This document shows positions 1 through 64,000 of a DNA stretch of 64,000 nt, piece after piece. The first letter of the stretch is position 1. Every line of letters starts with the position of its first letter. The stretch covers positions 315-64,314 of the forward strand of contig SVRL01000003.1 in the NCBI GenBank assembly GCA_015064845.1. The letters are read 5' to 3'. The position numbers and the translations under genes were made by a program. The notes beneath the pieces are model-generated. The model did not search any database, had not been told where the DNA came from, and worked only from the letters and a program-made list of their open reading frames with translations. This stretch comes from Oscillospiraceae bacterium. GTDB lineage: Bacteria > Bacillota > Clostridia > Oscillospirales > CAG-272.

Positions 1-275
1 TACGTTGCATTTTTGTACTATGAGATCACGAAAAACCCTTGAAAACACTACGTTTTTGAGGGTTTCTTTTTATCTGAAAATATTGAAAACTTATACATCC
101 GCATCGTTCGGTGGAAATATGTCTACCGGACAATAGTAACGGAAAAACAAAATCAAATATAAACGAGAAGATACATACCGCTTTCCGTAGTCAATCATTC
201 GCCTGATTTGCAAGATTGATTATTTTTCCTATATCGGTTATACCGTATTCAGACGAGCGAACGGAGGTAATCATA

Positions 276-440
276 ATGAAAAAATATCAGATGATACGCA
301 ATTTTAAACTTACAGATTTTGAGATCCGTGTGGCAATCGACGCGCTTGCGGCATATCGAAGAAAGCAGATAGATGAGAATATCAAGCATGATTCCACGAA
401 CGATTTGATCTTGCGTTTTCTGGATTTGTTGGAAGAATAA
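276..440 (+). CDS. hypothetical small protein (54 aa)
   Basis: ATG 276 preceded by GGAGG at 263-267. It is an in-frame inner start of track ORF 216..440. No recognisable motif. A hairpin terminator follows. Confidence 0.5.
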   Translation: MKKYQMIRNFKLTDFEIRVAIDALAAYRRKQIDENIKHDSTNDLILRFLDLLEE

Positions 441-504
441 TTACATAGGCAAAAATATAAGCCGACTTTATCACACTAAAATGGTGAAATAAGGTCGGCT
501 TTTG
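438..504 (+). repeat. ~65-nt stop-codon-proximal repeat containing a Rho-independent terminator hairpin (copy 1 of 2)
   Basis: TAATTACATAGGCA... then stem AAGCCGAC (459-466) / GTCGGCTT (494-501) plus a T-run. A clearly homologous copy lies at 1382-1447. Confidence 0.75.
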
Positions 505-607
505 ACATACGGAAGCTATTTTTATATGAGATTTCTACATTTAGTTGATTTACAAATAAATCGTATTATGATATAATTGATTTTATTATATTGAAAGGAG
601 AAAAAAT

Positions 608-1384
608 ATGATACTTACAGAATTTGATGATAATCCAAGAGCAATTATTAATCCGGATACGTTTCATTCGGTTTTAAAAGAAATGCCTAAAACTTGTGTT
701 TCTTTTTTTTCTAAATCCATCATGAAAGAAATTGCCAATCATTATCCTGTCAAAAAAATTGCGTGTATATCGAATGCAACGGCTGATTTTCCTATATATA
801 AGATCAATATTAAAGGTGTGGATATCGCAATTTATCAATCTGCTGTAGGTGCACCTGCTTGTGTTTGTAATTATGAAGAATTGATTGCAATGGGTGTCAA
901 AAATTTTTTGCTTGTAGGTTGTTGCGGTTGTTTGGATGAAACATTAGAAGAATATGCGATTATTATTCCGACTGCCGCCATTAGAGACGAAGGTACAAGT
1001 TATCATTATGCGCCCGCGAGTGATGAAACGATTATCAATCAAAAGGTTGTTGATATTTTAGAAAATACACTTTCTTCACTTTCCTTGCATTACAGTAAAG
1101 GTAAAACTTGGACGACAGACGCTCTTTTCAGAGAAACAAAGGAAAAAATGGAAAAACGAAAGGCGCAAGGAGCAATTACTGTTGATATGGAATGTTCTGC
1201 GATGAATGTGGTATCCGATTTCAGAGGGGTTAAATTCGGACAAATTTTCTATGCCGCTGATAATTTGGGCGGGGAAGAATATGATCCCAGAAATTTGATA
1301 CAAGGCGTGGAAAGCTTTGATAGTAAGAAAAAAATAATACCAATTGCTTTTGAATGTGCATTAGCGATGGATAAAGAATTATAA
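608..1384 (+). CDS. nucleoside phosphorylase, PNP/UDP family (uridine-phosphorylase-like)
   Basis: 258-aa ORF with RBS AAAGGAGA upstream. Motifs IRDEGTSYHY and TVDMECSAM are typical of the PNP_UDP_1 fold. Confidence 0.85.
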   Translation: MILTEFDDNPRAIINPDTFHSVLKEMPKTCVSFFSKSIMKEIANHYPVKKIACISNATADFPIYKINIKGVDIAIYQSAVGAPACVCNYEELIAMGVKNFLLVGCCGCLDETLEEYAIIIPTAAIRDEGTSYHYAPASDETIINQKVVDILENTLSSLSLHYSKGKTWTTDALFRETKEKMEKRKAQGAITVDMECSAMNVVSDFRGVKFGQIFYAADNLGGEEYDPRNLIQGVESFDSKKKIIPIAFECALAMDKEL

Positions 1385-1447
1385 TTACATAGGCACAAAT
1401 CAAGCCGACTTTATGAACACTATTTTAGTGGAAATGAGGTCGGCTTT
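1382..1447 (+). repeat. ~65-nt stop-codon-proximal repeat/terminator (copy 2 of 2)
   Basis: TAATTACATAGGCAC... then AAGCCGAC (1402-1409) / GTCGGCTT (1439-1446). Like copy 1, it starts exactly at the TAA stop of the preceding gene. Confidence 0.75.
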
Positions 1448-1480
1448 GTGTATTCATAATTTTATCAGATAAATGGGAAT

Positions 1481-1723
1481 TTAGAGTTTTCTTAAATTAT
1501 CAATTCTTTCGGGATTTTCAGATGATGCCCATTCTTTTAGCATATCGCAAGGAAATTGAGAACACTTTCCGCAATGCTCCTGTTTCTTTTGAGAATTACA
1601 TTTATATAAATCACATTCGCCCCAAAAAACCTTTCCTTTTATTTTTTTACAACCGGAACATCCGTTAGACCGTCCAACTTTGCATTTTTCACAATCAATG
1701 CCACAAATCGAATAATTTGCCAT
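1481..1723 (-). CDS. cysteine-rich DUF3795-like protein
   Basis: 80 aa, MANYSICGIDCEKCK...CSGCK...CGKCSQFPC. Multiple CxxC pairs are characteristic of DUF3795. Confidence 0.8.
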   Translation of the reverse strand: MANYSICGIDCEKCKVGRSNGCSGCKKIKGKVFWGECDLYKCNSQKKQEHCGKCSQFPCDMLKEWASSENPERIDNLRKL

Positions 1724-1934
1724 GTGTATCTTCCTTTCAAATTCAAGTTTATATGTTATTTCACATTATAACATGACATTCAAAAATAGTAAATAGAAAA
1801 ACTGAAAAGATAGAAATATTCCCTTGTTGGTAGAAATCGCTTCAAACAAGAAGTTATTGCAAAGATGTTTGCTTTGTGATATGATATAAGCACAGCAAGG
1901 CGCCGCTGAAATCTAATTTCAAGAGGTATTATTT

Positions 1935-2981
1935 ATGAATCTGAAAATCGGTGAAAATATTCGCAAGCATAGACGTGATATGGGGCTTTCGCAGGAGGCT
2001 TTGGCAGAGAGACTGGGTATTTCTTTTCAGGCAGTCAGCAAATGGGAGAGAAATGAAACATATCCCGATGTTGTTTTGCTTCCGGTCATTGCTAATTTTT
2101 TTCACATTTCGGTAGATAGCTTGCTTGGTATGGAAGATGTAAGAGAAGCTGAAGAGGTAAAGGCAATCGTGGCAAAATGTAATGAACATGATACGCATTA
2201 CGAGTGGTCTCAGCTTATTGAAACGGTTGAGGCAGGACTCAAGAAGTTTCCGAATAATTTTGAATTGCTTTCGTGGTATGCTTATGCAATCCAAAACAAG
2301 AATCCCGCAAAATGTGTTGATACTTGTAAATATATTCTGGATAACTGTACCGATCAAGGTATACGAAATTGGACGCAGTCAAACCTGTGTTACGGATATT
2401 TTAAGAGTGGAAATCCTGAGAAAGCCATTGAATGTGCAAAACAGCTTCCGAGTTATTATGCTACAAGTGAAGACTCTCTCCGCCATTTTCTTGATGGAGA
2501 TGAATTAAAAAATCATATCCAGGATCAAATTATCATAAAGCTTGCGTATGAGTTTTGGTTTTCTATCCGTAAACTGAAAAAATTTTACTCTCCCACAGAG
2601 CAGATTGAGCTTTTTACAAAAAGTAACATGATTTATGACGTGATGTATGAAACTGACGATATTCCTTTCAAGCTTACGCGAAAAATGCGAAATTATCAGG
2701 GAATGGTTGAGGTTTGCCTTGAAAACGGAATGAAAGATAAGGCGTTCGGTTATATGTATGAGGCAGTAAAATGTGCGATGGCACACGATAAGCTTCCTCG
2801 CGTGATTCAGTCCGATGCGCTGCTCTTTAACTGTCATCCATATGACCGTAAATGGGAGCGTAAGGCTGATTTGAAATTGTGCGAAGAGCTTTTGCACGAT
2901 TTGGAAACGGAAGATAAGTTCTATGCGAAAATCAGAGAAACCGAGGAGTATAAAGAAATTATCAATATGCTTAAAGCATGA
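1935..2981 (+). CDS. XRE-family HTH transcriptional regulator with long helical (TPR-like) C-terminal domain
   Basis: N-terminus IGENIRKHRRDMGLSQEALAERLGISFQAVSKWERNETYPD is a classic Cro/C1-type HTH. Confidence 0.85.
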   Translation: MNLKIGENIRKHRRDMGLSQEALAERLGISFQAVSKWERNETYPDVVLLPVIANFFHISVDSLLGMEDVREAEEVKAIVAKCNEHDTHYEWSQLIETVEAGLKKFPNNFELLSWYAYAIQNKNPAKCVDTCKYILDNCTDQGIRNWTQSNLCYGYFKSGNPEKAIECAKQLPSYYATSEDSLRHFLDGDELKNHIQDQIIIKLAYEFWFSIRKLKKFYSPTEQIELFTKSNMIYDVMYETDDIPFKLTRKMRNYQGMVEVCLENGMKDKAFGYMYEAVKCAMAHDKLPRVIQSDALLFNCHPYDRKWERKADLKLCEELLHDLETEDKFYAKIRETEEYKEIINMLKA

Positions 2982-3271
2982 TTTCATTTGTTGCTCTCAC
3001 TGTAAAAAATCAAAATTTCGATTTTATTAAACGAACGCAAAAAGAAAAGATCGCACTGAGGCGGTCTTTTCTTTTTGCTATATAGGCAAAGCGAGTTTGT
3101 GACATCATGATTTATATCCATCTGCATACCGACAGAGTACGCGCAAAAGCGCGGCGAAGTTGGTAGTTGACGAGAAAAGGCTAAAAACAAGAAATTTCGG
3201 AAGCGAGTGAGCGAATGCGCGAATCGACTATGTTTTTGTCGTGTCGCCCTCGCAATGTTCGTGCAAACAAA

Positions 3272-3300
3272 TTGACAATCAGGTATTTTTTTGATATAAT
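3272..3300 (+). promoter_or_regulatory. consensus sigma-A-type promoter
   Basis: TTGACA (3272-3277), 17-nt spacer, TATAAT (3295-3300). It sits about 55 nt upstream of the CDS at 3355. Confidence 0.65.
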
Positions 3301-3354
3301 ATTCCCAAGAAAACTTGGGATTTGTTGAAATTTTTGGAATGAAGGGAGATCGCT

Positions 3355-3636
3355 ATGAAAGACTTTTTTCAGTTTATTTTCAAATGTCTGCTTGGCTTTG
3401 TGGCGATGATATGTGGGTCTTCCGTGAATGAGCAAGAGGAGTGGACACTTATTCTTTTCGGGGCTCTCGGAGTAGCTGTTTTTCTTCTTGTTTTATTTGC
3501 TTTGTTATGGTTGATACATAAATATTTTTTTGTCAGAAAAAATTTTTTTGCCGAACACGTATGGTTGATTTCCTTTTCATGCGCGTTTATGCTGACTTTT
3601 ATTTATTTTGCGGTAACTTATATTTTTTTCTATTAA
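3355..3636 (+). CDS. hypothetical small membrane protein
   Basis: 93 aa with RBS GAAGGGAGA upstream and three hydrophobic helices. A consensus promoter lies upstream. Confidence 0.6.
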   Translation: MKDFFQFIFKCLLGFVAMICGSSVNEQEEWTLILFGALGVAVFLLVLFALLWLIHKYFFVRKNFFAEHVWLISFSCAFMLTFIYFAVTYIFFY

Positions 3637-3661
3637 TAAAATAATATTGTGAGGTACTTTT

Positions 3662-4120
3662 ATGAACAAAAGACAACGAAAAAAACAAGAACGGAAACAA
3701 GATGAAAGAGAATGGCAAGAGTATTTTGATTCATTGAAGAAACTGCCTGCTTGGTATTGGAAACGTGGAATTCATGATGCGAAAATTTTGGATGTCTGGG
3801 AACTTGAAAATGGGGTTGATAAAAAGAGAGGAAAGTATTATAGAAATTGTTTGGTGCTTTCCTTAGATTCTTCGGGCGCGATCTATGATATTAATGTTGA
3901 AAAAATAATTTTTTATAACTACGAAGTGAAAAAGGCAGATGTTTCTGTTTCAGAATTATCAAAAACGTGGTGGATGGGGGATACAATTGAACAATTGTCC
4001 AACGGAAATTATTTTTTGAATTTCGAAGTGGATCCTGAAAATCATGAGAAATGGCACTTTTCGATAGAATTTGAATACGCTGATGTGGAAAGACGAGACC
4101 CTCCCAGGATGTTCGTTTGA
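3662..4120 (+). CDS. hypothetical protein (basic N-terminus MNKRQRKKQERKQDE; possibly DUF4085-like)
   Basis: 152-aa ORF with GTGAGGT RBS, on the same strand as its neighbours. The family assignment is uncertain. Confidence 0.65.
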   Translation: MNKRQRKKQERKQDEREWQEYFDSLKKLPAWYWKRGIHDAKILDVWELENGVDKKRGKYYRNCLVLSLDSSGAIYDINVEKIIFYNYEVKKADVSVSELSKTWWMGDTIEQLSNGNYFLNFEVDPENHEKWHFSIEFEYADVERRDPPRMFV

Positions 4121-4235
4121 TAAGAGGCAGTTATTGTAATAAATGCTATGAAAAGGGTTCGGGTGTAATGAGTTGGAGAGATGATTTTAAACGTGTTTAT
4201 GAACGTGTAAGGAAAAAATATGGAGGATATTTAAT

Positions 4236-4982
4236 ATGTTAAAAGTTTCACAGATATTGGATCATTCCGGGTGCAACATCGGTTTTACAACGGAATATCC
4301 TCTTCACTCCTACATTGAAAAAACAGAAGTGATTGGTTTCAGGCGAAATGACAATTCGGAAATTACGGAAATGGGTAAGTTGAGTGTATATATGAAAGAC
4401 GGAACGACTTATACATTCGAGTGTTGGGCAGATGCCGTATATTGCGGACAATTTGGAATCAATGTGTCGGATGACGGAACCCGTATTTATGTCATCAGCG
4501 ATGAAAAGGGATTGTGGTGTTATTCTTGTAAAGGAGAAATTCTTTGGAAAACCCGATATACATCGGCAGGGGATGTCATTGTAAATGCCAACGGTACGAT
4601 CACTTGCATTACCGGCAATAAAATTCTTTTGTTGGATGAAAACGGAAAGTTGATAAGCAGCAGAAAAATTTTACCGTATCATGCTTCAAAGGCATCGGAA
4701 AATATGATCTATGCTGCAATTTCCGAGCGCAAAGCAGTTTTGATTGATTGTGAAACATTGGATATCATCTGGCAAACTTATCTTGATACCTTAGGTTTGG
4801 ATGCTTCACAAGAAGCGATTGTTTATAAAAATATGTTGATTATATTCGGGCTCCGTCAATCCCGTATGATATATATTTCTGTGGATTTGCCGAATTCCGT
4901 GATTGAAAATTGTCATTATGATGAATCTTTGTTTCAAAAAAACGGTTATCGAGGTTTTATAGAGAGATTAGAAAAACAATAA
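4236..4982 (+). CDS. hypothetical protein, beta-propeller/PQQ-like repeats suspected
   Basis: 248-aa ORF with RBS TGGAGGA upstream. Contains repeated G-x-(I/L)-x-W-type strands. A hairpin terminator lies at about 4990-5030. Confidence 0.7.
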   Translation: MLKVSQILDHSGCNIGFTTEYPLHSYIEKTEVIGFRRNDNSEITEMGKLSVYMKDGTTYTFECWADAVYCGQFGINVSDDGTRIYVISDEKGLWCYSCKGEILWKTRYTSAGDVIVNANGTITCITGNKILLLDENGKLISSRKILPYHASKASENMIYAAISERKAVLIDCETLDIIWQTYLDTLGLDASQEAIVYKNMLIIFGLRQSRMIYISVDLPNSVIENCHYDESLFQKNGYRGFIERLEKQ

Positions 4983-5193
4983 AATGTAAAAACTCTTTTA
5001 TCGTATGAAAATACGGTGAAAGAGTTTTTTGAAAAATAATGATATCGTTTCTCAAATCGGGAGACGAAAGAATTCTTGTAAAAATTTTGTATTCTTCTTT
5101 CATAAGCGTTGATTTTTTTTATAATTATTGTTATAATACTATGTATAGGTATGTTTTTGCATACCTTATCAATTGAATAAGGCTGGAATTGCT

Positions 5194-6483
5194 ATGAATT
5201 TTAATATTTTTAATAGACAAAAAATTGCCGATGGTGTTTTTTTCAATGCCATTCAGGAAACGAAATTCAAATCCAATTTGATTTCCGTTCGTTTTATCGT
5301 TCCTTTGGATGAAAGCACTGCGGCAAAAAATGCGCTTCTTTTTCCCGTTTTGCTGAGAGGAAGCAAGAATTTTCCCGATATCGGCGCCATTCGTCGTGAG
5401 GAAGAGTCCGTTTATGATACGGATATTTCCGACGGCGTTTATAAAAGAGGAGATACGCAGATTCTGGAAATGAGAATGCGTGTGCTGGATAACCGTTTTT
5501 CCATTGACGGAATGGATATTACCGCGCGTGCCGTTCATCTTCTTTCCGATGTTTTGTTTGCTCCCGTGATGGAAAACGGTATATTTCTCGCAGATTATGT
5601 GGAAAGCGAAAAACAAATGCTCGTTGATGACATCCGTGCGCAGATCAACGATAAGCGCCGTTACGCTATGCAAAGATTGATGGAAGAAATGTTTTCCGAT
5701 GACGTTTTCGGTATCAGTGAATTGGGAACCGTGGAAAGCGTTTGCGCAATTACCCCCGAATCGCTTACCGTGCAATATCAGGATTTGCTTTCCCGCGCCC
5801 GCGTTGAAATTTTTGCGGTGGGAAATTTTGATTTTGATTCTCTTGGTAAAACCTTTGCCAAAAGTTTTGCTTCTTTGCAAAGAAAGAATATTGTGGATAC
5901 CGAAACATGTGCTATGCAAAGCGCAAAAGAAACGGTAAAAACCGTTTATGAAAGACAAAATATTTCGCAAGGAAAACTTTCTCTCGGTTTTTATACGGGT
6001 GTAACCGTTCGTGATCCGAATTATACGGCTATGCAACTTCTGAATATTATTTACGGCGCAGGTGTTACGAGTAAACTCTTTTTGAATGTCAGAGAAAAAC
6101 TCAGTCTTTGCTATTATTGCGGTTCGGGTGATAACGGACAAAAAGGTTTTATGACCGTTCATTCCGGAATTGAATTCAAAAATGAGAAAAAAGCCGCAGA
6201 CGAAATTCTCGCGCAGCTTGAAGAAATCAAAAAAGGAAATATCTCCGAAAATGAACTCAGAGATGCCAAACTTGCTTTGATCGACTCCGCCGAACGCATT
6301 GCTGACAGCGCGATTAATATGCTTAACTGGTATTTTGCCTGTGTGATGAACGAAGCCGTCATTACACCGAAAGAAAAATGTGAAGCGATTCGCGCCGTGA
6401 AAACGGAAGAAATTGTAAAAATCGCGCAGAATATCCGTTTGGATACGTATTATTTCCTTTGCGCAAAGGAGGAAACAATCTGA
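5194..6483 (+). CDS. M16-family peptidase-like protein, non-catalytic subunit (no HxxEH motif)
   Basis: ATG at 5194 within track ORF 5173..6483. M16B-like architecture, but the N-terminal zinc motif is absent. The stop overlaps the next start (TGATG). Confidence 0.85.
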   Translation: MNFNIFNRQKIADGVFFNAIQETKFKSNLISVRFIVPLDESTAAKNALLFPVLLRGSKNFPDIGAIRREEESVYDTDISDGVYKRGDTQILEMRMRVLDNRFSIDGMDITARAVHLLSDVLFAPVMENGIFLADYVESEKQMLVDDIRAQINDKRRYAMQRLMEEMFSDDVFGISELGTVESVCAITPESLTVQYQDLLSRARVEIFAVGNFDFDSLGKTFAKSFASLQRKNIVDTETCAMQSAKETVKTVYERQNISQGKLSLGFYTGVTVRDPNYTAMQLLNIIYGAGVTSKLFLNVREKLSLCYYCGSGDNGQKGFMTVHSGIEFKNEKKAADEILAQLEEIKKGNISENELRDAKLALIDSAERIADSAINMLNWYFACVMNEAVITPKEKCEAIRAVKTEEIVKIAQNIRLDTYYFLCAKEETI

Positions 6484-7787
6484 TGTCGGAAAATCAAATC
6501 ATTCAAAAAACAAATGAATTCGGAGAGACATATTTTTATACCAAACACAAAAGCGGTTTGGATATTTATGTGATTCCCAAAGATTTCGCCACAAATTACG
6601 CCGTTTTCGCAACGAAATACGGCGCGATCGACAATTGCTTCAAAACCGAAGGCGAAGAAAATTTCCATGAGGTTCCGGATGGAATCGCGCATTATCTGGA
6701 GCATAAAATGTTCGAAAACGAGGACGGTGTGGATACCTTTTCCCGTTTTGCGAAATACGGCGCAAGCGCCAACGCATATACTTCTTCGACTATGACGGCA
6801 TATCTGTTTTCCTGCACCAATCATCTGAAGGAAAATCTGGAAATTTTGCTGGATTACGTTTCCAAACCGTATTTCACACCCGAAAACGTGGAAAAAGAGA
6901 GAGGTATTATTGCGCAGGAAATCCGTATGTACGAGGATAATTCCGGAAGCGCCATTTATTACAATCTTTTGCAGGCAATGTACGAAAAACATCAAACCCG
7001 TGTGGACGTTGCGGGAACGGTGGAATCCATTTCCGAAATTACACCGGAACTTCTTTACGACTGTTACAATACCTTTTATAATTTTTCAAACATGACGCTT
7101 TGTGTTTCCGGCAGAACGGATATGCAAACGGTGCTTTCCATCGCGGACCGCGTTTTGCCCGAACGTGAACCGAAAGCCATTTACCGCCATTACCACGAAG
7201 AAAAAACGGAAGTTTTTCAATCCCGTGTGACGGAAGCGTTTGAAGTTTCCCGTCCGATGTTTTTGCTGGGCATCAAAGATATGGATATTTCCGAAAATGC
7301 GGAGATCCGCATGAAAAAGCGTGTGGCAATGAGCATTCTGACGGATATGCTTTTCGGACCGACTTCCGATTTTGCCATTGACGTATACGAAAGCGGTTTG
7401 GTCAACGGTTTTGATGCTTCCTACGACCATTCTTTTGAATGTTCCCGTATTTTCTTGGAAGGCGAAACGGATGACCCCGAAGCCTTTTATCAAAGTTTTC
7501 TTGCATATTTGGAAGAAATTCGTCAAAAAGGTCTTTGTGAAGAAGATTTCAACCGCATTAAGCGCGCAACCTACGCTTCTTACATCAAGGTTTTTGATTC
7601 CACGAAGCTTGCAAGGGAATTTACGCATATGATTCATGATGAATGCGATCCCTTTGCGTTCGGAGAAGCGATTAAAAACGCAACCTTTGATGAAGTAAAA
7701 ACATTGTTTCTTGCATTGTTCAAAGAAGAATTTTATGCCATGAGTATCGTTACTCCTCTGGATGGAAAGGACGATGAAAACGAATGA
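6483..7787 (+). CDS. M16-family zinc peptidase (pitrilysin/insulinase-like), catalytic subunit
   Basis: HYLEH zinc-binding HxxEH motif followed by a downstream E. Translationally coupled to both neighbours. Confidence 0.9.
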   Translation: MSENQIIQKTNEFGETYFYTKHKSGLDIYVIPKDFATNYAVFATKYGAIDNCFKTEGEENFHEVPDGIAHYLEHKMFENEDGVDTFSRFAKYGASANAYTSSTMTAYLFSCTNHLKENLEILLDYVSKPYFTPENVEKERGIIAQEIRMYEDNSGSAIYYNLLQAMYEKHQTRVDVAGTVESISEITPELLYDCYNTFYNFSNMTLCVSGRTDMQTVLSIADRVLPEREPKAIYRHYHEEKTEVFQSRVTEAFEVSRPMFLLGIKDMDISENAEIRMKKRVAMSILTDMLFGPTSDFAIDVYESGLVNGFDASYDHSFECSRIFLEGETDDPEAFYQSFLAYLEEIRQKGLCEEDFNRIKRATYASYIKVFDSTKLAREFTHMIHDECDPFAFGEAIKNATFDEVKTLFLALFKEEFYAMSIVTPLDGKDDENE

Positions 7788-8857
7788 ATAACGAATCGAT
7801 AATCTCTTTTCCCGGACTTGGTATTGAGGAATTTGTATTGGACAGTACAGCGATTTCTTTCAAAATCGGGGATATGCCGATCACGATCATGTGGTATGGA
7901 ATCATCATCTGTATCGGTATTTTTGCGGCGTTTGGATATTTTGCTTACCGCGCAAAGCAACAGCATTTGCTTTTTGACGATGTGTTGGACATTGCGCTTG
8001 TTACCGTTATCACGGCGGTCATCGGTGCAAGACTGTATTTCGTTGTTTTTTACGGCGGATATCTGGAAACAGACGGAACCTTCCTTGAAAACGTATGGGG
8101 AACGTTCTATAATATCATTGCCGTCTGGAACGGCGGACTTGCCATTTACGGCGGTATTATTTTCGGCTTTTTTGCCGTAATCTTTATGTCAAGACGGAAG
8201 AAAGTGTCTTTCTTCAAGCTTGCGGATATGGCGGCGCCTGCCGTTATGCTCGGTCAATTGATCGGAAGATGGGGGAATTTTTGTAACGGCGAAGCGTTCG
8301 GCAGTGAAACCACGCTTCCCTGGAGAATGGGACTTTGCAATTCCCAAACGGGTTATCGCATGATCTACGTGCATCCGACGTTTTTCTATGAATCCTTTTG
8401 GAATCTCATCGGATTTGTTCTGATTAATATCTTCTATCAGAAGAGAAAATATAACGGAGAAATTCTGATCTGGTATTTCTCATGGTACGGACTTGGCAGA
8501 ACGTTCATCGAATTGCTCCGCACGGACTCTTTGATGATCGGAAATATCCGTGTTTCGGCAATGCTTTCTTTCCTTTTGGTTCTCATTTTGCTTCCTGCGG
8601 AAATTTTTTTGCGGAAGCTGCATAAGCAATACACGGAAGAAGGCTTACTGGCACAGGGCGAGATTACGGAGATCAAAACCATTCTTACTATTTTTGTGAA
8701 TAAGAAAAAAGCAGCATCGCAAGTACAAACATCAAATGCAGCCGCAAAAACGGAAGAGGCAGCAGAAAATAACGATGTTACGACATCGGAAAATAAAGAA
8801 AATCATGCGGAAAATTTCGCAGAATCGGAGGAAACAGAAAATGGCACAAATTATTGA
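7784..8857 (+). CDS. lgt: prolipoprotein diacylglyceryl transferase with low-complexity acidic C-terminal tail
   Basis: [13 protein letters not shown] signature in a multi-TM protein. ATGA overlap with the upstream gene. The tail (...[32 protein letters not shown]) overlaps the folD start. Confidence 0.9.
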
Positions 8858-9689
8858 CGGTAAAAAAATTTCGGCGGCGATCCGCGCAGAAATCGCGGAA
8901 GAAGTGAAAGCAATGAAAGCGCAGGGCATTTATCCCGGACTTGCAGTTATTATTGTCGGCGAAAATCCGGCATCTCAGGTTTATGTACGTAATAAAGGAA
9001 AAGCGTGTGAAGAAGTAGGAATCTATTCCGAAATTATTGCAATGCCCGAAGAAACCACGGAAGAAACCCTTCTTGCCAAAATCGATGAATTGAACCGCAG
9101 AAAAGAAATCAGCGGCATTTTGGTACAGCTTCCCCTTCCGAAGCATATCAATGAAGCATCCGTCATTGCGGCAATTTCTCCCGATAAAGACGTGGATGCC
9201 TTCAGCGAGGTCAACGTTGGTAAAATTATGATCGGTAATCACAGATTTCTGCCCTGCACACCTGCCGGAGTAATGGAACTGATTACACGTTCGGGTATTG
9301 AAATTCAAGGAAAAAATGCGGTTGTGATCGGCAGAAGCAATATTGTTGGTAAACCTCAGGCAATGCTCCTTCTTCATGCGAACGCAACGGTTACCATTTG
9401 CCATTCCCGCACGAAAAATCTTGCGGAAATCTGTCGTACGGCTGATATTCTTGTCGTTGCCATCGGTAAAGCAGATTTTGTAACCGTAGATATGGTAAAA
9501 CCCGGCGCGGTTGTTATTGACGTTGGTATGAATCGCAAAGCAAACGGCAAGCTGACGGGCGACGTGGACTATGCAAGCGTTTCCGAAGTTGCGGGTTACA
9601 TTACTCCCGTTCCCGGCGGCGTAGGTCCCATGACCATTACCATGCTTTTGAAAAATACACTGACAGCGGCAAGAGAACAAAACGCATAA
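8841..9689 (+). CDS. folD: bifunctional methylenetetrahydrofolate dehydrogenase/cyclohydrolase
   Basis: ATG 8841 with GGAGG at 8827-8831. [17 protein letters not shown]..., [30 protein letters not shown] and [11 protein letters not shown] are canonical FolD motifs. Confidence 0.92.
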
Positions 9690-9720
9690 ACCCCACTTGA
9701 TCCAAATAAAAAACAGTTGA

Positions 9721-9755
9721 GCCATGGACACCGTTTCGGAATCCATGGCTTTTTT
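9721..9755 (+). terminator. Rho-independent terminator of folD
   Basis: GCCATGGA (9721-9728) / TCCATGGC (9742-9749) followed by a T-run. Confidence 0.8.
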
Positions 9756-9860
9756 ATACTATAGGAAATTACGCAATTTAAACCTCGCCGTTTGCATTGT
9801 TTCGATATAAGAAAAACTTGGATAGGCGAGCAACCTCCAGTGGGTGTTACCCACTTTTTT
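9755..9860 (+). repeat. terminator-associated ~105-nt intergenic element, copy A1
   Basis: TATACTATAGGAAATT...AACCTCGCCGTTTGC...GGATAGGCGAGCAACC...AGTGGGTgttACCCACT plus T-run. Homologous copies at 16818, 27573 (minus strand) and 42829. Confidence 0.8.
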
Positions 9861-9935
9861 AACCTATAGGAAATTGCGATAGACAAGCCACAGATTTCAA
9901 ACAATCCGTTATTCCGGCGGGCGTTGCTCGCTTTT
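9861..9935 (+). repeat. shorter variant element, copy A2 (tandem to A1)
   Basis: Shares the 5' CTATAGGAAATTGCG motif and ends in hairpin GCGGGCgttGCTCGC plus TTTTT. The centre is divergent. Confidence 0.6.
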
Positions 9936-9991
9936 TGATTTCGATAAATATGAATTTTTATGAAACATTCGAAATAAAAATATGAATTTTA

Positions 9992-10021
9992 TTGACATGT
10001 GTATTCAAAATATGCTATAAT
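9992..10021 (+). promoter_or_regulatory. sigma-A-type promoter with extended -10
   Basis: TTGACA (9992-9997), 18-nt spacer, TGcTATAAT (TATAAT at 10016-10021). Located upstream of the CDS at 10144. Confidence 0.6.
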
Positions 10022-10143
10022 AAATATACATTTGTCGCATTTGTAACATTTGAGTATTTGCGGAAAACATGTGAATTTTGGGTTTTCACCATTGGGAATA
10101 CTCATGAAAAATCCATCCAAATTAAAAAGAAAAGAGAACATTT

Positions 10144-11601
10144 ATGGCGAAAATTTTAATTATCGGCGGCGGTGTTGCCGGTTTATCTGCAGGAATTTAT
10201 GCGCAGATGCTCGGACATCGGGCAATTGTGTGTGAAAAGCATTTCATTGCGGGCGGAAATCTTTGCGGCTGGGATCGCGGGGTATATCATATTGATAATT
10301 GCATCCATTGGCTGACGGGCACAAATCCCGCAACGAAAACTTACAACATGTGGGAAGATCTCGGCGCGCTCGGCGGTATTGAGATTTTTCAAGGAGATTC
10401 CCTTTTTACCTGTGAATACGAAGGAAAACGGCTTTCTTTGTATAAAGATATTGAAAAAATGCAAGACGAAATGCTTGCCGTTTCTTTTGAAGATGAAGCA
10501 GAGGTTCGGTCGTTTATTCGTGCAATTCGAATTTTGCAAGGATTTTGCGGAATTGCAGGAAAAGACCACAACGAAAAAATCTCTCCTTTTCGCGCGGCTA
10601 CGGCTATCCCTGTGTTGATGAAATATTATCGTCTGACGACAGGAGAGCTTTCCGAACGCTTTTCACATCCTCTTTTGAAGTTCTTTTTCAAAGCTTTTTG
10701 GGGAAATGATTTCAGTTCTCTTGCGTTGATCTTCGTTTGCGCGCATTTTTGCGGAGAAAACGGAGGGATTCCTGTGGGAAGCTCTTGCGCGATGGCAGAG
10801 CGGATGACCGAACGGTTCCAATCTCTCGGCGGAGAATTGCTTTTGAGGAAAGAAGCGCTTGAAATTCATCATAAAAACGGTAAGGCAACGGAAGTTACGT
10901 TTGCGGACGGAACTTCTTTGCAAGCGGATTATATCATTCTGACTGCCGATCCTGATTCCGTTTTCGGAAAAATGATCGATTTTTCCATGCCGAAGCAGTT
11001 GAAAAAAATGTATGATAATCCGAGATACCGGCGTTTTTCAAGTTATCAATGTGCAATTTCCTGTACGCTTTCCGAATTGCCGTTTGAAGGCGATATTATT
11101 TTTGAAATTCCGAAAAAATACCACTCTTTGCTTTGTACCGACAGACTGATTGTTCGTGAATTTTCTCATGAAAAAACATTTGCTCCCGAGGGGGAAAATA
11201 TTTTGCAAACGATGGTCTTTGTTTTTGAAGAAGATGCTGAGAATTTTATCCGACTTCGGGCAAATGACAGAGAAGCTTACCGTCAAAAGAAAAAAGAAAT
11301 GGAAGAAGTTCTTTTGAAATTGCTTGAAGACCAATTTCCGCAAATGAAAGGCACTTTGCGTTGCATTGATCTGTGGACTCCTGCAACGTACCATCGTTTC
11401 ACGGGCAGTAAAATCGGTTCATTTATGAGCTTTGCCCTTCCTTCCAAAGCGTTGCCGCTGCGTGTCGGCAACCGCGTGAACGGTCTTTCCAACGTCATTT
11501 TGGCAACGCAATGGCAACAGGCGCCCGGAGGATTGCCGATTGCGGCTGAGGTTGGAAAAATCGCAGCAGAAACCATTGATAAAGAAGAACACAAAAAATA
11601 A
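10144..11601 (+). CDS. NAD(P)/FAD-dependent oxidoreductase (phytoene-desaturase-like family)
   Basis: N-terminal dinucleotide-binding motif ILIIGGGVAGLSAG in a 485-aa protein. Confidence 0.85.
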   Translation: MAKILIIGGGVAGLSAGIYAQMLGHRAIVCEKHFIAGGNLCGWDRGVYHIDNCIHWLTGTNPATKTYNMWEDLGALGGIEIFQGDSLFTCEYEGKRLSLYKDIEKMQDEMLAVSFEDEAEVRSFIRAIRILQGFCGIAGKDHNEKISPFRAATAIPVLMKYYRLTTGELSERFSHPLLKFFFKAFWGNDFSSLALIFVCAHFCGENGGIPVGSSCAMAERMTERFQSLGGELLLRKEALEIHHKNGKATEVTFADGTSLQADYIILTADPDSVFGKMIDFSMPKQLKKMYDNPRYRRFSSYQCAISCTLSELPFEGDIIFEIPKKYHSLLCTDRLIVREFSHEKTFAPEGENILQTMVFVFEEDAENFIRLRANDREAYRQKKKEMEEVLLKLLEDQFPQMKGTLRCIDLWTPATYHRFTGSKIGSFMSFALPSKALPLRVGNRVNGLSNVILATQWQQAPGGLPIAAEVGKIAAETIDKEEHKK

Positions 11602-11623
11602 AGACATTGGAAAGGTAAATATT

Positions 11624-12460
11624 ATGAGAAAATTTAAAATTGTTTCAGATTCTGCTTCCGATCTTACGTCATTGAAAAACGTAGATTTTGCATATGCCCC
11701 CATGAAGCTGATTGCCGATGGAAAAGAATTTATTGATGATGATTCGCTGGACGTGAAAGAAAGCGTGGATTTCTTTTATGCATACAAAGGAAAATCCCGT
11801 TCCTCCTGTCCCAATACGGGGGAATGGTTGGAGGCTTTTGGGGATGCGGATGACATTTTTTGCGTAACCATCACAAGCGGACTTTCGGGGAGCTATAATA
11901 CCGCATGTGCCGCAAAGAAGATTTATGAAGATGAAAATGAAGGTAAGCGTGTTTTTGTGGTGGATTCTCTGTCTGCAGGTCCGGAAATCACGTTGATTAT
12001 TGAAAAATTGGAAGAATATATTTCGGAAGGCATGGAATATGAAGAGATCTGTCGAAAGATTATGGAGTACCGAAAGAAAACAGGTTTGATTTTTATGCTC
12101 AAATCCTTGAAAAATTTCGCCAATAACGGCAGAGTATCTCCCGCTTTGGCAAGAATTGTGGAATTCCTCGGTATTTGTATCGTCGGCAAAGCCAGTGAGG
12201 AAGGTACGTTGGAGCCCACCCATAAATGTCGAGGAGAAGGAAAAGCATTGAGTACTCTGGTTTCCGAATTGAAGGCGAGTGGTTTGTTCAGCGGTAAAGT
12301 CAGCATTGCGCATTGCGAAAATGAACTTGCAGCGATCAGACTGAAAACGATGTTGCAGGCAAGTTTTCAAAATGCAAAAATAGAAATTCATAAGCTTCGC
12401 GGTCTTTGCAGCTTTTATGCGGAAAAAGGCGGCGTGCTGATTGGATTTGAAAAATTTTGA
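11624..12460 (+). CDS. DegV-family fatty-acid-binding protein
   Basis: ATG 11624 within track ORF 11540..12460. MRKFKIVSDSASDL start and overall DegV pattern. Confidence 0.9.
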   Translation: MRKFKIVSDSASDLTSLKNVDFAYAPMKLIADGKEFIDDDSLDVKESVDFFYAYKGKSRSSCPNTGEWLEAFGDADDIFCVTITSGLSGSYNTACAAKKIYEDENEGKRVFVVDSLSAGPEITLIIEKLEEYISEGMEYEEICRKIMEYRKKTGLIFMLKSLKNFANNGRVSPALARIVEFLGICIVGKASEEGTLEPTHKCRGEGKALSTLVSELKASGLFSGKVSIAHCENELAAIRLKTMLQASFQNAKIEIHKLRGLCSFYAEKGGVLIGFEKF

Positions 12461-12592
12461 ATTTTTAAGTGTATCATTTGATTTTGAAATTTCGATTTTT
12501 GGACAGTCTTTGAAATTTGTCCATTGAAAGAGCAATTGCTTTTGTGTTATAATAATATATATTACAGCATAAAGAAAGGGAGCAATTGTATC

Positions 12593-13456
12593 ATGACTTA
12601 TATTTTATACAACACGCACGCGGGAAATCAGCATGTGGAACAGGAATTGGAATCTTTGGTCTCTTCTTTTCAGGGCAATGCCGAGAAAAAAGATGTGACT
12701 TCCATTGATTATAAGACTTTTATTCCCACGCTGACCAAAGAAGATACCGTTATTCTTTGCGGAGGCGACGGTACGCTCAACCATTTTGTGAACGATACTG
12801 ACGGTTTGGATATCGAATGTGATGTTTTGTACTATCCTGCCGGTTCGGGAAATGATTTTGCGCGTGATATCGAATGTTCTGCGCACGACCATCCTGTTCC
12901 CGTAAAACAGTATTTTGAAAATCTTCCTCTTGCGGAAGTCAAAGGTAAACAGTATCGTTTTATTAATAACGTTGGTTTCGGTATTGACGGTTATTGCTGT
13001 GAAGTCGGTGATATTCTCAAGAAAAAATCCGATAAACCCGTAAACTATACCGCAATTGCCATTAAGGGACTTCTTTTTCATTATCATCCCACGAACGCAA
13101 CCGTCATTGTTGACGGAAAAAAATATGAATATAAAAAAGTTTGGCTTGCACCGACCATGAAGGGCAGATATTACGGCGGCGGTATGATTGCAACACCCGC
13201 GCAGGACCGTAATGATCCCGAAGGAAACCTCAGCGTGATGATTTTTCACGGTTCCGGCAAATTACAGACCTTGATGATATTCCCCTCCATTTTCAAAGGC
13301 GAGCATATCAAAAAAGAGAAATACGTAACCGTACATACGGGTCATGAAATTTCCGTTTCTTTCGACCGTCCTACCGCGTTGCAGATTGACGGCGAAACCA
13401 TTCTCGGGGTAACGGAGTACAGTGTCAAATCCAAAGTTCCTGCAAAAATTTCTTAA
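12593..13456 (+). CDS. diacylglycerol-kinase-family lipid kinase (YegS/BmrU-like)
   Basis: ATG 12593. GGDGTLN catalytic-domain motif. Confidence 0.88.
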   Translation: MTYILYNTHAGNQHVEQELESLVSSFQGNAEKKDVTSIDYKTFIPTLTKEDTVILCGGDGTLNHFVNDTDGLDIECDVLYYPAGSGNDFARDIECSAHDHPVPVKQYFENLPLAEVKGKQYRFINNVGFGIDGYCCEVGDILKKKSDKPVNYTAIAIKGLLFHYHPTNATVIVDGKKYEYKKVWLAPTMKGRYYGGGMIATPAQDRNDPEGNLSVMIFHGSGKLQTLMIFPSIFKGEHIKKEKYVTVHTGHEISVSFDRPTALQIDGETILGVTEYSVKSKVPAKIS

Positions 13457-13489
13457 AGTTCAGCGATTTTTTCAACAAAATTCCAAAAA

Positions 13490-13531
13490 CAGCCGATGAG
13501 TGAAGAAAAATTCTTTCTCATCGGCTGTTTT
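13490..13531. terminator. bidirectional hairpin terminator between convergent genes
   Basis: CAGCCGATGAG (13490-13500) / CTCATCGGCTG (13517-13527), flanked by an A-run and a T-run. Confidence 0.8.
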
Positions 13532-13569
13532 ATTACGTAGAATGTTGGTAACGGATTACAAGACAATAC

Positions 13570-14319
13570 TCAGCTTTGCTTTTTTGCTTTTTTTCTTTCT
13601 TTGAACCAAAGGATAATATATTTCCGATAAAAGCATCCGAGATATACCACGATCAAGGGTAAACTCAAGAACATATACCAATACGGATAAGGAATGATAT
13701 TATAGAACAATTGCAATACGGGATTTTCGGGTTTAATGGAATACATATAGTTGACCTGAATCAAATTACCCGCGTAATCTAAAATATTGTTGGTCAAAAG
13801 ATAATCGTTCAAAGCAATATTGATGAAATGAATGATCGTATAGGATACCAATGTAATGACCAAGGTAGAGCCTATGCATCGTACGTCTCTTTTTACAAGA
13901 CGTAAACCAAACATCAGAATCGGAATACCGATTTCCAGTAAATGGGGGAAGAAATAAAATACGAAAGTCCAACTGAAAATTTCAAAATTTGCCTGAGCGG
14001 TATTGACGACGAGAGCAAGCAATGCGCCAAGTCCCCAAAATAACAGAAGATTATTCAAAACTTTGCTTCTTGTCCAAACGGCAAACGGCAAGACCATTGC
14101 AGTCAGCGAGCAGAGATGGAAGGGAAGATATTCCAATGGAGAACCCCACATGAGAAGATTATAAAGAATGGCTGCCACGCCAGAAAAGGAAAGAATACCC
14201 AAAACGATGGTTTGTGTTTTTGCAGAGAATCTTTTCAAAAGAAAATAAAGACCGATGATGAGACCGATTCCCAAGACCAAAGATGCAATATGTACTACGC
14301 CAAAACTACCCCAAGTCAT
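13570..14319 (-). CDS. integral membrane protein (YwaF/TIGR02206-like)
   Basis: 249 aa with about 7 TM helices. The family call is from overall resemblance only. Confidence 0.7.
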   Translation of the reverse strand: MTWGSFGVVHIASLVLGIGLIIGLYFLLKRFSAKTQTIVLGILSFSGVAAILYNLLMWGSPLEYLPFHLCSLTAMVLPFAVWTRSKVLNNLLLFWGLGALLALVVNTAQANFEIFSWTFVFYFFPHLLEIGIPILMFGLRLVKRDVRCIGSTLVITLVSYTIIHFINIALNDYLLTNNILDYAGNLIQVNYMYSIKPENPVLQLFYNIIPYPYWYMFLSLPLIVVYLGCFYRKYIILWFKERKKAKKQS

Positions 14320-14535
14320 AAGATCACTCCTTTAAAATTTTTACGTGAAATCGGTTCCGCTCCCATCCTTTCGGTACGTTTTTTTTGAAAAACATAAAAG
14401 GGAAAACGGACAAGCAATTTCAAACGAGGTTGTTGACAATATTATATCATATTCTTTTTATTTTGACAACTGTTTTTTTGATTATTTATTTTTCCAAAAA
14501 TGAAATCCGTATGTGGTAAAAGCCGTTTTTGTCGT

Positions 14536-15189
14536 TCAATTCAATTTTTTCAGCTTGGATTTGTGTGCGATGACAAACAATTGCATATCTTCCGACAGTT
14601 TTTCTTTCGGATCAATATTGACGGTTACTTTATCCTGCTGTTTGATTGCCACAATGTTGATGGCGTATTTTTTTCTTAAATCCAATTCACTCAAGGATCT
14701 GCCGCACCATTCCGGATGAACGTCCACTTCCACAAGCGCAATATCTCCGGATAATTCAAACATATCGATAAAGCCCGAACTCAGAAGATTTTTTGCCAGG
14801 CGCATGCCCGAATCCTGTTCGGGAAATACAACTTTATCCGCGCCTACCTTAAGTAAAATTCTCCGATTCATTTCAGTTGCGCATTTTACGATTACATGTT
14901 TTACGCCGACTTCTTTACAAAGCATCACGGCGAGAATGCTTTCCTCCAGATGGTTTGCCATGGCAATGACAACAACGTCCATATTGGCAATTCCCATTTG
15001 TTTGATGGCTGCCGCATCCGTAACGTCAGCGCATTGACAGCGGGGAATTTCCGTGCTTGCCGCATTGACGGCAGCTTCGTTTTTATCAACGGCAAGCACT
15101 TCCGCACCGCTGTTGACAAGTTCCGTGGCAACGGAATAACCGTAACGTCCGAGCCCGAAAACAGCATATGATTTTTTCTGAAAATTCAT
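14536..15189 (-). CDS. K+ uptake system NAD-binding subunit (TrkA/KtrA)
   Basis: YAVFGLGRYGYSVATEL Rossmann motif (RCK_N). The GGAGA RBS favours ATG 15189; an alternative ATG lies at 15201. Confidence 0.88.
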   Translation of the reverse strand: MNFQKKSYAVFGLGRYGYSVATELVNSGAEVLAVDKNEAAVNAASTEIPRCQCADVTDAAAIKQMGIANMDVVVIAMANHLEESILAVMLCKEVGVKHVIVKCATEMNRRILLKVGADKVVFPEQDSGMRLAKNLLSSGFIDMFELSGDIALVEVDVHPEWCGRSLSELDLRKKYAINIVAIKQQDKVTVNIDPKEKLSEDMQLFVIAHKSKLKKLN

Positions 15190-15255
15190 AATGATCTCCA
15201 TTTCTGCCGCCTGTTGGCGGCATTGATATACATTGAAATCCGACTTGAAATTTGA

Positions 15256-16617
15256 TTATCCGACGGTGATGTTTTCCGTTGGATTTTTAATGATATTCAC
15301 AGTTTCCTGTTTCACGTTGAGTGCGATTGCAAGCGACATCGGACCGACCCGTCCGAAATACATGGTTGTGATGATGATCAATTTTCCCCAAATATTCAAG
15401 GAGAAAGTTAAATTTCTTGTCAAACCGACGGTTGCCGTTGCGCTGACCGTTTCATAAAAAATATCCAACATTTCCGCATCCGTAACCGCAGAGAGAAGGA
15501 AAGATGATATCAAAACAATAAAAGAAAACGTGATGAAAACCGCAACCGTTTTATAAATGGCCTCTTTTGCGAGATTTCTGCGGAAAAGAGAAACGTCCCG
15601 TTTGTTTCGGATGGTTGCGAGCGCAGTTGCGGTCAAAACGGTAAACGTTACGGTTTTGATACCGCCTGCCGTTCCCACGGGCGAACCGCCGATGAGCATT
15701 AGAATCAGACAGAGCAATGCAGAGGAATCGGTCAGATTTTCTTGTGGAACGGTTGCAAAACCTGCTGTTCTTGTTGTTACGGATTGGAAAAGTGCAATCT
15801 GTAATTTGTCAAAAAACGATGCGTTTCCCATTGTCAGCGGATTGTGATATTCAAATAAAAGAAGAAAAAACGCACCTGCGAAAATCAAAAAAGTCGTGGA
15901 TGTGAGTACGATTTTGCTGTGCAAGGTCAATCTTTCAAAACATCTGAAATTTTGTCTTTTGAAATCCTTACAGACTCTCAGAACGTCCCACCAGACGATG
16001 AACCCCAAACCTCCCAGAATAATCAAAATGGAAGTTACGGTGTTGATCAAAGGATTGGTCGCATAATTGCACAGGCTGTTTTCGGCAACGATGTCGATTC
16101 CGGCGTTACAGAATGCGGAAACGGAATTGAAAACGGAGATCCAAATGCCTTGCAGACCGAATTCGGGGATAAAAACCGTCATATAAAGAAGCGCGCCGAT
16201 GCCTTCTATCAAAAATGTGCCGAAGATGACTTTTTTGACAAAGCGAACAAGTCCATTCATCGTATCCAGATTAAAAGCAGCCTGAATCAACTGTCTTTCA
16301 TTCATTCCGATTCGTTTTTGCATGGCAATCATGAAGCCTGTTATCACGGTGATCGTTCCAAGTCCGCCGATCTGTATCAGAATCAGAATCACTGCCTGTC
16401 CGAAAAAACTCCACGTTGAAACGGTTGGCAGAGTTACCAGTCCCGTTACACAGGTTGCGGTTGTTGCCGTAAACAGCGCATCGATGTAAGCCACAGGCTC
16501 TCCGCTTTTCGTACTGAACGGTAAAGAAAGTAAGGAACTTCCCAATAAAATAACCAATAAAAAGCTGAACAGTATGATATGTGTTGCGGAAATTGAAAAA
16601 AATTTCCTTTTTGCCAT
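15256..16617 (-). CDS. K+ uptake system membrane subunit (TrkH/KtrB)
   Basis: Polytopic membrane protein with repeated selectivity-filter-like segments (TGLVT, IGGLG, CNAGI, IGGSPVGTAGGIKT). Start ATG 16617 has an AAGGGA RBS. An extended -10 TGCTATAAT lies on the minus strand at 16660-16652. Confidence 0.88.
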   Translation of the reverse strand: MAKRKFFSISATHIILFSFLLVILLGSSLLSLPFSTKSGEPVAYIDALFTATTATCVTGLVTLPTVSTWSFFGQAVILILIQIGGLGTITVITGFMIAMQKRIGMNERQLIQAAFNLDTMNGLVRFVKKVIFGTFLIEGIGALLYMTVFIPEFGLQGIWISVFNSVSAFCNAGIDIVAENSLCNYATNPLINTVTSILIILGGLGFIVWWDVLRVCKDFKRQNFRCFERLTLHSKIVLTSTTFLIFAGAFFLLLFEYHNPLTMGNASFFDKLQIALFQSVTTRTAGFATVPQENLTDSSALLCLILMLIGGSPVGTAGGIKTVTFTVLTATALATIRNKRDVSLFRRNLAKEAIYKTVAVFITFSFIVLISSFLLSAVTDAEMLDIFYETVSATATVGLTRNLTFSLNIWGKLIIITTMYFGRVGPMSLAIALNVKQETVNIIKNPTENITVG

Positions 16618-16712
16618 AAAATCATCCCTTTTTATCATAATCTTTACCTCTATTATAGCACAAAAAAAGAATTCTTGCAATGCATTACAAGAATTCTTAA
16701 AAAATGATTTTT

Positions 16713-16817
16713 TATACTATAGGAAATTGCGCAAATCAGTTGCGCTGTCGAGTGAAGCGTCAAGTTTGAATAAACTGCGATACGGCGGCAACCATCAGCG
16801 GCGATTCGCCACTTTTT
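16713..16817 (+). repeat. intergenic element copy B1 (family 5' and 3' ends, divergent centre)
   Basis: TATACTATAGGAAATTGCGCAA... ...GGCAACCATCAGCGGCGATTCGCCACT plus T-run. Confidence 0.7.
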
Positions 16818-16921
16818 TATGCTATAAGAAATTGCTCAATTTTAACCTCGCCGTTTGCGTAGTTTTGATGCAAGCAAACTTGGATAGGCGAGCAACCATT
16901 AGCGGCGATTCGCCGCTTTTT
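16818..16921 (+). repeat. intergenic element copy B2 (tandem to B1)
   Basis: TATGCTATAAGAAATTGCTCAATTTTAACCTCGCCGTTTGC...GGATAGGCGAGCAACCATTAGCGGCGAttCGCCGCT plus T-run. Its 3' end abuts the stop codon (16920-16922) of the convergent gene. Confidence 0.8.
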
Positions 16922-18287
16922 AATCAAAGTCAAAATATTTTTTGCGGAGCTTTTCCATTCTTCCGGAAATACGGCGCAAATCTTCTCCCGCTTCTTCATC
17001 TCCGCAAGCATATTCTTTCATCAGTCTGCCTTCTTCAAAGCAAATTTCATCGTGGATGGGGAGATAATGCTCGTAAAGGAACCAACAATATTTCATCATG
17101 CGCAGTGTGCCGAGAACTTCAACGTGGTTTTTAATATCCTGAATGGCAACGTTATAAAAACTCTTGACAGCGCCGACGATTTCATCACGGGTATTTTCGT
17201 AAGCAAGAACCATGGAACGTGCAGAGTGCCAATCGTTGTTATAGGGTGTAGAACCGTGTGTATCGGTATTGCCGACGATCGGAACCTGAATACCCTGCGC
17301 GCGGAAATCATGATATTTTTGAACTTGATAACCGTTTTGTTGGAAATATGTCAAGCCGCCGAATACCTCAAAGGCATCGAAGGGATGGGTTTTGAACATA
17401 TGGTCAGTAAAATCTTCGGGCACCTGATATACGTTACTGATCCAGTAAGGGTGCGCAAAAATACCGAGACCGTTTGCCTTTTTGATGTGATTGCAGATCC
17501 AGACACAGGAAGCGTACGGAAATTTTTCCACGTTTTCAGGGATATCAAGCGTTTGCGCAAGCGCATTGACTTCGGCGCGGTATTCTTCTTCCGTCATCAC
17601 GTCGGGGCAAATGCCGGTGAGGGAACGCCAATCGGGATCGGCGCCTTTATTGATATATTGCTGGGAACAATCCAACAGACCGTTTATGCTGTAATCGCCG
17701 CCGAAATTGACGATATGAATGTCGTTTCCGGGAAGATGAATTTCCTCGCCCGTATAAAATTTTACGTCAAGATTCAACGGTTCATAGAATCGTTTTGTTT
17801 CCAGTGAGGGATAATATTTTCTGTGATCGGTAATTGCCATGAAGTCGTAACCCGCTTTTCGATAGTTTGCGGCTACGATAAAGGGATGTTCTTTGCCGTC
17901 GGAACGTGTGGAATGCATATGCATATCGCCGATATAAGGATATCTGCCAATCAGATCCGATTCGACTGCGTAAACGGAAAGCTGAACAATGCGTTTATCT
18001 TCCAAAATAATGCGAATATAATGTTCGCTTTCTTTTTTGAAAGTATGAACAATGTGAAAGCATCCGTCTTGCGCGGGCATCATACGGTAGGATGTGTAGT
18101 TGTCGCGGGTGGGATAGGTTGAGGGAATGCCCTCCGTCATGGTATGGATGGCGACGGTATATTCCTTATTTTCGGCAAATGCGGCATGTCCGCCTCGGGG
18201 CTTCACGGTAATGGAAACCTCTTTGCCCACGGGGATAACTTTCGGAAAAATGTCGTAATTCAAAAGTTCACGTTTCATCAAATCCAT
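16920..18287 (-). CDS. PHP-domain metal-dependent phosphoesterase-like protein
   Basis: GDMHMHSTRSDG and ITDH motifs. Start ATG 18287 with RBS GGAAAGGA, inside track ORF 16920..18353. Confidence 0.8.
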   Translation of the reverse strand: MDLMKRELLNYDIFPKVIPVGKEVSITVKPRGGHAAFAENKEYTVAIHTMTEGIPSTYPTRDNYTSYRMMPAQDGCFHIVHTFKKESEHYIRIILEDKRIVQLSVYAVESDLIGRYPYIGDMHMHSTRSDGKEHPFIVAANYRKAGYDFMAITDHRKYYPSLETKRFYEPLNLDVKFYTGEEIHLPGNDIHIVNFGGDYSINGLLDCSQQYINKGADPDWRSLTGICPDVMTEEEYRAEVNALAQTLDIPENVEKFPYASCVWICNHIKKANGLGIFAHPYWISNVYQVPEDFTDHMFKTHPFDAFEVFGGLTYFQQNGYQVQKYHDFRAQGIQVPIVGNTDTHGSTPYNNDWHSARSMVLAYENTRDEIVGAVKSFYNVAIQDIKNHVEVLGTLRMMKYCWFLYEHYLPIHDEICFEEGRLMKEYACGDEEAGEDLRRISGRMEKLRKKYFDFD

Positions 18288-18489
18288 AAGCTGAGATCCT
18301 TTCCAAAATATATAATGAATTTTTCTATACCTGCATTTTATCATAAATTTCATGTTTTGTAAATAGTCTCTTCTTTGATTTTATATGGAAAATGATGTTT
18401 ATGATGTGACGTTTTTTTTATTTTCTCATACACTGTAGATGAATCCAAAGCAAAAAGAAATAAAATGACCGAAAGGATGAATCTTGCGT

Positions 18490-19542
18490 ATGGAAAAATA
18501 TTTTGCAGCCGCCAATACAGAAGCGGGCTTTTTCAGTTTGTTTGACGAGGTGTTTTCCTCGCAACGTCTTCGCCGTATTTATATTTTGAAGGGCGGTCCG
18601 GGAACAGGAAAATCCACATTGATGAAAAATATCGGTTTTATGGCGGAAAATCGGGGCTTTGAAGTGGAATACATCTGCTGTTCTTCGGATCCGCATTCAT
18701 TGGACGGTATTATCATTCCTTCGCTTTCCGTTGCTGTTTTGGACGGTACCGCTCCTCATATTACAGATCCCGTTTATCCGGGTGTTACGGAGCATACGGT
18801 AAATCTGGAAGAAGCATTGGATTGCGAAGCGCTCACGAAAAAAAGAGAAGAGATTATTTCTTTGATCCGCTCGAAAAAAGAAGCTTACCGCACCGCATAT
18901 AGGTTTCTCAGTGCGGCGGGCATTCTTGAAAAAGAGCGCGATGCACTGACAGAAACTTTTTTCCTTCGTGAAAAAGCGGAAGCGGCAGTCAAAAGATTGC
19001 TGGATTCTTTTCGACACATCGAAAAAGGAGAACAAAAGCACAGATATATTTCCGCCATTTCTTGTGATGGTGTACAAAGATTGGATACTTTGCGCCGCCA
19101 TGCAAAAAAATTTTTTGCAGTTACGGATAAGTACGGATTCGGCAGATATTTCATGAATACTCTTTATGAAGCGGTTTGCACGGAAAAGCTTGCTGCTACC
19201 GTATGTTCTTCTCCTCTGAATTTTGCGCATAAAGAAGCGATTTTTCTGGAAGGGGAGAACGTTCTTTTCATGCTTGCCGACGAAAAAGAAGCGGAAAACG
19301 CGGATAAGATTATAAACTGTATGCGTTTTATTCGGAAAGAGGCTGTTTCCGAAAGAAAGGGACGTTTGCGGTTTTTCGGCAAATGCGAGGAAGCCATATT
19401 GGAGGGCGCGCTTTCTGCGCTTGCAGAAGCTGGCAAATTTCATAAAAAGGCTGAAAAGATTTACAGTGCCTGTGTCGATTTTTCCGAAATCGATGCCATA
19501 AAAATGAAAATGATTTCCGAAATATTTGCAAACAATATGTAA
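18490..19542 (+). CDS. P-loop NTPase of unknown function
   Basis: Walker A GGPGTGKST. ATG 18490 inside track ORF 18484..19542. Confidence 0.75.
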   Translation: MEKYFAAANTEAGFFSLFDEVFSSQRLRRIYILKGGPGTGKSTLMKNIGFMAENRGFEVEYICCSSDPHSLDGIIIPSLSVAVLDGTAPHITDPVYPGVTEHTVNLEEALDCEALTKKREEIISLIRSKKEAYRTAYRFLSAAGILEKERDALTETFFLREKAEAAVKRLLDSFRHIEKGEQKHRYISAISCDGVQRLDTLRRHAKKFFAVTDKYGFGRYFMNTLYEAVCTEKLAATVCSSPLNFAHKEAIFLEGENVLFMLADEKEAENADKIINCMRFIRKEAVSERKGRLRFFGKCEEAILEGALSALAEAGKFHKKAEKIYSACVDFSEIDAIKMKMISEIFANNM

Positions 19543-19670
19543 AATATTAAAATAGTAATTGCAAAAATAAAAAAGATGTGATATAATTAAACTACATTTG
19601 CGTTTTTCAGCCGACGGAGGATTTTTCCGTCGGCACGCAACATATTTTTGAAAGGAAAATAGTAAAAACC

Positions 19671-20822
19671 ATGATGAAAAAACTTTATAAGACATTATGT
19701 CTTGTGCTTGCGCTTTCCGTTTCCATGCTTTTGTTTACGGGCTGTGAAAAAAAGCCCGGCTTGTATGCTTGGTATGGCGGAAAAATGAATGTGGATACGG
19801 TTATGACCATTCGTGTGGATGGCGGCGAAGGAGAAAAGGTTTATGAGGTTCCGTTCGATACCTACCGCGCAGTCTTTCTGTATTTGAAAGCTAATGTTTC
19901 CGATTATATTATGAATGAAGATTCCGAATATACGGGACTTTCGACCGATGCGGAAAAAACGGCGGCAATCAAGGAAGTTGCTGAAAATATTTTGACAGAT
20001 TATTATTGTCTTGTTACACTTTGCGAAAAATATGACATTCGGATTACCGATGAGGACAAGCAGCAGTATTATAACGATACTCAGAAAAAAATTCAGGATT
20101 ATCTGGCTGATATCGATGAAGAAAAAATGGATTTCAAGGGAACCAAGGAAGAATATGCGGCAGAACTTTATAAGAAATCGCTTGCCGTGTTGAACATGAC
20201 ACCCGAATACTTTGAATTTACCTATTACCGTTCTCTTTTGGAACAGCGTTTGAAAAAAGTGATGTCTCCCGATATCGGCGATTATATCAATCAGTCCTAT
20301 TACCATTATGAACAGATTTTGTTCACTTACACAAAGGGAGATGCCGCAGCAGAGGAACAGGCGCGCAAAAATATTTTGAGCGTACAGGAAAAATTGCAAA
20401 GCGGCGCGGAAATGAGCACTGTGGCAAAGGATTATACTCCCCAGAATGCTTACCGTGACATTTATTTCGATATTAACGGAAAAGTTGTCGGTTCTCCCTA
20501 CGGCGAAACGTTGGGCAGTTTTACAAGAGATGCGCTTTGCGCTTTGGATTCCGGCGAATACAGTGAAATTATGTCTGGTGACCAGGATGATTATATCGGC
20601 TATTTTGTAATTCTTCATAAATTGGATATTGATACGGATTATGTATGCGGTACGGATCCTGTTGCAAAATTGATTTACCAGTATCCTTATGTCGGTTCCT
20701 CCAGTTATTCGGCATATTATTCAAAATATAACACAATGCGGGAAAGCTATGTTCAAAACAGTTCTTTGATTCCCGTCAGTGAAAAAGTATACAACCGTAT
20801 TTCCGTGAAAACACTCTATTGA
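19671..20822 (+). CDS. PrsA/SurA-like peptidyl-prolyl isomerase lipoprotein
   Basis: Lipoprotein signal with lipobox LFTGC. C-terminal parvulin-like segment (...YHYEQILF...GYFVILHKL). Confidence 0.78.
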   Translation: MMKKLYKTLCLVLALSVSMLLFTGCEKKPGLYAWYGGKMNVDTVMTIRVDGGEGEKVYEVPFDTYRAVFLYLKANVSDYIMNEDSEYTGLSTDAEKTAAIKEVAENILTDYYCLVTLCEKYDIRITDEDKQQYYNDTQKKIQDYLADIDEEKMDFKGTKEEYAAELYKKSLAVLNMTPEYFEFTYYRSLLEQRLKKVMSPDIGDYINQSYYHYEQILFTYTKGDAAAEEQARKNILSVQEKLQSGAEMSTVAKDYTPQNAYRDIYFDINGKVVGSPYGETLGSFTRDALCALDSGEYSEIMSGDQDDYIGYFVILHKLDIDTDYVCGTDPVAKLIYQYPYVGSSSYSAYYSKYNTMRESYVQNSSLIPVSEKVYNRISVKTLY

Positions 20823-20847
20823 TTTCACAAAAGAAAGGATAACGAAA

Positions 20848-21567
20848 ATGAAAGTATCTTTGGTTATTCCCATGTATAACGAAAGCTCCATCATTGATGA
20901 AGCTTTGCATACGTTTTCATCCTATATGGAGGAGACTTTTGAAGATTGGGAACTGATTTTTGTGGATGACGGTTCTGCTGACGGTTGCGGCAATGCCGTT
21001 TGTCTTGCTCATGAAAAGGACGAGCGTATTCGTCTTTGCCGCTATACTCCCAATCGGGGAAAGGGCTATGCTGTCCGCACGGGTGTTTTGGCGGCGCAAG
21101 GAGATCTGATTCTCTTTACAGACTGTGATAATGCTTACGGAACGGAAGCGCTCGGCACTTTGGCTCAGACGTTTATGCAATCCGATGCGGATATTGTCGT
21201 CGGTTCCCGCAATTTGTCAAAGGATGGATATGAAGGATATACGTTTTTGAGAAAACTGGCTTCCAAAACATATATCAAGATCATTGCCGTTGCGGCAGGC
21301 TTCAAACTTTCCGATTCGCAATGCGGAATCAAAGGTTTCCGTCATGATATTGCCAAAAAGATTTTTTCCAATTGTGAGGTTGACCGTTTTGCTTTCGATC
21401 TGGAAGTCATTATGATCGCAATGAAATTGGGGGCTAAAATTGCGGAAATGCCCGTTAAAATTATCAATCACAGAGAATCTACGGTTCATGTTCTCCGAGA
21501 TTCCGTCAAAATGCTTCGCGATGTCCGCAGCATGAAAAAAAGAATAAAAAAACAGGAAATTCAGTAA
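20848..21567 (+). CDS. family 2 glycosyltransferase (polyprenol-phosphate sugar transferase-like)
   Basis: VSLVIPMYNE...FVDDGSADG...TDCDN motifs (GT-A fold with DxD). Confidence 0.88.
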   Translation: MKVSLVIPMYNESSIIDEALHTFSSYMEETFEDWELIFVDDGSADGCGNAVCLAHEKDERIRLCRYTPNRGKGYAVRTGVLAAQGDLILFTDCDNAYGTEALGTLAQTFMQSDADIVVGSRNLSKDGYEGYTFLRKLASKTYIKIIAVAAGFKLSDSQCGIKGFRHDIAKKIFSNCEVDRFAFDLEVIMIAMKLGAKIAEMPVKIINHRESTVHVLRDSVKMLRDVRSMKKRIKKQEIQ

Positions 21568-21605
21568 GTAAACAAAGCGAATTTTCATGAAAGGAAATTT
21601 CATCA

Positions 21606-24050
21606 ATGAAAAAGATTTTTATAATGCTGGCGGCGCTTCTTCTTACGCTTACAGCGCTTCTGGTCGCCGGTTGTAATAATAACAATTCGGATACCGATGA
21701 AGATAGCGGGTCCAAGCAGATTTATTACAGCAATGACTCTCTTTATGCGTATACATTGAACGATAAAAACGAAGCAACTCTTGTTGGTTATAATGGTAAA
21801 GTTGCAAATCTTGTGCTTAACCGTATTGACGGCAGACAAAAAATCGTTGCCATCGCGAACGATGTATTTACCGGAAATACCTATCTGAAGAGCGTGGAAA
21901 TTGTTTCTCCGATCAAAACTATCGGAGACAATGCTTTTGCTTCCTGCACGTCTTTGCAGTCGGTTACGTTCCGTTCCGGCTCGGTTCTGGAATCCATTGG
22001 AGCAGGTGCTTTCTCCGGTTGTAAAGTTTTGAACACATTTACCATTCCTTCTACTGTTAAGACCATCGGCGATAACGCTTTTTTGAATTGCTATAAGGCA
22101 AGCATTGATTTTTCCGAAGCAACTTCCTTGGAAACCATCGGAGATTATGCATTTTCGTCCTGCGGCATGAATCTGAATTCCACAACGAGCGTGATGATTC
22201 CCGCAAGCTTGAAAGAAATCGGTCAAGGTGCTTTTTACGGTTGCGTTCAGATCCTTTCTTTTGAAGTTGCGGAAGGGAATACTGTCTTTTCAGCGGAAGA
22301 CGGCATTCTTTATAATGCAGACCGTACGGTTCTCGTCCTCTTCCCACCCGCAGCCGGAAAATCCGAAACGTATACGATCCCTGCTCATGTTCGTACGATT
22401 GCGGGAAGTGCGTTTGCAGGTGTTGGTTTGAAGAACATTATCTTGAATGAAGGTTTGGAAGAAATCGGGGGCAATGCTTTCTATAAGGCTTATAAATTGG
22501 AAAGCATTCAGATTCCTGCTACCGTTAAAACCATTGGCAGTTATGCATTCATGGAATGCTCCGCATTGAAAACCGCAAATATTCCCGATAACACCGCGCT
22601 TGGTTTTTATATTTTCCGTAATTGCACGTCTCTTACGTCTGTAACCATGCCTTCTTATATAAAAGAGATTCCGGAAGGTCTTTTTGACTCCTGCTCCGCG
22701 TTGGAAGCAATCACGCTTCCCGAGGGTGTTGAAACGATTGGAATACTTGCGTTCAACTATTGTAAAACGCTCAAGGAAATCAAACTCCCCTCTTCTGTGA
22801 AAACCGTTAAATCCTATGCGTTCCGTAACTGCACAGGACTGACGGAGATGGATCTCTCTTCCGTTACATCGCTCGGTTCTTTTGCTTTTCAGTATTGCGG
22901 CGCATTGAAAAGCGCAGACATCCGTAACGTCACGGAGATTGCTCCTTATGTGTTCAGCGAATGCACGGTTTTGGAATACGTAAACATTCCCAACTCGATT
23001 ACATCGATTGGAAACTATGCATTTTTCGCTTGCGACCATTTGGCTTCTTTTGTAATTCCGGAGACCGTAACGGATTTGGGCGATTATGCATTTGCAAAAT
23101 GCACGGCGCTTTCCGAAATTAAAATTCCCGCTTCGGTTACAAAAATCGGTCAAGGCGTATTTTACGGTTCCGGCATTGTTTCCGCTATCATTGAAGCACC
23201 TATCAAGGCAATTCCCGCTTCTTTCTTTGATTCTTGCACCAAGCTTTCCACCGTGATTTTACCTGAAACGGTTGAGGTGATTTCCATCGGTGCTTTTGCG
23301 GGATGTTCTCAGCTGAAAGAAATTCCTCTTGTCCGTCCGATCAAACATGTGGCTCCCGGTGCATTCACAAACTGCATCAGCTTGAAAAATATTATCATCG
23401 GTACGGAAGATAAGGAAATCGGCGCAGGTACGTTCTACGGTTGTGAATCGTTGGAAGAAATCGTTATTCCCGAAGGCATTATTTCCATTGAATCCTCCGC
23501 TTTTGCCAATTGTGTTTACTTGACATCCGTGACATTCCCTTCTACGTTGGAATATATCGCTTCTCAGGCATTTGCTTCTTGCCAAAAGCTCCCCCGCGTT
23601 TCTTTGCCCGAATCGCTTGACATGATCGGCAACAATGCTTTTGCGAGTTGCACCAAACTGACGAAGATCGATATTCCAAGCAGTGTGGTTTATATCGGCA
23701 GAAATGCTTTTAACGGTACAAACTGGTTGAAAGCGCAGTCAAATGAAACCTTTATTGTAGCAGGCGACGGTATTTTGGTTCAATATAACGGAAACGACGC
23801 CAACATTGTCATTCCCGATACGGTAAAACGCATTCCCGCCTACCGTTTTGCCTCTCTTTCGACTGAACCGAAATCTTTTACGATTCCGTCTTCCGTTCAG
23901 TATATTTCCATGGATGCTTTTTCTAAAAGGGTGGAAACTTCCGAAAGTTATTATTATGAAAAACGCTACATTACCATCATCGGACGTAAAGGTACGTATG
24001 CGGAAACTTTTGCAAATCACGAATACTACACGTTTGAAGCCATCAAATAA
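21606..24050 (+). CDS. BspA-type leucine-rich-repeat surface lipoprotein
   Basis: Lipobox LVAGC. Roughly 30 tandem ~23-aa units of the form IPxSVxxIGxxAFxxCxxLxxI. Confidence 0.88.
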   Translation: MKKIFIMLAALLLTLTALLVAGCNNNNSDTDEDSGSKQIYYSNDSLYAYTLNDKNEATLVGYNGKVANLVLNRIDGRQKIVAIANDVFTGNTYLKSVEIVSPIKTIGDNAFASCTSLQSVTFRSGSVLESIGAGAFSGCKVLNTFTIPSTVKTIGDNAFLNCYKASIDFSEATSLETIGDYAFSSCGMNLNSTTSVMIPASLKEIGQGAFYGCVQILSFEVAEGNTVFSAEDGILYNADRTVLVLFPPAAGKSETYTIPAHVRTIAGSAFAGVGLKNIILNEGLEEIGGNAFYKAYKLESIQIPATVKTIGSYAFMECSALKTANIPDNTALGFYIFRNCTSLTSVTMPSYIKEIPEGLFDSCSALEAITLPEGVETIGILAFNYCKTLKEIKLPSSVKTVKSYAFRNCTGLTEMDLSSVTSLGSFAFQYCGALKSADIRNVTEIAPYVFSECTVLEYVNIPNSITSIGNYAFFACDHLASFVIPETVTDLGDYAFAKCTALSEIKIPASVTKIGQGVFYGSGIVSAIIEAPIKAIPASFFDSCTKLSTVILPETVEVISIGAFAGCSQLKEIPLVRPIKHVAPGAFTNCISLKNIIIGTEDKEIGAGTFYGCESLEEIVIPEGIISIESSAFANCVYLTSVTFPSTLEYIASQAFASCQKLPRVSLPESLDMIGNNAFASCTKLTKIDIPSSVVYIGRNAFNGTNWLKAQSNETFIVAGDGILVQYNGNDANIVIPDTVKRIPAYRFASLSTEPKSFTIPSSVQYISMDAFSKRVETSESYYYEKRYITIIGRKGTYAETFANHEYYTFEAIK

Positions 24051-24062
24051 TTAAAAATAAAA

Positions 24063-24105
24063 AACCGATAGATTTCTCGGGGAATATCCCGAGAGTCTAT
24101 CGGTT
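24063..24105. terminator. bidirectional terminator between convergent genes
   Basis: AACCGATAGA (24063-24072) / TCTATCGGTT (24096-24105) with an A-run before and T-rich sequence after. Confidence 0.75.
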
Positions 24106-24111
24106 CTTATT

Positions 24112-24546
24112 TTAAATTGTAGTTTCTCCGATTACACAGATTTCGTTTTCTTTCAGAAGCGCGGCGGTTATGCCGTCGCCGTGGGTAAGCGTTTTGGAAA
24201 AAGTACCGTCGTAAATTCTGCCGCAACCGCAGGACGGACTTTTTTCTTTCAGCAAAGCAAGCTTGCAATGGAAAAGCTCTGCAAGGCGAAGCGCTTCTTC
24301 AGCGCCCTTTCGGTAGTTTTCCGTTACATCCACTCCGTCTGAACGCAAAACCCTGCGGTCGGACTGAATTTCTGCGGGAATTCTCGGTGTTGGCAGTCCG
24401 CCCATGATTTCGGGGCAGATCGGAATCAGATGATATTGCTTTTGTAATTGCTCAATAACGGTAGGGGGCAGAGGCTTTCGGCAACCGTCATATCGGCAGG
24501 CAACACCGAGCAGACACGCGCTGATCAATATATTTTCCATGATCAA
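24112..24546 (-). CDS. DUF523-family protein (TudS/YbbK-like, Fe-S thiouracil-desulfidase family)
   Basis: ILISACLLGVACRYDG...SPSCG cysteine pattern typical of DUF523. An alternative start lies at 24540. Confidence 0.85.
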   Translation of the reverse strand: MIMENILISACLLGVACRYDGCRKPLPPTVIEQLQKQYHLIPICPEIMGGLPTPRIPAEIQSDRRVLRSDGVDVTENYRKGAEEALRLAELFHCKLALLKEKSPSCGCGRIYDGTFSKTLTHGDGITAALLKENEICVIGETTI

Positions 24547-24563
24547 TCTCTATCAAGTTGTGT

Positions 24564-25955
24564 TTACTGATTGAATACATTTGTAGAAGTAACTTCTATT
24601 TCCATTCCGATTTGCTGATAACCGGTGTGGGCATATCCCTTTGCCAACGTATGGTTTTCAATTTTCACGATACTGCCGTTTTCTACGGTAACAGTAATGG
24701 TTTGCACAATGCTTTTGGTCTTACCGCTGTAAGCTTCAAAAATGGCATCGTATGCAGAACTTTCGGGTTGATGACATTGAATTTCGTATACACCGTCGCT
24801 CTTTTTTGTGAGAGTGGAAACGTAATCCGCGGAATATTTTGCTGTGTTGATCAAGCCGCTGATATAGGCTTTTGCTTCATCTTCGGTTTGGCTGACGGTC
24901 TGTTCTTGTCCGGAAACAAGGATGGTTTGTTTTCCGTTTGCATAAGAAATTTCAAAGTTTTCCGAACCGGCGGTTGCAGTTGCATTGTAGAAATATGCGC
25001 CGTTCTTTTTACCGTACGTTACGGTATCTTGTTCGGAGTAAAGCTGGCTTTGATTCAAGGTAGGAATGGAGACTTTTTGAGTCATGTTCAAAGTAAAAGA
25101 GCCGTCTGTTTTTTCTTCGAGGGCTTCGAGCATATCCTCAATTTCATAAATCAATGTGCAATCTTCAATTTCCGTATATTCTTCGGGATTCAGCGTATCT
25201 GTGATGAGGGTTACTGAATTATAGTTGGAATACTGTGTGGAAATTTCAAAGGATGGAGTGGGAGAACCGTCCGGTTCATCAAAAATGAATTTGATTTTCA
25301 TTTCCTTTACGCGGAATTTCGAATCCGCAACAATGGAAACTTCCATATCCTGTACGTCAAAATCGAATCCCGCATCGTTCATGCCGAAGGTTTCGAGCAT
25401 TTCATCCATGGTCTTTTTGGTATAACCGGAATATTGCAAGGACCATGTGCCGTCTTCATTCTGAGCGAAAGAAGCATTTGTGCAATCGTTGAAATCGATA
25501 TCGTCAGTATCGTTATTTTTTCCTTCGCGGTAAGCGATGTGTTCCTCTTTTGTCAAGGGTGAATAAATTTTTTGATTGCGTTCATCACTTTCCAAAGAAA
25601 CAAACATTTTTCCGTCATGGAAAGCTTCTATGCTTTTTTCATGCATAATTTCATTAAATATATTGGGAAGCATGCCGGATTTCTTGAGCGAGAATTCGGA
25701 AGATGAATAATAGTAGTAATCATTGCTGTTCAGCCCCGAAAGGATGCTGTTCATTGTGATATCCATGGCAAATTGCACGCCCGATACGGTAAGAGATAAG
25801 GTGCCAGTACCGCTGGTTTCATAGGCGTCGAGTTTATCCATGGCTTTATTCATTTTATTCCAAAGTTCTTCTGCACTTTTGGGTTTGGAATTACAGGACG
25901 TGAAAAACATCGTGAAAAGGCAAATTGTCAGTAAAATGGTTAAAAATTTTTTCAT
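24564..25955 (-). CDS. hypothetical lipoprotein
   Basis: Signal peptide with lipobox FTSC. 463 aa with no recognised domain. Confidence 0.8.
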   Translation of the reverse strand: MKKFLTILLTICLFTMFFTSCNSKPKSAEELWNKMNKAMDKLDAYETSGTGTLSLTVSGVQFAMDITMNSILSGLNSNDYYYYSSSEFSLKKSGMLPNIFNEIMHEKSIEAFHDGKMFVSLESDERNQKIYSPLTKEEHIAYREGKNNDTDDIDFNDCTNASFAQNEDGTWSLQYSGYTKKTMDEMLETFGMNDAGFDFDVQDMEVSIVADSKFRVKEMKIKFIFDEPDGSPTPSFEISTQYSNYNSVTLITDTLNPEEYTEIEDCTLIYEIEDMLEALEEKTDGSFTLNMTQKVSIPTLNQSQLYSEQDTVTYGKKNGAYFYNATATAGSENFEISYANGKQTILVSGQEQTVSQTEDEAKAYISGLINTAKYSADYVSTLTKKSDGVYEIQCHQPESSAYDAIFEAYSGKTKSIVQTITVTVENGSIVKIENHTLAKGYAHTGYQQIGMEIEVTSTNVFNQ

Positions 25956-26146
25956 TGATAAAAACCTCCTTATTTTATTATGTATATTATACTATAAATC
26001 GTAACAAATGTCAATATGGTTGTGTATTTATATTATATATAAACTCAATTTCTGAGTAAATGCCGAAAAATTCGGCTATATACTATTTACAAAAACGGAA
26101 TATTGTGATATACTGTATATGAAATCTTTTATGGATTTCGGAAAGG

Positions 26147-26593
26147 GTGATTTTTTTGCAAACGATGGCTTACATATGGCTTGGCGTGATTGTTCTGGCA
26201 ATCATTGCGGAAGCTTCCACGGTCAATTTGATCTCCATTTGGTTTGTGCCTTCCGCTTGTATTGCCATGATTCTTGCGCTTTGCAATGTATCTCTTTGGA
26301 TTCAGTTGGTCGTATTTTTCATAACCTTCCTCCTTCTGATGATTTTCATCAAGCCCTTGGTAAAAAAATGCTTTCGCGTGAAACCTGTTGCTACCAATGC
26401 GGACACTGTAATCGGATTGGATGCGGTTGTGCTGGAACCCATCAACAATCTGGAAGCAAAGGGACAAGTGAAAGTGCGCGGACAGGTCTGGTCGGCGCGT
26501 TCCTCCGAGGAAGCGGTTACTTACGCCGAAGGCGAGATCGTTCGGGTTCTTTCCATTGAAGGCGTGAAACTGATCTGTGAAAAGAAAATTTAA
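26147..26593 (+). CDS. NfeD-family membrane protein
   Basis: N-terminal TM helices plus a C-terminal OB-like segment (GQVKVRGQVWSARS...GEIVRVLSIEG). The start is ambiguous (GTG 26147, TTG 26156 or ATG 26165). Paired with the downstream SPFH gene. Confidence 0.8.
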   Translation: MIFLQTMAYIWLGVIVLAIIAEASTVNLISIWFVPSACIAMILALCNVSLWIQLVVFFITFLLLMIFIKPLVKKCFRVKPVATNADTVIGLDAVVLEPINNLEAKGQVKVRGQVWSARSSEEAVTYAEGEIVRVLSIEGVKLICEKKI

Positions 26594-26620
26594 TTTATAA
26601 ATAAGAAAGGAATTTTTATT

Positions 26621-27568
26621 ATGGGACCTTTAGGCACTATTTTGTTGGTAATTGCAATCCTTACGGTTGTAATTGTAATTTCTTGTATTAAAATCGTTCC
26701 TCAAGCGAATGCTTATGTCATTGAAAGACTCGGCACATATCATGCTACGTGGACGACAGGCCCTCATTTCAAAGCGCCTTTCATTGACCGAATCGCAAAG
26801 AAAATCAGTCTGATGGAGCAGGTTGCCGATTTCCCTCCGCAACCGGTTATTACGAAAGACAATGTTAAAATGCAGATCGATACCGTTATCTTTTTCCAGA
26901 TCACGGACTGCAAAATGTATTCTTACGGGGTGCAGTCTCCGATGTCTGCCATTGAAAACCTGACGGCAACAACCCTCCGTAACATCATTGGCGATCTTGA
27001 ATTGGACAGCACTTTGACTTCACGCGATATCATCAATACGAAGATGCGTTCCATTCTGGATGAAGCGACGGACCCTTGGGGCATTAAGGTCAACCGTGTT
27101 GAATTGAAGAATATCATGCCTCCCCGCGAAATTCAGGACGCGATGGAAAAACAGATGAAAGCGGAACGCGAACGCCGCGAACTGATTCTCCGTGCAGAGG
27201 GTGAAAAGAACTCTACTGTCCTCGTTGCGGAAGGTAAAAAACAGGCGATGATTCTGGATGCGGAAGCGCAGAAGCAGAGACAGATTCTTCTTGCGGAAGC
27301 GGAAAAGGAATCCCGTATCCGTCAGGCAGAAGGTGAAGCAGAAGCAATTCTCAAGGTACAGGAAGCAACCGCAGCAGGTATCAAGCTCATCAATGAAGCG
27401 GCTCCTTCCGATAAGGTAATCGCAATCAAGAGTTTGGAAGCGTTTGAAAAAGCCGCTGACGGCAAGGCGACCAAGATCATTATCCCCAGCGAAATTCAAT
27501 CTCTGGCAGGACTTGCGGCAAGCCTCAAGGAATTGACCTCTGCCGATGAAACAAACGTAAACAATTGA
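26621..27568 (+). CDS. SPFH/band-7 (stomatin/HflC-like) protein
   Basis: N-terminal TM, an SPFH core, and a coiled-coil AEAEKE-rich region. Confidence 0.9.
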   Translation: MGPLGTILLVIAILTVVIVISCIKIVPQANAYVIERLGTYHATWTTGPHFKAPFIDRIAKKISLMEQVADFPPQPVITKDNVKMQIDTVIFFQITDCKMYSYGVQSPMSAIENLTATTLRNIIGDLELDSTLTSRDIINTKMRSILDEATDPWGIKVNRVELKNIMPPREIQDAMEKQMKAERERRELILRAEGEKNSTVLVAEGKKQAMILDAEAQKQRQILLAEAEKESRIRQAEGEAEAILKVQEATAAGIKLINEAAPSDKVIAIKSLEAFEKAADGKATKIIIPSEIQSLAGLAASLKELTSADETNVNN

Positions 27569-27572
27569 ATAT

Positions 27573-27679
27573 AAAAAGTGGGCAACGCCCACTCGAAGTT
27601 GCTCGCCTATCCCCAAGTTTTTCTTATATCGAAACAATGCAAACGGCGAGGTTTAAATTGCGTAATTTCCTATAGTATA
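27573..27679 (-). repeat. intergenic element copy C (inverted orientation)
   Basis: The reverse complement is almost identical to copy A1 over about 85 nt. Its terminal hairpin is AGTGGGCgttGCCCACT, against AGTGGGTgttACCCACT in A1. Confidence 0.85.
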
Positions 27680-27718
27680 AAAAATTCCGAACACGGTTTT
27701 GTGTTCGGAATTTTTGTC

Positions 27719-28693
27719 TTAAGGAAGTTTATTCAGACGATGGAAAGCTTCGGCAAACGGTTTGATATCGGGTTCTCCGTGGAGAGCCTCGTAATCTTCT
27801 CCGAGATAGCAAGCAAAGCAGGAAATATCGCGGAATCCGAGATCGGCATAATAATCAAAATCCGCGTGAATGACTTTTTCGTCGGGGGTGAATGCCTTGG
27901 GCGGTTTTGTCCAATTGGAAAACAGGGAATTATCCAACCAATAGTCCAATACTTTGGCGGTTTCTTGTCCGAAAAATTGAATCAGCTCTTTGATGTATTG
28001 ATTCTGACTCTTGTTTTTTTCGTTTTCGGCGCAGGAAAGCGGTGTATGATGGTCGCGGTCAATGGGTGCATATTCAAGGAAAAGTCCTTCTGCGGGCTTG
28101 ATTTTTTTCGGAGGTGTCAGCGTGCTGTAATATGCAAGATAAGCAAGTTCGGCTTCGGGATCCACCTTTTTGATTTCTTCCAGCATACGGTTCATAATGA
28201 TGAGCTGTTGGTCTGCGGCTGAAAGCTCCGCGCATTTTGGGCAATGGCATGCGGCATCGGGTGCATCGTCAAGCCAAAAGAAATAGCGATGAGAGGAACG
28301 GTATAATTTTTTGACCGTTTCCGCCGCGCGCTTGGCGATGAAATCAAGAGCGTCTTCATTGGAAGCACAACAGTTGATTTTTGGCGTGCGTTCGCCTTTT
28401 TCATTCATACGAAACCAATCGGGATGTTTTTCAAATTCGGATGCGGGTAAAAAATAGCGTGCGGCATGCATTTCATATTCAATTTGCAAGCCTTTTTCGA
28501 TGGCTTCATCAATCAATTGACGGTATTCGGATGTTTCCAGAAGATCAAGCATGGCTTTCATTGTCAGCGGCGAACGATAGCCGCCGACGGGATGGAGCGC
28601 AAGCGTAGGAATTTTCAAATCTGCGCAACGGTCAATCCATTTGCGATTGAACTCTTCGGGATGAATCAAAAGAGAAGCAGTATTGATTTTCAT
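27719..28693 (-). CDS. hypothetical protein, glycoside-hydrolase-like TIM-barrel suspected (possibly DUF4838-like)
   Basis: 324-aa ORF. A hairpin AATTCCGAACAC/GTGTTCGGAATT lies just downstream of its stop (27683-27714). The family call is weak. Confidence 0.7.
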   Translation of the reverse strand: MKINTASLLIHPEEFNRKWIDRCADLKIPTLALHPVGGYRSPLTMKAMLDLLETSEYRQLIDEAIEKGLQIEYEMHAARYFLPASEFEKHPDWFRMNEKGERTPKINCCASNEDALDFIAKRAAETVKKLYRSSHRYFFWLDDAPDAACHCPKCAELSAADQQLIIMNRMLEEIKKVDPEAELAYLAYYSTLTPPKKIKPAEGLFLEYAPIDRDHHTPLSCAENEKNKSQNQYIKELIQFFGQETAKVLDYWLDNSLFSNWTKPPKAFTPDEKVIHADFDYYADLGFRDISCFACYLGEDYEALHGEPDIKPFAEAFHRLNKLP

Positions 28694-28729
28694 GGCAAAA
28701 TCCTTTCTGTATTTGGGCGTATTATTCCC

Positions 28730-30118
28730 CTATTTCTTTTTTCTTTTGAAAATAAAACTTCGGAAAAGAATCAAATTCAAAACAAGGAAGAAACCAATTA
28801 AGATAAAGAATGTCAGGATGGGTTCTTTGGGCGCGAGGGTGGCAAGAATCATCAGTGGAAGTCCGAAAACAATGGCGGGGAAGTTTTGGTAAACCATATT
28901 ATCTGAAGCAGGCGTTTTGAATTCGCCGTCGATCTCACGGAGCAGAATGGTGCCCGTACTTGCGGTTCCCGTCAACATACCGTACATCATCATGAACTGT
29001 TCTTCACAATATGCCGGGAAAAGCGCTTTTGCAACCAATCGGTTATAGAAATAGGTAACGATGAATCCGGCAACGCCGAGGATGACCATGATTCCCCAAT
29101 AGCTTTTGAGGATGCCCAGACGAATGGCGGCAATACCCGCTACGACCATGAGATCGAAAAAGAAATTGCTGACACGAGTCATCAGGAAGTCATTGATATA
29201 TTCTCTTTTAGAAAGGGAACATTTTTGCAGAAGCTTTAATACCTGTTTGATCAACATGGCGGAAAGTACGCCGACCAGGAAGTTGAAACCGTAAATTACG
29301 GAGCGCATTCCCGGGATCAATACGCCAAGCCAAAAGATGATGAGATATGTGAGCAGATAGGCAATCATGACGAATGCGATTTCAAACGTCATTTTTTCCA
29401 TGCTGCCCTGCATGGGAATCTCGTTTTTGGTTTGGATAATGTCTGTCAGAGCAATATCTTCGCTTTGAGAAGCACTGTTGAGGATTTTTTTCCTTTTGTG
29501 TTTGAGTATTTGCAAATGGATGACACCGCCAAAGCTGGCGCAAATGAAACCGACTGCAGCGATGGTAAGCCCAAAGGTTTTTCCTCCCACAAAGCCGTGT
29601 TCGATTTCATAAATATTGCCGTAGTTCATTGCTTGTCCCGTTCCTTGACCGAAACCGAATGCAAGGAGAAGTCCCCCCGCGGCAAAGAAATCTTTGATGA
29701 TCATTGCCGCAACGATGGTAATTCCCATGCCGACAACACCTTGTAAAAGATAAGTGGAAACCGTGGTAACGCCCGTATTGAAGATTTCGGATGCGCGTTG
29801 CTTGGATAATTTTCCTTTCGAACTTTTGAACGTTGAAGCAATGAAGCCCAATGCCAAAGTATGATAGGTAATGATTTCAAGCGTCTGATAACCGTTTTCG
29901 GCAAAAAATTTCGTTTCGAACATGGGCGTTTTTGAGAAAATGTCGTAAACGCCTGCAATCACAAGCAAGATCGTTCCGCCGAGTACGGAGGTCGGAATCA
30001 GCGATTTTTCAAGGAAGCTGATTTTTCTTTTTAACATATTAGCTGTCAGCAAGCTGAGGAGCAGGACTGCAATCAGATTGATCGTTCCCCAAACTTTATA
30101 ATCCCAAAAATTTTCCAT
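28730..30118 (-). CDS. sodium/glutamate symporter-like transporter (GltS family)
   Basis: 462 aa, polytopic, with a GltS-like N-terminus (...SLIPTSVLGGTILLV). RBS AAAGGAGA. Confidence 0.78.
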   Translation of the reverse strand: MENFWDYKVWGTINLIAVLLLSLLTANMLKRKISFLEKSLIPTSVLGGTILLVIAGVYDIFSKTPMFETKFFAENGYQTLEIITYHTLALGFIASTFKSSKGKLSKQRASEIFNTGVTTVSTYLLQGVVGMGITIVAAMIIKDFFAAGGLLLAFGFGQGTGQAMNYGNIYEIEHGFVGGKTFGLTIAAVGFICASFGGVIHLQILKHKRKKILNSASQSEDIALTDIIQTKNEIPMQGSMEKMTFEIAFVMIAYLLTYLIIFWLGVLIPGMRSVIYGFNFLVGVLSAMLIKQVLKLLQKCSLSKREYINDFLMTRVSNFFFDLMVVAGIAAIRLGILKSYWGIMVILGVAGFIVTYFYNRLVAKALFPAYCEEQFMMMYGMLTGTASTGTILLREIDGEFKTPASDNMVYQNFPAIVFGLPLMILATLAPKEPILTFFILIGFFLVLNLILFRSFIFKRKKK

Positions 30119-31364
30119 GAGGTTCTCCTTTTTCCGTATTTTTGAAATGATTGAAGATATTAACGTATTTCAGCGCGTTGAAGCGTTTACTTCCTTTGAG
30201 TTGATAAATTTTTTCATTAGAATAAATATTCAGCTTGTTTTTGCCCAGAACGGTTACGGCCGGAGTGCCTGCAAAGGGGAAGCAAAGTTCGTTTTCTTTG
30301 CCTTCATCAATAACAATGCGGTCGCCGTATAAGCAAATTTCCGCTTCCTCGCGCAAACGGATTTTATCTTTATAGACGATAACTTCCGAAAGGTTCGCTT
30401 TTTCCCGATACATTGGTGTTTGTATGTAAAGCGAAAGGTCGAGATTGCGGACGAAATCCTGCTGATATTCATACCAATCGTTGACGAAGCGGAAAGGAAA
30501 TTCAAAACCGACCCCTTTCAGTTCCGTGGTGGTTTCATAAGAGATTTTTTTGTGGCAATGCAGACATTCGATTTCATTGCCGTTCGATTCAAACGTGGAA
30601 AGTCCGCAATCGGGGCAAACGTAAACGGCGCGTTCCAGATATTCCGCGCGTTTATCGGAGAAAAATTCGTGCTCTGCCGTAGCTTCGTTGACGTAAAGAC
30701 CTTCTTTGATGATGTCAAACAGCTCGTCGGTTGACATTTTTTGATATTCCTCGGGTTCAATAACCTTGGAAACGTAAGCGTGCATAGAACCTTTGCGGAC
30801 AACGTCGCTCCAGCGGGGATGTACGCCGTAACCGCCTTCAATACGGAAAAGTACAATCGGAAGACCGAGTTTTTTTGCCAGAAACGCAATGGTTGGCAGC
30901 ATAAATTCGGTTTTACCGCTATACGTACGGTTTCCTTCCGGCGCAAGCGCAATGGTTCCGCCTTCTTTGGCAACTTTCAAACAATTTTTGATTGCACGGA
31001 TATCCGATGTTTGCTTTTTGATCGGAATCGGCGCTACCAGATATCGAATCAGCGAAGAAACCCATCCTTTGGAGAAGATATCTTCACTGGCGAGATAGTA
31101 GATTGGCCCTTCAAATGCGCTTCCGACAAAAAATTGGTCAAATGCGGTTTGATGGTTGAAAAGTATCAAATACTGTCTGCCGTTTTGCTCTTTGAATTTT
31201 TCAACTTTGATTCCGTATCTGTGCGCGGAATAAGGGGAAAGAACGAGAGAAACAAGATTTCTGACGGTTTTATGTCTTGGCTTGAGCCACGCTGCATCAT
31301 CTTTTTTCTTTTCTTTGACCTTGGGAGTATCCGTTTTTAAGGGTTCTTGCTTTACGGGTTCCAT
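30096..31364 (-). CDS. lysophospholipid (1-acyl-glycerol-3-phosphate-type) acyltransferase with C-terminal zinc-ribbon extension
   Basis: HX4D motif (NHQTAFDQ) and EGNR-type motif (PEGNRT). CPDC...CLHC zinc ribbon. GGAGG RBS. Confidence 0.85.
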   Translation of the reverse strand: MEPVKQEPLKTDTPKVKEKKKDDAAWLKPRHKTVRNLVSLVLSPYSAHRYGIKVEKFKEQNGRQYLILFNHQTAFDQFFVGSAFEGPIYYLASEDIFSKGWVSSLIRYLVAPIPIKKQTSDIRAIKNCLKVAKEGGTIALAPEGNRTYSGKTEFMLPTIAFLAKKLGLPIVLFRIEGGYGVHPRWSDVVRKGSMHAYVSKVIEPEEYQKMSTDELFDIIKEGLYVNEATAEHEFFSDKRAEYLERAVYVCPDCGLSTFESNGNEIECLHCHKKISYETTTELKGVGFEFPFRFVNDWYEYQQDFVRNLDLSLYIQTPMYREKANLSEVIVYKDKIRLREEAEICLYGDRIVIDEGKENELCFPFAGTPAVTVLGKNKLNIYSNEKIYQLKGSKRFNALKYVNIFNHFKNTEKGEPHGKFLGL

Positions 31365-31536
31365 ATTGTTTACCTCCGTTTTTAGTATGGGAATTTGCTT
31401 ATTTTTATTATTATATCATAAATATACATATTTGTCTAATGGTTTTACAGCTTTTTTGCCGTTTTGTGTAAAAAATATAAAAAAGTGGTAAAATTTTATG
31501 TATGATGAACAAAGTAAAATGTAATGTGTCAAACCA

Positions 31537-31581
31537 AATAAAAACAGAGAGTTTCTGCGGAATATCCGTAAAAACTCTCTG
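31537..31581 (-). terminator. Rho-independent terminator (minus strand) downstream of the GH2 gene and the DnaA boxes
   Basis: CAGAGAGTTT (31545-31554) / AAACTCTCTG (31572-31581). On the minus strand it is followed by TTTTTATTT. Confidence 0.8.
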
Positions 31582-31635
31582 CGTATATTTTCAAGAACAT
31601 TAAATATTGAAAAATTTATCACATTTTAAACATGA

Positions 31636-31829
31636 TTTTCCACAAAACAAGAGGGAAAACCGTGGAAAACACCTGTGTTTGGGATAAAAAGAAGAAGTAA
31701 TCCACTTTTCAACAGAGTTTTCCACAAGAATTGCGGGAAAAACAAAGATTTTCTTTTGCTTTTTCCACATGATTTTCCACAGATTGTGGATTTTTATTGA
31801 AAATGCGGCCGTGGAAAATGTTTTCCACA
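31636..31829. promoter_or_regulatory. DnaA-box cluster
   Basis: Five exact TTTTCCACA on the plus strand (starts 31636, 31718, 31761, 31773, 31821). TTTTCCACG on the minus strand at 31661-31669 and 31810-31818. Weaker boxes at 31698-31706 and 31785-31793. Confidence 0.8.
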
Positions 31830-31832
31830 GGA

Positions 31833-33572
31833 TTAAGCTTCTTCCTCGATTGCAGCGGGCTGTTTCATAACCTCGGCAAGCTGATCCATAACTTCTTCGG
31901 AGAATTTCGGCGAACGGTCAAAATAATAGACGCCGTTTTGCTCCTGTTCCACATCGTAAAGCTGAGTGTAGCAAAGACCGCAAACCTTGGGGGTGCGGAG
32001 GAGAACTTCCGTCAGACCCGTATAGCGTTCCACATATTCTTCCACCGTTTTCGGAGAATTTCCGTAACCCCAGCTGGTCGAGGAATTCTCCATCTGAGAA
32101 GACCATTTGATGCCACCGTATTCACTGATGAAATAAGGCTTGCCATTATATTTCTGGCGTTTTCCGTAATTTTCGAAGATTTCCGTTTCGGTAATTTCCG
32201 CATAGCGTTTGCGGTAAACGTCCACATTCTGGTTGTAGTCGTGAATATCGTAAATATCCGTAACGACGTGATAGTTACCGCTGGTATCGATGCAGGGACG
32301 GACGGGGTCGAAGGTTTTGGTAAATTCATAAATGGCGCGGATCAAACCGTTATCCTGTTCTCTGCCGTTTACGTCCCACGTTTCATTGAAGGGACACCAA
32401 CCGATGAGGGCGGGGTGATTATAGTCGCGCGCCATGGCTTCAGACCATTCGGAGAGATAATATTTCAAATTACCTGCGTTGGAAACGTCAAAGCCCCAGT
32501 TTGCGTATTCGCCCCAGACGAGATAGCCGAGACGATCTGCTTCATAGAGGAAACGGCGCTCAAAAACGCGTTCGTGAAGGCGTGCGCCATTGAAGCCGAG
32601 ACGTTTGGAAAGCAAAATATCTTTTGCGAAAGCCTCATCATCGGGAGCGGTGTAAACACAGTCTTTGTAATATCCCTGATCGAGAACAAGACGCATGAAA
32701 ACACGTTTGCCGTTGATGCGCAGACAGCGTTCATCAAGCTCGATCTTGCGCATACCGAAATAGGAGCTTACGGTATCCGTGCCGTTTGCATCCATTGTTT
32801 TGATGATAAGGTCGTAAAGCGTGGGCGTTTCCAAAGACCAGAGAGAAAGTTCATTCAATGCAACGGACGTTCTCAAGGTTGCCAAGGTTGTTTTTGCAGT
32901 AGCTTTTCCGACTTCTTTGCCGTTCAGAAGCGCAGTGATTTCCACGGTTTTTGCGCCGATTTCGGGGAAGGTGAGCGTGAGATCCAATTTGGCGTTATCC
33001 ACGTCGGGATCCATGCGGATATTTTTGAGATAAGCAGAAGGCACGATTTCCATCCAGACGGGCGCGTAGATGCCTGTAGATCTTGTGTAATAACAGCCGA
33101 AGGAATGGTAACGTGCAGACTGCTTTCCGCTGGACTGCGCGCCGTCCCCCGCAACGTCGGACTGACAGTATACGGAAATAGAGTTATCTCCTTCCGTCAG
33201 AGCATTTGTAATATCGAAGGTAAAGGGGGTGTAACTGCCGCTGTGTTTGCCGACGGAAACTCCGTTGACAAAGACTTCGGTTTTGTGGCAAGCGGCTTCA
33301 AAATTGAGAAGTACTCTTTCGTTTTTGCCGTGCGGAACGTTGATTGTTTTTCTGTACCAGCAAGCGGGGATAAAATCTTTGTAACCGATGCCGGAGCGTT
33401 CGCTTTCGGGACAGAAGGGAACGAGAATGGTCTTTTCAAGCTGTTCCTTGTTCTGAACGCCTCTCGGTTTACCCGATTTTCCGAAATCGAATTCAAACTC
33501 CCATTCTCCGCAGAGATTGATCCACTGTTTGCGTACAAGCTCAGGACGAGGGTATGCGTTTCTTATATTCAT
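31833..33572 (-). CDS. glycoside hydrolase family 2 (beta-galactosidase/beta-glucuronidase-like)
   Basis: Start ATG 33572 with RBS GAAAGGAAG. GH2 sugar-binding, Ig-like and TIM-barrel pattern (NGARLHERV..., WCPFNETWD). Confidence 0.87.
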   Translation of the reverse strand: MNIRNAYPRPELVRKQWINLCGEWEFEFDFGKSGKPRGVQNKEQLEKTILVPFCPESERSGIGYKDFIPACWYRKTINVPHGKNERVLLNFEAACHKTEVFVNGVSVGKHSGSYTPFTFDITNALTEGDNSISVYCQSDVAGDGAQSSGKQSARYHSFGCYYTRSTGIYAPVWMEIVPSAYLKNIRMDPDVDNAKLDLTLTFPEIGAKTVEITALLNGKEVGKATAKTTLATLRTSVALNELSLWSLETPTLYDLIIKTMDANGTDTVSSYFGMRKIELDERCLRINGKRVFMRLVLDQGYYKDCVYTAPDDEAFAKDILLSKRLGFNGARLHERVFERRFLYEADRLGYLVWGEYANWGFDVSNAGNLKYYLSEWSEAMARDYNHPALIGWCPFNETWDVNGREQDNGLIRAIYEFTKTFDPVRPCIDTSGNYHVVTDIYDIHDYNQNVDVYRKRYAEITETEIFENYGKRQKYNGKPYFISEYGGIKWSSQMENSSTSWGYGNSPKTVEEYVERYTGLTEVLLRTPKVCGLCYTQLYDVEQEQNGVYYFDRSPKFSEEVMDQLAEVMKQPAAIEEEA

Positions 33573-33785
33573 GGTGGGCTTCCTTTCATTTAAGATTAAA
33601 TTTGGCATATTTCGATATGTCTTCGCTATGTTTATGGTAACATAGAAAAGTGCGCGTGTCAACGAAAAATTGAGATTAAACGAATCTTTTGTTGATTTCC
33701 ATATCCTGAAAGAATTCTCTTTACTTTTTTCTTTTTTTGCAGTAAAATAAAATTATAAATTATTTTGTGAGAAAGGAATGTGATT

Positions 33786-35900
33786 ATGAGCATTCATCAA
33801 GCGACGTTTATTGGCGCGCCGACGGAGGCTTCTCCGATTTTCATGAAAAAATTATCGGTAAAGAATCCTCGGCAGAGCGAAATTGAAATTGCGGGTCTTG
33901 GTTTTTTTGAACTTTATGTCAATGGAAGAAAAGTTTCCGAAGATATTCTGGTTCCTCCCACCTCCGATTACGGAGAAAGAGATCTTTCTACGCTGCATTA
34001 TCCCATCAAGGATACGTTTTCGCATAGAGTGTATTATTGTAAATACAGTCTTTCCGAATATTTGATTGACGGCGAAAACACCTTGGAGGTTCAGCTTGGC
34101 GGAGGATATTATTGTCAGGAAGTGCGCACGGGCGAAGGCAAGCTTTCGTACGGAAAGCCGATCCTTGCTGTTTCATTAACGGTTGACGGAATAGAATATC
34201 TTTCCGATGAAAGCTGGACGTGGCGTGATTCCGTGATTGTTTCGGAGAACCTCTATACGGGTGAAGTGCATGATTTCCGTCACTGCGATTGTGAATGGAA
34301 ACCCGTCGATCTTGCAAAAGCGCCTTCGGGTAAACTTGAGCAAAGCGATTGTCCTCACGATAAGATCATACGCAAAATCAAGCCTGCCGTTGTTTTCCGC
34401 GACGGAGAACGCACTGTATACGATGCGGGCGTAAATCTTTCCGGCGTGGTCGGTTTTTGGCAGAAGGCAGAAGCGGGAGAAAAAACCGAAATCCGTTTTG
34501 CGGAACGGTTGGACGGTTCTTATGAACTGTTTACAGAAACCTCGGGACCGATTGTGCAAAGAGATATTTATATCAGTAACGGTAAATCGAATTTCTGTAT
34601 GCCGAAATTTGTATTTCATGGATTCCGTTATTTTGAAATCATAGGACAAGCGGAAGACGTTTGGGTGTATGAAATTCACGGCAATATGCCCCTTCGCGTA
34701 ACGTTTTCTTCCAATCATCCCGTTTTGAATTTTTTATTCACCGCTTCCGTAAGAAGTCTGTATTCCAATATGCATGCAGGTATCATTACGGACTGTCCGC
34801 ACAGAGAACGACTCGGATATACGGGGGACGGTCAGCTGACAGCCGATCTTGGACTGACGGTTCTTTCTTCCGAAAAATTTTATGAAAAATGGCTTCGTGA
34901 TATTGCGGACGGTCAGGATCCCGAAACGGGACATGTTCAGCACACTGCGCCTTTTCAGGGCGGCGGAGGCGGTCCCGGCGGATGGGGCGGCGCTATCGTG
35001 ATCGTTCCTTATATGCTTTGGATGCATCATAACCGTGAGGATATTTTGCGTACATATTATCCGAATATGAAAAAATATATCGCTTACATGGAATCCAGAA
35101 GCGAAAACGGCCTTGTTGTTCGTGAAGAAGAACGCGGATGGTGTTTGGGCGATTGGTGTACTCCCGATAAGATTACCATTCCCGAACCTTTCGTCAATAC
35201 GTATTTTCTTGTGAAATGCTTGGAATACGTTGCGGAAACTGCGCGTGTACTGGGAGATTCTCCCGAACCTTGGCTGAACAAGGCGGAAGAACGGAAACAG
35301 GCACTCCGCAAACACTATTATGATGAGAAAACGAATACCTATTGCGCGGATATTCAAGGCGCAAATGCGTTTGCGCTTGACATCGGCATTGGCAATGAAA
35401 ATATGATGAAAGCGCTCGTAGAGAAGTATGAGACGCTTGGCGCATTTGATACGGGAATCTTCGGAACGGATATTCTCATCCGCGTTCTTTTTGAGAACGG
35501 CTTCGGCGATACGGCAATGAAGCTCCTGACCTCGGAAAAAGAAAATTCTTTCGGCGCGTGGATGAACCGCGGAGAAACGACACTCTGTGAATATTGGGAC
35601 GGAAAAAAATCCCATAACCATCATATGTTCGGCGCGCCTTTGCGCTATGTGTTCTCACACGTTCTCGGCGTGAAGGACAGAGGCAAAACGACCTTGATTG
35701 CTCCCGTGGAAATTTCTTTGCCGATTCAATTGGAAGCGGATATGGAAACAAAGTTCGGAAATGTTTTCGTACGGCGCGAAATGACGGAAAAGGATGAAAC
35801 GCTTACCGTCCGCGCAGATCATAACGCTCTTTTCCGTTATCGGAATACGGAAATTACGCTGACTCCCAATGAAGAAACCGTATTTTATTTTGTTCGTTAA
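33786..35900 (+). CDS. alpha-L-rhamnosidase (GH78)
   Basis: ATG 33786 with RBS GAAAGGAA. ITDCPHRERLGYTGDGQL matches the GH78 DCPxRERLGxTGD signature. Confidence 0.87.
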   Translation: MSIHQATFIGAPTEASPIFMKKLSVKNPRQSEIEIAGLGFFELYVNGRKVSEDILVPPTSDYGERDLSTLHYPIKDTFSHRVYYCKYSLSEYLIDGENTLEVQLGGGYYCQEVRTGEGKLSYGKPILAVSLTVDGIEYLSDESWTWRDSVIVSENLYTGEVHDFRHCDCEWKPVDLAKAPSGKLEQSDCPHDKIIRKIKPAVVFRDGERTVYDAGVNLSGVVGFWQKAEAGEKTEIRFAERLDGSYELFTETSGPIVQRDIYISNGKSNFCMPKFVFHGFRYFEIIGQAEDVWVYEIHGNMPLRVTFSSNHPVLNFLFTASVRSLYSNMHAGIITDCPHRERLGYTGDGQLTADLGLTVLSSEKFYEKWLRDIADGQDPETGHVQHTAPFQGGGGGPGGWGGAIVIVPYMLWMHHNREDILRTYYPNMKKYIAYMESRSENGLVVREEERGWCLGDWCTPDKITIPEPFVNTYFLVKCLEYVAETARVLGDSPEPWLNKAEERKQALRKHYYDEKTNTYCADIQGANAFALDIGIGNENMMKALVEKYETLGAFDTGIFGTDILIRVLFENGFGDTAMKLLTSEKENSFGAWMNRGETTLCEYWDGKKSHNHHMFGAPLRYVFSHVLGVKDRGKTTLIAPVEISLPIQLEADMETKFGNVFVRREMTEKDETLTVRADHNALFRYRNTEITLTPNEETVFYFVR

Positions 35901-35970
35901 GATTAAGTAAATATAAAAACGAAACGCCCGTGCATCGCAAAGGATGCACGGGATATTTATATGTTAATAA

Positions 35971-36177
35971 TCAAGAAGAGAAAAGTACCAACAGGATTAT
36001 AAACAGGATGACTGCAATGGAGATAATCCAAGCATTATTGAAAATATTTTCGAGAGCAAGTTTTTTCTTGCTAACTTGAGTTACACTTTCAGTTACAGGG
36101 GGGGTGGTAATTTCATGGTTTGATAAATTGTCGATAGAATTTTTCCGGTCAAGCGAATTGGTAAAAATAAACGGCAA
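35971..36177 (-). CDS. hypothetical tail-anchored small membrane protein (68 aa)
   Basis: ORF with a single C-terminal TM (WIISIAVILFIILLVLF). It overlaps the upstream small ORF by 29 nt. No homology recognised. Confidence 0.45.
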   Translation of the reverse strand: MPFIFTNSLDRKNSIDNLSNHEITTPPVTESVTQVSKKKLALENIFNNAWIISIAVILFIILLVLFSS

Positions 36178-36370
36178 TCAAACAATCAATGAAAAGCATA
36201 AGGGCGAAACCGATAATACCTATGCCGATGAAGAAAACAACGTCAAAATATACCATATCGCAAAGCATCGTAATTACGCCTGCAACAAACAGGATTGCGC
36301 AAAACCAAATGATAAATTTATGGATGCTTTTAACATTTTCAGGCATTTTGTCGAGAATTTTTTTATACAT
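36149..36370 (-). CDS. hypothetical small membrane protein (73 aa, 2 TM)
   Basis: ATG 36370 lies 7 nt after GGAGG. Two hydrophobic helices. Confidence 0.55.
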   Translation of the reverse strand: MYKKILDKMPENVKSIHKFIIWFCAILFVAGVITMLCDMVYFDVVFFIGIGIIGFALMLFIDCLIAVYFYQFA

Positions 36371-36558
36371 GGTCAAACCTCCAAAAATAAAAATATGTGC
36401 AAATTTCGTGTTTTATAGAAGTTGCACATACTATTATATATATTGTCAAGTATTACGACGAAAATATTTGAAAAATTTTATTTTAAGCAAAAAATAGGAA
36501 TCAAAAAACAGACCGAACGCTCATCGGTCTGTTTTTTACAAGAAATATAAGTGTTTAA

Positions 36559-37098
36559 TTAATAATTTTCAGCTTTGATCTGGAAGTAGCTCTTGGGATG
36601 AGCGCAAACGGGGCAGAGTTCGGGTGCTTTTTTACCAACGATGATATGGCCGCAGTTGGAGCACTGCCATACAACGTCGTTATCCTTGGAGAATACAACG
36701 CCGTCTTCGATATTGCCGATCAGCTTGCGGTAACGCGCTTCGTGTTCTGCTTCGATATTACCGACCATTCTGAAGAGAGCGGCGATACGCATGAAGCCTT
36801 CTTCTTTTGCTTCTGCTTCAAATTGTTTATACATATCGGTCCATTCGTAGTTTTCGCCGTTTGCGGCATCTTTCAGGTTGGCAAGCGTATCCGGAATGCC
36901 ATCGTCGTGAAGAAGCTTGAACCAGATTTTTGCGTGTTCTTTTTCATTTTTTGCGGTTTCTTCAAAAAGGTCGCCGATTTGAACGTAACCGTCTTTTTTT
37001 GCTTTGGAAGCGTAGTAAGTATACTTTGTATACGCTTGAGATTCTCCTGCGAACGCCGCCATGAGATTCGCTTCTGTTTTTGAGCCTTTGAGTTCCAT
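36559..37098 (-). CDS. rbr: rubrerythrin
   Basis: MELKGSKTEANLMAAFAGESQA... ferritin-like diiron domain plus a C-terminal rubredoxin CxxC...CxxC (CSNCGH...CPVCAH). Confidence 0.92.
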   Translation of the reverse strand: MELKGSKTEANLMAAFAGESQAYTKYTYYASKAKKDGYVQIGDLFEETAKNEKEHAKIWFKLLHDDGIPDTLANLKDAANGENYEWTDMYKQFEAEAKEEGFMRIAALFRMVGNIEAEHEARYRKLIGNIEDGVVFSKDNDVVWQCSNCGHIIVGKKAPELCPVCAHPKSYFQIKAENY

Positions 37099-37153
37099 AA
37101 TATTCAATTCCTTTCTTGAATAAAAGATTTTTATCTGTTGGGTGAATGCCCAA

Positions 37154-38830
37154 TCATTTCGTAATTTGTTTCATACGGATGGTAACGGATGATGTCTGCG
37201 GTGTAAAGGATGTTAAAGTCAGCGTGAATTTTTTTGCATCGGCAGGGAAGGAGCCGCGCATATTTTCGCCAAAGGTGTGTTCGCAGAATCCGCTTTCAAT
37301 TTCAAAATAACGGTTGCCGTTCAGGAAATATTTTGCGTTTCCGTTTGCAAGATATGCATAATCGCCCGCTTTGGGAACCATGTAAATGCTGTCTGTCAAC
37401 AGTTTGCCTTGCGGAGGCAACGTGATTTCCAGCTTGGTCGGCACGCAATCGCAGCCGTCTGCGCACAGATCAATGCGAATGCCGTCTTCCAGAATATGAA
37501 TGTCGGCAGTACGGCGAAGCGTCTGAACGTTAATGGTATCTCGCTTGGAATGGTCCATTCTTCTCCAATTGGAGGTTTCGGGTTTGCTTTCCAGCGTGGA
37601 GCGATATCCTGCTTGTTCTTCGCTGAACAGTCGGAAACCGTCTTCGATGGGTTCGATCTTTCTTGCGCGGAAGGTGGAGTGCGGATCGCCGAAGAACGAA
37701 GCCGTGTAACGAAGCTGTAAAATGGCGCTTCCGTAGTTGATCTGGCAGAAAACGGGATGGCGCGCGCAAAGAGCCGTGATGGTTGCGTTCAGCGCAGGCT
37801 TGTAGATACGTGCAATGTGGCTGTTTGGCAAAAAGACGGATTGATCTTTTTTCGGTTCTTTGATTTCAAGGCTGTCGTAAACTTCCCGCAACTCGGGGTG
37901 GAGCATATGGAAGGTAAGAAGATAAAAATAATGCTGGCAACATTTAGCGATGTACTCATCTCTGTACGTTTCCGCCATATAAGCAAATTCGGGATTTTTA
38001 TCCCAAACAGCGAGAATCAGATAATAGGGATAATATTTTGCGATAGGATATTCTCCGCCCATATCCCAACGGGTGGAATTGAGTGTGTTGACCGTTTTAT
38101 CCGGTTCAATGAATTTATACATCAGATTCAGATTGCGTCTGACCGGCTCGTAAAAGGAATCGTCCTTCAGAAATTCTGCCATAACACAGAAAGAATAATC
38201 ACAGCAACAGTTGTAAGATCCCGTGGAGCGTTCGGTATATTCTCCGTATTCGTCACAGTCGATGCCTTCCATCAGGAATTTATCAATGGTTTCCTTGAAT
38301 TTTGGATTTTTTGTGAAATGATATGCCAAAGCCAAACCGGAGGAAATGATCCAGCGGTGATTGGGGGTATGGAAACCGAGTGTTGCCATGGCGTTGCCCA
38401 TATGTTCCATGATGTCCAGATATTTTTCAAACAGCTTGTCTTCCAAAGGCGTGTGCTCGCTGAAGCGTTCAATGAGCGCGGCTTGCGGAAAAATTGCTTG
38501 CGAATGGAATCCTGTTTGTGCGGGATCGTGGAAATTTGTCGTGGCAAGGTCCAGAGAACCGTCTTCATGGATGAATTGTTCATACAAACAGAGCGATTCA
38601 TAAGCGTATTCCAACATGGTTTGATCGTGATAATAAGGAGATTCCTTTAAATAATAGGCAATCACGAAATAGATGGAATACTGTCCGGGATACATACCGT
38701 CGCGCACACCGCTGGTTGCTTTTTGATAAAGCTCCTCCTGTTCGGGGGACATGAACATTTTGTGTGCGCCGATGTGATTCGGGATTTGTTTGGAAAAGAA
38801 TTCAGTCAATAACTGGTAATGGTTTCTCAT
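37154..38830 (-). CDS. hypothetical protein (558 aa, no confident family assignment)
   Basis: Long uninterrupted ORF with an AGGAGGG RBS. Helical-repeat enzyme-like by composition only. Confidence 0.75.
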   Translation of the reverse strand: MRNHYQLLTEFFSKQIPNHIGAHKMFMSPEQEELYQKATSGVRDGMYPGQYSIYFVIAYYLKESPYYHDQTMLEYAYESLCLYEQFIHEDGSLDLATTNFHDPAQTGFHSQAIFPQAALIERFSEHTPLEDKLFEKYLDIMEHMGNAMATLGFHTPNHRWIISSGLALAYHFTKNPKFKETIDKFLMEGIDCDEYGEYTERSTGSYNCCCDYSFCVMAEFLKDDSFYEPVRRNLNLMYKFIEPDKTVNTLNSTRWDMGGEYPIAKYYPYYLILAVWDKNPEFAYMAETYRDEYIAKCCQHYFYLLTFHMLHPELREVYDSLEIKEPKKDQSVFLPNSHIARIYKPALNATITALCARHPVFCQINYGSAILQLRYTASFFGDPHSTFRARKIEPIEDGFRLFSEEQAGYRSTLESKPETSNWRRMDHSKRDTINVQTLRRTADIHILEDGIRIDLCADGCDCVPTKLEITLPPQGKLLTDSIYMVPKAGDYAYLANGNAKYFLNGNRYFEIESGFCEHTFGENMRGSFPADAKKFTLTLTSFTPQTSSVTIRMKQITK

Positions 38831-39028
38831 AGCGAAAACCCTCCTGCAATTTTTCTTTTCGTTAGCATTTTATCATATTATTCTAAAATAGTCAATGAAA
38901 TCCACAAAAAACGCATGAAATTTAAAGAAAAATTGTGAAGGTTTTCAAAATATCATTGAAATATCTTTTTGCACCCTTTTCTTTGCAAACAAAATGTTCG
39001 CAAAGAAAAGGAAAATATTATGCGTCAT

Positions 39029-39448
39029 TTATACGACGGTTTGCGATTGTATGCCGTCGGTTCCTTCGCGGTAAAGCTTTGACGCCGAAATGGCTGCCGC
39101 GCGTTCATTGAGTCCGAAGCTGATGGTAATGGCGTTATTGACCTTTTGCATAAGTACGTCGTCAATATGTCCCATTTTTTCTCTGAGACGGGTCTTGTCA
39201 ATGGTACGTATCTGTTCCAGGAGAATCACGGAATCTTTGACGAGTCCGAAGCGTTCGGCATAAACGTCAATATGCGTAGGTAATTTCGCTTTGCCCAAAC
39301 GGCTGGTAATGGCGGCTGCAATGACGGTGGGACTGTATTTGTTTCCGATATCATTTTGAACGATGAGAACGGGACGGAGTCCGCCTTGTTCGCTTCCGAC
39401 GACAGGACTCAGATCCGCATAATAAATATCTCCTCTTTTTACGGTCAA
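39029..39448 (-). CDS. mazF: MazF/EndoA (PemK-family) endoribonuclease toxin with ~23-aa C-terminal extension
   Basis: [34 protein letters not shown]...LPTHI...[17 protein letters not shown] is collinear with Bacillus EndoA. TTG start with a GAAGGGG RBS. Confidence 0.9.
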
Positions 39449-39710
39449 TTTGACCCCTTCTTTCTTTTTTTCACTATGGTTTTGGGATATTTCAGTACGG
39501 AGCGGGTTTTCGTACTGTACCCGCTGCCGTAAGACGGAGCCTCCCGAAGGTTTTCGGTGTTTTGGCTCGTATTCCTATTGTTACCGTTTTCGGGAGCTTT
39601 TTAATCGGGGAAGGGAAAGAAAATGCTTGTCAAATTTTCAGAAAATCCGAGCATTTTCGCCTTCCCGTATTAGTTTATTTCCATCACTGCCGTTTTGATA
39701 CACGTAAGGA
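39449..39710 (-). other. structured non-coding region between eno and mazF
   Basis: Nested hairpin GGGAAGG (39608-14) / CCTTCCC (39660-66) with inner stem AAAATGCT (39620-27) / AGCATTTT (39650-57). Second hairpin TACGG-AGCGGG (39496-506) / CCCGCT-g-CCGTA (39520-31). No credible ORF on either strand. Confidence 0.4.
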
Positions 39711-40955
39711 TCAAAAAGTTTTTTCAATTTTCATCAAACGGTTGTATTTGGCGATTCGTTCTCCTCTTGCAGGCGCTCCCGCTTTCAGAAATTGCGCGCC
39801 GACGGCAACGGCAAGATCGGCAATGAAGGCATCGCATGTTTCTCCCGAACGATGCGAGAGAATCACACGGTAGCCGTTTTCCTGCGCCATGCGAACGGTT
39901 TCCATCGTTTCCGTGAGAGTTCCGATCTGATTGGGTTTGATCAGAATGGCATTGGCAAGACCTTCCGCGATGCCTTTTTGCAAGAGTTTTCGGTTGGTAA
40001 CGAAAAGATCATCTCCCACGAGCATGGTTCGGTTTCCGAGGGTTTTTGTAATCTTCTTCCAGCCTTCACTGTCATGCTCGCCCAAGGGGTCTTCCAAGGA
40101 AATGATGGGATAATTTGCGCAGAGTGTTTCAAATTTTTGAATTAATTCGGCAGACGTTTTCGAAATTCCGCGTTTGAAAAGAACGTATCCATCGTCTTTT
40201 TCCCATTCGGAAGCGGCGGCATCGAGTGCGATTTTAACGGTGTCCGTTTGATATCCTGCTTTTTCAATGGCTTCCAGAAGGAAATCCAAAGCATCTTCGT
40301 CTTTGTTCAAGTTTGGCGCAAACCCACCTTCGTCTCCGACGGAAACGGAAAGACCGCGTTTTTTCAGCAATTCTTTCAGGGAAGCGTAAATCTCTGCGCC
40401 GATGCGGACGGCTTCCGAAAAGGAATTTGCGCCGGTCGGAACGATCATAAATTCCTGAATATCAATATTGTTTTCCGCATGACGGCCTCCGTTGAGAATA
40501 TTCATCATGGGAGTTGGTCTCGTTGCCGCACCGTAGATTCCGCCGAGATAACGGTAAAGCGGAAGTTCATATGCATTCGCGCAGGCGCGGGCCGTGGCCA
40601 AAGAAACCGCAAGAAGTGCATTGGCGCCGAAGACTTCTTTATTTTCAGTTCCGTCAATCGAAAGAAGTATTTGATCCAGAAGCTGTTGTTTTCCGGCATC
40701 GATCCCTTTGATATGAGGAAATATCTTTTTTTCGATATCCTCGCAAACCAGAGCGGTTCCTTTACCTCCATAGCGAAAAAGATTGCTGTCGCGCCGTTCG
40801 TGCGCTTCCATTTCTCCCGTTGAAGCTCCGCTTGGTACGGAAGCACTGCCATGACTGCCGTTTTCCAGACAGATATGAACGCTTACGGAAGGAATTCCGC
40901 GGGAATCCAAAATTTCAAAAGCCTGCAGAGAATGGATTTTTTTATTGGTAGACAT
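39711..40955 (-). CDS. eno: enolase (phosphopyruvate hydratase), divergent sequence
   Basis: EILDSRG, SHRSGET and KPNQIGT motifs. 414 aa. Confidence 0.9.
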   Translation of the reverse strand: MSTNKKIHSLQAFEILDSRGIPSVSVHICLENGSHGSASVPSGASTGEMEAHERRDSNLFRYGGKGTALVCEDIEKKIFPHIKGIDAGKQQLLDQILLSIDGTENKEVFGANALLAVSLATARACANAYELPLYRYLGGIYGAATRPTPMMNILNGGRHAENNIDIQEFMIVPTGANSFSEAVRIGAEIYASLKELLKKRGLSVSVGDEGGFAPNLNKDEDALDFLLEAIEKAGYQTDTVKIALDAAASEWEKDDGYVLFKRGISKTSAELIQKFETLCANYPIISLEDPLGEHDSEGWKKITKTLGNRTMLVGDDLFVTNRKLLQKGIAEGLANAILIKPNQIGTLTETMETVRMAQENGYRVILSHRSGETCDAFIADLAVAVGAQFLKAGAPARGERIAKYNRLMKIEKTF

Positions 40956-41311
40956 CTTGTTTCTCTCCTTTGATTTTATTTTGCTTCGATCATATCTTTG
41001 TCCTCGGGTAATCGCAAAGTTATAAAAAGCGGAGATATGGCGTCAAGTTCAAGCGAGTGTTATCTACATATCAGACTTATTTTTTGCATATTATGAATAT
41101 AAGAGAAGAAAGGTCCAAGGGTTAAAATAGTAAAAGATACAAAAAAATGAAAAATGCTTGATTTTTTCCTTCCTTTGTGGTATACTCATAAAAAATCGAA
41201 GCGGTTAATTATAGCATGTATGAGATTTGATTTTTTATTCTGTTTTTGTTTCTGTCGGAGACGATTTTTATTTTTCGCTTGAATTTTGCGTTTGAAAAAG
41301 GAGAGGGATGT

Positions 41312-41920
41312 ATGAAAAAAATTTTGGTAACGGGTTTTGAACCCTTTGGCGGAGATTTACGCAATCCTTCGGGCGAGGCGGTTACAGCACTCGCGGAAAC
41401 GAAATCTTATGAAATGAAGAAATTGATTTTACCCGTTTCGTGGCAACGCGCGTTTCCCGAAATTGAAAAAGTTTGGAACGAATGGCATCCGGATGCACTT
41501 TTGATGGTCGGCCTTGCGGGAGGCTCGGCAGCGGTGCGTGTAGAAAGAATCGGCATCAATCTTTGCGGAGCGATCAAGGATATTGACGGCCTTTACGCAA
41601 ACGGTTCTTCCGAAAATGCCGAAGAACGTCCCGTTATTGAAGGAGAACGAGAAGCTTTCTTTGCGACCTATCCTGCAGAGAGGATTTTGAATGCTTTAAA
41701 AGAAGCGGAGATTCTTTCAAAATATTCCTTTTCGGCCGGCACTTATATCTGCAACGAACTTTTATATTCCGCGCTTGCAAAAAGAAACCGTGAATCTGCG
41801 GATATGCAGATCGGTTTTATTCATCTTCCTTATGCAGACGGACAAAAGGAGGGTGTTCCTTCCATGTCGCTTGAAACGATGGTCAAAGCCTTGGAAATTA
41901 CATTGTCCGCATTGATTTAA
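41312..41920 (+). CDS. pcp: pyroglutamyl-peptidase I
   Basis: MKKILVTGFEPFGG start, GTYICNE (catalytic Cys) and IHLPY (His). Confidence 0.9.
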   Translation: MKKILVTGFEPFGGDLRNPSGEAVTALAETKSYEMKKLILPVSWQRAFPEIEKVWNEWHPDALLMVGLAGGSAAVRVERIGINLCGAIKDIDGLYANGSSENAEERPVIEGEREAFFATYPAERILNALKEAEILSKYSFSAGTYICNELLYSALAKRNRESADMQIGFIHLPYADGQKEGVPSMSLETMVKALEITLSALI

Positions 41921-41945
41921 ACTTGTGAAAGGTTGGATTATACCA

Positions 41946-42779
41946 ATGAAACTGAAGCGAATTCTATCGGTGCTTTTGCTGCTCTCCGTTTTGCTCAGCG
42001 TTGCCGCTTGTTCGTTCCTTTCCGTTTCCTCTTCCGATAAAGTGGAAACGACGGTTTACGACTATTTGAAAAACAAGTATCCCGATCTTGCTTTTGAAAT
42101 TAAAAGTTATACAAAGGATACTTATACCAGCGGCAGATATGTTTTTAGCGTTTTTTGTACGACTACCGCCGTTGATTTTACCGTTTACCATTCTTCTTTT
42201 TTGACAACAGACAGTTATTCTGTTGTTCACGTCAATGCTGACATGGAAAAATCTCTGCGTGACATTCTCGGTGAAGAACTTGACTCGCGGTATGCAGAAA
42301 CCGTTCAGTGGAAAAATCTTTATGCGGACGGAAGCGACGGCTACCGTTTCCGTAATATGGATATTACAAAAATGCCTTATGCGCCTACCGAAGTTTCGGA
42401 AATTTATCGGTTTGCTTTGAAGAACAATTCCTATGAAACGGAAACCGAAGCCGTGCAAGCCATGAAAAACGTGATTGCAAAGTTCGCGGATGCAGGAATT
42501 GTTCTGAACAAAATCGTTTTTCAGTTTTCTCTCGGCAAGGACACCGTTTTGCTGACTACCGATACATATACCGTTCAGACTGCGGCGGAGGAAACACTTG
42601 AAAATTTGCTCGTTCACATTAAAACAGCGCAGGAAACGGATACGCTTGTTGAAGTTGTTTACGGTTCGGATCTTAAAAAAGCGGAATACTTTTTGGAAAA
42701 CCAAACCGAAGATTCCGACGGAGGAGATTCCTCGGAAACATCCGGTACAGAACAGCAGACCGAAAATACAACGAAATAA
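41946..42779 (+). CDS. hypothetical lipoprotein
   Basis: Signal peptide with lipobox VAACS. Acidic low-complexity C-terminus. Terminator AGAGTTGA/TCAACTCT at 42792-42824. Confidence 0.75.
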   Translation: MKLKRILSVLLLLSVLLSVAACSFLSVSSSDKVETTVYDYLKNKYPDLAFEIKSYTKDTYTSGRYVFSVFCTTTAVDFTVYHSSFLTTDSYSVVHVNADMEKSLRDILGEELDSRYAETVQWKNLYADGSDGYRFRNMDITKMPYAPTEVSEIYRFALKNNSYETETEAVQAMKNVIAKFADAGIVLNKIVFQFSLGKDTVLLTTDTYTVQTAAEETLENLLVHIKTAQETDTLVEVVYGSDLKKAEYFLENQTEDSDGGDSSETSGTEQQTENTTK

Positions 42780-42828
42780 TTTTTATGAAAAAGAGTTGAA
42801 ACGGAAATGTTCCGAATCAACTCTTTTT

Positions 42829-42931
42829 TATACTATAGGAAATTGTCCAAAAACAACCTCGCCGTTTGTATTGTTTCGATATAAGAAAACTTGGATAGGC
42901 GAGCAACCATCAGCGGCGATTCGCCGCTTTA
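42829..42931 (+). repeat. intergenic element copy D
   Basis: TATACTATAGGAAATTGTCC...AACCTCGCCGTTTGT...GGATAGGCGAGCAACCATCAGCGGCGAttCGCCGCT. The hairpin ends at 42928, directly against the stop codon (42929-42931) of the convergent gene. Confidence 0.85.
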
Positions 42932-43450
42932 TCCCGTGTAGCTCGGGGCGAAAGCGAAACGATTGTGATCGTCGGCAAGCCGATCCCACGTTTCTGCATT
43001 CACGGTTCCCGTTACGGGTAATCGGTTGAACTTTTGAAACGTTCGAACCGCCTCTTCCGTTTTTTCATCGTATATTCCCGAAATATCCAATTTTGAAAAA
43101 ACGTCGTAAACAACTTCAACACCGGATAATAAAATCTGAATGATATAAACAAGTTCGCTTTTTTCTCCGTGTTTCACTTCGTAAGCGTTTCCGGGAAAAG
43201 GAAAAAGTGCAAGACCTTGGCGGATAAAGTTTCGTGCCATACGGTATGCGTTGGTAACGGCATTCCACGTTCCGAAGTCAACGATGCCTGTCGGAGGTAA
43301 ACCCATATTGCTTTGGAAGGTAAGGACGGCGCGCTCGGTTTCGGGACCGAAAATACCGTCGGGATTTACAGGGGGAACCATTCCGTCCGTTTGTCCGATC
43401 AAACGGAGCATGGTTTGCAGTTCAAAGATTTCGCCTTGCTTTTCTGTCAT
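42929..43450 (-). CDS. protein with two peptidoglycan-binding (PG_binding_1-like) repeats
   Basis: Two repeats of the form DGIFGPETERAVLTFQ...GLPPTGIVD...TW. Confidence 0.8.
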   Translation of the reverse strand: MTEKQGEIFELQTMLRLIGQTDGMVPPVNPDGIFGPETERAVLTFQSNMGLPPTGIVDFGTWNAVTNAYRMARNFIRQGLALFPFPGNAYEVKHGEKSELVYIIQILLSGVEVVYDVFSKLDISGIYDEKTEEAVRTFQKFNRLPVTGTVNAETWDRLADDHNRFAFAPSYTG

Positions 43451-43488
43451 ATATGTACTCCTTTCTTGTCATATAGGAAATTGCTCAA

Positions 43489-44889
43489 TCAATTTGCGGA
43501 AAGCGGATTTCCCGAAAACTGTCCGGGATTGCGATATTCGCCCGATCGTATATCGCTTTCAATGTCTGCGAGCGTATCCCAGAGAAGAGGTCCCACAATG
43601 CCGTCAACGGGAAAACCGAAAAGCGCTTCCGCGGCAAAAACGGCATCTCTTGTGGTTTCGTCAAAGACACCTGTGACGGGAATCGGCGGAATGGAATTAT
43701 ATACGTCGGCGGCGGTATTGATGAGATTCTGTAAAACGGTTACGTTTTCGCCTGTATCGCCAAGCTGAAGAAAAACGCCCGGAAAAGGAATGACCGCAGC
43801 ACCGATCTGTTCGGGTGTCAGACTGCGGATATCTCCGAGGTAATCATCGTAAAGCAGATTCCATGTGGCATCGTCCGTAATCCCCGTTTGCGGAAGACCG
43901 CTGAAAGCCTGAAATGCAATGATGGAATTTCTCGTTGCTTCATCATATACGCCGCTTGTTCCGGGATCGGGAATGGCGGCGTTAAAAAAAGAAACGGCGC
44001 TCAGGAAATACTGAATGATCTGTACGTTTTCGCCCGTGTCGCCGAGAGAAAGAACCCCCGGAAATTGCTTGGAAACATCCTCCAGACGAAGTCCTTCGCT
44101 TTCAAGTTCATTGAGCTTTTTCACGGCATTATAGACGAATTGGATTTTATACCACGTTGCTTTTCCCACAATACCGTCAGGAACGAGGTCGAAAACGCGC
44201 TGAAAGGTCAGTACGGCGTTTTCCGTATCTTCCCCGAAGAATCCATTGACGGGATTGATTTTGGGAATGGCCGGGTAATTGGAGGAAATACGGTTCAGAC
44301 GCATTTGAATAAATGCAACGTCATTTCCCGCAGAACCGCGTCGGAGAAGAATTTCCGGCTCGGAAGGTGTGATTTGTTCAATCGGAGCGTTATCCACGAG
44401 GGAAATATTGTTTCCGTAATATCTTGTCAAAATATCAAATGCACCGAGACCTTGTTCCGCAAGAGAAACGGTGCCCCATTGAGAAAGTCCGTTGCAGGTG
44501 GTTGTGGTTCCGTTGCAGTAGACGGCGAACAGCGGTTCTACGTTTCCGTTTCTTATGATATAACGGTTGAAAATTTCATCCACCAAACGACTGATGTTTT
44601 CAAAAATATCCCTGCCGTTGACGAAGGATTGGTCGATTCCCGTGCTGTTTGTAATATCAAAATCATAGCCGAGAGAGGGATAATATTCAGTGTAGATCCG
44701 GTTCAAAGCAAAAGAAATTTGCGCTAAAATATTTGCCCGTAACGCACTTTCGGGCCATGTGGGATAAATTTCACTGGAAGCAACGTTTTTGATGTAATCG
44801 GGAAAAGAAACGGTTACGTTCGGTGCATTGCTGTCGGGCGGTCCGAGATGTACACGGACGGTTTCCGGAATAATGGGAAGATTTGGCAT
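43489..44889 (-). CDS. peptidoglycan-binding protein, SleC-like N-terminal domain plus three PG_binding_1 repeats
   Basis: N-terminus IPETVRVHLGPPDSNAPNVTVSFPDYIKNVASSEIYPTWPESALRANILAQISFALNRIYTEYY, followed by three G(F/V)(F/Y)(G/D)E(D/A/T)T...FQ...L...G repeats. Confidence 0.8.
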   Translation of the reverse strand: MPNLPIIPETVRVHLGPPDSNAPNVTVSFPDYIKNVASSEIYPTWPESALRANILAQISFALNRIYTEYYPSLGYDFDITNSTGIDQSFVNGRDIFENISRLVDEIFNRYIIRNGNVEPLFAVYCNGTTTTCNGLSQWGTVSLAEQGLGAFDILTRYYGNNISLVDNAPIEQITPSEPEILLRRGSAGNDVAFIQMRLNRISSNYPAIPKINPVNGFFGEDTENAVLTFQRVFDLVPDGIVGKATWYKIQFVYNAVKKLNELESEGLRLEDVSKQFPGVLSLGDTGENVQIIQYFLSAVSFFNAAIPDPGTSGVYDEATRNSIIAFQAFSGLPQTGITDDATWNLLYDDYLGDIRSLTPEQIGAAVIPFPGVFLQLGDTGENVTVLQNLINTAADVYNSIPPIPVTGVFDETTRDAVFAAEALFGFPVDGIVGPLLWDTLADIESDIRSGEYRNPGQFSGNPLSAN

Positions 44890-44932
44890 AAAAGACTCCT
44901 TTTTGTCAGATTATATCAAGGGGAGATCGGCA

Positions 44933-45352
44933 TCAGAGATTTGGCCTTTGCGCATCGTTTTGAAAAACGACATTTTCGGAGGGTTGAGAGCCATATAGGG
45001 AATCGGGCAGCGGAATCAAAGAGACGGGTTGAATGGAAGTAATACCGGGATAGATGGGAATATTGATATTGACGGAGGTCAGATAACCGTCTGCGGAAAT
45101 TTCTGCGGAAATTTCACTGAAAGGCTGTTTTCCTCCGGGCGCCAAAGATTCGGAAAGAGGCGGTGTTGCAATGGAAAGGGATTCGGTCAATCCGCTTTCG
45201 TCGGTTGTCAGAACGCCGATAACTTGAACGAGCGAGCCGTTTTCGGCGGAGCGGACGACGACGGTAGCACCCGGGACGGGAACCGCGCCCGAAGCGGCGG
45301 AAACGCGGACGACGAGTTTTCCGTAATTTTGATCGTTTTGTAAAGTATCCAT
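44933..45352 (-). CDS. carboxypeptidase-regulatory-like (Ig/transthyretin-fold) domain protein
   Basis: ATG 45352 with RBS GAAAGGA. GKLVVRVSAASGAVPVPGATVVV pattern. The track ORF extends further upstream without RBS support. Confidence 0.68.
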   Translation of the reverse strand: MDTLQNDQNYGKLVVRVSAASGAVPVPGATVVVRSAENGSLVQVIGVLTTDESGLTESLSIATPPLSESLAPGGKQPFSEISAEISADGYLTSVNINIPIYPGITSIQPVSLIPLPDSLYGSQPSENVVFQNDAQRPNL

Positions 45353-45573
45353 TTCAAAAAATCCTTTCTTTACTTTTGTTCGGTTGAAACCGTTTTTCTT
45401 TCTTATCTTATGTTGATGCGCGTAGATTTGCCAGCAAATAAAAAAATATTTACATCTTTTCGAATAATTTTTGGAAATGTACTTGACAGGGTAGTGCAAA
45501 GTGTAGTATAATAACCGTTGAGAAATTTTCAAATTCTCTTTGCACTTTGTTCATGCGGAGGGAGGGATCATGA

Positions 45574-45753
45574 ATGGCTGAAGTTAGAGTTAAAGAAAAC
45601 GAATCGCTTGACAGCGCTCTTCGCAGATTTAAGAGACAGTGCGCTCGCTCCGGAGTAATCGCTGAGGTTAAGAAGAGAGAGCACTACGAAAAACCGAGCG
45701 TTAAGCGTAAAAAGAAATCTGAAGCAGCAAGAAAGCGCAAATTTAAAAGCTGA
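45574..45753 (+). CDS. rpsU: 30S ribosomal protein S21
   Basis: Hand translation: [72 protein letters not shown]. 59 aa, so below the ORF-track cutoff. Confidence 0.92.
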
Positions 45754-45771
45754 TTTGCAACAAACAACTTA

Positions 45772-45801
45772 CCCCACGAGCACACGTTTCGTGGGGTTTT
45801 T
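45772..45801 (+). terminator. Rho-independent terminator after rpsU
   Basis: CCCCACG (45772-78) / CGTGGGG (45790-96) plus TTTTT. Confidence 0.85.
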
Positions 45802-45863
45802 GTTTCGCTGTCGATAGATTGGAAAATTTGAGGAAATACTAAATATATATAGAGGAATGGAAT

Positions 45864-46379
45864 ATGGAAAAGAAAGCCTATCTTGAAATTGCCAAAATCA
45901 TCAATACACACGGTGTGCGCGGAGCGGTAAAACTGGATCTTTGGTGTGACGGTCCGCAGACCTTTAAGAAGATCAAACGCGTGTATCTTGCAAACGGAGT
46001 GGAATATGCGGTTTCCGATGTGAAAACCGTTGGCGCATTTGCCGTTTGCTCGCTTTCCGGTGTTACTACCGTTGAAGATGCCATGAAACTGAAAAATAAG
46101 ATTCTGTTTGCCAAACGCGAGGATATTCCGCTTGCCGAAGGCGCGCATTTTATTTGTGATCTGATCGGTCTTCCCGTAAAGGATGCGCAAACGGGAGAGG
46201 TTTACGGTACGCTGACGGAAGTTACCCGTCCTGCTTTGCAGGAAATTTATGAAATTACCACACCGAGCGGACAAAAGGTTCTTATGCCTGCCGTGAAGCA
46301 GTTTATCAGTAAGATCGATACCGACGATGCCGTTTATATCACTCCCATTGACGGATTTTTCGACGATGAAACCGTTTGA
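45864..46379 (+). CDS. rimM: 16S rRNA processing protein RimM
   Basis: LEIAKIINTHGVRGAVKL start motif and a PRC-barrel C-terminus. Confidence 0.9.
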   Translation: MEKKAYLEIAKIINTHGVRGAVKLDLWCDGPQTFKKIKRVYLANGVEYAVSDVKTVGAFAVCSLSGVTTVEDAMKLKNKILFAKREDIPLAEGAHFICDLIGLPVKDAQTGEVYGTLTEVTRPALQEIYEITTPSGQKVLMPAVKQFISKIDTDDAVYITPIDGFFDDETV

Positions 46380-46405
46380 ATGAAATAGAATGGAGATCAG
46401 ATTGT

Positions 46406-47107
46406 ATGCGATTTGACATTATGACACTCTTTCCCGCGCTTGTCGACGGTGTTCTTTCGGAAAGCATCATCGGAAGGGCGGCAAAAGCGGGAATTATTGA
46501 CGTTCACACGTATAATATCCGCGATTATTCGAAGGATAAGCACAGACGGGTAGACGATACGCCATACGGCGGCGGAAAAGGTATGCTTATGAGCCCCGTG
46601 CCGATTTACGATTGTTATACCGACGTTATAAGTCCCGAAAAAAATCCATCTTCCCGCAGACGCGTGATCTATATGAGTCCTCAGGGGGCTGTCCTGACAC
46701 AGGCGAAAGCCAAGGAGCTTTCCGAAAATTATGACAATATCATTCTTCTTTGCGGACATTACGAGGGGGTTGACCAAAGAATTATTGACGAAATTGTGGA
46801 TGAAGAAATTTCCATCGGCGATTACGTTCTGACGGGAGGGGAAATCCCCGCCTGCATTCTTGTGGATGCGGTTTCCCGTCTTTTGCCGGGTGTTCTTTCG
46901 GATGCGGAATGCTATGAAAAGGAAAGCTTTTCCGATGCCACGCTTCTGGAATATCCGCAATATACAAGACCTTACGATTTCCGCGGCAGAACGGTTCCCG
47001 ACGTGCTTCTCAGCGGACATCATGCAAAAATTGAAAAATGGCGCGAAGAAAAAGCGCTTGAAAAAACAAAAGCTATCCGCCCCGATCTTTTTGCCAGAAG
47101 AAAATAA
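46406..47107 (+). CDS. trmD: tRNA (guanine37-N1)-methyltransferase
   Basis: MRFDIMTLFP..., DDTPYGGGKGM and GHYEGVDQR motifs. GGAGA RBS. Confidence 0.93.
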   Translation: MRFDIMTLFPALVDGVLSESIIGRAAKAGIIDVHTYNIRDYSKDKHRRVDDTPYGGGKGMLMSPVPIYDCYTDVISPEKNPSSRRRVIYMSPQGAVLTQAKAKELSENYDNIILLCGHYEGVDQRIIDEIVDEEISIGDYVLTGGEIPACILVDAVSRLLPGVLSDAECYEKESFSDATLLEYPQYTRPYDFRGRTVPDVLLSGHHAKIEKWREEKALEKTKAIRPDLFARRK

Positions 47108-47145
47108 AACGGAAAACAGGGGGCGCGAAAGAGAAGGTCGAAGAG

Positions 47146-48714
47146 ATGAAAAAATTTTCTTTTTGCAGCGGTCCCGGATTTACCGTTGCCGCAATGATTG
47201 GCGTTACGCTTTTTTCCAAGGCGTTGGGTTTGCTTCGGCAGATGATGACGGCAAGCATTTTTGCGGCAACACCCGAGGGTATTGCATTTTCCGCTGCTTC
47301 GGGTATCCCGCTTGCAGTCTTTGATATGCTTTTTTCCACGGCGGTTTTAGGCTCGTTTTTGCCGATCTATAAAGGAAAACTGACCTCGGATTCCAAAGGT
47401 GCGCAAGCCTTTTCTTCTTCGTTTCTGACAGCCATCGTTCTGGTAACTTCAGCAGTGGCATTGCTTGGTATTTTATTTGCGCGCCAGATTCTTTTACTTG
47501 CCGCCCCCGAATTGGACGGAGAAACGGCAGCGCTTGCGGTAATACTCCTTCGGATGATGTTTCCTGCTGTGGTGTTTGCTGGCGCTGCCTATACGTTGGT
47601 GGGCGTTTTACAATCGCACGAGCGCTTTTTGCTTCCCGCATCCGTCAGCGCAATCTCTAATCTCGTGATGATCCTTTATCTCGTGTTTTGTCCAACCCCC
47701 ATCGGAAGAAATTCCGTGATCGGATTTTCTGCGGCGTATTTGATTTCATGGGCGGTCCAGTTTTTAACACTCGCAGTTCCGCTTATCAAAGAACGTAGAT
47801 TTCCGAAGCCCGTAAAGCGGATTTTAACACCCGATACCAAGCTTGCCGCCAAGCGTTCTCTTCCCGTCATGTTTGGGTCATGGCTGATTCCGATGACTTC
47901 GCTGATTGCAAAATCCTTTGCTTCGTTCATTGATGGCAATACGATTGAAGCGGGGGCGCATGCCGGAACCGCTATCGTCGTTTATGAAAATGCATTTTCC
48001 GTATTTACGATTGCCGCAGGGCTTTTGACTTATGGTATTTGCAACTATATTTTCCCAAAACTTTCCGAACGTATTGCAAAGGGAGATGAAAAAGGCTTTG
48101 CGCATTTGATCGGCAAGGGTACGTTTGCTTCACTGGCGCTGATTTTACCGATCTGCGCAGCTGTTTTCGTGCTTTCCGATGAGATCGTGGAATTGTTGTA
48201 TTTACGAGGAAGTTTCACGCAAGGACTTGCAACGGCAGCTGCCGATGCATTGCGGATTTTTTCTTTCGCCATGCCTGCATACGGAATGACGGAGCTATTT
48301 TCCCGCGTTTGTTATTCCGGCGGAAAAGTAAGGTTTCCCATGGTTGCTTCATTGGGGGGAATTTCCGTTTCGTTGATTTTGGACGCTGTGTTTTTGCATT
48401 TCGATAAGCTTTCCGTAAAAACGGTTGCTCTTGCTGTTGTACTGGGGCAAACGGCAGCCTGCGGAATTTTACTGTTGTTTTGCTTTTTTGGAAAAAAGAA
48501 TTTCAATTTGAAAAAAATTGCGCTTATCTTGCCCGGAGGGGTATTGTGTGGCATTTCTATGTGGGTAAGCAGGAATTTTTTGATACAAATCTTGCATTTT
48601 TCAAAGACTTTTCAAAATTTTCTCATCATAACTATTGTTTTTGCAGTGGGTTTTATGGTATATTTAATATGGTTGGTGCCGGTGTATTTGTGTTGCGCTC
48701 GGCAAACCGACTGA
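47146..48714 (+). CDS. murJ: lipid II flippase MurJ (MviN family)
   Basis: 522 aa with about 14 TM helices. N-terminal ...SKALGLLRQMMTASIFAAT... pattern. Confidence 0.87.
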   Translation: MKKFSFCSGPGFTVAAMIGVTLFSKALGLLRQMMTASIFAATPEGIAFSAASGIPLAVFDMLFSTAVLGSFLPIYKGKLTSDSKGAQAFSSSFLTAIVLVTSAVALLGILFARQILLLAAPELDGETAALAVILLRMMFPAVVFAGAAYTLVGVLQSHERFLLPASVSAISNLVMILYLVFCPTPIGRNSVIGFSAAYLISWAVQFLTLAVPLIKERRFPKPVKRILTPDTKLAAKRSLPVMFGSWLIPMTSLIAKSFASFIDGNTIEAGAHAGTAIVVYENAFSVFTIAAGLLTYGICNYIFPKLSERIAKGDEKGFAHLIGKGTFASLALILPICAAVFVLSDEIVELLYLRGSFTQGLATAAADALRIFSFAMPAYGMTELFSRVCYSGGKVRFPMVASLGGISVSLILDAVFLHFDKLSVKTVALAVVLGQTAACGILLLFCFFGKKNFNLKKIALILPGGVLCGISMWVSRNFLIQILHFSKTFQNFLIITIVFAVGFMVYLIWLVPVYLCCARQTD

Positions 48715-48757
48715 TTTTTATATTTTGACAGCACAAATTCCGAAAGGGGGAACCGAA

Positions 48758-50662
48758 TTGTCCGTATCAAAGAAAAAGCACTCTCTCGGCAAATACCGTA
48801 AGTCGATTTTGATTGATTCTCTGACGAAATTGGCAGGACGCATTTACCGTACGTTTCTGGCAGGCTTTTTCGGCTGGATTCTGACCTCGTACGAAGCGTT
48901 GGTATCAGGATTTTCATCTTCCGTCATCATAAAGAAGCTTCAGACGGTTTCAGGACTCAAAATTTTTCATTTTGCAAGCAATGCCAAGCGTAGGGTGGCA
49001 GAGGCTTATGAGCGAAGTTTCTTTTTGAATTTGCTGAGGAGTATTTCCGAAAAACTTTTGACTGCAAGAATTGCTTCCTTCGGTCTTTTCTTTTTTTCTT
49101 ATGGTTTTTATCTGATTTTGATTCAGGTTATCAGAGAATATGCGCTTCCTGCGGATAACATGGCGATGAGCGGCATCATTATCGGCGTTGCATATATGCT
49201 CTTCGGCACACTGTTTCTGTTTTCCAAACGAAACATTGCGTACACGATCTATCACAGTAAATTTTTGGGCGGGATATTGTTTGAATTTCTCGGTCTTCGC
49301 ATTACGGATGTTGCAGAGGCGGCAGAGAACGAAAACAAGAAAGGCTGGAATGCTCCGTTTATTTCCGGCATGGTTTTCGGATTGATTTCCATTTTTTTGG
49401 ATCCGCTTATGATTTTGGCGATTATTTTGCTTTTTGCACTGTTTTATGTGATTGTCATTTCTCCCGAAGCGGGAATCATTCTGGTATGTATGGGGCTTCC
49501 CTTTTTGGAAACTTTACAATTGGCGGCGCTGATTTGCCTGATTGATGTTTCCTATATTTTGAAATTGATTTGCGGCAGACGGATGTTCCGTTTGCAAATG
49601 ATGGATTTTACGGTTCTTGCTTTTCTTCTTTTTGTAATATTTGGCGGTATTTTTACGATTGACGGTTCAAGCTTTTGGAAAATGTTGGTTTTTGTTTGTT
49701 TCATGTCCGTTTATTTCGTAATTAAAAATATCATTTCCTCTCCCGCTCTTGTAAAAAGATGTCTTTATGCTTTGGTTTTGGCTTCCGCGTTGGTTTCCGC
49801 ATACGGTATTTATCAAAATTACTTTGGCGACCTTTCCTCGAAATGGCATGATATTTCCGTCTTTTCGGAAATACGCGGACGCGTGGTTTCTACGTTTGAT
49901 AATCCGAATGTTTTGGGAGAATTTTTGGTTTTGATTTTCCCGATTACGCTTGCATTGATGGCAAGTGCCAAAAAAGCAAACGAACGCTTTTTCCTTTTTG
50001 TATCCGCTTTACTGAGCTGCGGCTGTTTGGTATTTACGTGGTCAAGAGGCGCATGGCTTGCTTGTATCATCACGACGGCGCTGTTTCTCTGCGTATCGAG
50101 TAAATATTTCTTTACGGCAGGAATCCTTTCTATGCCGATCCTCGGAATGTTTGTTTTTCTGCAATCGGATTCCGCAATCATCCGACGGATCACGAGTTTT
50201 GGTGACAGTTCCACTTCATACAGAGTAAATATCTGGAAAGGGGTGCTTCAAATGCTGGAAGATATCGGTTTCTTCGGCATCGGTATCGGAGAAGAGGCAT
50301 TCCGGAAGGTATATCCGATTTATGCGCTTGCAGGGATTGAAGCGGCGCCCCATTCGCATAATCTTTATTTGCAGATCACCGTGGAAATGGGCGTATTTGC
50401 ATTGCTTTTCTTCTTAATTTTTGTCTTTATGTTTACGCAATTTTCATTCAGTTTTTCCAAAAATGCCATGAACCGTTCCAACAGATTGCTTTGTATGGGA
50501 ATCTTTTGCGGTGCGGCGGCTCTTTTGATTCAGGGATTGACTGATTACGTTTGGTATAATTACCGAATCTTTCTTTTATTCTGGATCGTTGTCGGACTCG
50601 GCGTAGCGCACGTTTCCGTTGCGAAAGATACGGAAGAAGAATCGGATAGAATTTATTTTTAA
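48758..50662 (+). CDS. O-antigen ligase/polymerase-like membrane protein (Wzy_C domain)
   Basis: Polytopic, with the WSRGAWLA motif. The start is uncertain: TTG 48758 has an AAAGGGGGA RBS, while the track ORF begins at 48725. Confidence 0.78.
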   Translation: MSVSKKKHSLGKYRKSILIDSLTKLAGRIYRTFLAGFFGWILTSYEALVSGFSSSVIIKKLQTVSGLKIFHFASNAKRRVAEAYERSFFLNLLRSISEKLLTARIASFGLFFFSYGFYLILIQVIREYALPADNMAMSGIIIGVAYMLFGTLFLFSKRNIAYTIYHSKFLGGILFEFLGLRITDVAEAAENENKKGWNAPFISGMVFGLISIFLDPLMILAIILLFALFYVIVISPEAGIILVCMGLPFLETLQLAALICLIDVSYILKLICGRRMFRLQMMDFTVLAFLLFVIFGGIFTIDGSSFWKMLVFVCFMSVYFVIKNIISSPALVKRCLYALVLASALVSAYGIYQNYFGDLSSKWHDISVFSEIRGRVVSTFDNPNVLGEFLVLIFPITLALMASAKKANERFFLFVSALLSCGCLVFTWSRGAWLACIITTALFLCVSSKYFFTAGILSMPILGMFVFLQSDSAIIRRITSFGDSSTSYRVNIWKGVLQMLEDIGFFGIGIGEEAFRKVYPIYALAGIEAAPHSHNLYLQITVEMGVFALLFFLIFVFMFTQFSFSFSKNAMNRSNRLLCMGIFCGAAALLIQGLTDYVWYNYRIFLLFWIVVGLGVAHVSVAKDTEEESDRIYF

Positions 50663-50737
50663 GTTGAGGAAAGATCTTCTGCTGACGGCGGCGGCAGAAA
50701 AAAGAAAAATAATCAACCCGCCGGGAAAGATTGTTTT

Positions 50738-51265
50738 ATGGTAGAGAAAAGAAAAAAGGCGCGGTTTAACTGGATCGATGCATTGATCGTGATTTTTATT
50801 TTGGCTGTCATTGCTACGGCGGCATACTTTTTAATCGGCAGTTTTAAGCCCGACGAAAATCAAGGCGGCGAAGATTTCAAGATTGAAATACGCATTGAAA
50901 ACGTGAAAAAAGAAAGTTTGGAAAGTCTGGAAAGCCTTTCTTTGCTGCAACCGGAAACGGTAGTCAAGGATGCTGTTACGGGAGAAGAAATCGGTAAGAT
51001 ATTTTCGGTCAGAACGGAAAAATCACGGTACTACGGCGGATTGGTTGAGGATGAGAACGGTTATACCCTGGGAACGGCGGAGTCAGAAGATGAATATGAT
51101 GTATATATCACGATTTCAACCGATGCCGAGCAGGATTCCAGAGGGATTTATACGGTCAATGGCATTCGTATGCTCATCGGAGAAACCGTACATTTCAAAA
51201 TCAAATCTTTTGCCGCAACCGCTTATATTGTGAAAACGGAAGTTCCGAATGAAACACAGACCTGA
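50738..51265 (+). CDS. DUF4330-like membrane-anchored protein
   Basis: Basic N-terminus followed by a single TM (FNWIDALIVIFILAVIATAAYF). Confidence 0.72.
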   Translation: MVEKRKKARFNWIDALIVIFILAVIATAAYFLIGSFKPDENQGGEDFKIEIRIENVKKESLESLESLSLLQPETVVKDAVTGEEIGKIFSVRTEKSRYYGGLVEDENGYTLGTAESEDEYDVYITISTDAEQDSRGIYTVNGIRMLIGETVHFKIKSFAATAYIVKTEVPNETQT

Positions 51266-51282
51266 TAGGAAAGGAAACGGAT

Positions 51283-51804
51283 ATGAATAAAAATGTGAAT
51301 ACGGCAGCGAATGCCAAAAAAAAGAAAAAGAAAGCATCGGGTCCGAGATTCAATGTGTTTGACTTTTTGATTATTGTTACGATTCTTGTCTGTATCGGAG
51401 CTATTGTCGTGCGCGCGATATTCATCGGCAGTGCAAAAGAGGAAATTACGACGGCACACATGGTTTTCGAAGTCAGCGGCATTTCTTTGGTTACGGCAGA
51501 TGCGCTTTGTATTGCTGAACAGCCGATTTATCTGCAAAGCGATGATACATGGATCGGAACGGTAATTTCTGCTTCCGCCTCTGCGCAAAAGGTTTGGGAA
51601 AAAGATGAAACGGGAATGCTGCAATCGGCATTTCATCCCGAAAAGAAAACTGTTAGGGCAGAAGCTTTGATCAGCGGAACGTGGAGCGAAGACGGCTTTT
51701 TGATCGGAGGCACAAATCTTGCTTCCGTGGGAAAAACCTTTGCGATTTATACACCGCACGTTTCTTGCACCGTTACGGTCGTCAGTGTTTCGGAAAATCA
51801 ATAA
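51283..51804 (+). CDS. DUF4330-like membrane-anchored protein (paralogue of upstream gene)
   Basis: Same architecture as the upstream gene (KKKKKKASGPRFNVFDFLIIVTILVCIGAIVV). Confidence 0.72.
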   Translation: MNKNVNTAANAKKKKKKASGPRFNVFDFLIIVTILVCIGAIVVRAIFIGSAKEEITTAHMVFEVSGISLVTADALCIAEQPIYLQSDDTWIGTVISASASAQKVWEKDETGMLQSAFHPEKKTVRAEALISGTWSEDGFLIGGTNLASVGKTFAIYTPHVSCTVTVVSVSENQ

Positions 51805-51949
51805 AATTTTTCAAAATTTTTCGTTATATCGATATTTTTTGCAAAAAACTATTGATTTTGTTCGAAATCATTGGTATAATATCTATTAAATAATAGTTCT
51901 TTTTTGTTCGTTTGCGGACAAGTAAAAATCAAAACAGGAGCGAAAAAAG

Positions 51950-52207
51950 ATGATTTCCAGAGATATAACCATCAAAAACAGCGTTGGTCTCTATGCAAGA
52001 CCCGCAACATTTTTCATTCAGAGAGCAAATTCCTACAAGAGTTCCATTTGGATCGAAAAAGATGACCGCCGTGTAAATGCAAAGAGCCTTCTCGGTGTTC
52101 TTTCCATGGCAATTGCAGGCGGTACAACCGTTACCTTGATTGCAGACGGTCCCGATGAAGCGGAAGCAATCGGTGCACTTGAACTTCTCGTAAGCACGGA
52201 AATTTGA
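51950..52207 (+). CDS. HPr-family protein, Crh-like (Tyr at the His15 position, Ser46 region conserved)
   Basis: SVGLYARPA where HPr has G(I/L)HARPA. VNAKSLLGVLSMA retains the HprK target Ser context. Confidence 0.88.
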   Translation: MISRDITIKNSVGLYARPATFFIQRANSYKSSIWIEKDDRRVNAKSLLGVLSMAIAGGTTVTLIADGPDEAEAIGALELLVSTEI

Positions 52208-52350
52208 TTTTTCAAAAACGGACGGCAGCGGATAACGCCCCGAAAAGGGCGCTCTCTTCTGTCGTTTTTTCGTGCTATGAATGAAACGTCAGTAAGATTT
52301 CGATGTTTTATTTTTGAAAACGGCTGTTCTTTGCTTGAAAAGGAGGTTTT

Positions 52351-54192
52351 ATGGTCAAAGCGGAATATGCGGAAAGACTCAGGGAAAAAGCGGCGGGTCT
52401 GCCGTTGACACCCGGTGTATATATTATGCGCGACAGCTCGGGGAAGGTTATTTACGTCGGAAAGTCGCGCGCAATTAAAAACCGTGTTTCGGGATATTTT
52501 CAGGAAAGCGGTCAGAACAGTCTGAAAACCGAGAGCATGACGGCTCATATTTTCGATTTCGATTATATTCTTTGTGATACGGAAATGGAAGCTCTGACTT
52601 TGGAAAACAGTTTGATCAAGCTGTATCATCCGCGTTACAACATCAAACTGAAAGACGATAAATCGTATCCGTACCTGAAAGCAACGACGTCAGACGAATT
52701 TCCGCGCTTTGTCTTAACGCGGAAAAGAGAGAGTGAAAAAGCGAAATATTTCGGTCCGTATACCAGCACGGCAACGGTTTACGGTATGATTGCGGCTTTG
52801 CAGAAAACATTCGGACTTCCTTGCTGTAAATACAATTTTCCGCGTGATCGAGGAAAGGTTAAAAATTGCGTATATAAGCAGATGGGGTGCATTGCCCCTT
52901 GTGATCCTGCGGTTTCTGCGGAGACGTATCGGGAATCATTTGATGCCGCGCTTTCATTTCTTTCGGGAGATTATGAAAAAATCATCGAAAGTCTGACGGA
53001 AAAAATGAATTATGCCGCTGAAAATCTGGCTTTTGAAGCCGCAGCTGCTTACAGAGACCGTATCCGTGCGGTTAAAAAACTGGAAGAAAAACAGAAGGTC
53101 GTTGCAAGTCCGGATACGGAACGGGACATCGTTGCCTGGAACGTTTCAGATCCCATTTCTTCCATCTGCATTTTTTATATCCGTTCGGGTAAACTGATCG
53201 ATTCCGAAATGTTTTATTTTTCGGGAGGAGAGATTCTGGACAGCGATGCGGTTACGGCGTTCCTTTATGAACTGTATTCCCGACGGGAATATATTCCCAA
53301 GGAGATCAATCCTGCAGAAGTTCTTTCGCCCGAAGATGCGGCAGCTCTTTCCGAATGGCTGACGGAAAAAGCGGGTTACCGTGTGTATGTTCGTACGCCG
53401 TTCAGAGGTGAAACGAGGCATCTTTGCGATATGGCGGCTGAAAACGCAAAAATTCGCGCCGAGGAATATGCAAAATCTGCGGAAAAGAGCGAAAAATCAC
53501 TTCTCCGATTGGCGGCACTTTGCGGATTGGAAACCGTTCCGACAAGAATCGAAGCGTTTGATATTTCCAATTTCGGAGATGAGAATATTACGGCAGGTAT
53601 GGTCGTTTATGAAGATGCCAAGCCGAAAAAAAGCGATTACCGTTTATTTAACATCCGTACTGCCGTGGGTAGGGACGATTACGCTTCCATGCGGGAAGCG
53701 ATTTCACGACGTCTTTCCCATCTTGGCGAAGAAGGCGCGAAAATTCCCGATTTGCTGTTGATCGACGGCGGCGAAGCGCACAGAGCCATTGCGGCGGAAG
53801 AAGTTGCGGCGGCAGGCTATTCCATTCCCGTTTTCGGCATGGTCAAGGATGATTATCATAAAACCCGCGCGCTTGTGGGCGCGGAGGGTGAGATTTCCAT
53901 TGCGGCTGAACAATCGGTATATACTTTGATCTACCGTATACAGGAGGAGGTACACCGCTTTACCATCTCCAAAATGAGCGCCGCCAAACGAAAAACACAA
54001 ACCACTTCCGTTCTGGAAGAAATTCCGGGCATCGGACACGCAAGAGCCAAAGCGTTATTGACACATTTCGGCGGTCTTGCGGGTGTGAAACAGGCAACGT
54101 CCGAAGAACTTTGCGCCATTCGCGGCGTAACGCCCGAGCTTGCGGAACGAATCATAGCATATTTTCAGGAAAACAAGAACAGAAAGGATTAA
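52351..54192 (+). CDS. uvrC: excinuclease ABC subunit C
   Basis: GIY-YIG N-terminus (PGVYIMRD...VIYVGKS), a UVR domain and a C-terminal HhH2 (IPGIGHARAKALL). Confidence 0.94.
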   Translation: MVKAEYAERLREKAAGLPLTPGVYIMRDSSGKVIYVGKSRAIKNRVSGYFQESGQNSLKTESMTAHIFDFDYILCDTEMEALTLENSLIKLYHPRYNIKLKDDKSYPYLKATTSDEFPRFVLTRKRESEKAKYFGPYTSTATVYGMIAALQKTFGLPCCKYNFPRDRGKVKNCVYKQMGCIAPCDPAVSAETYRESFDAALSFLSGDYEKIIESLTEKMNYAAENLAFEAAAAYRDRIRAVKKLEEKQKVVASPDTERDIVAWNVSDPISSICIFYIRSGKLIDSEMFYFSGGEILDSDAVTAFLYELYSRREYIPKEINPAEVLSPEDAAALSEWLTEKAGYRVYVRTPFRGETRHLCDMAAENAKIRAEEYAKSAEKSEKSLLRLAALCGLETVPTRIEAFDISNFGDENITAGMVVYEDAKPKKSDYRLFNIRTAVGRDDYASMREAISRRLSHLGEEGAKIPDLLLIDGGEAHRAIAAEEVAAAGYSIPVFGMVKDDYHKTRALVGAEGEISIAAEQSVYTLIYRIQEEVHRFTISKMSAAKRKTQTTSVLEEIPGIGHARAKALLTHFGGLAGVKQATSEELCAIRGVTPELAERIIAYFQENKNRKD

Positions 54193-54198
54193 AAAATC

Positions 54199-54771
54199 AT
54201 GAGAATTATTACAGGAACCGCGCGTGGCGCGGTATTGAATACATTGGAAGGGGAGGCAACCCGTCCGACTCCCGCAAAGGTAAAGGAGGCGCTTTTCAGC
54301 TCCATTCAGTTTGACATAGAAGGCAGAAAAGTGCTGGATCTTTTTGCAGGTTCCGGTCAGCTTGGTCTGGAAGCACTCAGCAGAGGTGCGGAAAAAGCAA
54401 CTTTTGTGGACGGTGCAAGAGAAGCAACGGCTATTATTACCGCCAATGCGCAGAAAACGCATCTTTATAAACAGTCTAACGTTCTTTGCATGGATTGGAA
54501 ACAGTATATTCAATCCGCAAAGGGCAGAAATCGCTTTGATATCGTCTTTTTGGATCCTCCTTACGCTTTACGGTTGCTCCCAAAAGTAACGGCGGCGCTT
54601 TACGATGCGGATATGCTTTCCGAGGGTGCGCTCGTGATTTGTGAAGACGAAGAGGGCGGACTTGCCGATGACGTGATGGTCAAAGCGCGTTACGATCTTG
54701 TGAAAGCCAGCCGTTACGGCCGTGTACATATCACGATTTTGACACCCAAGACAGAGGAAGAAGAAGCATGA
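54199..54771 (+). CDS. rsmD: 16S rRNA (guanine966-N2)-methyltransferase
   Basis: MRIITGTARG...TRPT...LDLFAGSGQLGLEALSRGA...DPPY. Confidence 0.9.
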   Translation: MRIITGTARGAVLNTLEGEATRPTPAKVKEALFSSIQFDIEGRKVLDLFAGSGQLGLEALSRGAEKATFVDGAREATAIITANAQKTHLYKQSNVLCMDWKQYIQSAKGRNRFDIVFLDPPYALRLLPKVTAALYDADMLSEGALVICEDEEGGLADDVMVKARYDLVKASRYGRVHITILTPKTEEEEA

Positions 54772-55229
54772 AAAAGATTGCCTTGATTCCGGGGACTTTT
54801 GATCCCGTTACGCTCGGACATTTGGATCTTGTGAAGTTTTCATCTGAGATCTTCGATGAGGTTGTCGTTTGCATTTGCGTGAATCCCGATAAACAGCATC
54901 TTTTTAACGAAGCGGAGAGAAAAGCTATGCTGGAGAAAGCGGTTGCTTCTTATCCGAACGTGTGCGTGGATATTCATCACGGATGGACTGCCGATTACGC
55001 GCTTGCCATTGGCGCGCAATGTATCGTGCGCGGCATCCGCAATGAAAAGGATGCCCAATATGAATTGGAAATGGCGGATTACAATTTCAAGACCAAAGGC
55101 GTGCGGACGATGTTGATTCCTGCACGTGCGGAAATCGCACAAATCAGTTCCACTGCTGTCAGGGAAAAACTTGCCAAAGGCGAAAGCGTAGAAAATCTTA
55201 TTCCGAGCGAAGTGAAGCTTGGAAAGTAA
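54768..55229 (+). CDS. coaD: pantetheine-phosphate adenylyltransferase
   Basis: PGTFDPVTLGHLDL motif. ATGA overlap with rsmD. Confidence 0.93.
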   Translation: MKKIALIPGTFDPVTLGHLDLVKFSSEIFDEVVVCICVNPDKQHLFNEAERKAMLEKAVASYPNVCVDIHHGWTADYALAIGAQCIVRGIRNEKDAQYELEMADYNFKTKGVRTMLIPARAEIAQISSTAVREKLAKGESVENLIPSEVKLGK

Positions 55230-55294
55230 CAGCATAACAAAAATCCCCTCTGTGCAAACGCAGATATTGAGCGTTGCATAAAGGGGATTGTTTT

Positions 55295-56266
55295 TCACGG
55301 TATGTAGAGGTCTTCCTTGAAGGCTTCCCATTTTTCGGGATGGTTGACGAAATAGATGGGACAATATTTGTGCCAGGTAACGCCGCTGGAATTGGTGCGG
55401 GGATAATCGTAATGCCGTTTTACATTTTTTTCCGAGAGATCAAATTCGGCGCAGAGCCAGGATACGAGCTTGACGAGAGATTCATATGTGGCATCGGTAA
55501 ATTTTCCCGTGGAATCGGGATGGCAGCATTCAATGGAGATGGTGGTATAATTTCCTTCGGTCGTACCGATTGCCCACGCAACTTCGTTGAGGGGCATACA
55601 TTGCAAAATCGAACCGTCGAGGTCAATGATAAAATGCGCGCTGGTATTAGGTTTGTTGTTTTCAAAGTTTTTCCAGTTTTGAAGCGCGGTGGTTCCGGGA
55701 TTGGCAACATAATGCACGACAATATTTTTTACGCTCCAGAGTTTATATCCGGGACGAGAATTTTTGTGAATACTAAGATATTTTTTTGTAATCAGCTCCG
55801 CCATTTTTTCATCGGTAATATCTTCTGCCGTGATACCGTCAGGCTGATCGGCGGGAGGCTGAGTGTTCTGCGTCGTTTGAGAGGATTCCGTTGTCTGAGA
55901 TGGTTTCGTTGTTTGCGAGGTTGATTCGCTTTCGGTTGTTTTTTGAGTGGAGACGGAATCGGAGGGAATGAAAGTGGGAATGGTTGCCGGCAGATATTTT
56001 GTGGATTCGGATGTTTGCGATGAGGTTTGCTCCGAGGACTGTGTTTGTGAATGTAAAGACTCAATACTCGAGTGGTCGGAGGGGTGCGTTGCAAGCGAAC
56101 CCGTTGTCGGGTCGGCCGCGTCCGTAGTGTCCGAAGATTCGTTTTTCAGATTCAATACTCCTGCGTAATGTAGGGCGAGAACTGCGATGACAATAATAAT
56201 AAAAATAAAGATAAAGATCAAAAGACTGGAAATGAATTTTTCTTGATCGGAATAATTTGCTTTCAC
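55295..56266 (-). CDS. membrane-anchored N-acetylmuramoyl-L-alanine amidase (Amidase_2/PGRP type)
   Basis: N-terminal TM, a Ser/Thr/Gln-rich linker, and a C-terminal IVVHYVANPG...SAHFIID...ISIECCH domain. Confidence 0.85.
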   Translation of the reverse strand: MKANYSDQEKFISSLLIFIFIFIIIVIAVLALHYAGVLNLKNESSDTTDAADPTTGSLATHPSDHSSIESLHSQTQSSEQTSSQTSESTKYLPATIPTFIPSDSVSTQKTTESESTSQTTKPSQTTESSQTTQNTQPPADQPDGITAEDITDEKMAELITKKYLSIHKNSRPGYKLWSVKNIVVHYVANPGTTALQNWKNFENNKPNTSAHFIIDLDGSILQCMPLNEVAWAIGTTEGNYTTISIECCHPDSTGKFTDATYESLVKLVSWLCAEFDLSEKNVKRHYDYPRTNSSGVTWHKYCPIYFVNHPEKWEAFKEDLYIP

Positions 56267-56420
56267 GGGGGTTTCTCCTTGCTATTTTGTATGTGAGATC
56301 AAATTTTGCTTTCATTATTGTATCATATTTGGTTATATCTGTCAAGACGGTGAATATTTTTATTTTGGAATGCCGAATGGAAAATTAAGGCTTGATTTTA
56401 GTCATTTTTTTCATAAAGAA

Positions 56421-56449
56421 TTGCAATAAATGAATTTTTATGATATAAT
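56421..56449 (+). promoter_or_regulatory. near-consensus sigma-A promoter of the TerB-N operon
   Basis: TTGCAA (56421-26), 17-nt spacer, TATAAT (56444-49), about 30 nt upstream of ATG 56480. Confidence 0.6.
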
Positions 56450-56479
56450 AAATAAAATAAGCAATTATGGAGGGACGTT

Positions 56480-58153
56480 ATGCCGAACAAAGAAAACATC
56501 GATGCGTTTTGGGATATTGAAGATCTGATCCCACAGCGTCCGAAGAAAACCGTCGCAAGCCCCGTGCATACGGATATTTGCGCGGAGGAGATCGTTTTGA
56601 CTTCCGAAAAAGAGCAAGGCGGAGAACGAATTCCCTCACGTACGGAAAATCCGATCAAAAAAGAAGAAAAATTGAGGGTAATCAGAGAATATTCCCCGAA
56701 GCACAGTCTGATTCAAAGCGTGCGTATTTTGCCGTGGCCGACATCTTTTGAATTTTATACGAAATTCCGAAAGGACGCCATTCGGTATTTTGATCTGACG
56801 CATGAGCCTTGTGAATACGTATATTTCTTTTCCTATATGCCGCAGTATGAGCAAATGACCGTTTCGCAGATGTCGTATTATCTTTATTGGCGTTCTGAAG
56901 CAAGGAAAGGAAATTATTTGAAAACGGATATCAATTATCTGTTTCTGTATGTGGATGAAATTATCAATCTTCCCGAAAAGATTTTACCGAGGGAAGGCGC
57001 GTTGATCTTATCCCGACTTTGGAAAACGTATCGCAGAGAATTTCTTTATCTGGATAAATATTTCGGGGAATGGCTTTGCGATTACTGCCTGATTCACGAT
57101 GTTTCTCCCGATTGGGATGTTTTACGGGATTTTGCAGGGGATATTGCGGGAAAGATTTCTCTGCCTGAATTTTATATGCGGGACGGATTGCTTTCCTGGG
57201 GATTGATTTCCGCTGTTTCTTCATATGATTATAAAAAAAGCAAATATTACGAACAATATGCCGAAGAATATGACAGACATATTCCGAAAGCGGTGGAAGC
57301 GGCTGTAAACGGGGTAATTATGAAAAATCCCGAGGCGTTTGGTATTACCGCAGTGAAAACGATCAGAGACAGTTATGCGGGGGCGGTTGCTTCCAACAAA
57401 GCGAAATTTAAGATCGAGATCTCACGTTACGCCATTCGAAAAAGCGCTTCCAAAGGAGAGCAGGATTTAAAACAGGTTTTCGGCAATCTGATCAAGTTGG
57501 CGGAAAATCGGATTCGGATGTATTTCGGAATCAAATCCCGCTTTTCTCCTACAGGGGTGGATTCTCGCATGAAAGAAGAGATTTCATCATATTTTCATGC
57601 GGTATATCCTGAACAGACCCGTAAAAAGCAAAACAAAAACGAGGAAGAAGAAGCTTATATGGCGCTTTATGAGCCGAAGCAGACGGGAAAAGCGGATATT
57701 GAACGCGCACTTGCCATTGAAGAACAGGCGTGGGAAACGGCGGAATTGCTTTCTGCGGAAGAGGATGAAGAGATGGCTTTTGAGCCGATCTTTGAAGAAC
57801 AGAAAATTACCTTTTCTCTTGCTGAAGAAAAAACGGTTGAAGAAGAAACGGCAACACAAAATCCGTTATCTTCCGAATTTTCTTTTTCGTTTGAAAATCC
57901 GAATGATATGAATGGAGATTTTGCGTTTATTCAAACGGTTTTTTCGGAAGAACAAAGAGAAGCGCTTCGCGCGGCGGCAGAAGGCAGATTTTTGGAATAT
58001 TGCCGAATGCTCGGTAAGATGGCAGACCATGTGCGCGGAGAGCTCAATGAAATTGCGATGGAAGCCATTGACGATATGATTCTGGAAGAAGATTTTTCTC
58101 CTGTTTCGGACTATTTGGATGAAATGAAAGCGATGTTATATACGGATAAATGA
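56480..58153 (+). CDS. TerB-N plus TerB-C domain protein
   Basis: YFFSYMPQYEQMTVSQMSYYLYWRSEARKGNYLKTDINYLFLYVDEIINL (TerB-N hallmark). Acidic linker. C-terminal LNEIAMEAIDDMILEEDFSPVSDYLDEM (TerB-C-like). GGAGGGA RBS. Confidence 0.85.
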   Translation: MPNKENIDAFWDIEDLIPQRPKKTVASPVHTDICAEEIVLTSEKEQGGERIPSRTENPIKKEEKLRVIREYSPKHSLIQSVRILPWPTSFEFYTKFRKDAIRYFDLTHEPCEYVYFFSYMPQYEQMTVSQMSYYLYWRSEARKGNYLKTDINYLFLYVDEIINLPEKILPREGALILSRLWKTYRREFLYLDKYFGEWLCDYCLIHDVSPDWDVLRDFAGDIAGKISLPEFYMRDGLLSWGLISAVSSYDYKKSKYYEQYAEEYDRHIPKAVEAAVNGVIMKNPEAFGITAVKTIRDSYAGAVASNKAKFKIEISRYAIRKSASKGEQDLKQVFGNLIKLAENRIRMYFGIKSRFSPTGVDSRMKEEISSYFHAVYPEQTRKKQNKNEEEEAYMALYEPKQTGKADIERALAIEEQAWETAELLSAEEDEEMAFEPIFEEQKITFSLAEEKTVEEETATQNPLSSEFSFSFENPNDMNGDFAFIQTVFSEEQREALRAAAEGRFLEYCRMLGKMADHVRGELNEIAMEAIDDMILEEDFSPVSDYLDEMKAMLYTDK

Positions 58154-58215
58154 GATTGGATTCTTGCCTTGCAACCGCAAAAGCGGGATGGAGAGCAAGC
58201 GAAAGGAAAAACAAT

Positions 58216-59562
58216 ATGGATGAAATGAATTTGATTAAAATTCCGAAAAGGGTTTTGAATGCTTTGCTGTCTTCCATGGCGGCGGGCGTTGTACCGCGAG
58301 CGGGCGCAAAGTATATTGCGATTGGAAGAACGGCGGAGATCACGGCGATTTGCAAGGATTTGGAAAACGTAAGCGAGGGCGGCTCGGCAACCCGTTTTCT
58401 GATCGGTAAATACGGAAGCGGTAAAAGCTTTTTGATTCAGCTTATGCGCGGTTACGCGGTGGAACGCGGTTTTGTTTGTGCGGATGCGGATCTTTCTCCC
58501 GAACGCAGACTTTCTTCTTCGGGCGGCGGCGGTCTTGCCACTTACCGCGAGCTTGTAAAAAATCTTTCCACGAAATCTTCGCCCGACGGCGGCGCGCTTT
58601 CACAGATGATTTCCAAATGGCTTTCCGATATTCAATATGCCGTAACACAGGACGGAATCTATCCCGAATCGCCTGTTTTCGAAAAAGAGGTTTCCGCGAG
58701 AATCTATGCGGTTCTGCGTGAGATTGAAACGGGTGTCGGCGCATTTGATTTTGCGCGTGTGATCGACAGCTATTACCGCGCGTGGAAGGAAGGCGACGAG
58801 CGCCGTCAGAGCGATTGTCTGCGTTGGCTTCGCGGTGAATTTACGACGAAAACGGAAGCAAGAGCGGCACTTTCCGTTTCGGGTATCATCAACGACGATA
58901 ACTGGTATGATTATATCAAATTGCTCGCTGCGTTTTCGAGAAAGATCGGTTACGGCGGTCTGGTTATTTTCATTGATGAATGTGTCAATCTCTATAAGAT
59001 TCCCAACCGTGTTTCAAGAGAAAACAATTATGAAAAGATTCTTTCGATATTCAATGATACTTTGCAGGGCAAAGCGGAAGGCTTGGAGATTATTTTTGCG
59101 GGTACGCCGCAATTTCTGGAAGATACGAGAAGAGGGCTTTTCAGCTATGAAGCGCTCCGTTCCCGCTTGGTTGATAATATGTTCGGCAGAGAAGCGGCGG
59201 CGGTTTCCGCAAGCGGTCAGATGTTCGGACCCATTATGCGTCTTGCCCGTCTTTCCGATGATGAGCTTCTTGCATTGCTTGCCCGTGTAACCGTTCTTTT
59301 CAAGCGCGGATACGGAAACGTTGACGTAAAACCTGAAGAAATGAGAGATTTTCTTTATTATATGCTTGACCGCGCAGGCGCGGATACGATGATTACACCG
59401 AGAGAAATTATCCGCGCTTATCTGACGGCGTTGGGTATGGTTTTGCAAAGCGGCGGGAAGATGCGTTTGCTTGATATCTATCGGAAAGAAAGTGCTTTTG
59501 CCGAGGAACCGAAAGAGAAAAGCAAACCGACTGATTTTGATCCCGAGGACATTGAATTTTAA
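58216..59562 (+). CDS. DUF2791/BrxD-like P-loop ATPase
   Basis: AAGVVPRAGAKYIAIGRTAEI...RFLIGKYGSGKSF (Walker A). ATG 58216 has a GAAAGGA RBS. An alternative ATG at 58150 overlaps the upstream stop. Confidence 0.85.
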   Translation: MDEMNLIKIPKRVLNALLSSMAAGVVPRAGAKYIAIGRTAEITAICKDLENVSEGGSATRFLIGKYGSGKSFLIQLMRGYAVERGFVCADADLSPERRLSSSGGGGLATYRELVKNLSTKSSPDGGALSQMISKWLSDIQYAVTQDGIYPESPVFEKEVSARIYAVLREIETGVGAFDFARVIDSYYRAWKEGDERRQSDCLRWLRGEFTTKTEARAALSVSGIINDDNWYDYIKLLAAFSRKIGYGGLVIFIDECVNLYKIPNRVSRENNYEKILSIFNDTLQGKAEGLEIIFAGTPQFLEDTRRGLFSYEALRSRLVDNMFGREAAAVSASGQMFGPIMRLARLSDDELLALLARVTVLFKRGYGNVDVKPEEMRDFLYYMLDRAGADTMITPREIIRAYLTALGMVLQSGGKMRLLDIYRKESAFAEEPKEKSKPTDFDPEDIEF

Positions 59563-59573
59563 GGAGGACAAGG

Positions 59574-60890
59574 ATGAAAAGACAAGAGCTTGATATGGAA
59601 GCTTGGCAAGAAAGGGAAGCGCAAAAAGAGCGCAGAAGACAAAAGAAGCGCGCGCTGAGATTGGCTCGTATTGCAAAATGGGACCCTGTCCGTTTCCGTT
59701 ACGGACGTATTGTCCGCCATCTGATTTTCTATTTTGTTTTTATTATGGCTGTGAAGGCAACCGCAAACCCCGTTTCGGTCGATGATCCCGATTTTATGGT
59801 CCGATGCGGCGCATCGGCACTCGCTATGCTGATTTCATTTATTTTTCTGGACGGTGTTTTTGTTCTTTACGATCCGACCGCGCGCAGACGTTTTTGCCAT
59901 GAACCGCCGAAAGAAACGGGCATTTTTTCCGAATGGAAATTTGCGCTTTGTTCCTATGAATTTTTGTCTAAAATGGTAACGCTTGCAATTCTTCCCTCGT
60001 TTTGGAGTACGTCATACTTTCTTTATCCGCTTGCCATATTTTTTAACCGAATCGAATTTTCGCGCTGGGAGATATGGGGACTTTATCTTTTGACGGTATT
60101 GCCGATCATGGCAGTCATTGACCTTTTTATGCGTGTGCGGACGAGAAGATATTGGCGTGACTTGGATGAGGAAGAAGCAATTGATAAACGGTTTGACTTT
60201 TTGGCTATGATCTGGCTTTGTGTTTTGATTATTTTCGGTGTCGGATTTGTCGGATTTTACTTTACGGCAACGGGGCTGTTGATTGGAATTTTGTTTATGC
60301 CGGGCGTTTGGCTGACGATTGTCAGTGTCATTTTGGCACTCTTTTTACTGCACTATATCCGCGCATTCTGGATTCGGGCGCGGTTTATCAAAAATTTGAA
60401 AAAAGTCTGTAAAGAGGAAGGCGCGGAGCTTTTACGCATCGCACATCCTTACCGTTCGATTTTCATCAAAAAAAGGAATGCGTATGAATTTACGATCAAG
60501 GTGAACGGAAAAACCTATGCTTGCAAAATGATCAGCGCAATTTTCAAGAGTGTGCCCATGATTTTCTGCGATAAAGAATCCGGCTATTTCAAATTTGGTA
60601 TACAGGTTCGAAAAAATGACCTTTTTACTTTCAGATCTTGGTTTACACACGGATTTGAAGCGCCTGAGGCAGATCAGAAAATTCTGATCGTGAATCCTGC
60701 GCCTCATAGGATGAAAGCCATTCAGCTTTATACGGCGTTTTCTTCGGAAAATTCTGCTTTCGTAACGGAGGGAAAATACGAACGAATGCTGGACAACGCA
60801 TCTTCGGTATACGATGCCACGGTTTTTTCGGGAAACGGTTTTCTCAACGCTGTGAAAAGGAACTGCCTTGATAAAAGAGACGACGGTTGA
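59574..60890 (+). CDS. polytopic membrane protein with basic N-terminus and ~170-aa C-terminal soluble domain, unknown function
   Basis: AAGGAGGA RBS, 11 nt after the upstream stop. About 6-7 hydrophobic helices between residues ~47 and ~265. No motif recognised in the tail. Confidence 0.8.
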   Translation: MKRQELDMEAWQEREAQKERRRQKKRALRLARIAKWDPVRFRYGRIVRHLIFYFVFIMAVKATANPVSVDDPDFMVRCGASALAMLISFIFLDGVFVLYDPTARRRFCHEPPKETGIFSEWKFALCSYEFLSKMVTLAILPSFWSTSYFLYPLAIFFNRIEFSRWEIWGLYLLTVLPIMAVIDLFMRVRTRRYWRDLDEEEAIDKRFDFLAMIWLCVLIIFGVGFVGFYFTATGLLIGILFMPGVWLTIVSVILALFLLHYIRAFWIRARFIKNLKKVCKEEGAELLRIAHPYRSIFIKKRNAYEFTIKVNGKTYACKMISAIFKSVPMIFCDKESGYFKFGIQVRKNDLFTFRSWFTHGFEAPEADQKILIVNPAPHRMKAIQLYTAFSSENSAFVTEGKYERMLDNASSVYDATVFSGNGFLNAVKRNCLDKRDDG

Positions 60891-60894
60891 GTTT

Positions 60895-60935
60895 TTAGCC
60901 GAAAGCGAATTTCGCTTTCGGCTAAAATATTTTTG
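60895..60935 (+). terminator. probable terminator (15-bp perfect palindrome)
   Basis: TTAGCCGAAAGCGAA (60895-60909) / TTCGCTTTCGGCTAA (60911-60925). The T-run comes after a 5-nt gap. Confidence 0.6.
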
Positions 60936-61025
60936 AAAATTTTGAAACCTTTTCGTTTTTTTTACGATATAGATGTATGAAAGGTTCATTTGAACTTTTT
61001 GAAATGCAAAGAAACGGAGGGGAAA

Positions 61026-61580
61026 ATGGAAGACAAAGAGATTGTGGCGCTTTTTTGGAAGCGGGATGAAAATGCAGTTGAAGAAACGGCAAAAAAATAC
61101 GGAAATTACTGTTATAGTATAGCATATCAGATTCTTGAAAATCACGAAGATTCCGAAGAAAGTGTCAACGATACGTATATCGATGCATGGAATTCCATTC
61201 CTCCGCACAAACCATCGGTGCTTTCGGCGTTTCTGGGAAAAATCACGCGTCGTATTGCCATTGACCGATGGAGAAACCGCAGAGCGGAAAAACGCGGAGG
61301 AGGAGAGCCTTTGCTCGTTTTGGATGAATTACGGGAATGCATTGCAACCGATAGTGATGTTGAAACGAATCTGGAGCGGAAAGTTTTGGTTCAGACGGTG
61401 AATGCTTTTTTGGGAACGTTATCCGCTACGGAAAGAAAAATGTTTGTTTGCCGATATTTTTATATGGATTCCGTGGAATCCGTATGCAAACAATTCGGAT
61501 TTTCGGAAAGCAAGGTAAAATCCATGCTTTTCCGAACGAGAGAAAAATTGCGTATTTATTTGCAGAAGGAGGGATTTTAA
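61026..61580 (+). CDS. sigma-70-family (ECF-type) RNA polymerase sigma factor
   Basis: Region 2 (HEDSEESVNDTYIDAWNSIPP) and region 4 (...FGFSESKVKSMLFRTREKLR). GGAGGGG RBS. Confidence 0.88.
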   Translation: MEDKEIVALFWKRDENAVEETAKKYGNYCYSIAYQILENHEDSEESVNDTYIDAWNSIPPHKPSVLSAFLGKITRRIAIDRWRNRRAEKRGGGEPLLVLDELRECIATDSDVETNLERKVLVQTVNAFLGTLSATERKMFVCRYFYMDSVESVCKQFGFSESKVKSMLFRTREKLRIYLQKEGF

Positions 61581-62134
61581 TGAAAGTGGATGAGTTTTTG
61601 GATGCCATTGGAGAAATTGACGATTTTTATTTGAAAGAAGCAAAAGAAAAACCAAACCGAAGAAAAATCACATGGGTGGGAATCGGTTCTCTTGCCGCTT
61701 GTTTCCTTCTCGTTCTTTTTCTGCCCTACGGATTTTTGCACAGAATTGCTTTGAATGATGCGGAAGCCAATTATGCGCCGAAAGATTACACTCAATTTTT
61801 GGTTTATTATGTGGATGGAGAGAACCTTTCTCATTTTACCTATGAAATTCACGGCGGTCATGAGGAAATGTTTTTCGCTTGGAAGAATCAAAACGGAATC
61901 AGCGAAGACGTTTTACTGAAAGATATTGATTTGCAAGTGAAAATTCAAGAAGACTGTGGTAATCCGACCGATTCTCCCGTCATGGAATATATTCTCCGTG
62001 TTGAAATATCTTCTTCTTTTGCGGATTATATGGAAAAAGATAATGCGGCGCTTTTGTTGGAATCCTTGAAAAAAACGGTTGCTTCCTATACGGGTGTGAA
62101 AGTTTCGGATATCAAATGGATTCTCGTTGAATAA
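61580..62134 (+). CDS. putative anti-sigma factor / membrane-anchored partner
   Basis: TAATG overlap with the sigma gene. A short cytoplasmic N-terminus, one TM (WVGIGSLAACFLLVLFLP) and an extracytoplasmic domain. Confidence 0.62.
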   Translation: MKVDEFLDAIGEIDDFYLKEAKEKPNRRKITWVGIGSLAACFLLVLFLPYGFLHRIALNDAEANYAPKDYTQFLVYYVDGENLSHFTYEIHGGHEEMFFAWKNQNGISEDVLLKDIDLQVKIQEDCGNPTDSPVMEYILRVEISSSFADYMEKDNAALLLESLKKTVASYTGVKVSDIKWILVE

Positions 62135-62156
62135 CGATCGGAAAGGAGAATCTTTT

Positions 62157-62525
62157 ATGAAAAAGAAAATATGTATTACCGTTTCGGTGTGTGTTCTGGT
62201 TTTCGGATTGATTTTTCTCGGCGTGATGGCATCCCTGAACTACGGTTATAGCGAGGGGCGTGTTCTGATTGCCGATAGCGGCGCTTATTTTATTATTTTG
62301 AATGACCATTCTCCGATCCGCATGACTGACCGTTCTTTGAGCGGCGGTTTATTCGGCGATTTACAAACGGGAGACCGCATTTGTGTGGTTCACGGCAGCA
62401 TTCAGGAATCTTATCCCGGAAATACTGCGGTGTATTATCTCCGCCGTCTTGAAAAAGGAACCGTGGAGGACGTTTTTCCCGATGTCATTCATACGTTGAC
62501 GGAACTTGGTTGGTTTGAAAAATGA
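62157..62525 (+). CDS. hypothetical membrane-anchored/secreted small protein
   Basis: ATG 62157 with RBS GAAAGGAGA. N-terminal signal or anchor (ICITVSVCVLVFGLIFLGVMA). Confidence 0.62.
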   Translation: MKKKICITVSVCVLVFGLIFLGVMASLNYGYSEGRVLIADSGAYFIILNDHSPIRMTDRSLSGGLFGDLQTGDRICVVHGSIQESYPGNTAVYYLRRLEKGTVEDVFPDVIHTLTELGWFEK

Positions 62526-62546
62526 TATAGAAAAAACGTCTGATTT

Positions 62547-62578
62547 CGGCAGAGATATTGTTTTCTCTGCCGATTTTT
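62547..62578 (+). terminator. Rho-independent terminator
   Basis: CGGCAGAGA (62547-55) / TCTCTGCCG (62564-72) followed by aTTTTT. Confidence 0.8.
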
Positions 62579-62681
62579 GCTATAATAAAGTTGGTAAGAA
62601 CGAGACGGAAAGAGAGAATAGTGTCTCAAAAGCCCTCTTCGTCAACCTTTGGTTGTCACCTCTTCCTGAGTAAGGGGTTTT
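62579..62681 (+). ncRNA. candidate small RNA or leader (unclassified)
   Basis: Extended -10 TGcTATAAT (TATAAT at 62581-86). Hairpins GAGAC (62602-06) / GTCTC (62623-27) and CAACC (62643-47) / GGTTG (62651-55). Terminator-like CCTCTT (62659-64) / AAGGGG (62672-77) plus TTTT. No ORF. Confidence 0.25.
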
Positions 62682-62759
62682 AAATTGGTTTGCTAAATTC
62701 TTGCTTATCTTATAAAAATAAAAAGTAAATCCTGTTGCTGTGTTATAAAAAAATAACTC

Positions 62760-62789
62760 TTGACAGTAATTATATTGTTATGTTATACT
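62760..62789 (+). promoter_or_regulatory. sigma-A-type promoter for the AT-rich terminal ORF
   Basis: TTGACA (62760-65), 18-nt spacer, TATACT (62784-89), about 40 nt upstream of ATG 62832. Confidence 0.5.
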
Positions 62790-62831
62790 TAATCTGAATA
62801 TAGGCGTAAAATGATTTGAGGAGGAAAAATA

Positions 62832-64000
62832 ATGGATGATTTAACAAGAAAAAACAAAGCATCACTTTCAAAATCTGCAATTGCAACTTATGTACATGAT
62901 ATTGAGGAATTAGAAAAACATGAATTTACTTTGAGAAAAACAGTGGATGAGTGTTTGAATGAAGTACGATACTTGCAACAAAAAAGTGATAGAGATTTAC
63001 AGAATAGAGAAAGAGATTATGAATCCTTAAATAATAAATATTTAACAATAGCGGAGCAAAAACAGCAAATGCAGGCGGAATTAAATAAAGAAATAACCAT
63101 GAAAAGAGAAATTGAAGAAAAAAGAGCTTCTTTGAAATTGGTTAGTGCTCCGCTAAAACCTGTAGAAGTAAAAGGAGATGAGAAACTGTATTATTATGAT
63201 ACAGGCAAAAGCTGTCTTTTTGCATTGCTTAGAATGGTAGTGTTTTTATGTTTATTTGCCTTGGGGGCATGTTTAGTACAGGATGATTCAGATTTCCCGA
63301 TATTCTTTACAATTTATATAAGTGCTAGCATTATATTTCTTATTATAAATATATTCCGGATAGCATATGTGAAGAAGCAAGAGGAAGCAGAACACAATGA
63401 ATTTTTAAAACGAAAGAAATCATATGAAACATTATATCAAAATTATTGTAAAAAATTAGATGAGCATCGGGAATACCTTGATTCTGTAAATGCCTATACA
63501 GAGCAGTTAGAAAAGTCAGAAAACACGATTACGAGATGGAATAAAAAAATTTCCGAAGCAGATCAAAATTTGAATGCGACTTTGATAGGAAGAGATAATG
63601 CAAAAAAAGCATTGGAAACAGCAGAAATTGAAAAGAAAAATTCGATTTTGAAAATTGCCCTTATAAAAAAAACAGCTGAATTTTTGGATATAAAAGCAGA
63701 AGAAATACTCAAGCAAAAACAAGAACTTTATGAGTTTGGAATTATTCCTCCTGATTATAGGATGTTTGATTGTGTGCTTCAATTCGATCAAATTTTTCGT
63801 AACGATTTGGCAGATACTATGCGTGAGGCTGTAAAAATCTACGAAGAACGTGTCTTTCGTAACGAAATCGTTCGAGGCATTGATAGAATTTATAATATGC
63901 TTCTTAGTATTAGGGATACGATGTATGGTGTGGGAATAGTGCTTTCCAGTATAAAAAATGAAGTTCACTTGATGAGCCAAAATATTGCATCGATTGCGGA
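62832..64000 (+). CDS. coiled-coil membrane protein, unknown function (partial; continues past window end)
   Basis: Hand translation from ATG 62832 (RBS GAGGAGG) gives 389 codons with no stop: MDDLTRKNKASLSKSAIATYVHDIEELEKHEF... Two TM helices (LFALLRMVVFLCLFALGACLV and FPIFFTIYISASIIFLIINIF) are flanked by long heptad-rich segments. Not in the ORF track because it has no stop. Confidence 0.8.
   Translation, partial: MDDLTRKNKASLSKSAIATYVHDIEELEKHEFTLRKTVDECLNEVRYLQQKSDRDLQNRERDYESLNNKYLTIAEQKQQMQAELNKEITMKREIEEKRASLKLVSAPLKPVEVKGDEKLYYYDTGKSCLFALLRMVVFLCLFALGACLVQDDSDFPIFFTIYISASIIFLIINIFRIAYVKKQEEAEHNEFLKRKKSYETLYQNYCKKLDEHREYLDSVNAYTEQLEKSENTITRWNKKISEADQNLNATLIGRDNAKKALETAEIEKKNSILKIALIKKTAEFLDIKAEEILKQKQELYEFGIIPPDYRMFDCVLQFDQIFRNDLADTMREAVKIYEERVFRNEIVRGIDRIYNMLLSIRDTMYGVGIVLSSIKNEVHLMSQNIASIA

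Follow-up and report, generated by a model that had tools for sequence, protein, structure and literature searches.

A family of short repeats lies at gene 3′ ends in the window, as we call the whole 64-kb stretch of DNA that was analysed, which comes from an uncultured gut Clostridia bacterium, and its members are precisely present or absent at T-runs when related genomes are compared. The elements of the window form one real repeat family. The secondary structure of their bodies is conserved through compensatory changes on the strand of the head, the conserved 5′ part of each element, and the elements have a clear orientation bias and a wide distribution. We consider it probable, with considerable room for doubt, that the family consists of non-autonomous mobile mini transcription units resembling sRNA gene cassettes, which insert at T-tracts, chiefly of intrinsic terminators, and do so in a fixed orientation. 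Transcription from the head, the mechanism of insertion, the mobilising enzyme and any function of an RNA are inferred, and no transcript data support them.

A covariance model comprising 30 copies was run on the window without filters. It recovered exactly the six copies and the 5′ fragment of the original prediction, each in its predicted position, and gave a single additional match (34358-34459) that is weak (22.6 bits) and lies within an ORF. Element A1 (9750..9860, plus strand, class i, 100.6 bits) follows the intrinsic terminator of folD (9722..9755, plus strand), whose hairpin GCCATGGA..TCCATGGC and T-run can be read from the sequence and were the insertion target of A1 and A2. A1, which is also supported by terminator scan and RNA fold, is composed of T6 (9750-9755), the head A-TA-CTATAGGAAATTAC (9756-9772), the P1 pairing CTCGCC/GGCGAG, a terminator hairpin (9839-9855) and a final T6 (9855-9860). 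It is directly followed by A2 (9861..9936, plus strand, 29.7 bits), a short variant with the head AACCTATAGGAAATTGC, a 40-nt body of its own and an imperfect plus-strand terminator that was called by the scan (9916-9932, then T5). The second pair is formed by B1 (16708..16818, plus strand, head at 16708-16730, 42.8 bits), which belongs to class i-b with a stem of the CCGCCG/CGGCGG type, and the class i element B2 (16819..16921, plus strand, head ATGCTATAAGAAATTGC, 92.8 bits), for which the scan called a terminator at 16901-16917 followed by T5. Two further class i elements stand alone, C on the minus strand (27573..27684, 93.5 bits) and D on the plus strand (42824..42931, 95.9 bits, also evident from the sequence). 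The fragment is a solo head, CATATAGGAAATTGCTCAATCAA (43470..43492, plus strand), with an exact 13-mer match and a model score of 19.3 bits. The core motif CTCGCCGTTTG..GTTTYGAT..AAG occurs four times in the window, versus 0.00 expected from 100 shuffles, and the head core TAYAGGAAATTRC occurs seven times, exactly or with one mismatch, at the predicted positions.

A1 and C are 94% identical, while the remaining pairs among the full-length elements (A1, B1, B2, C, D) range from 69 to 84%. A2 has only head and terminator in common with the others, and for its body no relative was found in any compared locus. B1 represents a sister class; class i-b copies matching its 3′ part are also present in RGIG2017. 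All elements are short (about 70-105 nt), multicopy and without a conserved ORF. A candidate for a conserved small ORF, AGGA-N11-ATG followed by a 29-codon frame in some RGIG copies, was rejected, since the copies of the window and most others lack the ATG. In addition to the six copies and the fragment within 64 kb, 59 further class i copies were detected in loci of related MAGs, and the family is therefore not restricted to the window.

Each unit opens with the head, continues with an unpaired stretch of about 20 nt and a long hairpin in which compensatory changes occur, and closes with a GC hairpin that forms a terminator together with the T-run behind it. The conserved 5′ block described originally is present, but it was drawn too short and really extends over T6-A-nn-CTATAGGAAATTGC. 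The dinucleotide nn is genome-specific, the head contains ATAGGAAATT besides TAnnCT, and the 5′ segment of class i copies reads GGAAAUUGC. Across the family the T-run of the head varies between T5 and T6. In front of internal heads it consists of 6 T in 10 of 10 cases, while terminal T-runs have 3 to 6 T; this constancy of internal and variability of terminal runs fits a T6 that is owned by the element. An A-rich segment (CAAAA) precedes the foot of the body hairpin. Within this hairpin P1 (CUCGCC/GGCGAG, strands ACCUCGCCG / AUAGGCGAGCA) is nearly invariant and covaries when class i is compared with class i-b, and P2 is variable and covaries. Pairing is maintained in 88% of the cells versus 37-50% in slid controls, double changes occur at 11 pairs, the covariation score is 0.263 versus 0.136 in shuffles, and G-U outnumbers A-C by 91:30 (about 3:1) on the head strand. 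The GC-rich 3′ hairpin, GYGGGYGTTRCCCRC or GCGGCGATTCGCCGC, has a 6-7 bp stem and a 3-nt loop according to the terminator scan, and is unrelated to the body hairpin CUCGCC...GGCGAG. Every unit closes with a terminator: those of A1, A2 and B2 were called by the scan (3 per region versus 0.3-0.4 expected), and those of C and D are supported by RNA fold. An inverted-repeat search of A1+A2, C and D found no terminal inverted repeats, only internal hairpins, and did not link the head to the 3′ end.

Evidence for mobility comes from orthologous intergenic regions of relatives, all of which are MAGs or metagenome contigs. A collinear contig from a related species (L123; about 85.6% nt identity over window positions 7233-28387) is devoid of elements at all three loci it covers, A1+A2, B1+B2 and C. 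Its alignment breaks off exactly at the ends of the elements (HSP breakpoints 9753/9945, 16714/16917 and 27577/27677), with the junctions lying within T-runs, and the empty site at locus C reads GGAAT|TTTTCATC. No head was found anywhere in the 21 kb of this contig. In L123, and also in L117, which was obtained by a metagenome scan with the neighbouring protein (7 short contigs), the orthologous folD terminator runs straight into the downstream spacer without an element. Contigs of the same strain (L001-L006) are identical to the window at loci A and B. Both junctions of an inserted element are T-runs, of 6 T on the left and 3-6 T on the right, and a duplicated TTTTT cannot be distinguished from a T6 brought along by the element. 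The insertions thus described lack inverted repeats, are oriented 3′ of a short motif and leave scar-free empty sites.

Other loci vary as well. Two copies in L126 are located 3′ of the terminator of the PHP-domain gene in the orientation opposite to that of B1 and B2, and they represent insertions independent of those in the window. The spacer that holds the solo head has an orthologue without a head in L126. Locus D is affected by a strain-level structural variant in L132 and hence varies within the species. At locus C the element is absent from the closer relative L123, while the more distant RGIG1744 (L097) has a filled but decayed site, in which the head is kept and stem and terminator are degraded; this pattern needs either a precise loss or two insertions at one terminator. 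The near identity of A1 and C together with the absence of both from L123 indicates recent copying. Taken together, the empty sites, the insertions in opposite orientation, the variation at locus D and the terminator preference given below support the first of the two views offered by the original prediction, that these are mobile elements at terminator T-tracts. None of the findings that the prediction had named as refuting it was made, as Rfam gave no match, insertion polymorphism is present and copies also occur outside the window.

These data also bear on the possibility that the elements are an ordinary chromosomal multicopy sRNA family with a shared promoter or operator and no dedicated mobility, in which gains arise by local tandem duplication, losses by deletion between flanking T-runs, and the link to terminators merely reflects compact intergenic space. 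We see only a small chance that this suffices. The build of the units with an unpaired 5′ tail, a covarying hairpin and a terminator is typical of sRNAs, a −10-like hexamer is conserved, the head also fronts protein genes as expected of a regulon promoter, and the orthologous locus C in RGIG1744 demonstrates that copies can be stable. However, A1 and C are unlinked, 18 kb apart and both missing in the 85.6% relative, which excludes tandem duplication as their origin, and the arrays A1/A2 and B1/B2 combine unlike classes rather than duplicates. Exact T-run junctions at three loci, a gene end that was struck in both orientations in two species and the bias towards a co-oriented upstream gene (77:31) are likewise not in favour of this explanation. 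To our knowledge no sRNA regulon comes near the density of six copies and a solo head in 64 kb. Families such as LhrC1-5, Qrr1-5 and the csRNAs consist of several sRNA genes of about 90-110 nt within one genome, some of them arranged in tandem; every gene has a promoter and a terminator to itself, and the promoter or operator is conserved. They have 2-7 copies at fixed orthologous loci and conserved seed regions, and we know of neither terminator insertion polymorphism nor swapping of bodies behind a constant head among them. Unlike these sRNAs, the present elements are insertion-polymorphic at terminators and their bodies vary behind a constant head. The reading as a multicopy sRNA gene with TATACT as −10 box, for which transcript data are lacking, is nevertheless compatible with the mobile reading and does not exclude it.

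The original prediction had the element start at the T-run of a preceding hairpin in four loci, and this applies to A, C and D, which are located at terminators, but not to B, which does not abut the hairpin. C was inserted in the terminator T-run of a DUF4838 gene, between convergent genes. D is placed after the terminator of the 41925-42779 gene, and the stop codon of the convergent gene 42929-43450 overlaps with the short T-run (TTTA) of D. At locus B the T-run lies 8 nt past the hairpin at 16667-16698 and represents the complement of the stop codon and A-run of the convergent PHP-domain gene; alignment to the empty site shows the same for the terminal T-run of B2. The solo head, which has no T-run, body or terminator, sits in a 38-nt spacer between two minus-strand PG_binding_1 genes and is antisense to both. 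Among 141 heads in other genomes, 72 (51%) have a T-run that directly adjoins a stringent hairpin, versus 237 of 1631 control TTTTTA sites (14.5%). The gene upstream of the head points in the same direction in 77 cases and in the opposite one in 31, and the order is invariably T-run, then head.

Based on these observations we propose that an element is a miniature transcription unit composed of the 5′ head, a body and a 3′ GC-rich hairpin, and that it would insert in a single orientation at or within a run of at least 5 T, which in intergenic DNA is usually the T-tract of an intrinsic terminator. The resident hairpin would retain a T-run after insertion, namely the T6 of the element, while the 3′ hairpin of the element would take over the target T-run and become a terminator, so that the target is recreated. 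A target that is recreated at each insertion would account for the fact that unlike copies stand head to tail in arrays (A1-A2, B1-B2). The head, with its −10-like TAnnCT hexamer (or a shifted TAyCAT) and no −35 box, is presumed to be read by a conserved host factor; most likely it would be a weak or regulated promoter of the sigma-A type followed by a conserved initial transcribed or operator segment. Each copy would then yield an sRNA of about 85-95 nt. The head may in addition serve as recognition end for an unknown enzyme that moves the element.

The promoter function of the head deserves caution. Of 60 copies, 46 retain a TAnnnT hexamer, which stands in either of two registers, and of 12 CCATAGG or TCATAGG variants 9 regain TAnnnT one register over (TACCAT or TATCAT). 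The other 14 of the 60 copies, among them both L126 copies, lack any TAnnnT, so the promoter reading may be wrong, or many copies may be silent. No information content was detected 5′ of the T-run that would indicate a −35 box or upstream element. In class iii the entire head including the T-run pairs with an inverted copy of the head, and this palindromic arrangement is more readily understood as a DNA or RNA hairpin than as a simple promoter. Comparison by eye with consensus sequences led us to reject the head as a sigma-H, sigma-54, ECF, sigma-E/K/F/G, CodY, Spo0A, CcpA or Rex site: the spacing or essential bases do not match, and the presumed second element lacks conservation across classes. 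As a separate observation, the reverse-complemented head TTCCTATA resembles the XerC arm of the Firmicutes dif site. This is merely a lead, as the match is post hoc (about 2% chance for one motif, with about 30 motifs tried) and the compared DNA contains no dif site.

Doubts about the promoter lend some weight to the alternative that the elements are terminator-like interspersed repeats, either neutral or domesticated by the host, similar to pneumococcal SPRITE, REP or BIME and without a discrete functional sRNA. Any role would then be played at the level of DNA or termination, by insulating or reinforcing terminators, and the head would merely be the recognition site of a mobilising or maintaining protein. 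Every copy does bring a terminator and is located at the 3′ end of a gene, in many cases where two genes converge; the superfamily members L009 and L033 are scarcely more than head and terminator; and the lack of the −10-like hexamer in 14 of 60 copies and the palindromic class iii head point in the same direction. Termination alone does not require the compensatory changes, the 3:1 ratio of G-U to A-C or the nearly invariant P1, though, nor does it account for TAnnnT being kept in two alternative registers or for the survival of the head in the RGIG1744 copy with its decayed terminator. We give this alternative little credence.

SPRITE, BOX and RUP are small (<200 bp) non-coding interspersed repeats of a Firmicute, apparently non-autonomous, which cluster at the 3′ ends of genes and in the gaps of convergent gene pairs and are predicted to fold if transcribed (PMC3049150). 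They are limited to few related species, in which their densities differ; SPRITE is terminator-like and flanked by A/T homopolymers, and BOX is modular and variable in length (PMC3049150). In a SPRITE, an ~18-bp duplex precedes a long U-rich tract and the terminus is inverted (AAAA...TTTT), and empty sites were not found for it there, while BOX and RUP have terminal inverted repeats and duplications (PMC3049150). The present elements are similarly small, non-coding, interspersed and located at gene 3′ ends. Unlike SPRITE, they have 3′ hairpins of 6-7 bp with 3-nt loops, flanks that are T-run direct repeats rather than inverted ones, and demonstrable empty sites. They have no sequence similarity to SPRITE, BOX or RUP, and differ from all three in sharing a linear 5′ head between unrelated bodies across bacterial orders. 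The Correia elements (CREE) of Neisseria and bcr1 of the Bacillus cereus group are chromosomal repeats of about 100-155 bp with at least 100 copies. They carry or create transcription signals, are transcribed, form stable RNA folds and show presence/absence polymorphism between strains; they possess terminal inverted repeats, with a duplication of TA (Correia) or TTTAT (bcr1), and neither is known outside its one genus or group. In contrast, our elements lack inverted repeats, occur in one orientation at T-runs, and have only the head in common between lineages.

Like a classical MITE, which derives from a DDE insertion sequence, the elements are short, non-coding and multicopy, but they have no terminal inverted repeats, and an autonomous partner with the same ends and a transposase gene was not seen in about 1.1 Mb. 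No transposase, recombinase or reverse transcriptase was found beside any copy. The 53 ORFs following heads are unrelated housekeeping genes, so that no autonomous partner is apparent in the ~1.1 Mb of loci, although its presence elsewhere is not excluded. The genes around the arrays in L040, for instance, encode PlsY, DAP dehydrogenase, MutY and an AraC-family protein. A phmmer search of ORFs of at least 70 aa in the same ~1.1 Mb gave no match to an IS200-type TnpA, but this is a weak test.

A TnpA encoded elsewhere would be required if the elements were non-autonomous derivatives of the IS200/IS605 type that move by single-strand 'peel and paste' with an HUH (Y1) transposase. The top strand would be excised between two hairpin-plus-T-run signals and re-inserted 3′ of a T-run on the lagging-strand template, which predicts no inverted repeats, no duplication and scar-free empty sites. 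Miniature elements of this group (PATEs) are not known to have inverted repeats or duplications, insert in an oriented manner 3′ of a short target, contain subterminal hairpins and are excised without a scar, following single-strand logic. Their two ends carry similar hairpins that are recognised by TnpA, and their targets are sequences such as TTAC or TTGAT. The present elements resemble PATEs in the absence of terminal inverted repeats, the fixed orientation 3′ of a short motif and the scar-free empty sites. Further points in support are the subterminal hairpin near the 3′ end, the selection of structure on one strand and the CAAAA 5′ of the foot of the body hairpin, which could guide cleavage at TTTT if the mechanism of IS608 applied. 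Five of the six copies in the window occupy the strand whose GC skew is positive, which is the lagging-strand template, but this bias is confounded with gene orientation. The conserved module of IS608 and ISDra2 ends is a hairpin. In the elements studied here, by contrast, the left and right hairpins of one unit are unrelated, the conserved end is linear, and the head is constant while bodies differ completely between classes. Considering also the lack of TnpA in the loci searched, there is in our opinion only a slight chance that this type of transposition is responsible.

Spread through an RNA, in the manner of SINEs, would offer another route: the U-tailed transcript would anneal to the A-run opposite a T-tract and be copied by a resident reverse transcriptase, either of the G2L type or of that found in group II introns. 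This would account for the targeting of T-tracts, the fixed orientation, the requirement for a 3′ terminator, the variable terminal T-runs and the 5′-truncated copy in L092 (CGCCGCTTTTT|ATAGG). This scenario is nonetheless very improbable, since a sigma-A promoter upstream of the transcription start would not be copied, yet T6-A-nn-CT travels with every copy and nn is genome-specific; moreover, the scar-free empty sites and the patchy locus C would demand precise deletions, and no reverse transcriptase was seen near any copy. Class C group II introns insert directly 3′ of intrinsic terminators and in terminator orientation; group II introns are ribozymes that measure at least 400-700 nt and usually contain an ORF for a reverse transcriptase. 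The elements have only the terminator target preference in common with class C introns, and with 70-105 nt, none of the ribozyme domains I-VI and no Rfam intron match they are different from group II introns. Insertion of mini transcription units at T-tracts by an unidentified enzyme remains the reading that we prefer.

The head is not confined to class i. The head pattern was detected in at least 109 stretches of genomic DNA versus about 17 expected by chance, mostly in MAGs of gut Clostridia and with diverse bodies. More than 90 loci with a head are from such MAGs, including Lachnospiraceae, Blautia, Roseburia, Oscillospiraceae, Ruminococcus and ruminant "RGIG" bins. One 23-nt head is nearly invariant across at least two orders, while the ~60-130 nt downstream are completely different. 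The bodies behind it are numerous and unrelated, and the units often stand in tandem. Now and then it precedes a protein gene, as in L070, L079 and L012, where the head lies between a terminator and such a gene and is the only promoter candidate. A near-identical promoter-like segment upstream of non-homologous sequences, within or between genomes, has been described in prokaryotes as putative mobile promoter by the van Passel group; such promoters were reportedly defined only as similar upstream regions of protein genes (PMC3575422). The present head differs in mostly fronting short non-coding units with terminators of their own and mapped junctions.

The similarity of CACTATAGG to T7 and SP6 promoters raised phage origin or a T7/SP6-like promoter as a candidate, which was rejected because the head had 0 matches in 2.9 million viral contigs. 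Class i and class ii gave no blastn match in PLSDB plasmids. The elements had not been recognised as any named RNA at first, and Rfam 15 agrees with this: no match was obtained in the whole window at gathering thresholds, and relaxing the cut-off to E<=10 for positions 9700-9960 returned only the terminator-like TEG147 match (20 bits versus a threshold of 56). In 16 loci with other head classes Rfam found only tmRNA and T-box, away from the elements. A literature search by sequence string and topic retrieved only primers and unrelated papers and no description of the elements. The head-sharing superfamily of gut Clostridia is apparently undescribed.

A more far-reaching interpretation is that the superfamily represents a new class of self-propagating sRNA genes that home into terminators via a conserved chromosomal enzyme reading the 23-nt head. 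Integration would be directed by structure or by the T-tract, and the enzyme could be, for example, a tyrosine recombinase or an HUH nuclease of gut Clostridia. We regard this as unlikely, but not to be dismissed. If true, it would amount to a new mode of transposition that has seeded dozens to hundreds of small RNAs and portable promoters across Lachnospirales and Oscillospirales.

Small interspersed repeats with transcription signals are known from a few pathogens, and our searches brought up no description of such repeats in the dominant gut Clostridia. Positioned exactly in terminator T-tracts, the elements supply gene ends with a promoter-like site and with a further terminator. If they are transcribed, many gut commensals would possess large sets of small RNAs that lack annotation and of antisense or portable promoters. 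These sets would vary between strains and would bear on MAG annotation, on strain-level differences in expression and on the origin of new sRNAs and promoters. If the chemistry of integration is new, they would represent a terminator-directed, orientation-specific insertion system of about 100 nt. Their scar-free, exact presence or absence makes them usable as strain markers. Such antisense or portable promoters, provided that the copies are transcribed, would be exemplified by B1 and B2, which are antisense to a 3′ UTR, by solo heads antisense to genes, and by heads that front pgk and other genes.

Each element of the original prediction is present in the sequence at its predicted position: the tandem pairs A1+A2 (after folD) and B1+B2 (by a PHP-domain gene), the minus-strand copy C, the single copy D, and a fragment at 43470..43492 that consists of the conserved 5′ module (head) alone. 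The unit starts with this head (T5-6, A, nn, CTATAGGAAATTGC), which is followed by about 8-10 variable nt, a long irregular hairpin with an almost invariant base P1 (ACCUCGCCG / AUAGGCGAGCA) and a variable upper part P2, a linker of 5-8 nt, a GC hairpin of 6-7 bp with a 3-nt loop, and a T-run at the 3′ end. The head core TAYAGGAAATTRC was found exactly or with one mismatch at 7/7 sites. The core of class i (A1, B2, C, D), CTCGCCGTTTG-N4-GTTTYGAT-N2-AAG, occurs four times in the window, versus 0.00 expected from shuffles. Identity is 94% between A1 and C and 69-84% for the remaining full-length pairs (A1, B1, B2, C, D), and A2 has only the head and the terminator in common with the other copies. 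A class-i covariance model (R1), built from 30 copies from the window and related metagenome-assembled genomes (MAGs) and run on the window without filters, recovered all six copies and the fragment (A1 100.6, D 95.9, C 93.5, B2 92.8, B1 42.8, A2 29.7 and fragment 19.3 bits). The sole additional match, at 34358-34459 (+) (22.6 bits, E about 0.004 by rough calibration), sits within ORF 33780-35900 and reads ..ACGCAAAATCAAGCCTGCCGTTGTTTTCCGCG..GATGCGGGCG...; either it arose by chance, or an ancient copy has been taken up into a coding region.

Several lines of evidence demonstrate that the fold is conserved in a strand-specific manner. In the 30 copies, 88% of cells pair, compared to 37-50% when the 3′ partners were slid by 1-3 columns; 11/21 pairs show changes on both sides, and the covariation score is 0.263 versus 0.136 ± 0.010 in shuffles. 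Among 62 model-aligned copies, P1 covaries with that of sister class i-b, to which B1 belongs (CUCGCC/GGCGAG versus CCGCCG/CGGCGG), and G-U pairs exceed A-C mismatches by 91:30, which shows the fold to be under selection on the head-to-terminator strand. In single-sequence folds, about 20 nt at the 5′ end stay unpaired, and the hairpin and the terminator follow. The z-scores of these folds range from −1.8 to −2.6 for A1, B2, C and D, while A2 (z +0.1) and B1 (z +0.4) show no advantage over shuffled sequence. The A2 body (9878-9915) loosely resembles the folD terminator hairpin upstream (9712-9756; AAGCCA..GA..AATCCGT, 18-nt arms 78% complementary). A2 may be a chimera in which a degenerate version of the hairpin it targeted lies between a head and a terminator; statistically, the similarity is not convincing.

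Relatives were reached via homologues of the PHP-domain protein adjoining locus B, and their contigs were compared. The carrier, an uncultured member of the Clostridia, comes from ruminant-type metagenomes; its same-strain contigs do not differ from the window at loci A and B and are therefore uninformative on insertion. The relative L123 is collinear with window positions 7233-28387 at about 85.6% nucleotide identity and has no head across its 21 kb. Its four blastn segments break at 9753/9945, 16714/16917 and 27577/27677, that is, exactly at A1+A2, B1+B2 and C. At locus C, the empty site in L123 reads ..GTGTTCGGAAT directly followed by TTTTCATCTTCAG, the filled site in the window ..GTGTTCGGAAT-TTTTTT(ATACTATAGG...GCCCAC)TTTTTATATTCAAT (insert in parentheses). 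At locus B, ..AATGAG followed by TTTTTAATCAAAG corresponds to ..AATGA-TTTTTT(ATAC..B1..B2..CGCCGC)TTTTTAATCAAAG, and at locus A, folD hairpin-TTTTCTTTTCC corresponds to folD hairpin-TTTTTT(ATAC..A1..A2..CTCGC)TTTTTGATTTCG. Locus A is also empty in the more distant metagenome contig L117.

Further relatives show variants of the filled state. In L126 (PHP-domain protein 80% identical) two class-i copies lie straight after the terminator of the PHP-domain gene and are co-oriented with it, while B1 and B2 are antisense to the same gene. Locus D differs even within the species: L132 carries at 2738-2935 a full class-i copy with another terminator type (GTGGGCGTTGCCCAC), and behind it 47 nt left over from another copy, with a degenerate head (ACTTATGGATATGGAAGTTTGC ... 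CGCCGCTTTA); by its looks, D of the window derives from two tandem copies by fusion or deletion. RGIG1744 (81% identity) has a copy at locus C with an intact head, a broken P1 and no terminator. These comparisons reveal that copies are gained at T-runs in a fixed orientation and can persist and decay, and that either copies are lost precisely or one terminator is hit repeatedly. They support the view of a mobile element that had been put forward for this family. The predicted start at the T-run of a preceding hairpin does not apply to locus B, where the T-run is 8 nt beyond the 16667-16698 hairpin. The hairpin in question terminates the PHP-domain gene on the minus strand and also overlaps the promoter of trkH (TTGCAA-17-TATAAT). 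Since B1 and B2 are located between the stop codon of the PHP-domain gene (16920, minus strand) and its terminator (16698-16667), the 3′ UTR of this mRNA should carry both elements in antisense. The T-run before array-internal heads comprises six T in 10/10 cases and terminal T-runs comprise 3 to 6, which fits an element that owns T6 and borrows the T-run of the target for its 3′ hairpin.

The family is not restricted to the window, as R1 detected 59 class-i copies in related MAG fragments. A scan of 185,579 species genomes for TTTTANNCTATARGAAATTRC gave at least 109 stretches, compared to about 17 expected by chance. Among the matches listed, a dozen fall in unrelated phyla and look like chance background; the others stem from gut Clostridia MAGs (Lachnospiraceae, Blautia, Roseburia, Hungatella, Acetatifactor, Eubacterium, Ruminococcus, Oscillospiraceae and ruminant "RGIG" Clostridia). 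The listed heads precede many unrelated bodies (8 clusters and 56 singletons), and among these matches classes i and i-b of the window are confined to RGIG-type MAGs. A Lachnospiraceae class combines GCGACAGTGTAAACC with a long AAGGAGAAUGC hairpin, and a third class reads GCTCGGATTGCCACGAG. In class iii (Blautia/Lachnospiraceae; ~135 nt, up to three in tandem; L091 3850-4260, L042, L113, L080, L050, L102) T-run and head precede, across a gap of 3-5 nt, an inverted head copy and an A-run, which complete a ~45-nt palindrome. The variable nn positions agree between both arms of this palindrome, and such heads hint at a protein that is dimeric or binds hairpins. For the listed matches, a stringent terminator was found no more than 200 nt from the head in 79/141, typically about 85-103 nt downstream, and tandem units are frequent. 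A stringent hairpin abuts the head upstream in 51%, versus 14.5% of control TTTTTA sites. Upstream genes share the orientation of the head in 77 cases and oppose it in 31, with no bias for the downstream gene (62 to 53). In L012 (pgk), L070 and L079 the head follows a terminator and directly precedes a protein gene.

The 3′ end of each unit is a terminator. Because the units are bracketed by terminators, expression is possible only by initiation within the ~25-nt head. The head carries TAnnCT 5-7 nt before GGAAAUU. A TAnnnT hexamer is kept in 46/60 model-defined copies, and 9/12 variants with CCATAGG or TCATAGG instead of CTATAGG regain it one register over (TACCAT or TATCAT). Three findings count against a promoter: the head has no −35 box, although canonical promoters such as TTGACA-18-TATAAT at 9992-10021 are in use in this organism; 14/60 copies lack a −10-like hexamer; and the invariant ATAGGAAATTGC lies 3′ of the hexamer, outside the region read by sigma-A. 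In the absence of transcript data, promoter function of the head remains an inference, and a small-RNA gene is compatible with the data but untested. That the head stays nearly identical across orders behind which bodies differ suggests that a conserved factor of the host reads it; this may be RNA polymerase with a regulator, or the protein moving the element. The cross-order head and the terminator-directed, target-regenerating insertion make these elements of interest, and if the copies are transcribed, gut Clostridia would likely harbour many small RNAs and portable promoters that have escaped annotation.

No transposase, recombinase or reverse transcriptase adjoins any copy examined, and the search for terminal inverted repeats found none. 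Recombination of the single-strand (HUH) or site-specific type accounts better than a DDE transposase for the absence of inverted repeats, for insertion in one orientation and for empty sites without a scar. Spread through an RNA intermediate is unlikely, since a segment upstream of any plausible start site moves with the element. The main weak points of this picture are missing transcript data, an unidentified enzyme and dependence on MAG fragments. The reverse-complemented head AATTTCCTATAG has TTCCTATA in common with the XerC-binding arm of Firmicutes dif; the element junction would occupy the place of the dif central region. This likeness was noticed post hoc and is only weak.

Correia elements, bcr1, IS200/IS605 miniatures and "mobile promoters" are analogues, and class C group II introns have the same insertion target. 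Closest of all to these elements are the SPRITE, BOX and RUP repeats of pneumococci (PMC3049150). SPRITE itself was ruled out by its different duplex and termini, a classical MITE by the lack of inverted termini and of a partner in the loci covered (about 1.1 Mb), and IS200/IS605 ends by the dissimilarity of the element's two hairpins. Comparison with Rfam 15 excluded every family, as no element class gave a match. The head has no match in 2.9 million viral contigs, nor do classes i and ii among PLSDB plasmids, and literature searches by sequence strings and topic retrieved no description.

At L040 1441-1754 (-) (RGIG3846) the head is replaced by another 5′ module, TTTTGTCAGCCTCATGTCATTGCAAGCAATAA, in front of three class-i bodies in tandem, so that heads and bodies are modules that can be exchanged; terminator types (GTT, ATT, ACA loops) also occur in changing combinations with the body classes. 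At L113 1982-2260 a class iii element begins at the T-run of a T-box leader terminator (head at 2238; the Rfam T-box match spans 1982-2220 with 95.6 bits). The element thereby separates the riboswitch-like attenuator from the DNA beyond the leader, which places attenuator terminators among the insertion targets. In three Lachnospiraceae MAGs (L010, L017, L025) the GCTCGGATTGCCACGAG... class occupies an orthologous position, directly 3′ of one stop codon and just 5′ of the next start codon; by eye, the downstream product resembles a folC/Mur-type ligase in its N-terminal sequence. Judged from sequence, the terminator of this copy appears to serve the upstream gene, and the copy would thus be fixed and possibly co-opted. 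Within the window, a PemK-family toxin gene (39029-39448 (-); Pfam mark from the same-species locus L127) lies amid housekeeping genes.

Follow-up and report, generated by a model that had tools for sequence, protein, structure and literature searches.

A locus in which a gene for a TerB-N/TerB-C protein and a gene for a DUF2791-type ATPase are followed by a gene for a polytopic membrane protein raises the question of whether the membrane protein has taken the place of a helicase in an anti-phage system, or is a neighbour with a history of its own. The system concerned is Shango, which protects against phage and is composed of SngA (TerB-N/TerB-C), SngB (an ATPase) and SngC (a DEAD/DEAH helicase) (10.1101/2022.05.11.491447; PMC10250203); the literature searched gave no mechanism for the canonical system. 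The first-pass annotation of the 64-kb stretch of DNA analysed here (64,000 nucleotides, the window) read the membrane protein as a new effector replacing the helicase.

The sngA-sngB pair and its surroundings

Three consecutive ORFs are present on the forward strand, at positions 56480-58153, 58216-59562 and 59574-60890, and the intergenic gaps are 62 nt between gene 1 and gene 2 and 11 nt between gene 2 and gene 3, in agreement with the first-pass annotation. The unit lies between a sigma-70-type promoter-like site and a terminator-like hairpin. The former (56421-56449, forward strand), recognized as a consensus match only, reads TTGCAA-17-TATAAT with a TG extension, agrees with the consensus at 10 of 12 positions and is the top-scoring site on the forward strand between 55200 and 62600 in a promoter scan. 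The hairpin that closes the unit 3' of gene 3 (60893-60927, forward strand), noted before as a 15-bp palindrome, has a 16-bp stem and a 3-nt loop followed by a T-run, and is the strongest terminator-like site in the same interval in a terminator scan. The two protein motifs quoted previously, YFFSYMPQYEQMTVSQMSYYLYWRSEARKGNYL and RFLIGKYGSGKSF, were both found in the translated genes.

Gene 1 (56480-58153, forward strand) encodes a protein of 557 aa in which a TerB-N region, an acidic linker and a TerB-C region follow each other. The TerB-N assignment is upheld by Pfam (TerB_N, 47.2 bits, 2.9e-12, cut-off 25), while the TerB-C assignment falls short of the threshold of its profile (TerB_C, 22.1 bits, cut-off 26.3). 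The PADLOC SngA profile aligns to residues 71-553 (3.2e-39), and the architecture is collinear with that of SngA from helicase-bearing Firmicute loci; judged by its sequence, gene 1 is a SngA-type protein. Gene 2 (58216-59562, forward strand) encodes a P-loop ATPase of 448 aa, or of 470 aa if the alternative ATG at 58150 is used. Its earlier description as a DUF2791/BrxD-type ATPase holds, as it matches Pfam BrxC_BrxD at 4e-144, and in PADLOC the SngB profile (6.6e-158) is far better than BrxD (1.4e-44), while the NCBIfam BREX_BrxD model is matched at 153 bits, under its cut-off of 350. The Walker A motif GxYGSGK and the Walker B residues D254-E255 are invariant in the SngB alignment, canonical SngB included, and by these profile matches gene 2 is a SngB-type protein. 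Across loci sngA and sngB remain neighbours, the stop codon of the first often overlapping the start codon of the second, and one SngB cluster has 129 members, which come from many long contigs.

The flanks of the pair in the window consist of ordinary chromosomal genes, namely uvrC, rsmD, coaD, a divergently oriented gene for a membrane-anchored N-acetylmuramoyl-L-alanine amidase (55295-56266, reverse strand; Pfam Amidase_2, 2.5e-26) and an ECF sigma gene. The amidase gene remains adjacent to sngA in three related loci (L003, L119 and L004), and other related sngAB loci adjoin rbfA-nrnA-truB, lacZ or alaS. A defence island or mobile element, the typical though not strictly defining setting of Shango, was not found around the window locus, and PADLOC gave no other strong defence match among 58 ORFs in the window. 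A housekeeping context was considered as a mark of loci that lack the helicase and rejected, since helicase-bearing Clostridial relatives are also found among housekeeping genes and the context does not separate the two forms.

Probable loss of the linked helicase and retention of the pair

In all four annotated plasmid Shango loci (Paenibacillus, Klebsiella, Phaeobacter and Salmonella), TerB_N, ATPase and a DEAD/DEAH helicase of ~730 aa are encoded consecutively, and sngC is tightly linked to sngAB, often by overlapping codons, in these four and in nearly all metagenomic loci. Four SngC sequences were used as tblastn seeds; as these match each other at only ~31% identity with E values of ~1e-110, the helicase test is sensitive. 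No SngC-like helicase was detected in the 64-kb window by tblastn with the four seeds or by PADLOC over the 58 ORFs, no helicase was found by Pfam among window ORFs of at least 520 aa, and no SngC-like sequence was found by tblastn in the flanks (up to 10 kb) of 11 related loci (L002-L004 and L025-L032). The earlier statement on this point holds, as neither a helicase nor a dedicated nuclease is encoded in or beside the operon. The window locus has a SngA gene with a SngB gene directly after it, and lacks a linked sngC.

Relatives do carry the helicase at this position. Among 80 metagenome loci in which SngB is 45-64% identical to that of the window, sngC lies directly 3' of sngB in nearly all that have enough downstream DNA, and Firmicute SngB homologues at 45-63% identity are nearly always followed at once by sngC. 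In a neighbour-joining SngB tree, built from metagenomic fragments and given without support values, the window, L002-L004, L025-L029, L031 and L032 form a single clade nested among helicase-bearing Firmicute loci; L030, also helicase-less and followed by alaS, falls outside it. The third gene differs within the clade. L025-L029 and L031 have a lacZ-type GH2 gene there, L032 has an LRR gene in convergent orientation, and the window sublineage has gene 3; at all eight other helicase-less sngAB loci (L025-L032) the downstream genes (lacZ, alaS or LRR) are unrelated to it. At sporadic helicase-less sngAB loci elsewhere, L051 and L067 left aside, the downstream genes that can be named are housekeeping genes, e.g. 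PGA_cap, Tex and LplA, and one downstream ORF (L116) had no Pfam match; alternative effectors at such loci were rejected on the grounds of these housekeeping neighbours.

The pair does not have the appearance of a remnant. The sngA and sngB ORFs are intact in every one of the clade's 12 loci, and SngB is 61-85% identical to that of the window. A comparison of L002 with L003, the only one on which the ratios rest as dS is saturated in most other pairs, gave dN/dS values of 0.067 for sngB, 0.20 for sngA and 0.26 for gene 3. By this measure purifying selection acts on both sngA and sngB, and a reading of the locus as the simple decay of a standard Shango locus is therefore contradicted. That a whole clade kept sngAB under strong purifying selection after loss of the linked helicase suggests that the SngA-SngB pair has an activity of its own or can use an unlinked partner.

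The membrane protein and the ECF sigma operon

Gene 3 (59574-60890, forward strand) encodes a polytopic membrane protein of 438 aa. An AlphaFold model (pLDDT 80 at full length, 83.6 for the C-terminal domain alone) has ~6 TM helices and, at the C-terminus, a beta-rich domain of ~150 aa, close to the 6-7 helices and motif-free soluble tail described at first; the domain is predicted from the positive-inside rule to be cytoplasmic. No family match was obtained in Pfam, NCBIfam, PADLOC or PHROGs (the last gave nothing for the three proteins or the two encoded downstream), the full-length and domain-only models had no fold match at E<0.01 in PDB or BFVD, and a profile of the gene-3 family matched no PDB sequence at an E value of 1 or less. 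The family consists of unannotated membrane proteins with a uniform architecture of their own (504 clusters at 50% identity), and Pfam searches of 56 diverse members yielded sporadic weak matches in the TM region only. A conserved D-x-K, together with weak fold matches of the full-length model to RecU/PrfA and SPARDA (probability at most 0.21), had prompted the idea of a membrane-tethered nuclease. It was rejected, as the domain consists almost wholly of beta structure, in contrast to the PD-(D/E)xK fold; the domain-only model had no PDB or BFVD match, the best E values being 0.02-0.05 with TM at most ~0.3.

Gene 3 begins 11 nt after sngB in the window, in L003 and in L119, with no terminator between, and in the window a strong ribosome-binding site (GGAGG) lies 6 nt 5' of its ATG. 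Because of this short gap, the ribosome-binding site and the lack of an intervening terminator, co-expression with sngAB is likely in the window sublineage, where a local functional link may also exist. The neighbourhood survey comprised 26 distinct loci with a gene-3 homologue, the window included, with upstream flanks ranging from <1 kb to 10 kb. A sngAB pair lies directly upstream in four of them (window, L002, L003 and L119), all within one synteny block that preserves the flanking amidase and ECF genes just as well, and the adjacency is kept down to ~44% gene-3 identity. Two genes separate an inverted sngAB from gene 3 in L004/L117, where both parts persist; L001 is cut at a contig edge. 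The remaining 20 of the 26 (L118 and 19 more distant loci) have no sngAB in the flanks examined, some of which are short and uninformative, and gene-3 homologues are thus usually found away from such pairs. Gene 3 is probably co-transcribed with sngAB and probably not a conserved partner of it.

Downstream of the hairpin lies an ECF sigma factor gene (61026-61580, forward strand; Pfam Sigma70_r2, Sigma70_ECF and Sigma70_r4), a neighbour outside the sngAB module. Its stop codon is overlapped by a gene (61577-62134, forward strand) for a single-TM protein. The sigma half of the sigma/anti-sigma pair announced by the first-pass annotation is confirmed by Pfam; the other half is a putative anti-sigma factor by its position and one TM segment, had no profile match, and is syntenic in L001-L003 and L119. 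An ECF-type promoter-like motif, TGAAAC-N16-CGAT (60943-60968, forward strand), was located by motif search 5' of the sigma gene. It is the single match in the window, which on its own is not rarer than chance, and TG(C/A)AAC(C/T)TTTT-N11-12-CGA(C/T) occurs at the equivalent intergenic position in L001, L002, L003 and L119. The presence of this motif before the ECF sigma gene suggests that the ECF operon is transcribed as a unit of its own. No such motif was found 5' of sngA or 5' of gene 3, and membership of the sngAB-gene 3 operon in the neighbouring ECF regulon was rejected, the conserved motif being found only before the ECF gene. An ECF sigma gene follows gene-3 homologues both in the window clade and in the distant loci L012, L016, L017 and L018.

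Competing explanations and relation to known systems

The reading we favour, with a probability of about 0.6, is that the locus is a Shango-derived sngAB from which the linked sngC was lost once while the pair was retained, gene 3 being an independent neighbour. The linked DEAD/DEAH helicase gene would have been lost in the ancestor of one clade of Oscillospiraceae-type Clostridia from gut and rumen, sngAB would from then on have been passed down amid ordinary chromosomal genes and maintained by purifying selection, and in one sublineage gene 3 would have come to sit 11 nt 3' of sngB. SngA and SngB may still cooperate, forming a sensor or scaffold pair driven by ATP, as suggested by the genes staying adjacent, often with overlapping codons, and by the intact Walker motifs. 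The output of SngC would be either dispensable or provided by a helicase gene at another site, and the role of the pair would most likely still be phage or stress surveillance. A form of the latter option, in which an unlinked SngC-type helicase in the genome sustains the canonical function in trans, would fit the strong conservation of sngAB and the unchanged SngA architecture, both expected if the partner requirement is unchanged, and the search for a helicase covered the window plus at most 10 kb of flanking DNA at related loci. We consider it unlikely, given the tight linkage of sngC in four of four annotated and nearly all metagenomic loci and the lack of any SngC-like sequence in the window or the examined flanks of the helicase-less clade. 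Decay of sngAB into an inert remnant accounts for the missing helicase, a defining component, and is extremely improbable in view of the intact ORFs and SngB identities across the clade, the low dN/dS values of both genes, the invariant Walker motifs and an SngB cluster of 129 members from many long contigs.

The original proposal, that SngA, SngB and gene 3 form a three-gene Shango variant with a membrane effector acting in abortive infection or envelope surveillance, does not stand up well and appears improbable, two of the observations that had been named with it as speaking against it (a helicase at the same spot in close relatives, and gene-3 homologues away from such pairs) having been made. 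It draws on the 11-nt gap, strong ribosome-binding site and common promoter and terminator, on the arrangement being kept in L002, L003 and L119, on the predicted cytoplasmic domain of gene 3, which could contact SngAB, and on the thought that TerB-family proteins are membrane-associated, with Dionysus employing membrane proteins (10.1101/2025.09.30.679545). The adjacency is however limited to one synteny block where the amidase and ECF genes are just as conserved, and is broken in L004/L117 with both parts persisting; neither L118 nor the 19 more distant loci with gene 3 have sngAB in the flanks examined, the downstream genes are unrelated at all other helicase-less sngAB loci, and gene 3 has neither a PADLOC match nor a match to a pore-forming or effector fold. 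A further reading, improbable as well, is that SngAB is self-sufficient and needs no helicase at all, having been domesticated across the clade of gut and rumen Clostridia as a chromosomal, vertically inherited module for surveillance or stress, to which the window sublineage added the co-transcribed gene 3 as a local output. Gene 3 might instead belong with the ECF sigma/anti-sigma genes in an envelope-stress module that is merely transcriptionally appended to sngAB. The ECF sigma gene lies directly 3' of gene 3 in two lineages with ~30% gene-3 identity between them, and other neighbours of gene 3 are envelope-related (SPFH/Band_7, polysaccharide deacetylase, amidase); we regard such a module as unlikely. 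Of the 26 distinct gene-3 loci only 9 have an ECF gene next to gene 3, the ECF gene is set apart from gene 3 by a strong terminator and by a conserved ECF-type promoter motif of its own, and this motif is absent 5' of gene 3 and sngA.

The individual roles of the TerB-N protein, the ATPase and the helicase in Shango have not been separated, and a clade that keeps sngAB after loss of the linked helicase offers a natural experiment with a defined sequence set. If a self-sufficient SngAB core is true, SngC would count as a replaceable effector and no longer as the heart of Shango. As DefenseFinder and PADLOC appear to require all three genes for a Shango call, they would miss a two-gene form that is widespread among Clostridia of gut and rumen. 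The idea of a membrane effector came solely from a gene order seen in one lineage, which calls for caution with effector-swap readings of single genomes.

Shango itself is already known; what is new is a helicase-less sngAB form fixed in a clade. The window pair matches the SngA and SngB profiles over their full length, its gene order and tight coupling are as in the canonical system, and its SngB is 49% identical to that of the complete Paenibacillus locus. It differs in that sngC is absent from the operon, from the 64-kb window and from related loci, a loss fixed across the whole clade of window relatives, and in lying among uvrC, rsmD, coaD and amidase genes where the plasmid loci lie among IS, toxin-antitoxin and Abi genes. 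The pairing of TerB-N/TerB-C with a DUF2791 ATPase is shared with the Ter-associated neighbourhood that Anantharaman, Iyer and Aravind reportedly described in 2012, the helicase said to be its third gene being absent here. Tellurite-resistance Ter clusters do not fit, as only TerB_N and TerB_C were matched, PF05099 (TerB proper) was not reported, and no Ter families (TerC/TerD/TerZ neighbours) were found among the window ORFs scanned with Pfam. With BREX the locus has the Pfam family BrxC_BrxD in common, to which both BrxD and gene 2 belong, but gene 2 stays at 153 bits against the BREX_BrxD cut-off of 350, its PADLOC score for BrxD is far below that for SngB, and PADLOC reported no BREX family other than BrxD among the 58 ORFs. 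Dionysus, reported from Proteobacteria, combines a TerB-like protein with a membrane protein and a pore-forming toxin (10.1101/2025.09.30.679545), and in joining a TerB-family protein to membrane proteins it is akin to the effector first proposed here. Unlike the window locus it has no DUF2791 ATPase, and its effector is a pore-forming toxin, whereas gene 3 has no counterpart among the PADLOC models, Pfam families or known folds and is conserved beside sngAB within one synteny block only.

The sngAB pair and its probable transcription unit

Three same-strand open reading frames were recovered on the + strand as annotated in the first pass, namely gene 1 (56480-58153, 557 aa), gene 2 (58216-59562, 448 aa, or 470 aa if read from an upstream ATG at 58150) and gene 3 (59574-60890, 438 aa), separated by gaps of 62 and 11 nt. 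The proposed promoter and terminating palindrome also held up in a scan of 55200-62600, in which TTGCAA-17-TATAAT with a TG extension (56421-56449, + strand) was the top-scoring promoter-like site on the + strand, and a hairpin with a 16-bp stem and a T-run (60893-60927, + strand) the strongest terminator-like site. As the same scan detected no terminator-like site in the gap between sngB and gene 3, the three genes look like a single transcription unit. The start of gene 3 has a ribosome-binding site, GGAGG, in front of it. A second promoter-like site (TTGACA-17-TACAAT, 11/12, with TG; 56345-56317, - strand) is directed toward an amidase gene (55295-56266), and the 213-nt sngA/amidase intergenic region thus carries two divergent strong promoter-like sites.

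The gene 1 product exceeds the cut-off for Pfam TerB_N (47 bits) and matches the PADLOC SngA profile over nearly its full length (3.2e-39), while the TerB_C domain also proposed for it reached only 22.1 bits, the cut-off being 26.3. The assignment of gene 2 as a DUF2791/BrxD-like ATPase was confirmed by Pfam BrxC_BrxD (4e-144); its closest PADLOC type is SngB (6.6e-158), far above BrxD (1.4e-44), and its score against NCBIfam BREX_BrxD (153 bits) falls under the cut-off of 350. Judged by these profiles, genes 1 and 2 encode SngA-type and SngB-type proteins and not BREX components. An exact-sequence look-up matched the three proteins to entries MBE6664794-96 of an Oscillospiraceae/Ruminococcaceae MAG; two of these are named 'hypothetical' and the SngB entry, MBE6664795.1 (near-identical to the 58216-59562 product), is labelled 'biotin carboxylase', a name also given to one homologue on a Klebsiella plasmid. 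On a DUF2791 ATPase this looks like a propagated misannotation.

Conservation of sngAB without a linked helicase

In four annotated plasmid loci (Paenibacillus, Klebsiella, Phaeobacter and Salmonella) the genes for a TerB_N protein, an ATPase and a DEAD/DEAH helicase of ~730 aa are consecutive in every case, with IS, toxin-antitoxin, Abi or Lit genes around them, in agreement with Shango as published (PMC10250203; 10.1101/2022.05.11.491447). The four SngC proteins retrieve each other at ~31% identity (E about 1e-110), indicating a sensitive search, and with these seeds no SngC-like sequence was found in the 64-kb window. Nor did Pfam identify a helicase among all window ORFs of at least 520 aa, which gave LRR, rhamnosidase, GH2, MurJ, Wzy, UvrC or no match, and PADLOC, which the first-pass annotation had advised, returned strong matches to SngA and SngB only for the 58 main window ORFs. 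The first-pass claim that the operon and its surroundings lack a helicase is correct within the window.

SngB homologues are numerous (>8000 at E <1e-30), and the best 120 of these, at 60-94% identity, are from Clostridia. Six further sngAB neighbourhoods were examined. In each, the TerB_N gene directly adjoins the BrxC_BrxD gene, the stop codon of one often overlapping the start codon of the other, no helicase is present, and the gene 3' of sngB is unrelated to gene 3: a lacZ-type GH2 gene in L025-L029 and L031, where the pair adjoins rbfA-nrnA-truB, alaS in L030 and a convergent LRR gene in L032. Scanning metagenomes with a broad alignment of SngB yielded 80 loci that share 45-64% identity with the window. 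Among the loci with sufficient sequence 3' of sngB, nearly all carry sngC directly after it; the few without sngC have housekeeping genes in this position where nameable (PGA_cap, Tex, LplA), some of these exceptions having no Pfam match or falling outside the Pfam scan.

All comparative data derive from MAG or metagenome contigs. In a neighbour-joining SngB tree, constructed without support values, the window groups with the helicase-less loci L002-L004, L025-L029, L031 and L032 in a single clade, which is nested among Firmicute loci that carry the helicase. The simplest reading of this nested position is that linked sngC was lost once and that sngAB was long retained thereafter. Walker A and Walker B show no variation between the helicase-less clade and canonical SngB, and SngA is collinear with SngA from helicase-bearing relatives. 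For L002 versus L003, the sole pair with unsaturated dS, the dN/dS values are 0.067 (sngB), 0.20 (sngA), 0.26 (gene 3) and 0.084 (the downstream ECF sigma gene). The low dN/dS, the invariant Walker motifs and the collinearity of SngA together argue that the retention of sngAB is selective.

Additional genes were noted around these loci. Glycosyl hydrolase genes (lacZ-type GH2, another GH2 and GH39-like) recur in at least three arrangements at Firmicute sngAB(C) loci, after sngB (L025-L029, L031), between sngA and sngB (L004/L117, two handles for one contig, 14994-17318) and between sngB and sngC (L042, 8462-9790), which may reflect the abundance of such genes in gut Clostridia. In a helicase-bearing Clostridial locus (L047, 7030-10272) a gene for an AddB-type PD-(D/E)xK helicase-nuclease subunit begins at the sngC stop codon, and in Paenibacillus (L033, 10552-11937) sngC is followed by a gene whose 461-aa product gives a weak GdpP-like match to GGDEF; both may be accessory genes or may lie there by chance.

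Gene 3, its family and its neighbours

Gene 3 has no match in Pfam, NCBIfam, PADLOC or PHROGs. A word-indexed search retrieved 66 homologues from Clostridia metagenomes, none of them informatively named, and searching 1.84 billion representatives with a C-terminal-domain profile gave 504 members (341 at E <=1e-10). Nearly all either are 380-460 aa long, with the domain placed C-terminally, or belong to a short form of 240-265 aa, and Pfam, apart from sporadic weak matches in the TM region, showed no curated family among 56 diverse members. In the confident AlphaFold model (pLDDT 80), about six TM helices precede a C-terminal domain rich in beta structure, which, like the N-terminus, would be cytoplasmic by the positive-inside rule. 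Fold searches of PDB and BFVD with this model and with one of the domain alone (pLDDT 83.6, pTM 0.78) gave no match (best E 0.02-0.15, TM <= ~0.3), and a family profile found nothing among PDB sequences; the initial idea of a PD-(D/E)xK nuclease was dropped after these searches. One 675-aa protein (P0063), encoded on a 2.8-kb contig, combines glycosyl-hydrolase-3 and pfkB domains with a gene-3-like stretch (20% of the query, 53% identity) and is probably an assembly or gene-calling artefact.

The first-pass annotation had placed gene 3 in the helicase position as a membrane effector of the pair and proposed a survey of its neighbourhoods. This covered 26 distinct loci (24 fetched genome loci, three contig look-ups, of which L117 is the L004 contig, and the window). 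sngA-sngB lies directly 5' of gene 3 in four of them only (the window, L002, L003 and L119), which share one synteny block of amidase, sngA, sngB, gene 3, ECF sigma, anti-sigma and a small conserved ORF. The L001 contig is truncated at gene 3, and in L004/L117 the amidase-sngA-(GH2)-sngB block is inverted and separated from gene 3 by phosphoribosyltransferase and permease genes, gene 3 itself following uvrA and ftsH. No sngAB was seen beside gene 3 in L118 (gene 3 identity 42%) or in 19 more distant loci, within upstream flanks of <1 kb to 10 kb, the shorter of which are uninformative. Since its adjacency to sngAB is confined to one block, and other helicase-less pairs have unrelated 3' genes, gene 3 is not a conserved partner of sngAB. 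A local functional link in the window sublineage is still conceivable, as the 11-nt spacing between sngB and gene 3 is kept in L003 and L119. The most economical view of gene 3 is that of a passenger belonging to the envelope/membrane class.

The recurrent neighbours of the family hint at such an envelope-related role. An ECF sigma gene directly follows gene 3 homologues also in the distant L012, L016, L017 and L018, and SPFH/Band_7, polysaccharide deacetylase and giant LRR proteins recur as well. Genes for a MerR/DUF1836 regulator, an SPFH/Band_7 protein and a 167-aa protein lie 5' of the homologue in L009, L011, L014 and L019, the homologue lies 5' of a polysaccharide deacetylase gene in L013 and L015, and short forms of ~265 aa follow giant proteins (~1800 aa) clustering with the LRR/BspA type in L020-L024. 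The window itself encodes an 814-aa BspA-type leucine-rich-repeat protein (21606-24050; LRR_5, 9e-156), and related proteins occur near sngAB (L032) and near gene 3 homologues (L002, L003, L119, L020-L024). Between the gene 3 terminator and the ECF gene (61026-61580), which is followed by the putative anti-sigma gene (61577-62134), an ECF-type promoter-like motif, TG(C/A)AAC(C/T)TTTT-N11-12-CGA(C/T), is found at 60943-60968. It is conserved in this intergenic region in the window, L001, L002, L003 and L119, was not found 5' of sngA or gene 3, and probably serves the ECF operon as an autoregulated promoter.

Relation to known systems

The locus is a conserved Shango-type pair from which the linked helicase is absent, and is not the membrane-effector system proposed from sequence alone. 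SngA and SngB would act jointly as an ATP-dependent pair, the helicase step being either dispensable or supplied in trans. No published mechanism for canonical Shango was found in the literature searched; reviews offer only the suggestion of membrane surveillance through TerB. No description of a helicase-less sngAB clade was found in the limited literature searched, and such pairs should be useful for dissecting Shango and for the annotation of defence systems. The locus appears to descend from Shango and would work like it. It differs from Shango as defined by three genes, sngC being absent, and it is neither BREX nor a Ter cluster, nor is it Dionysus-like.
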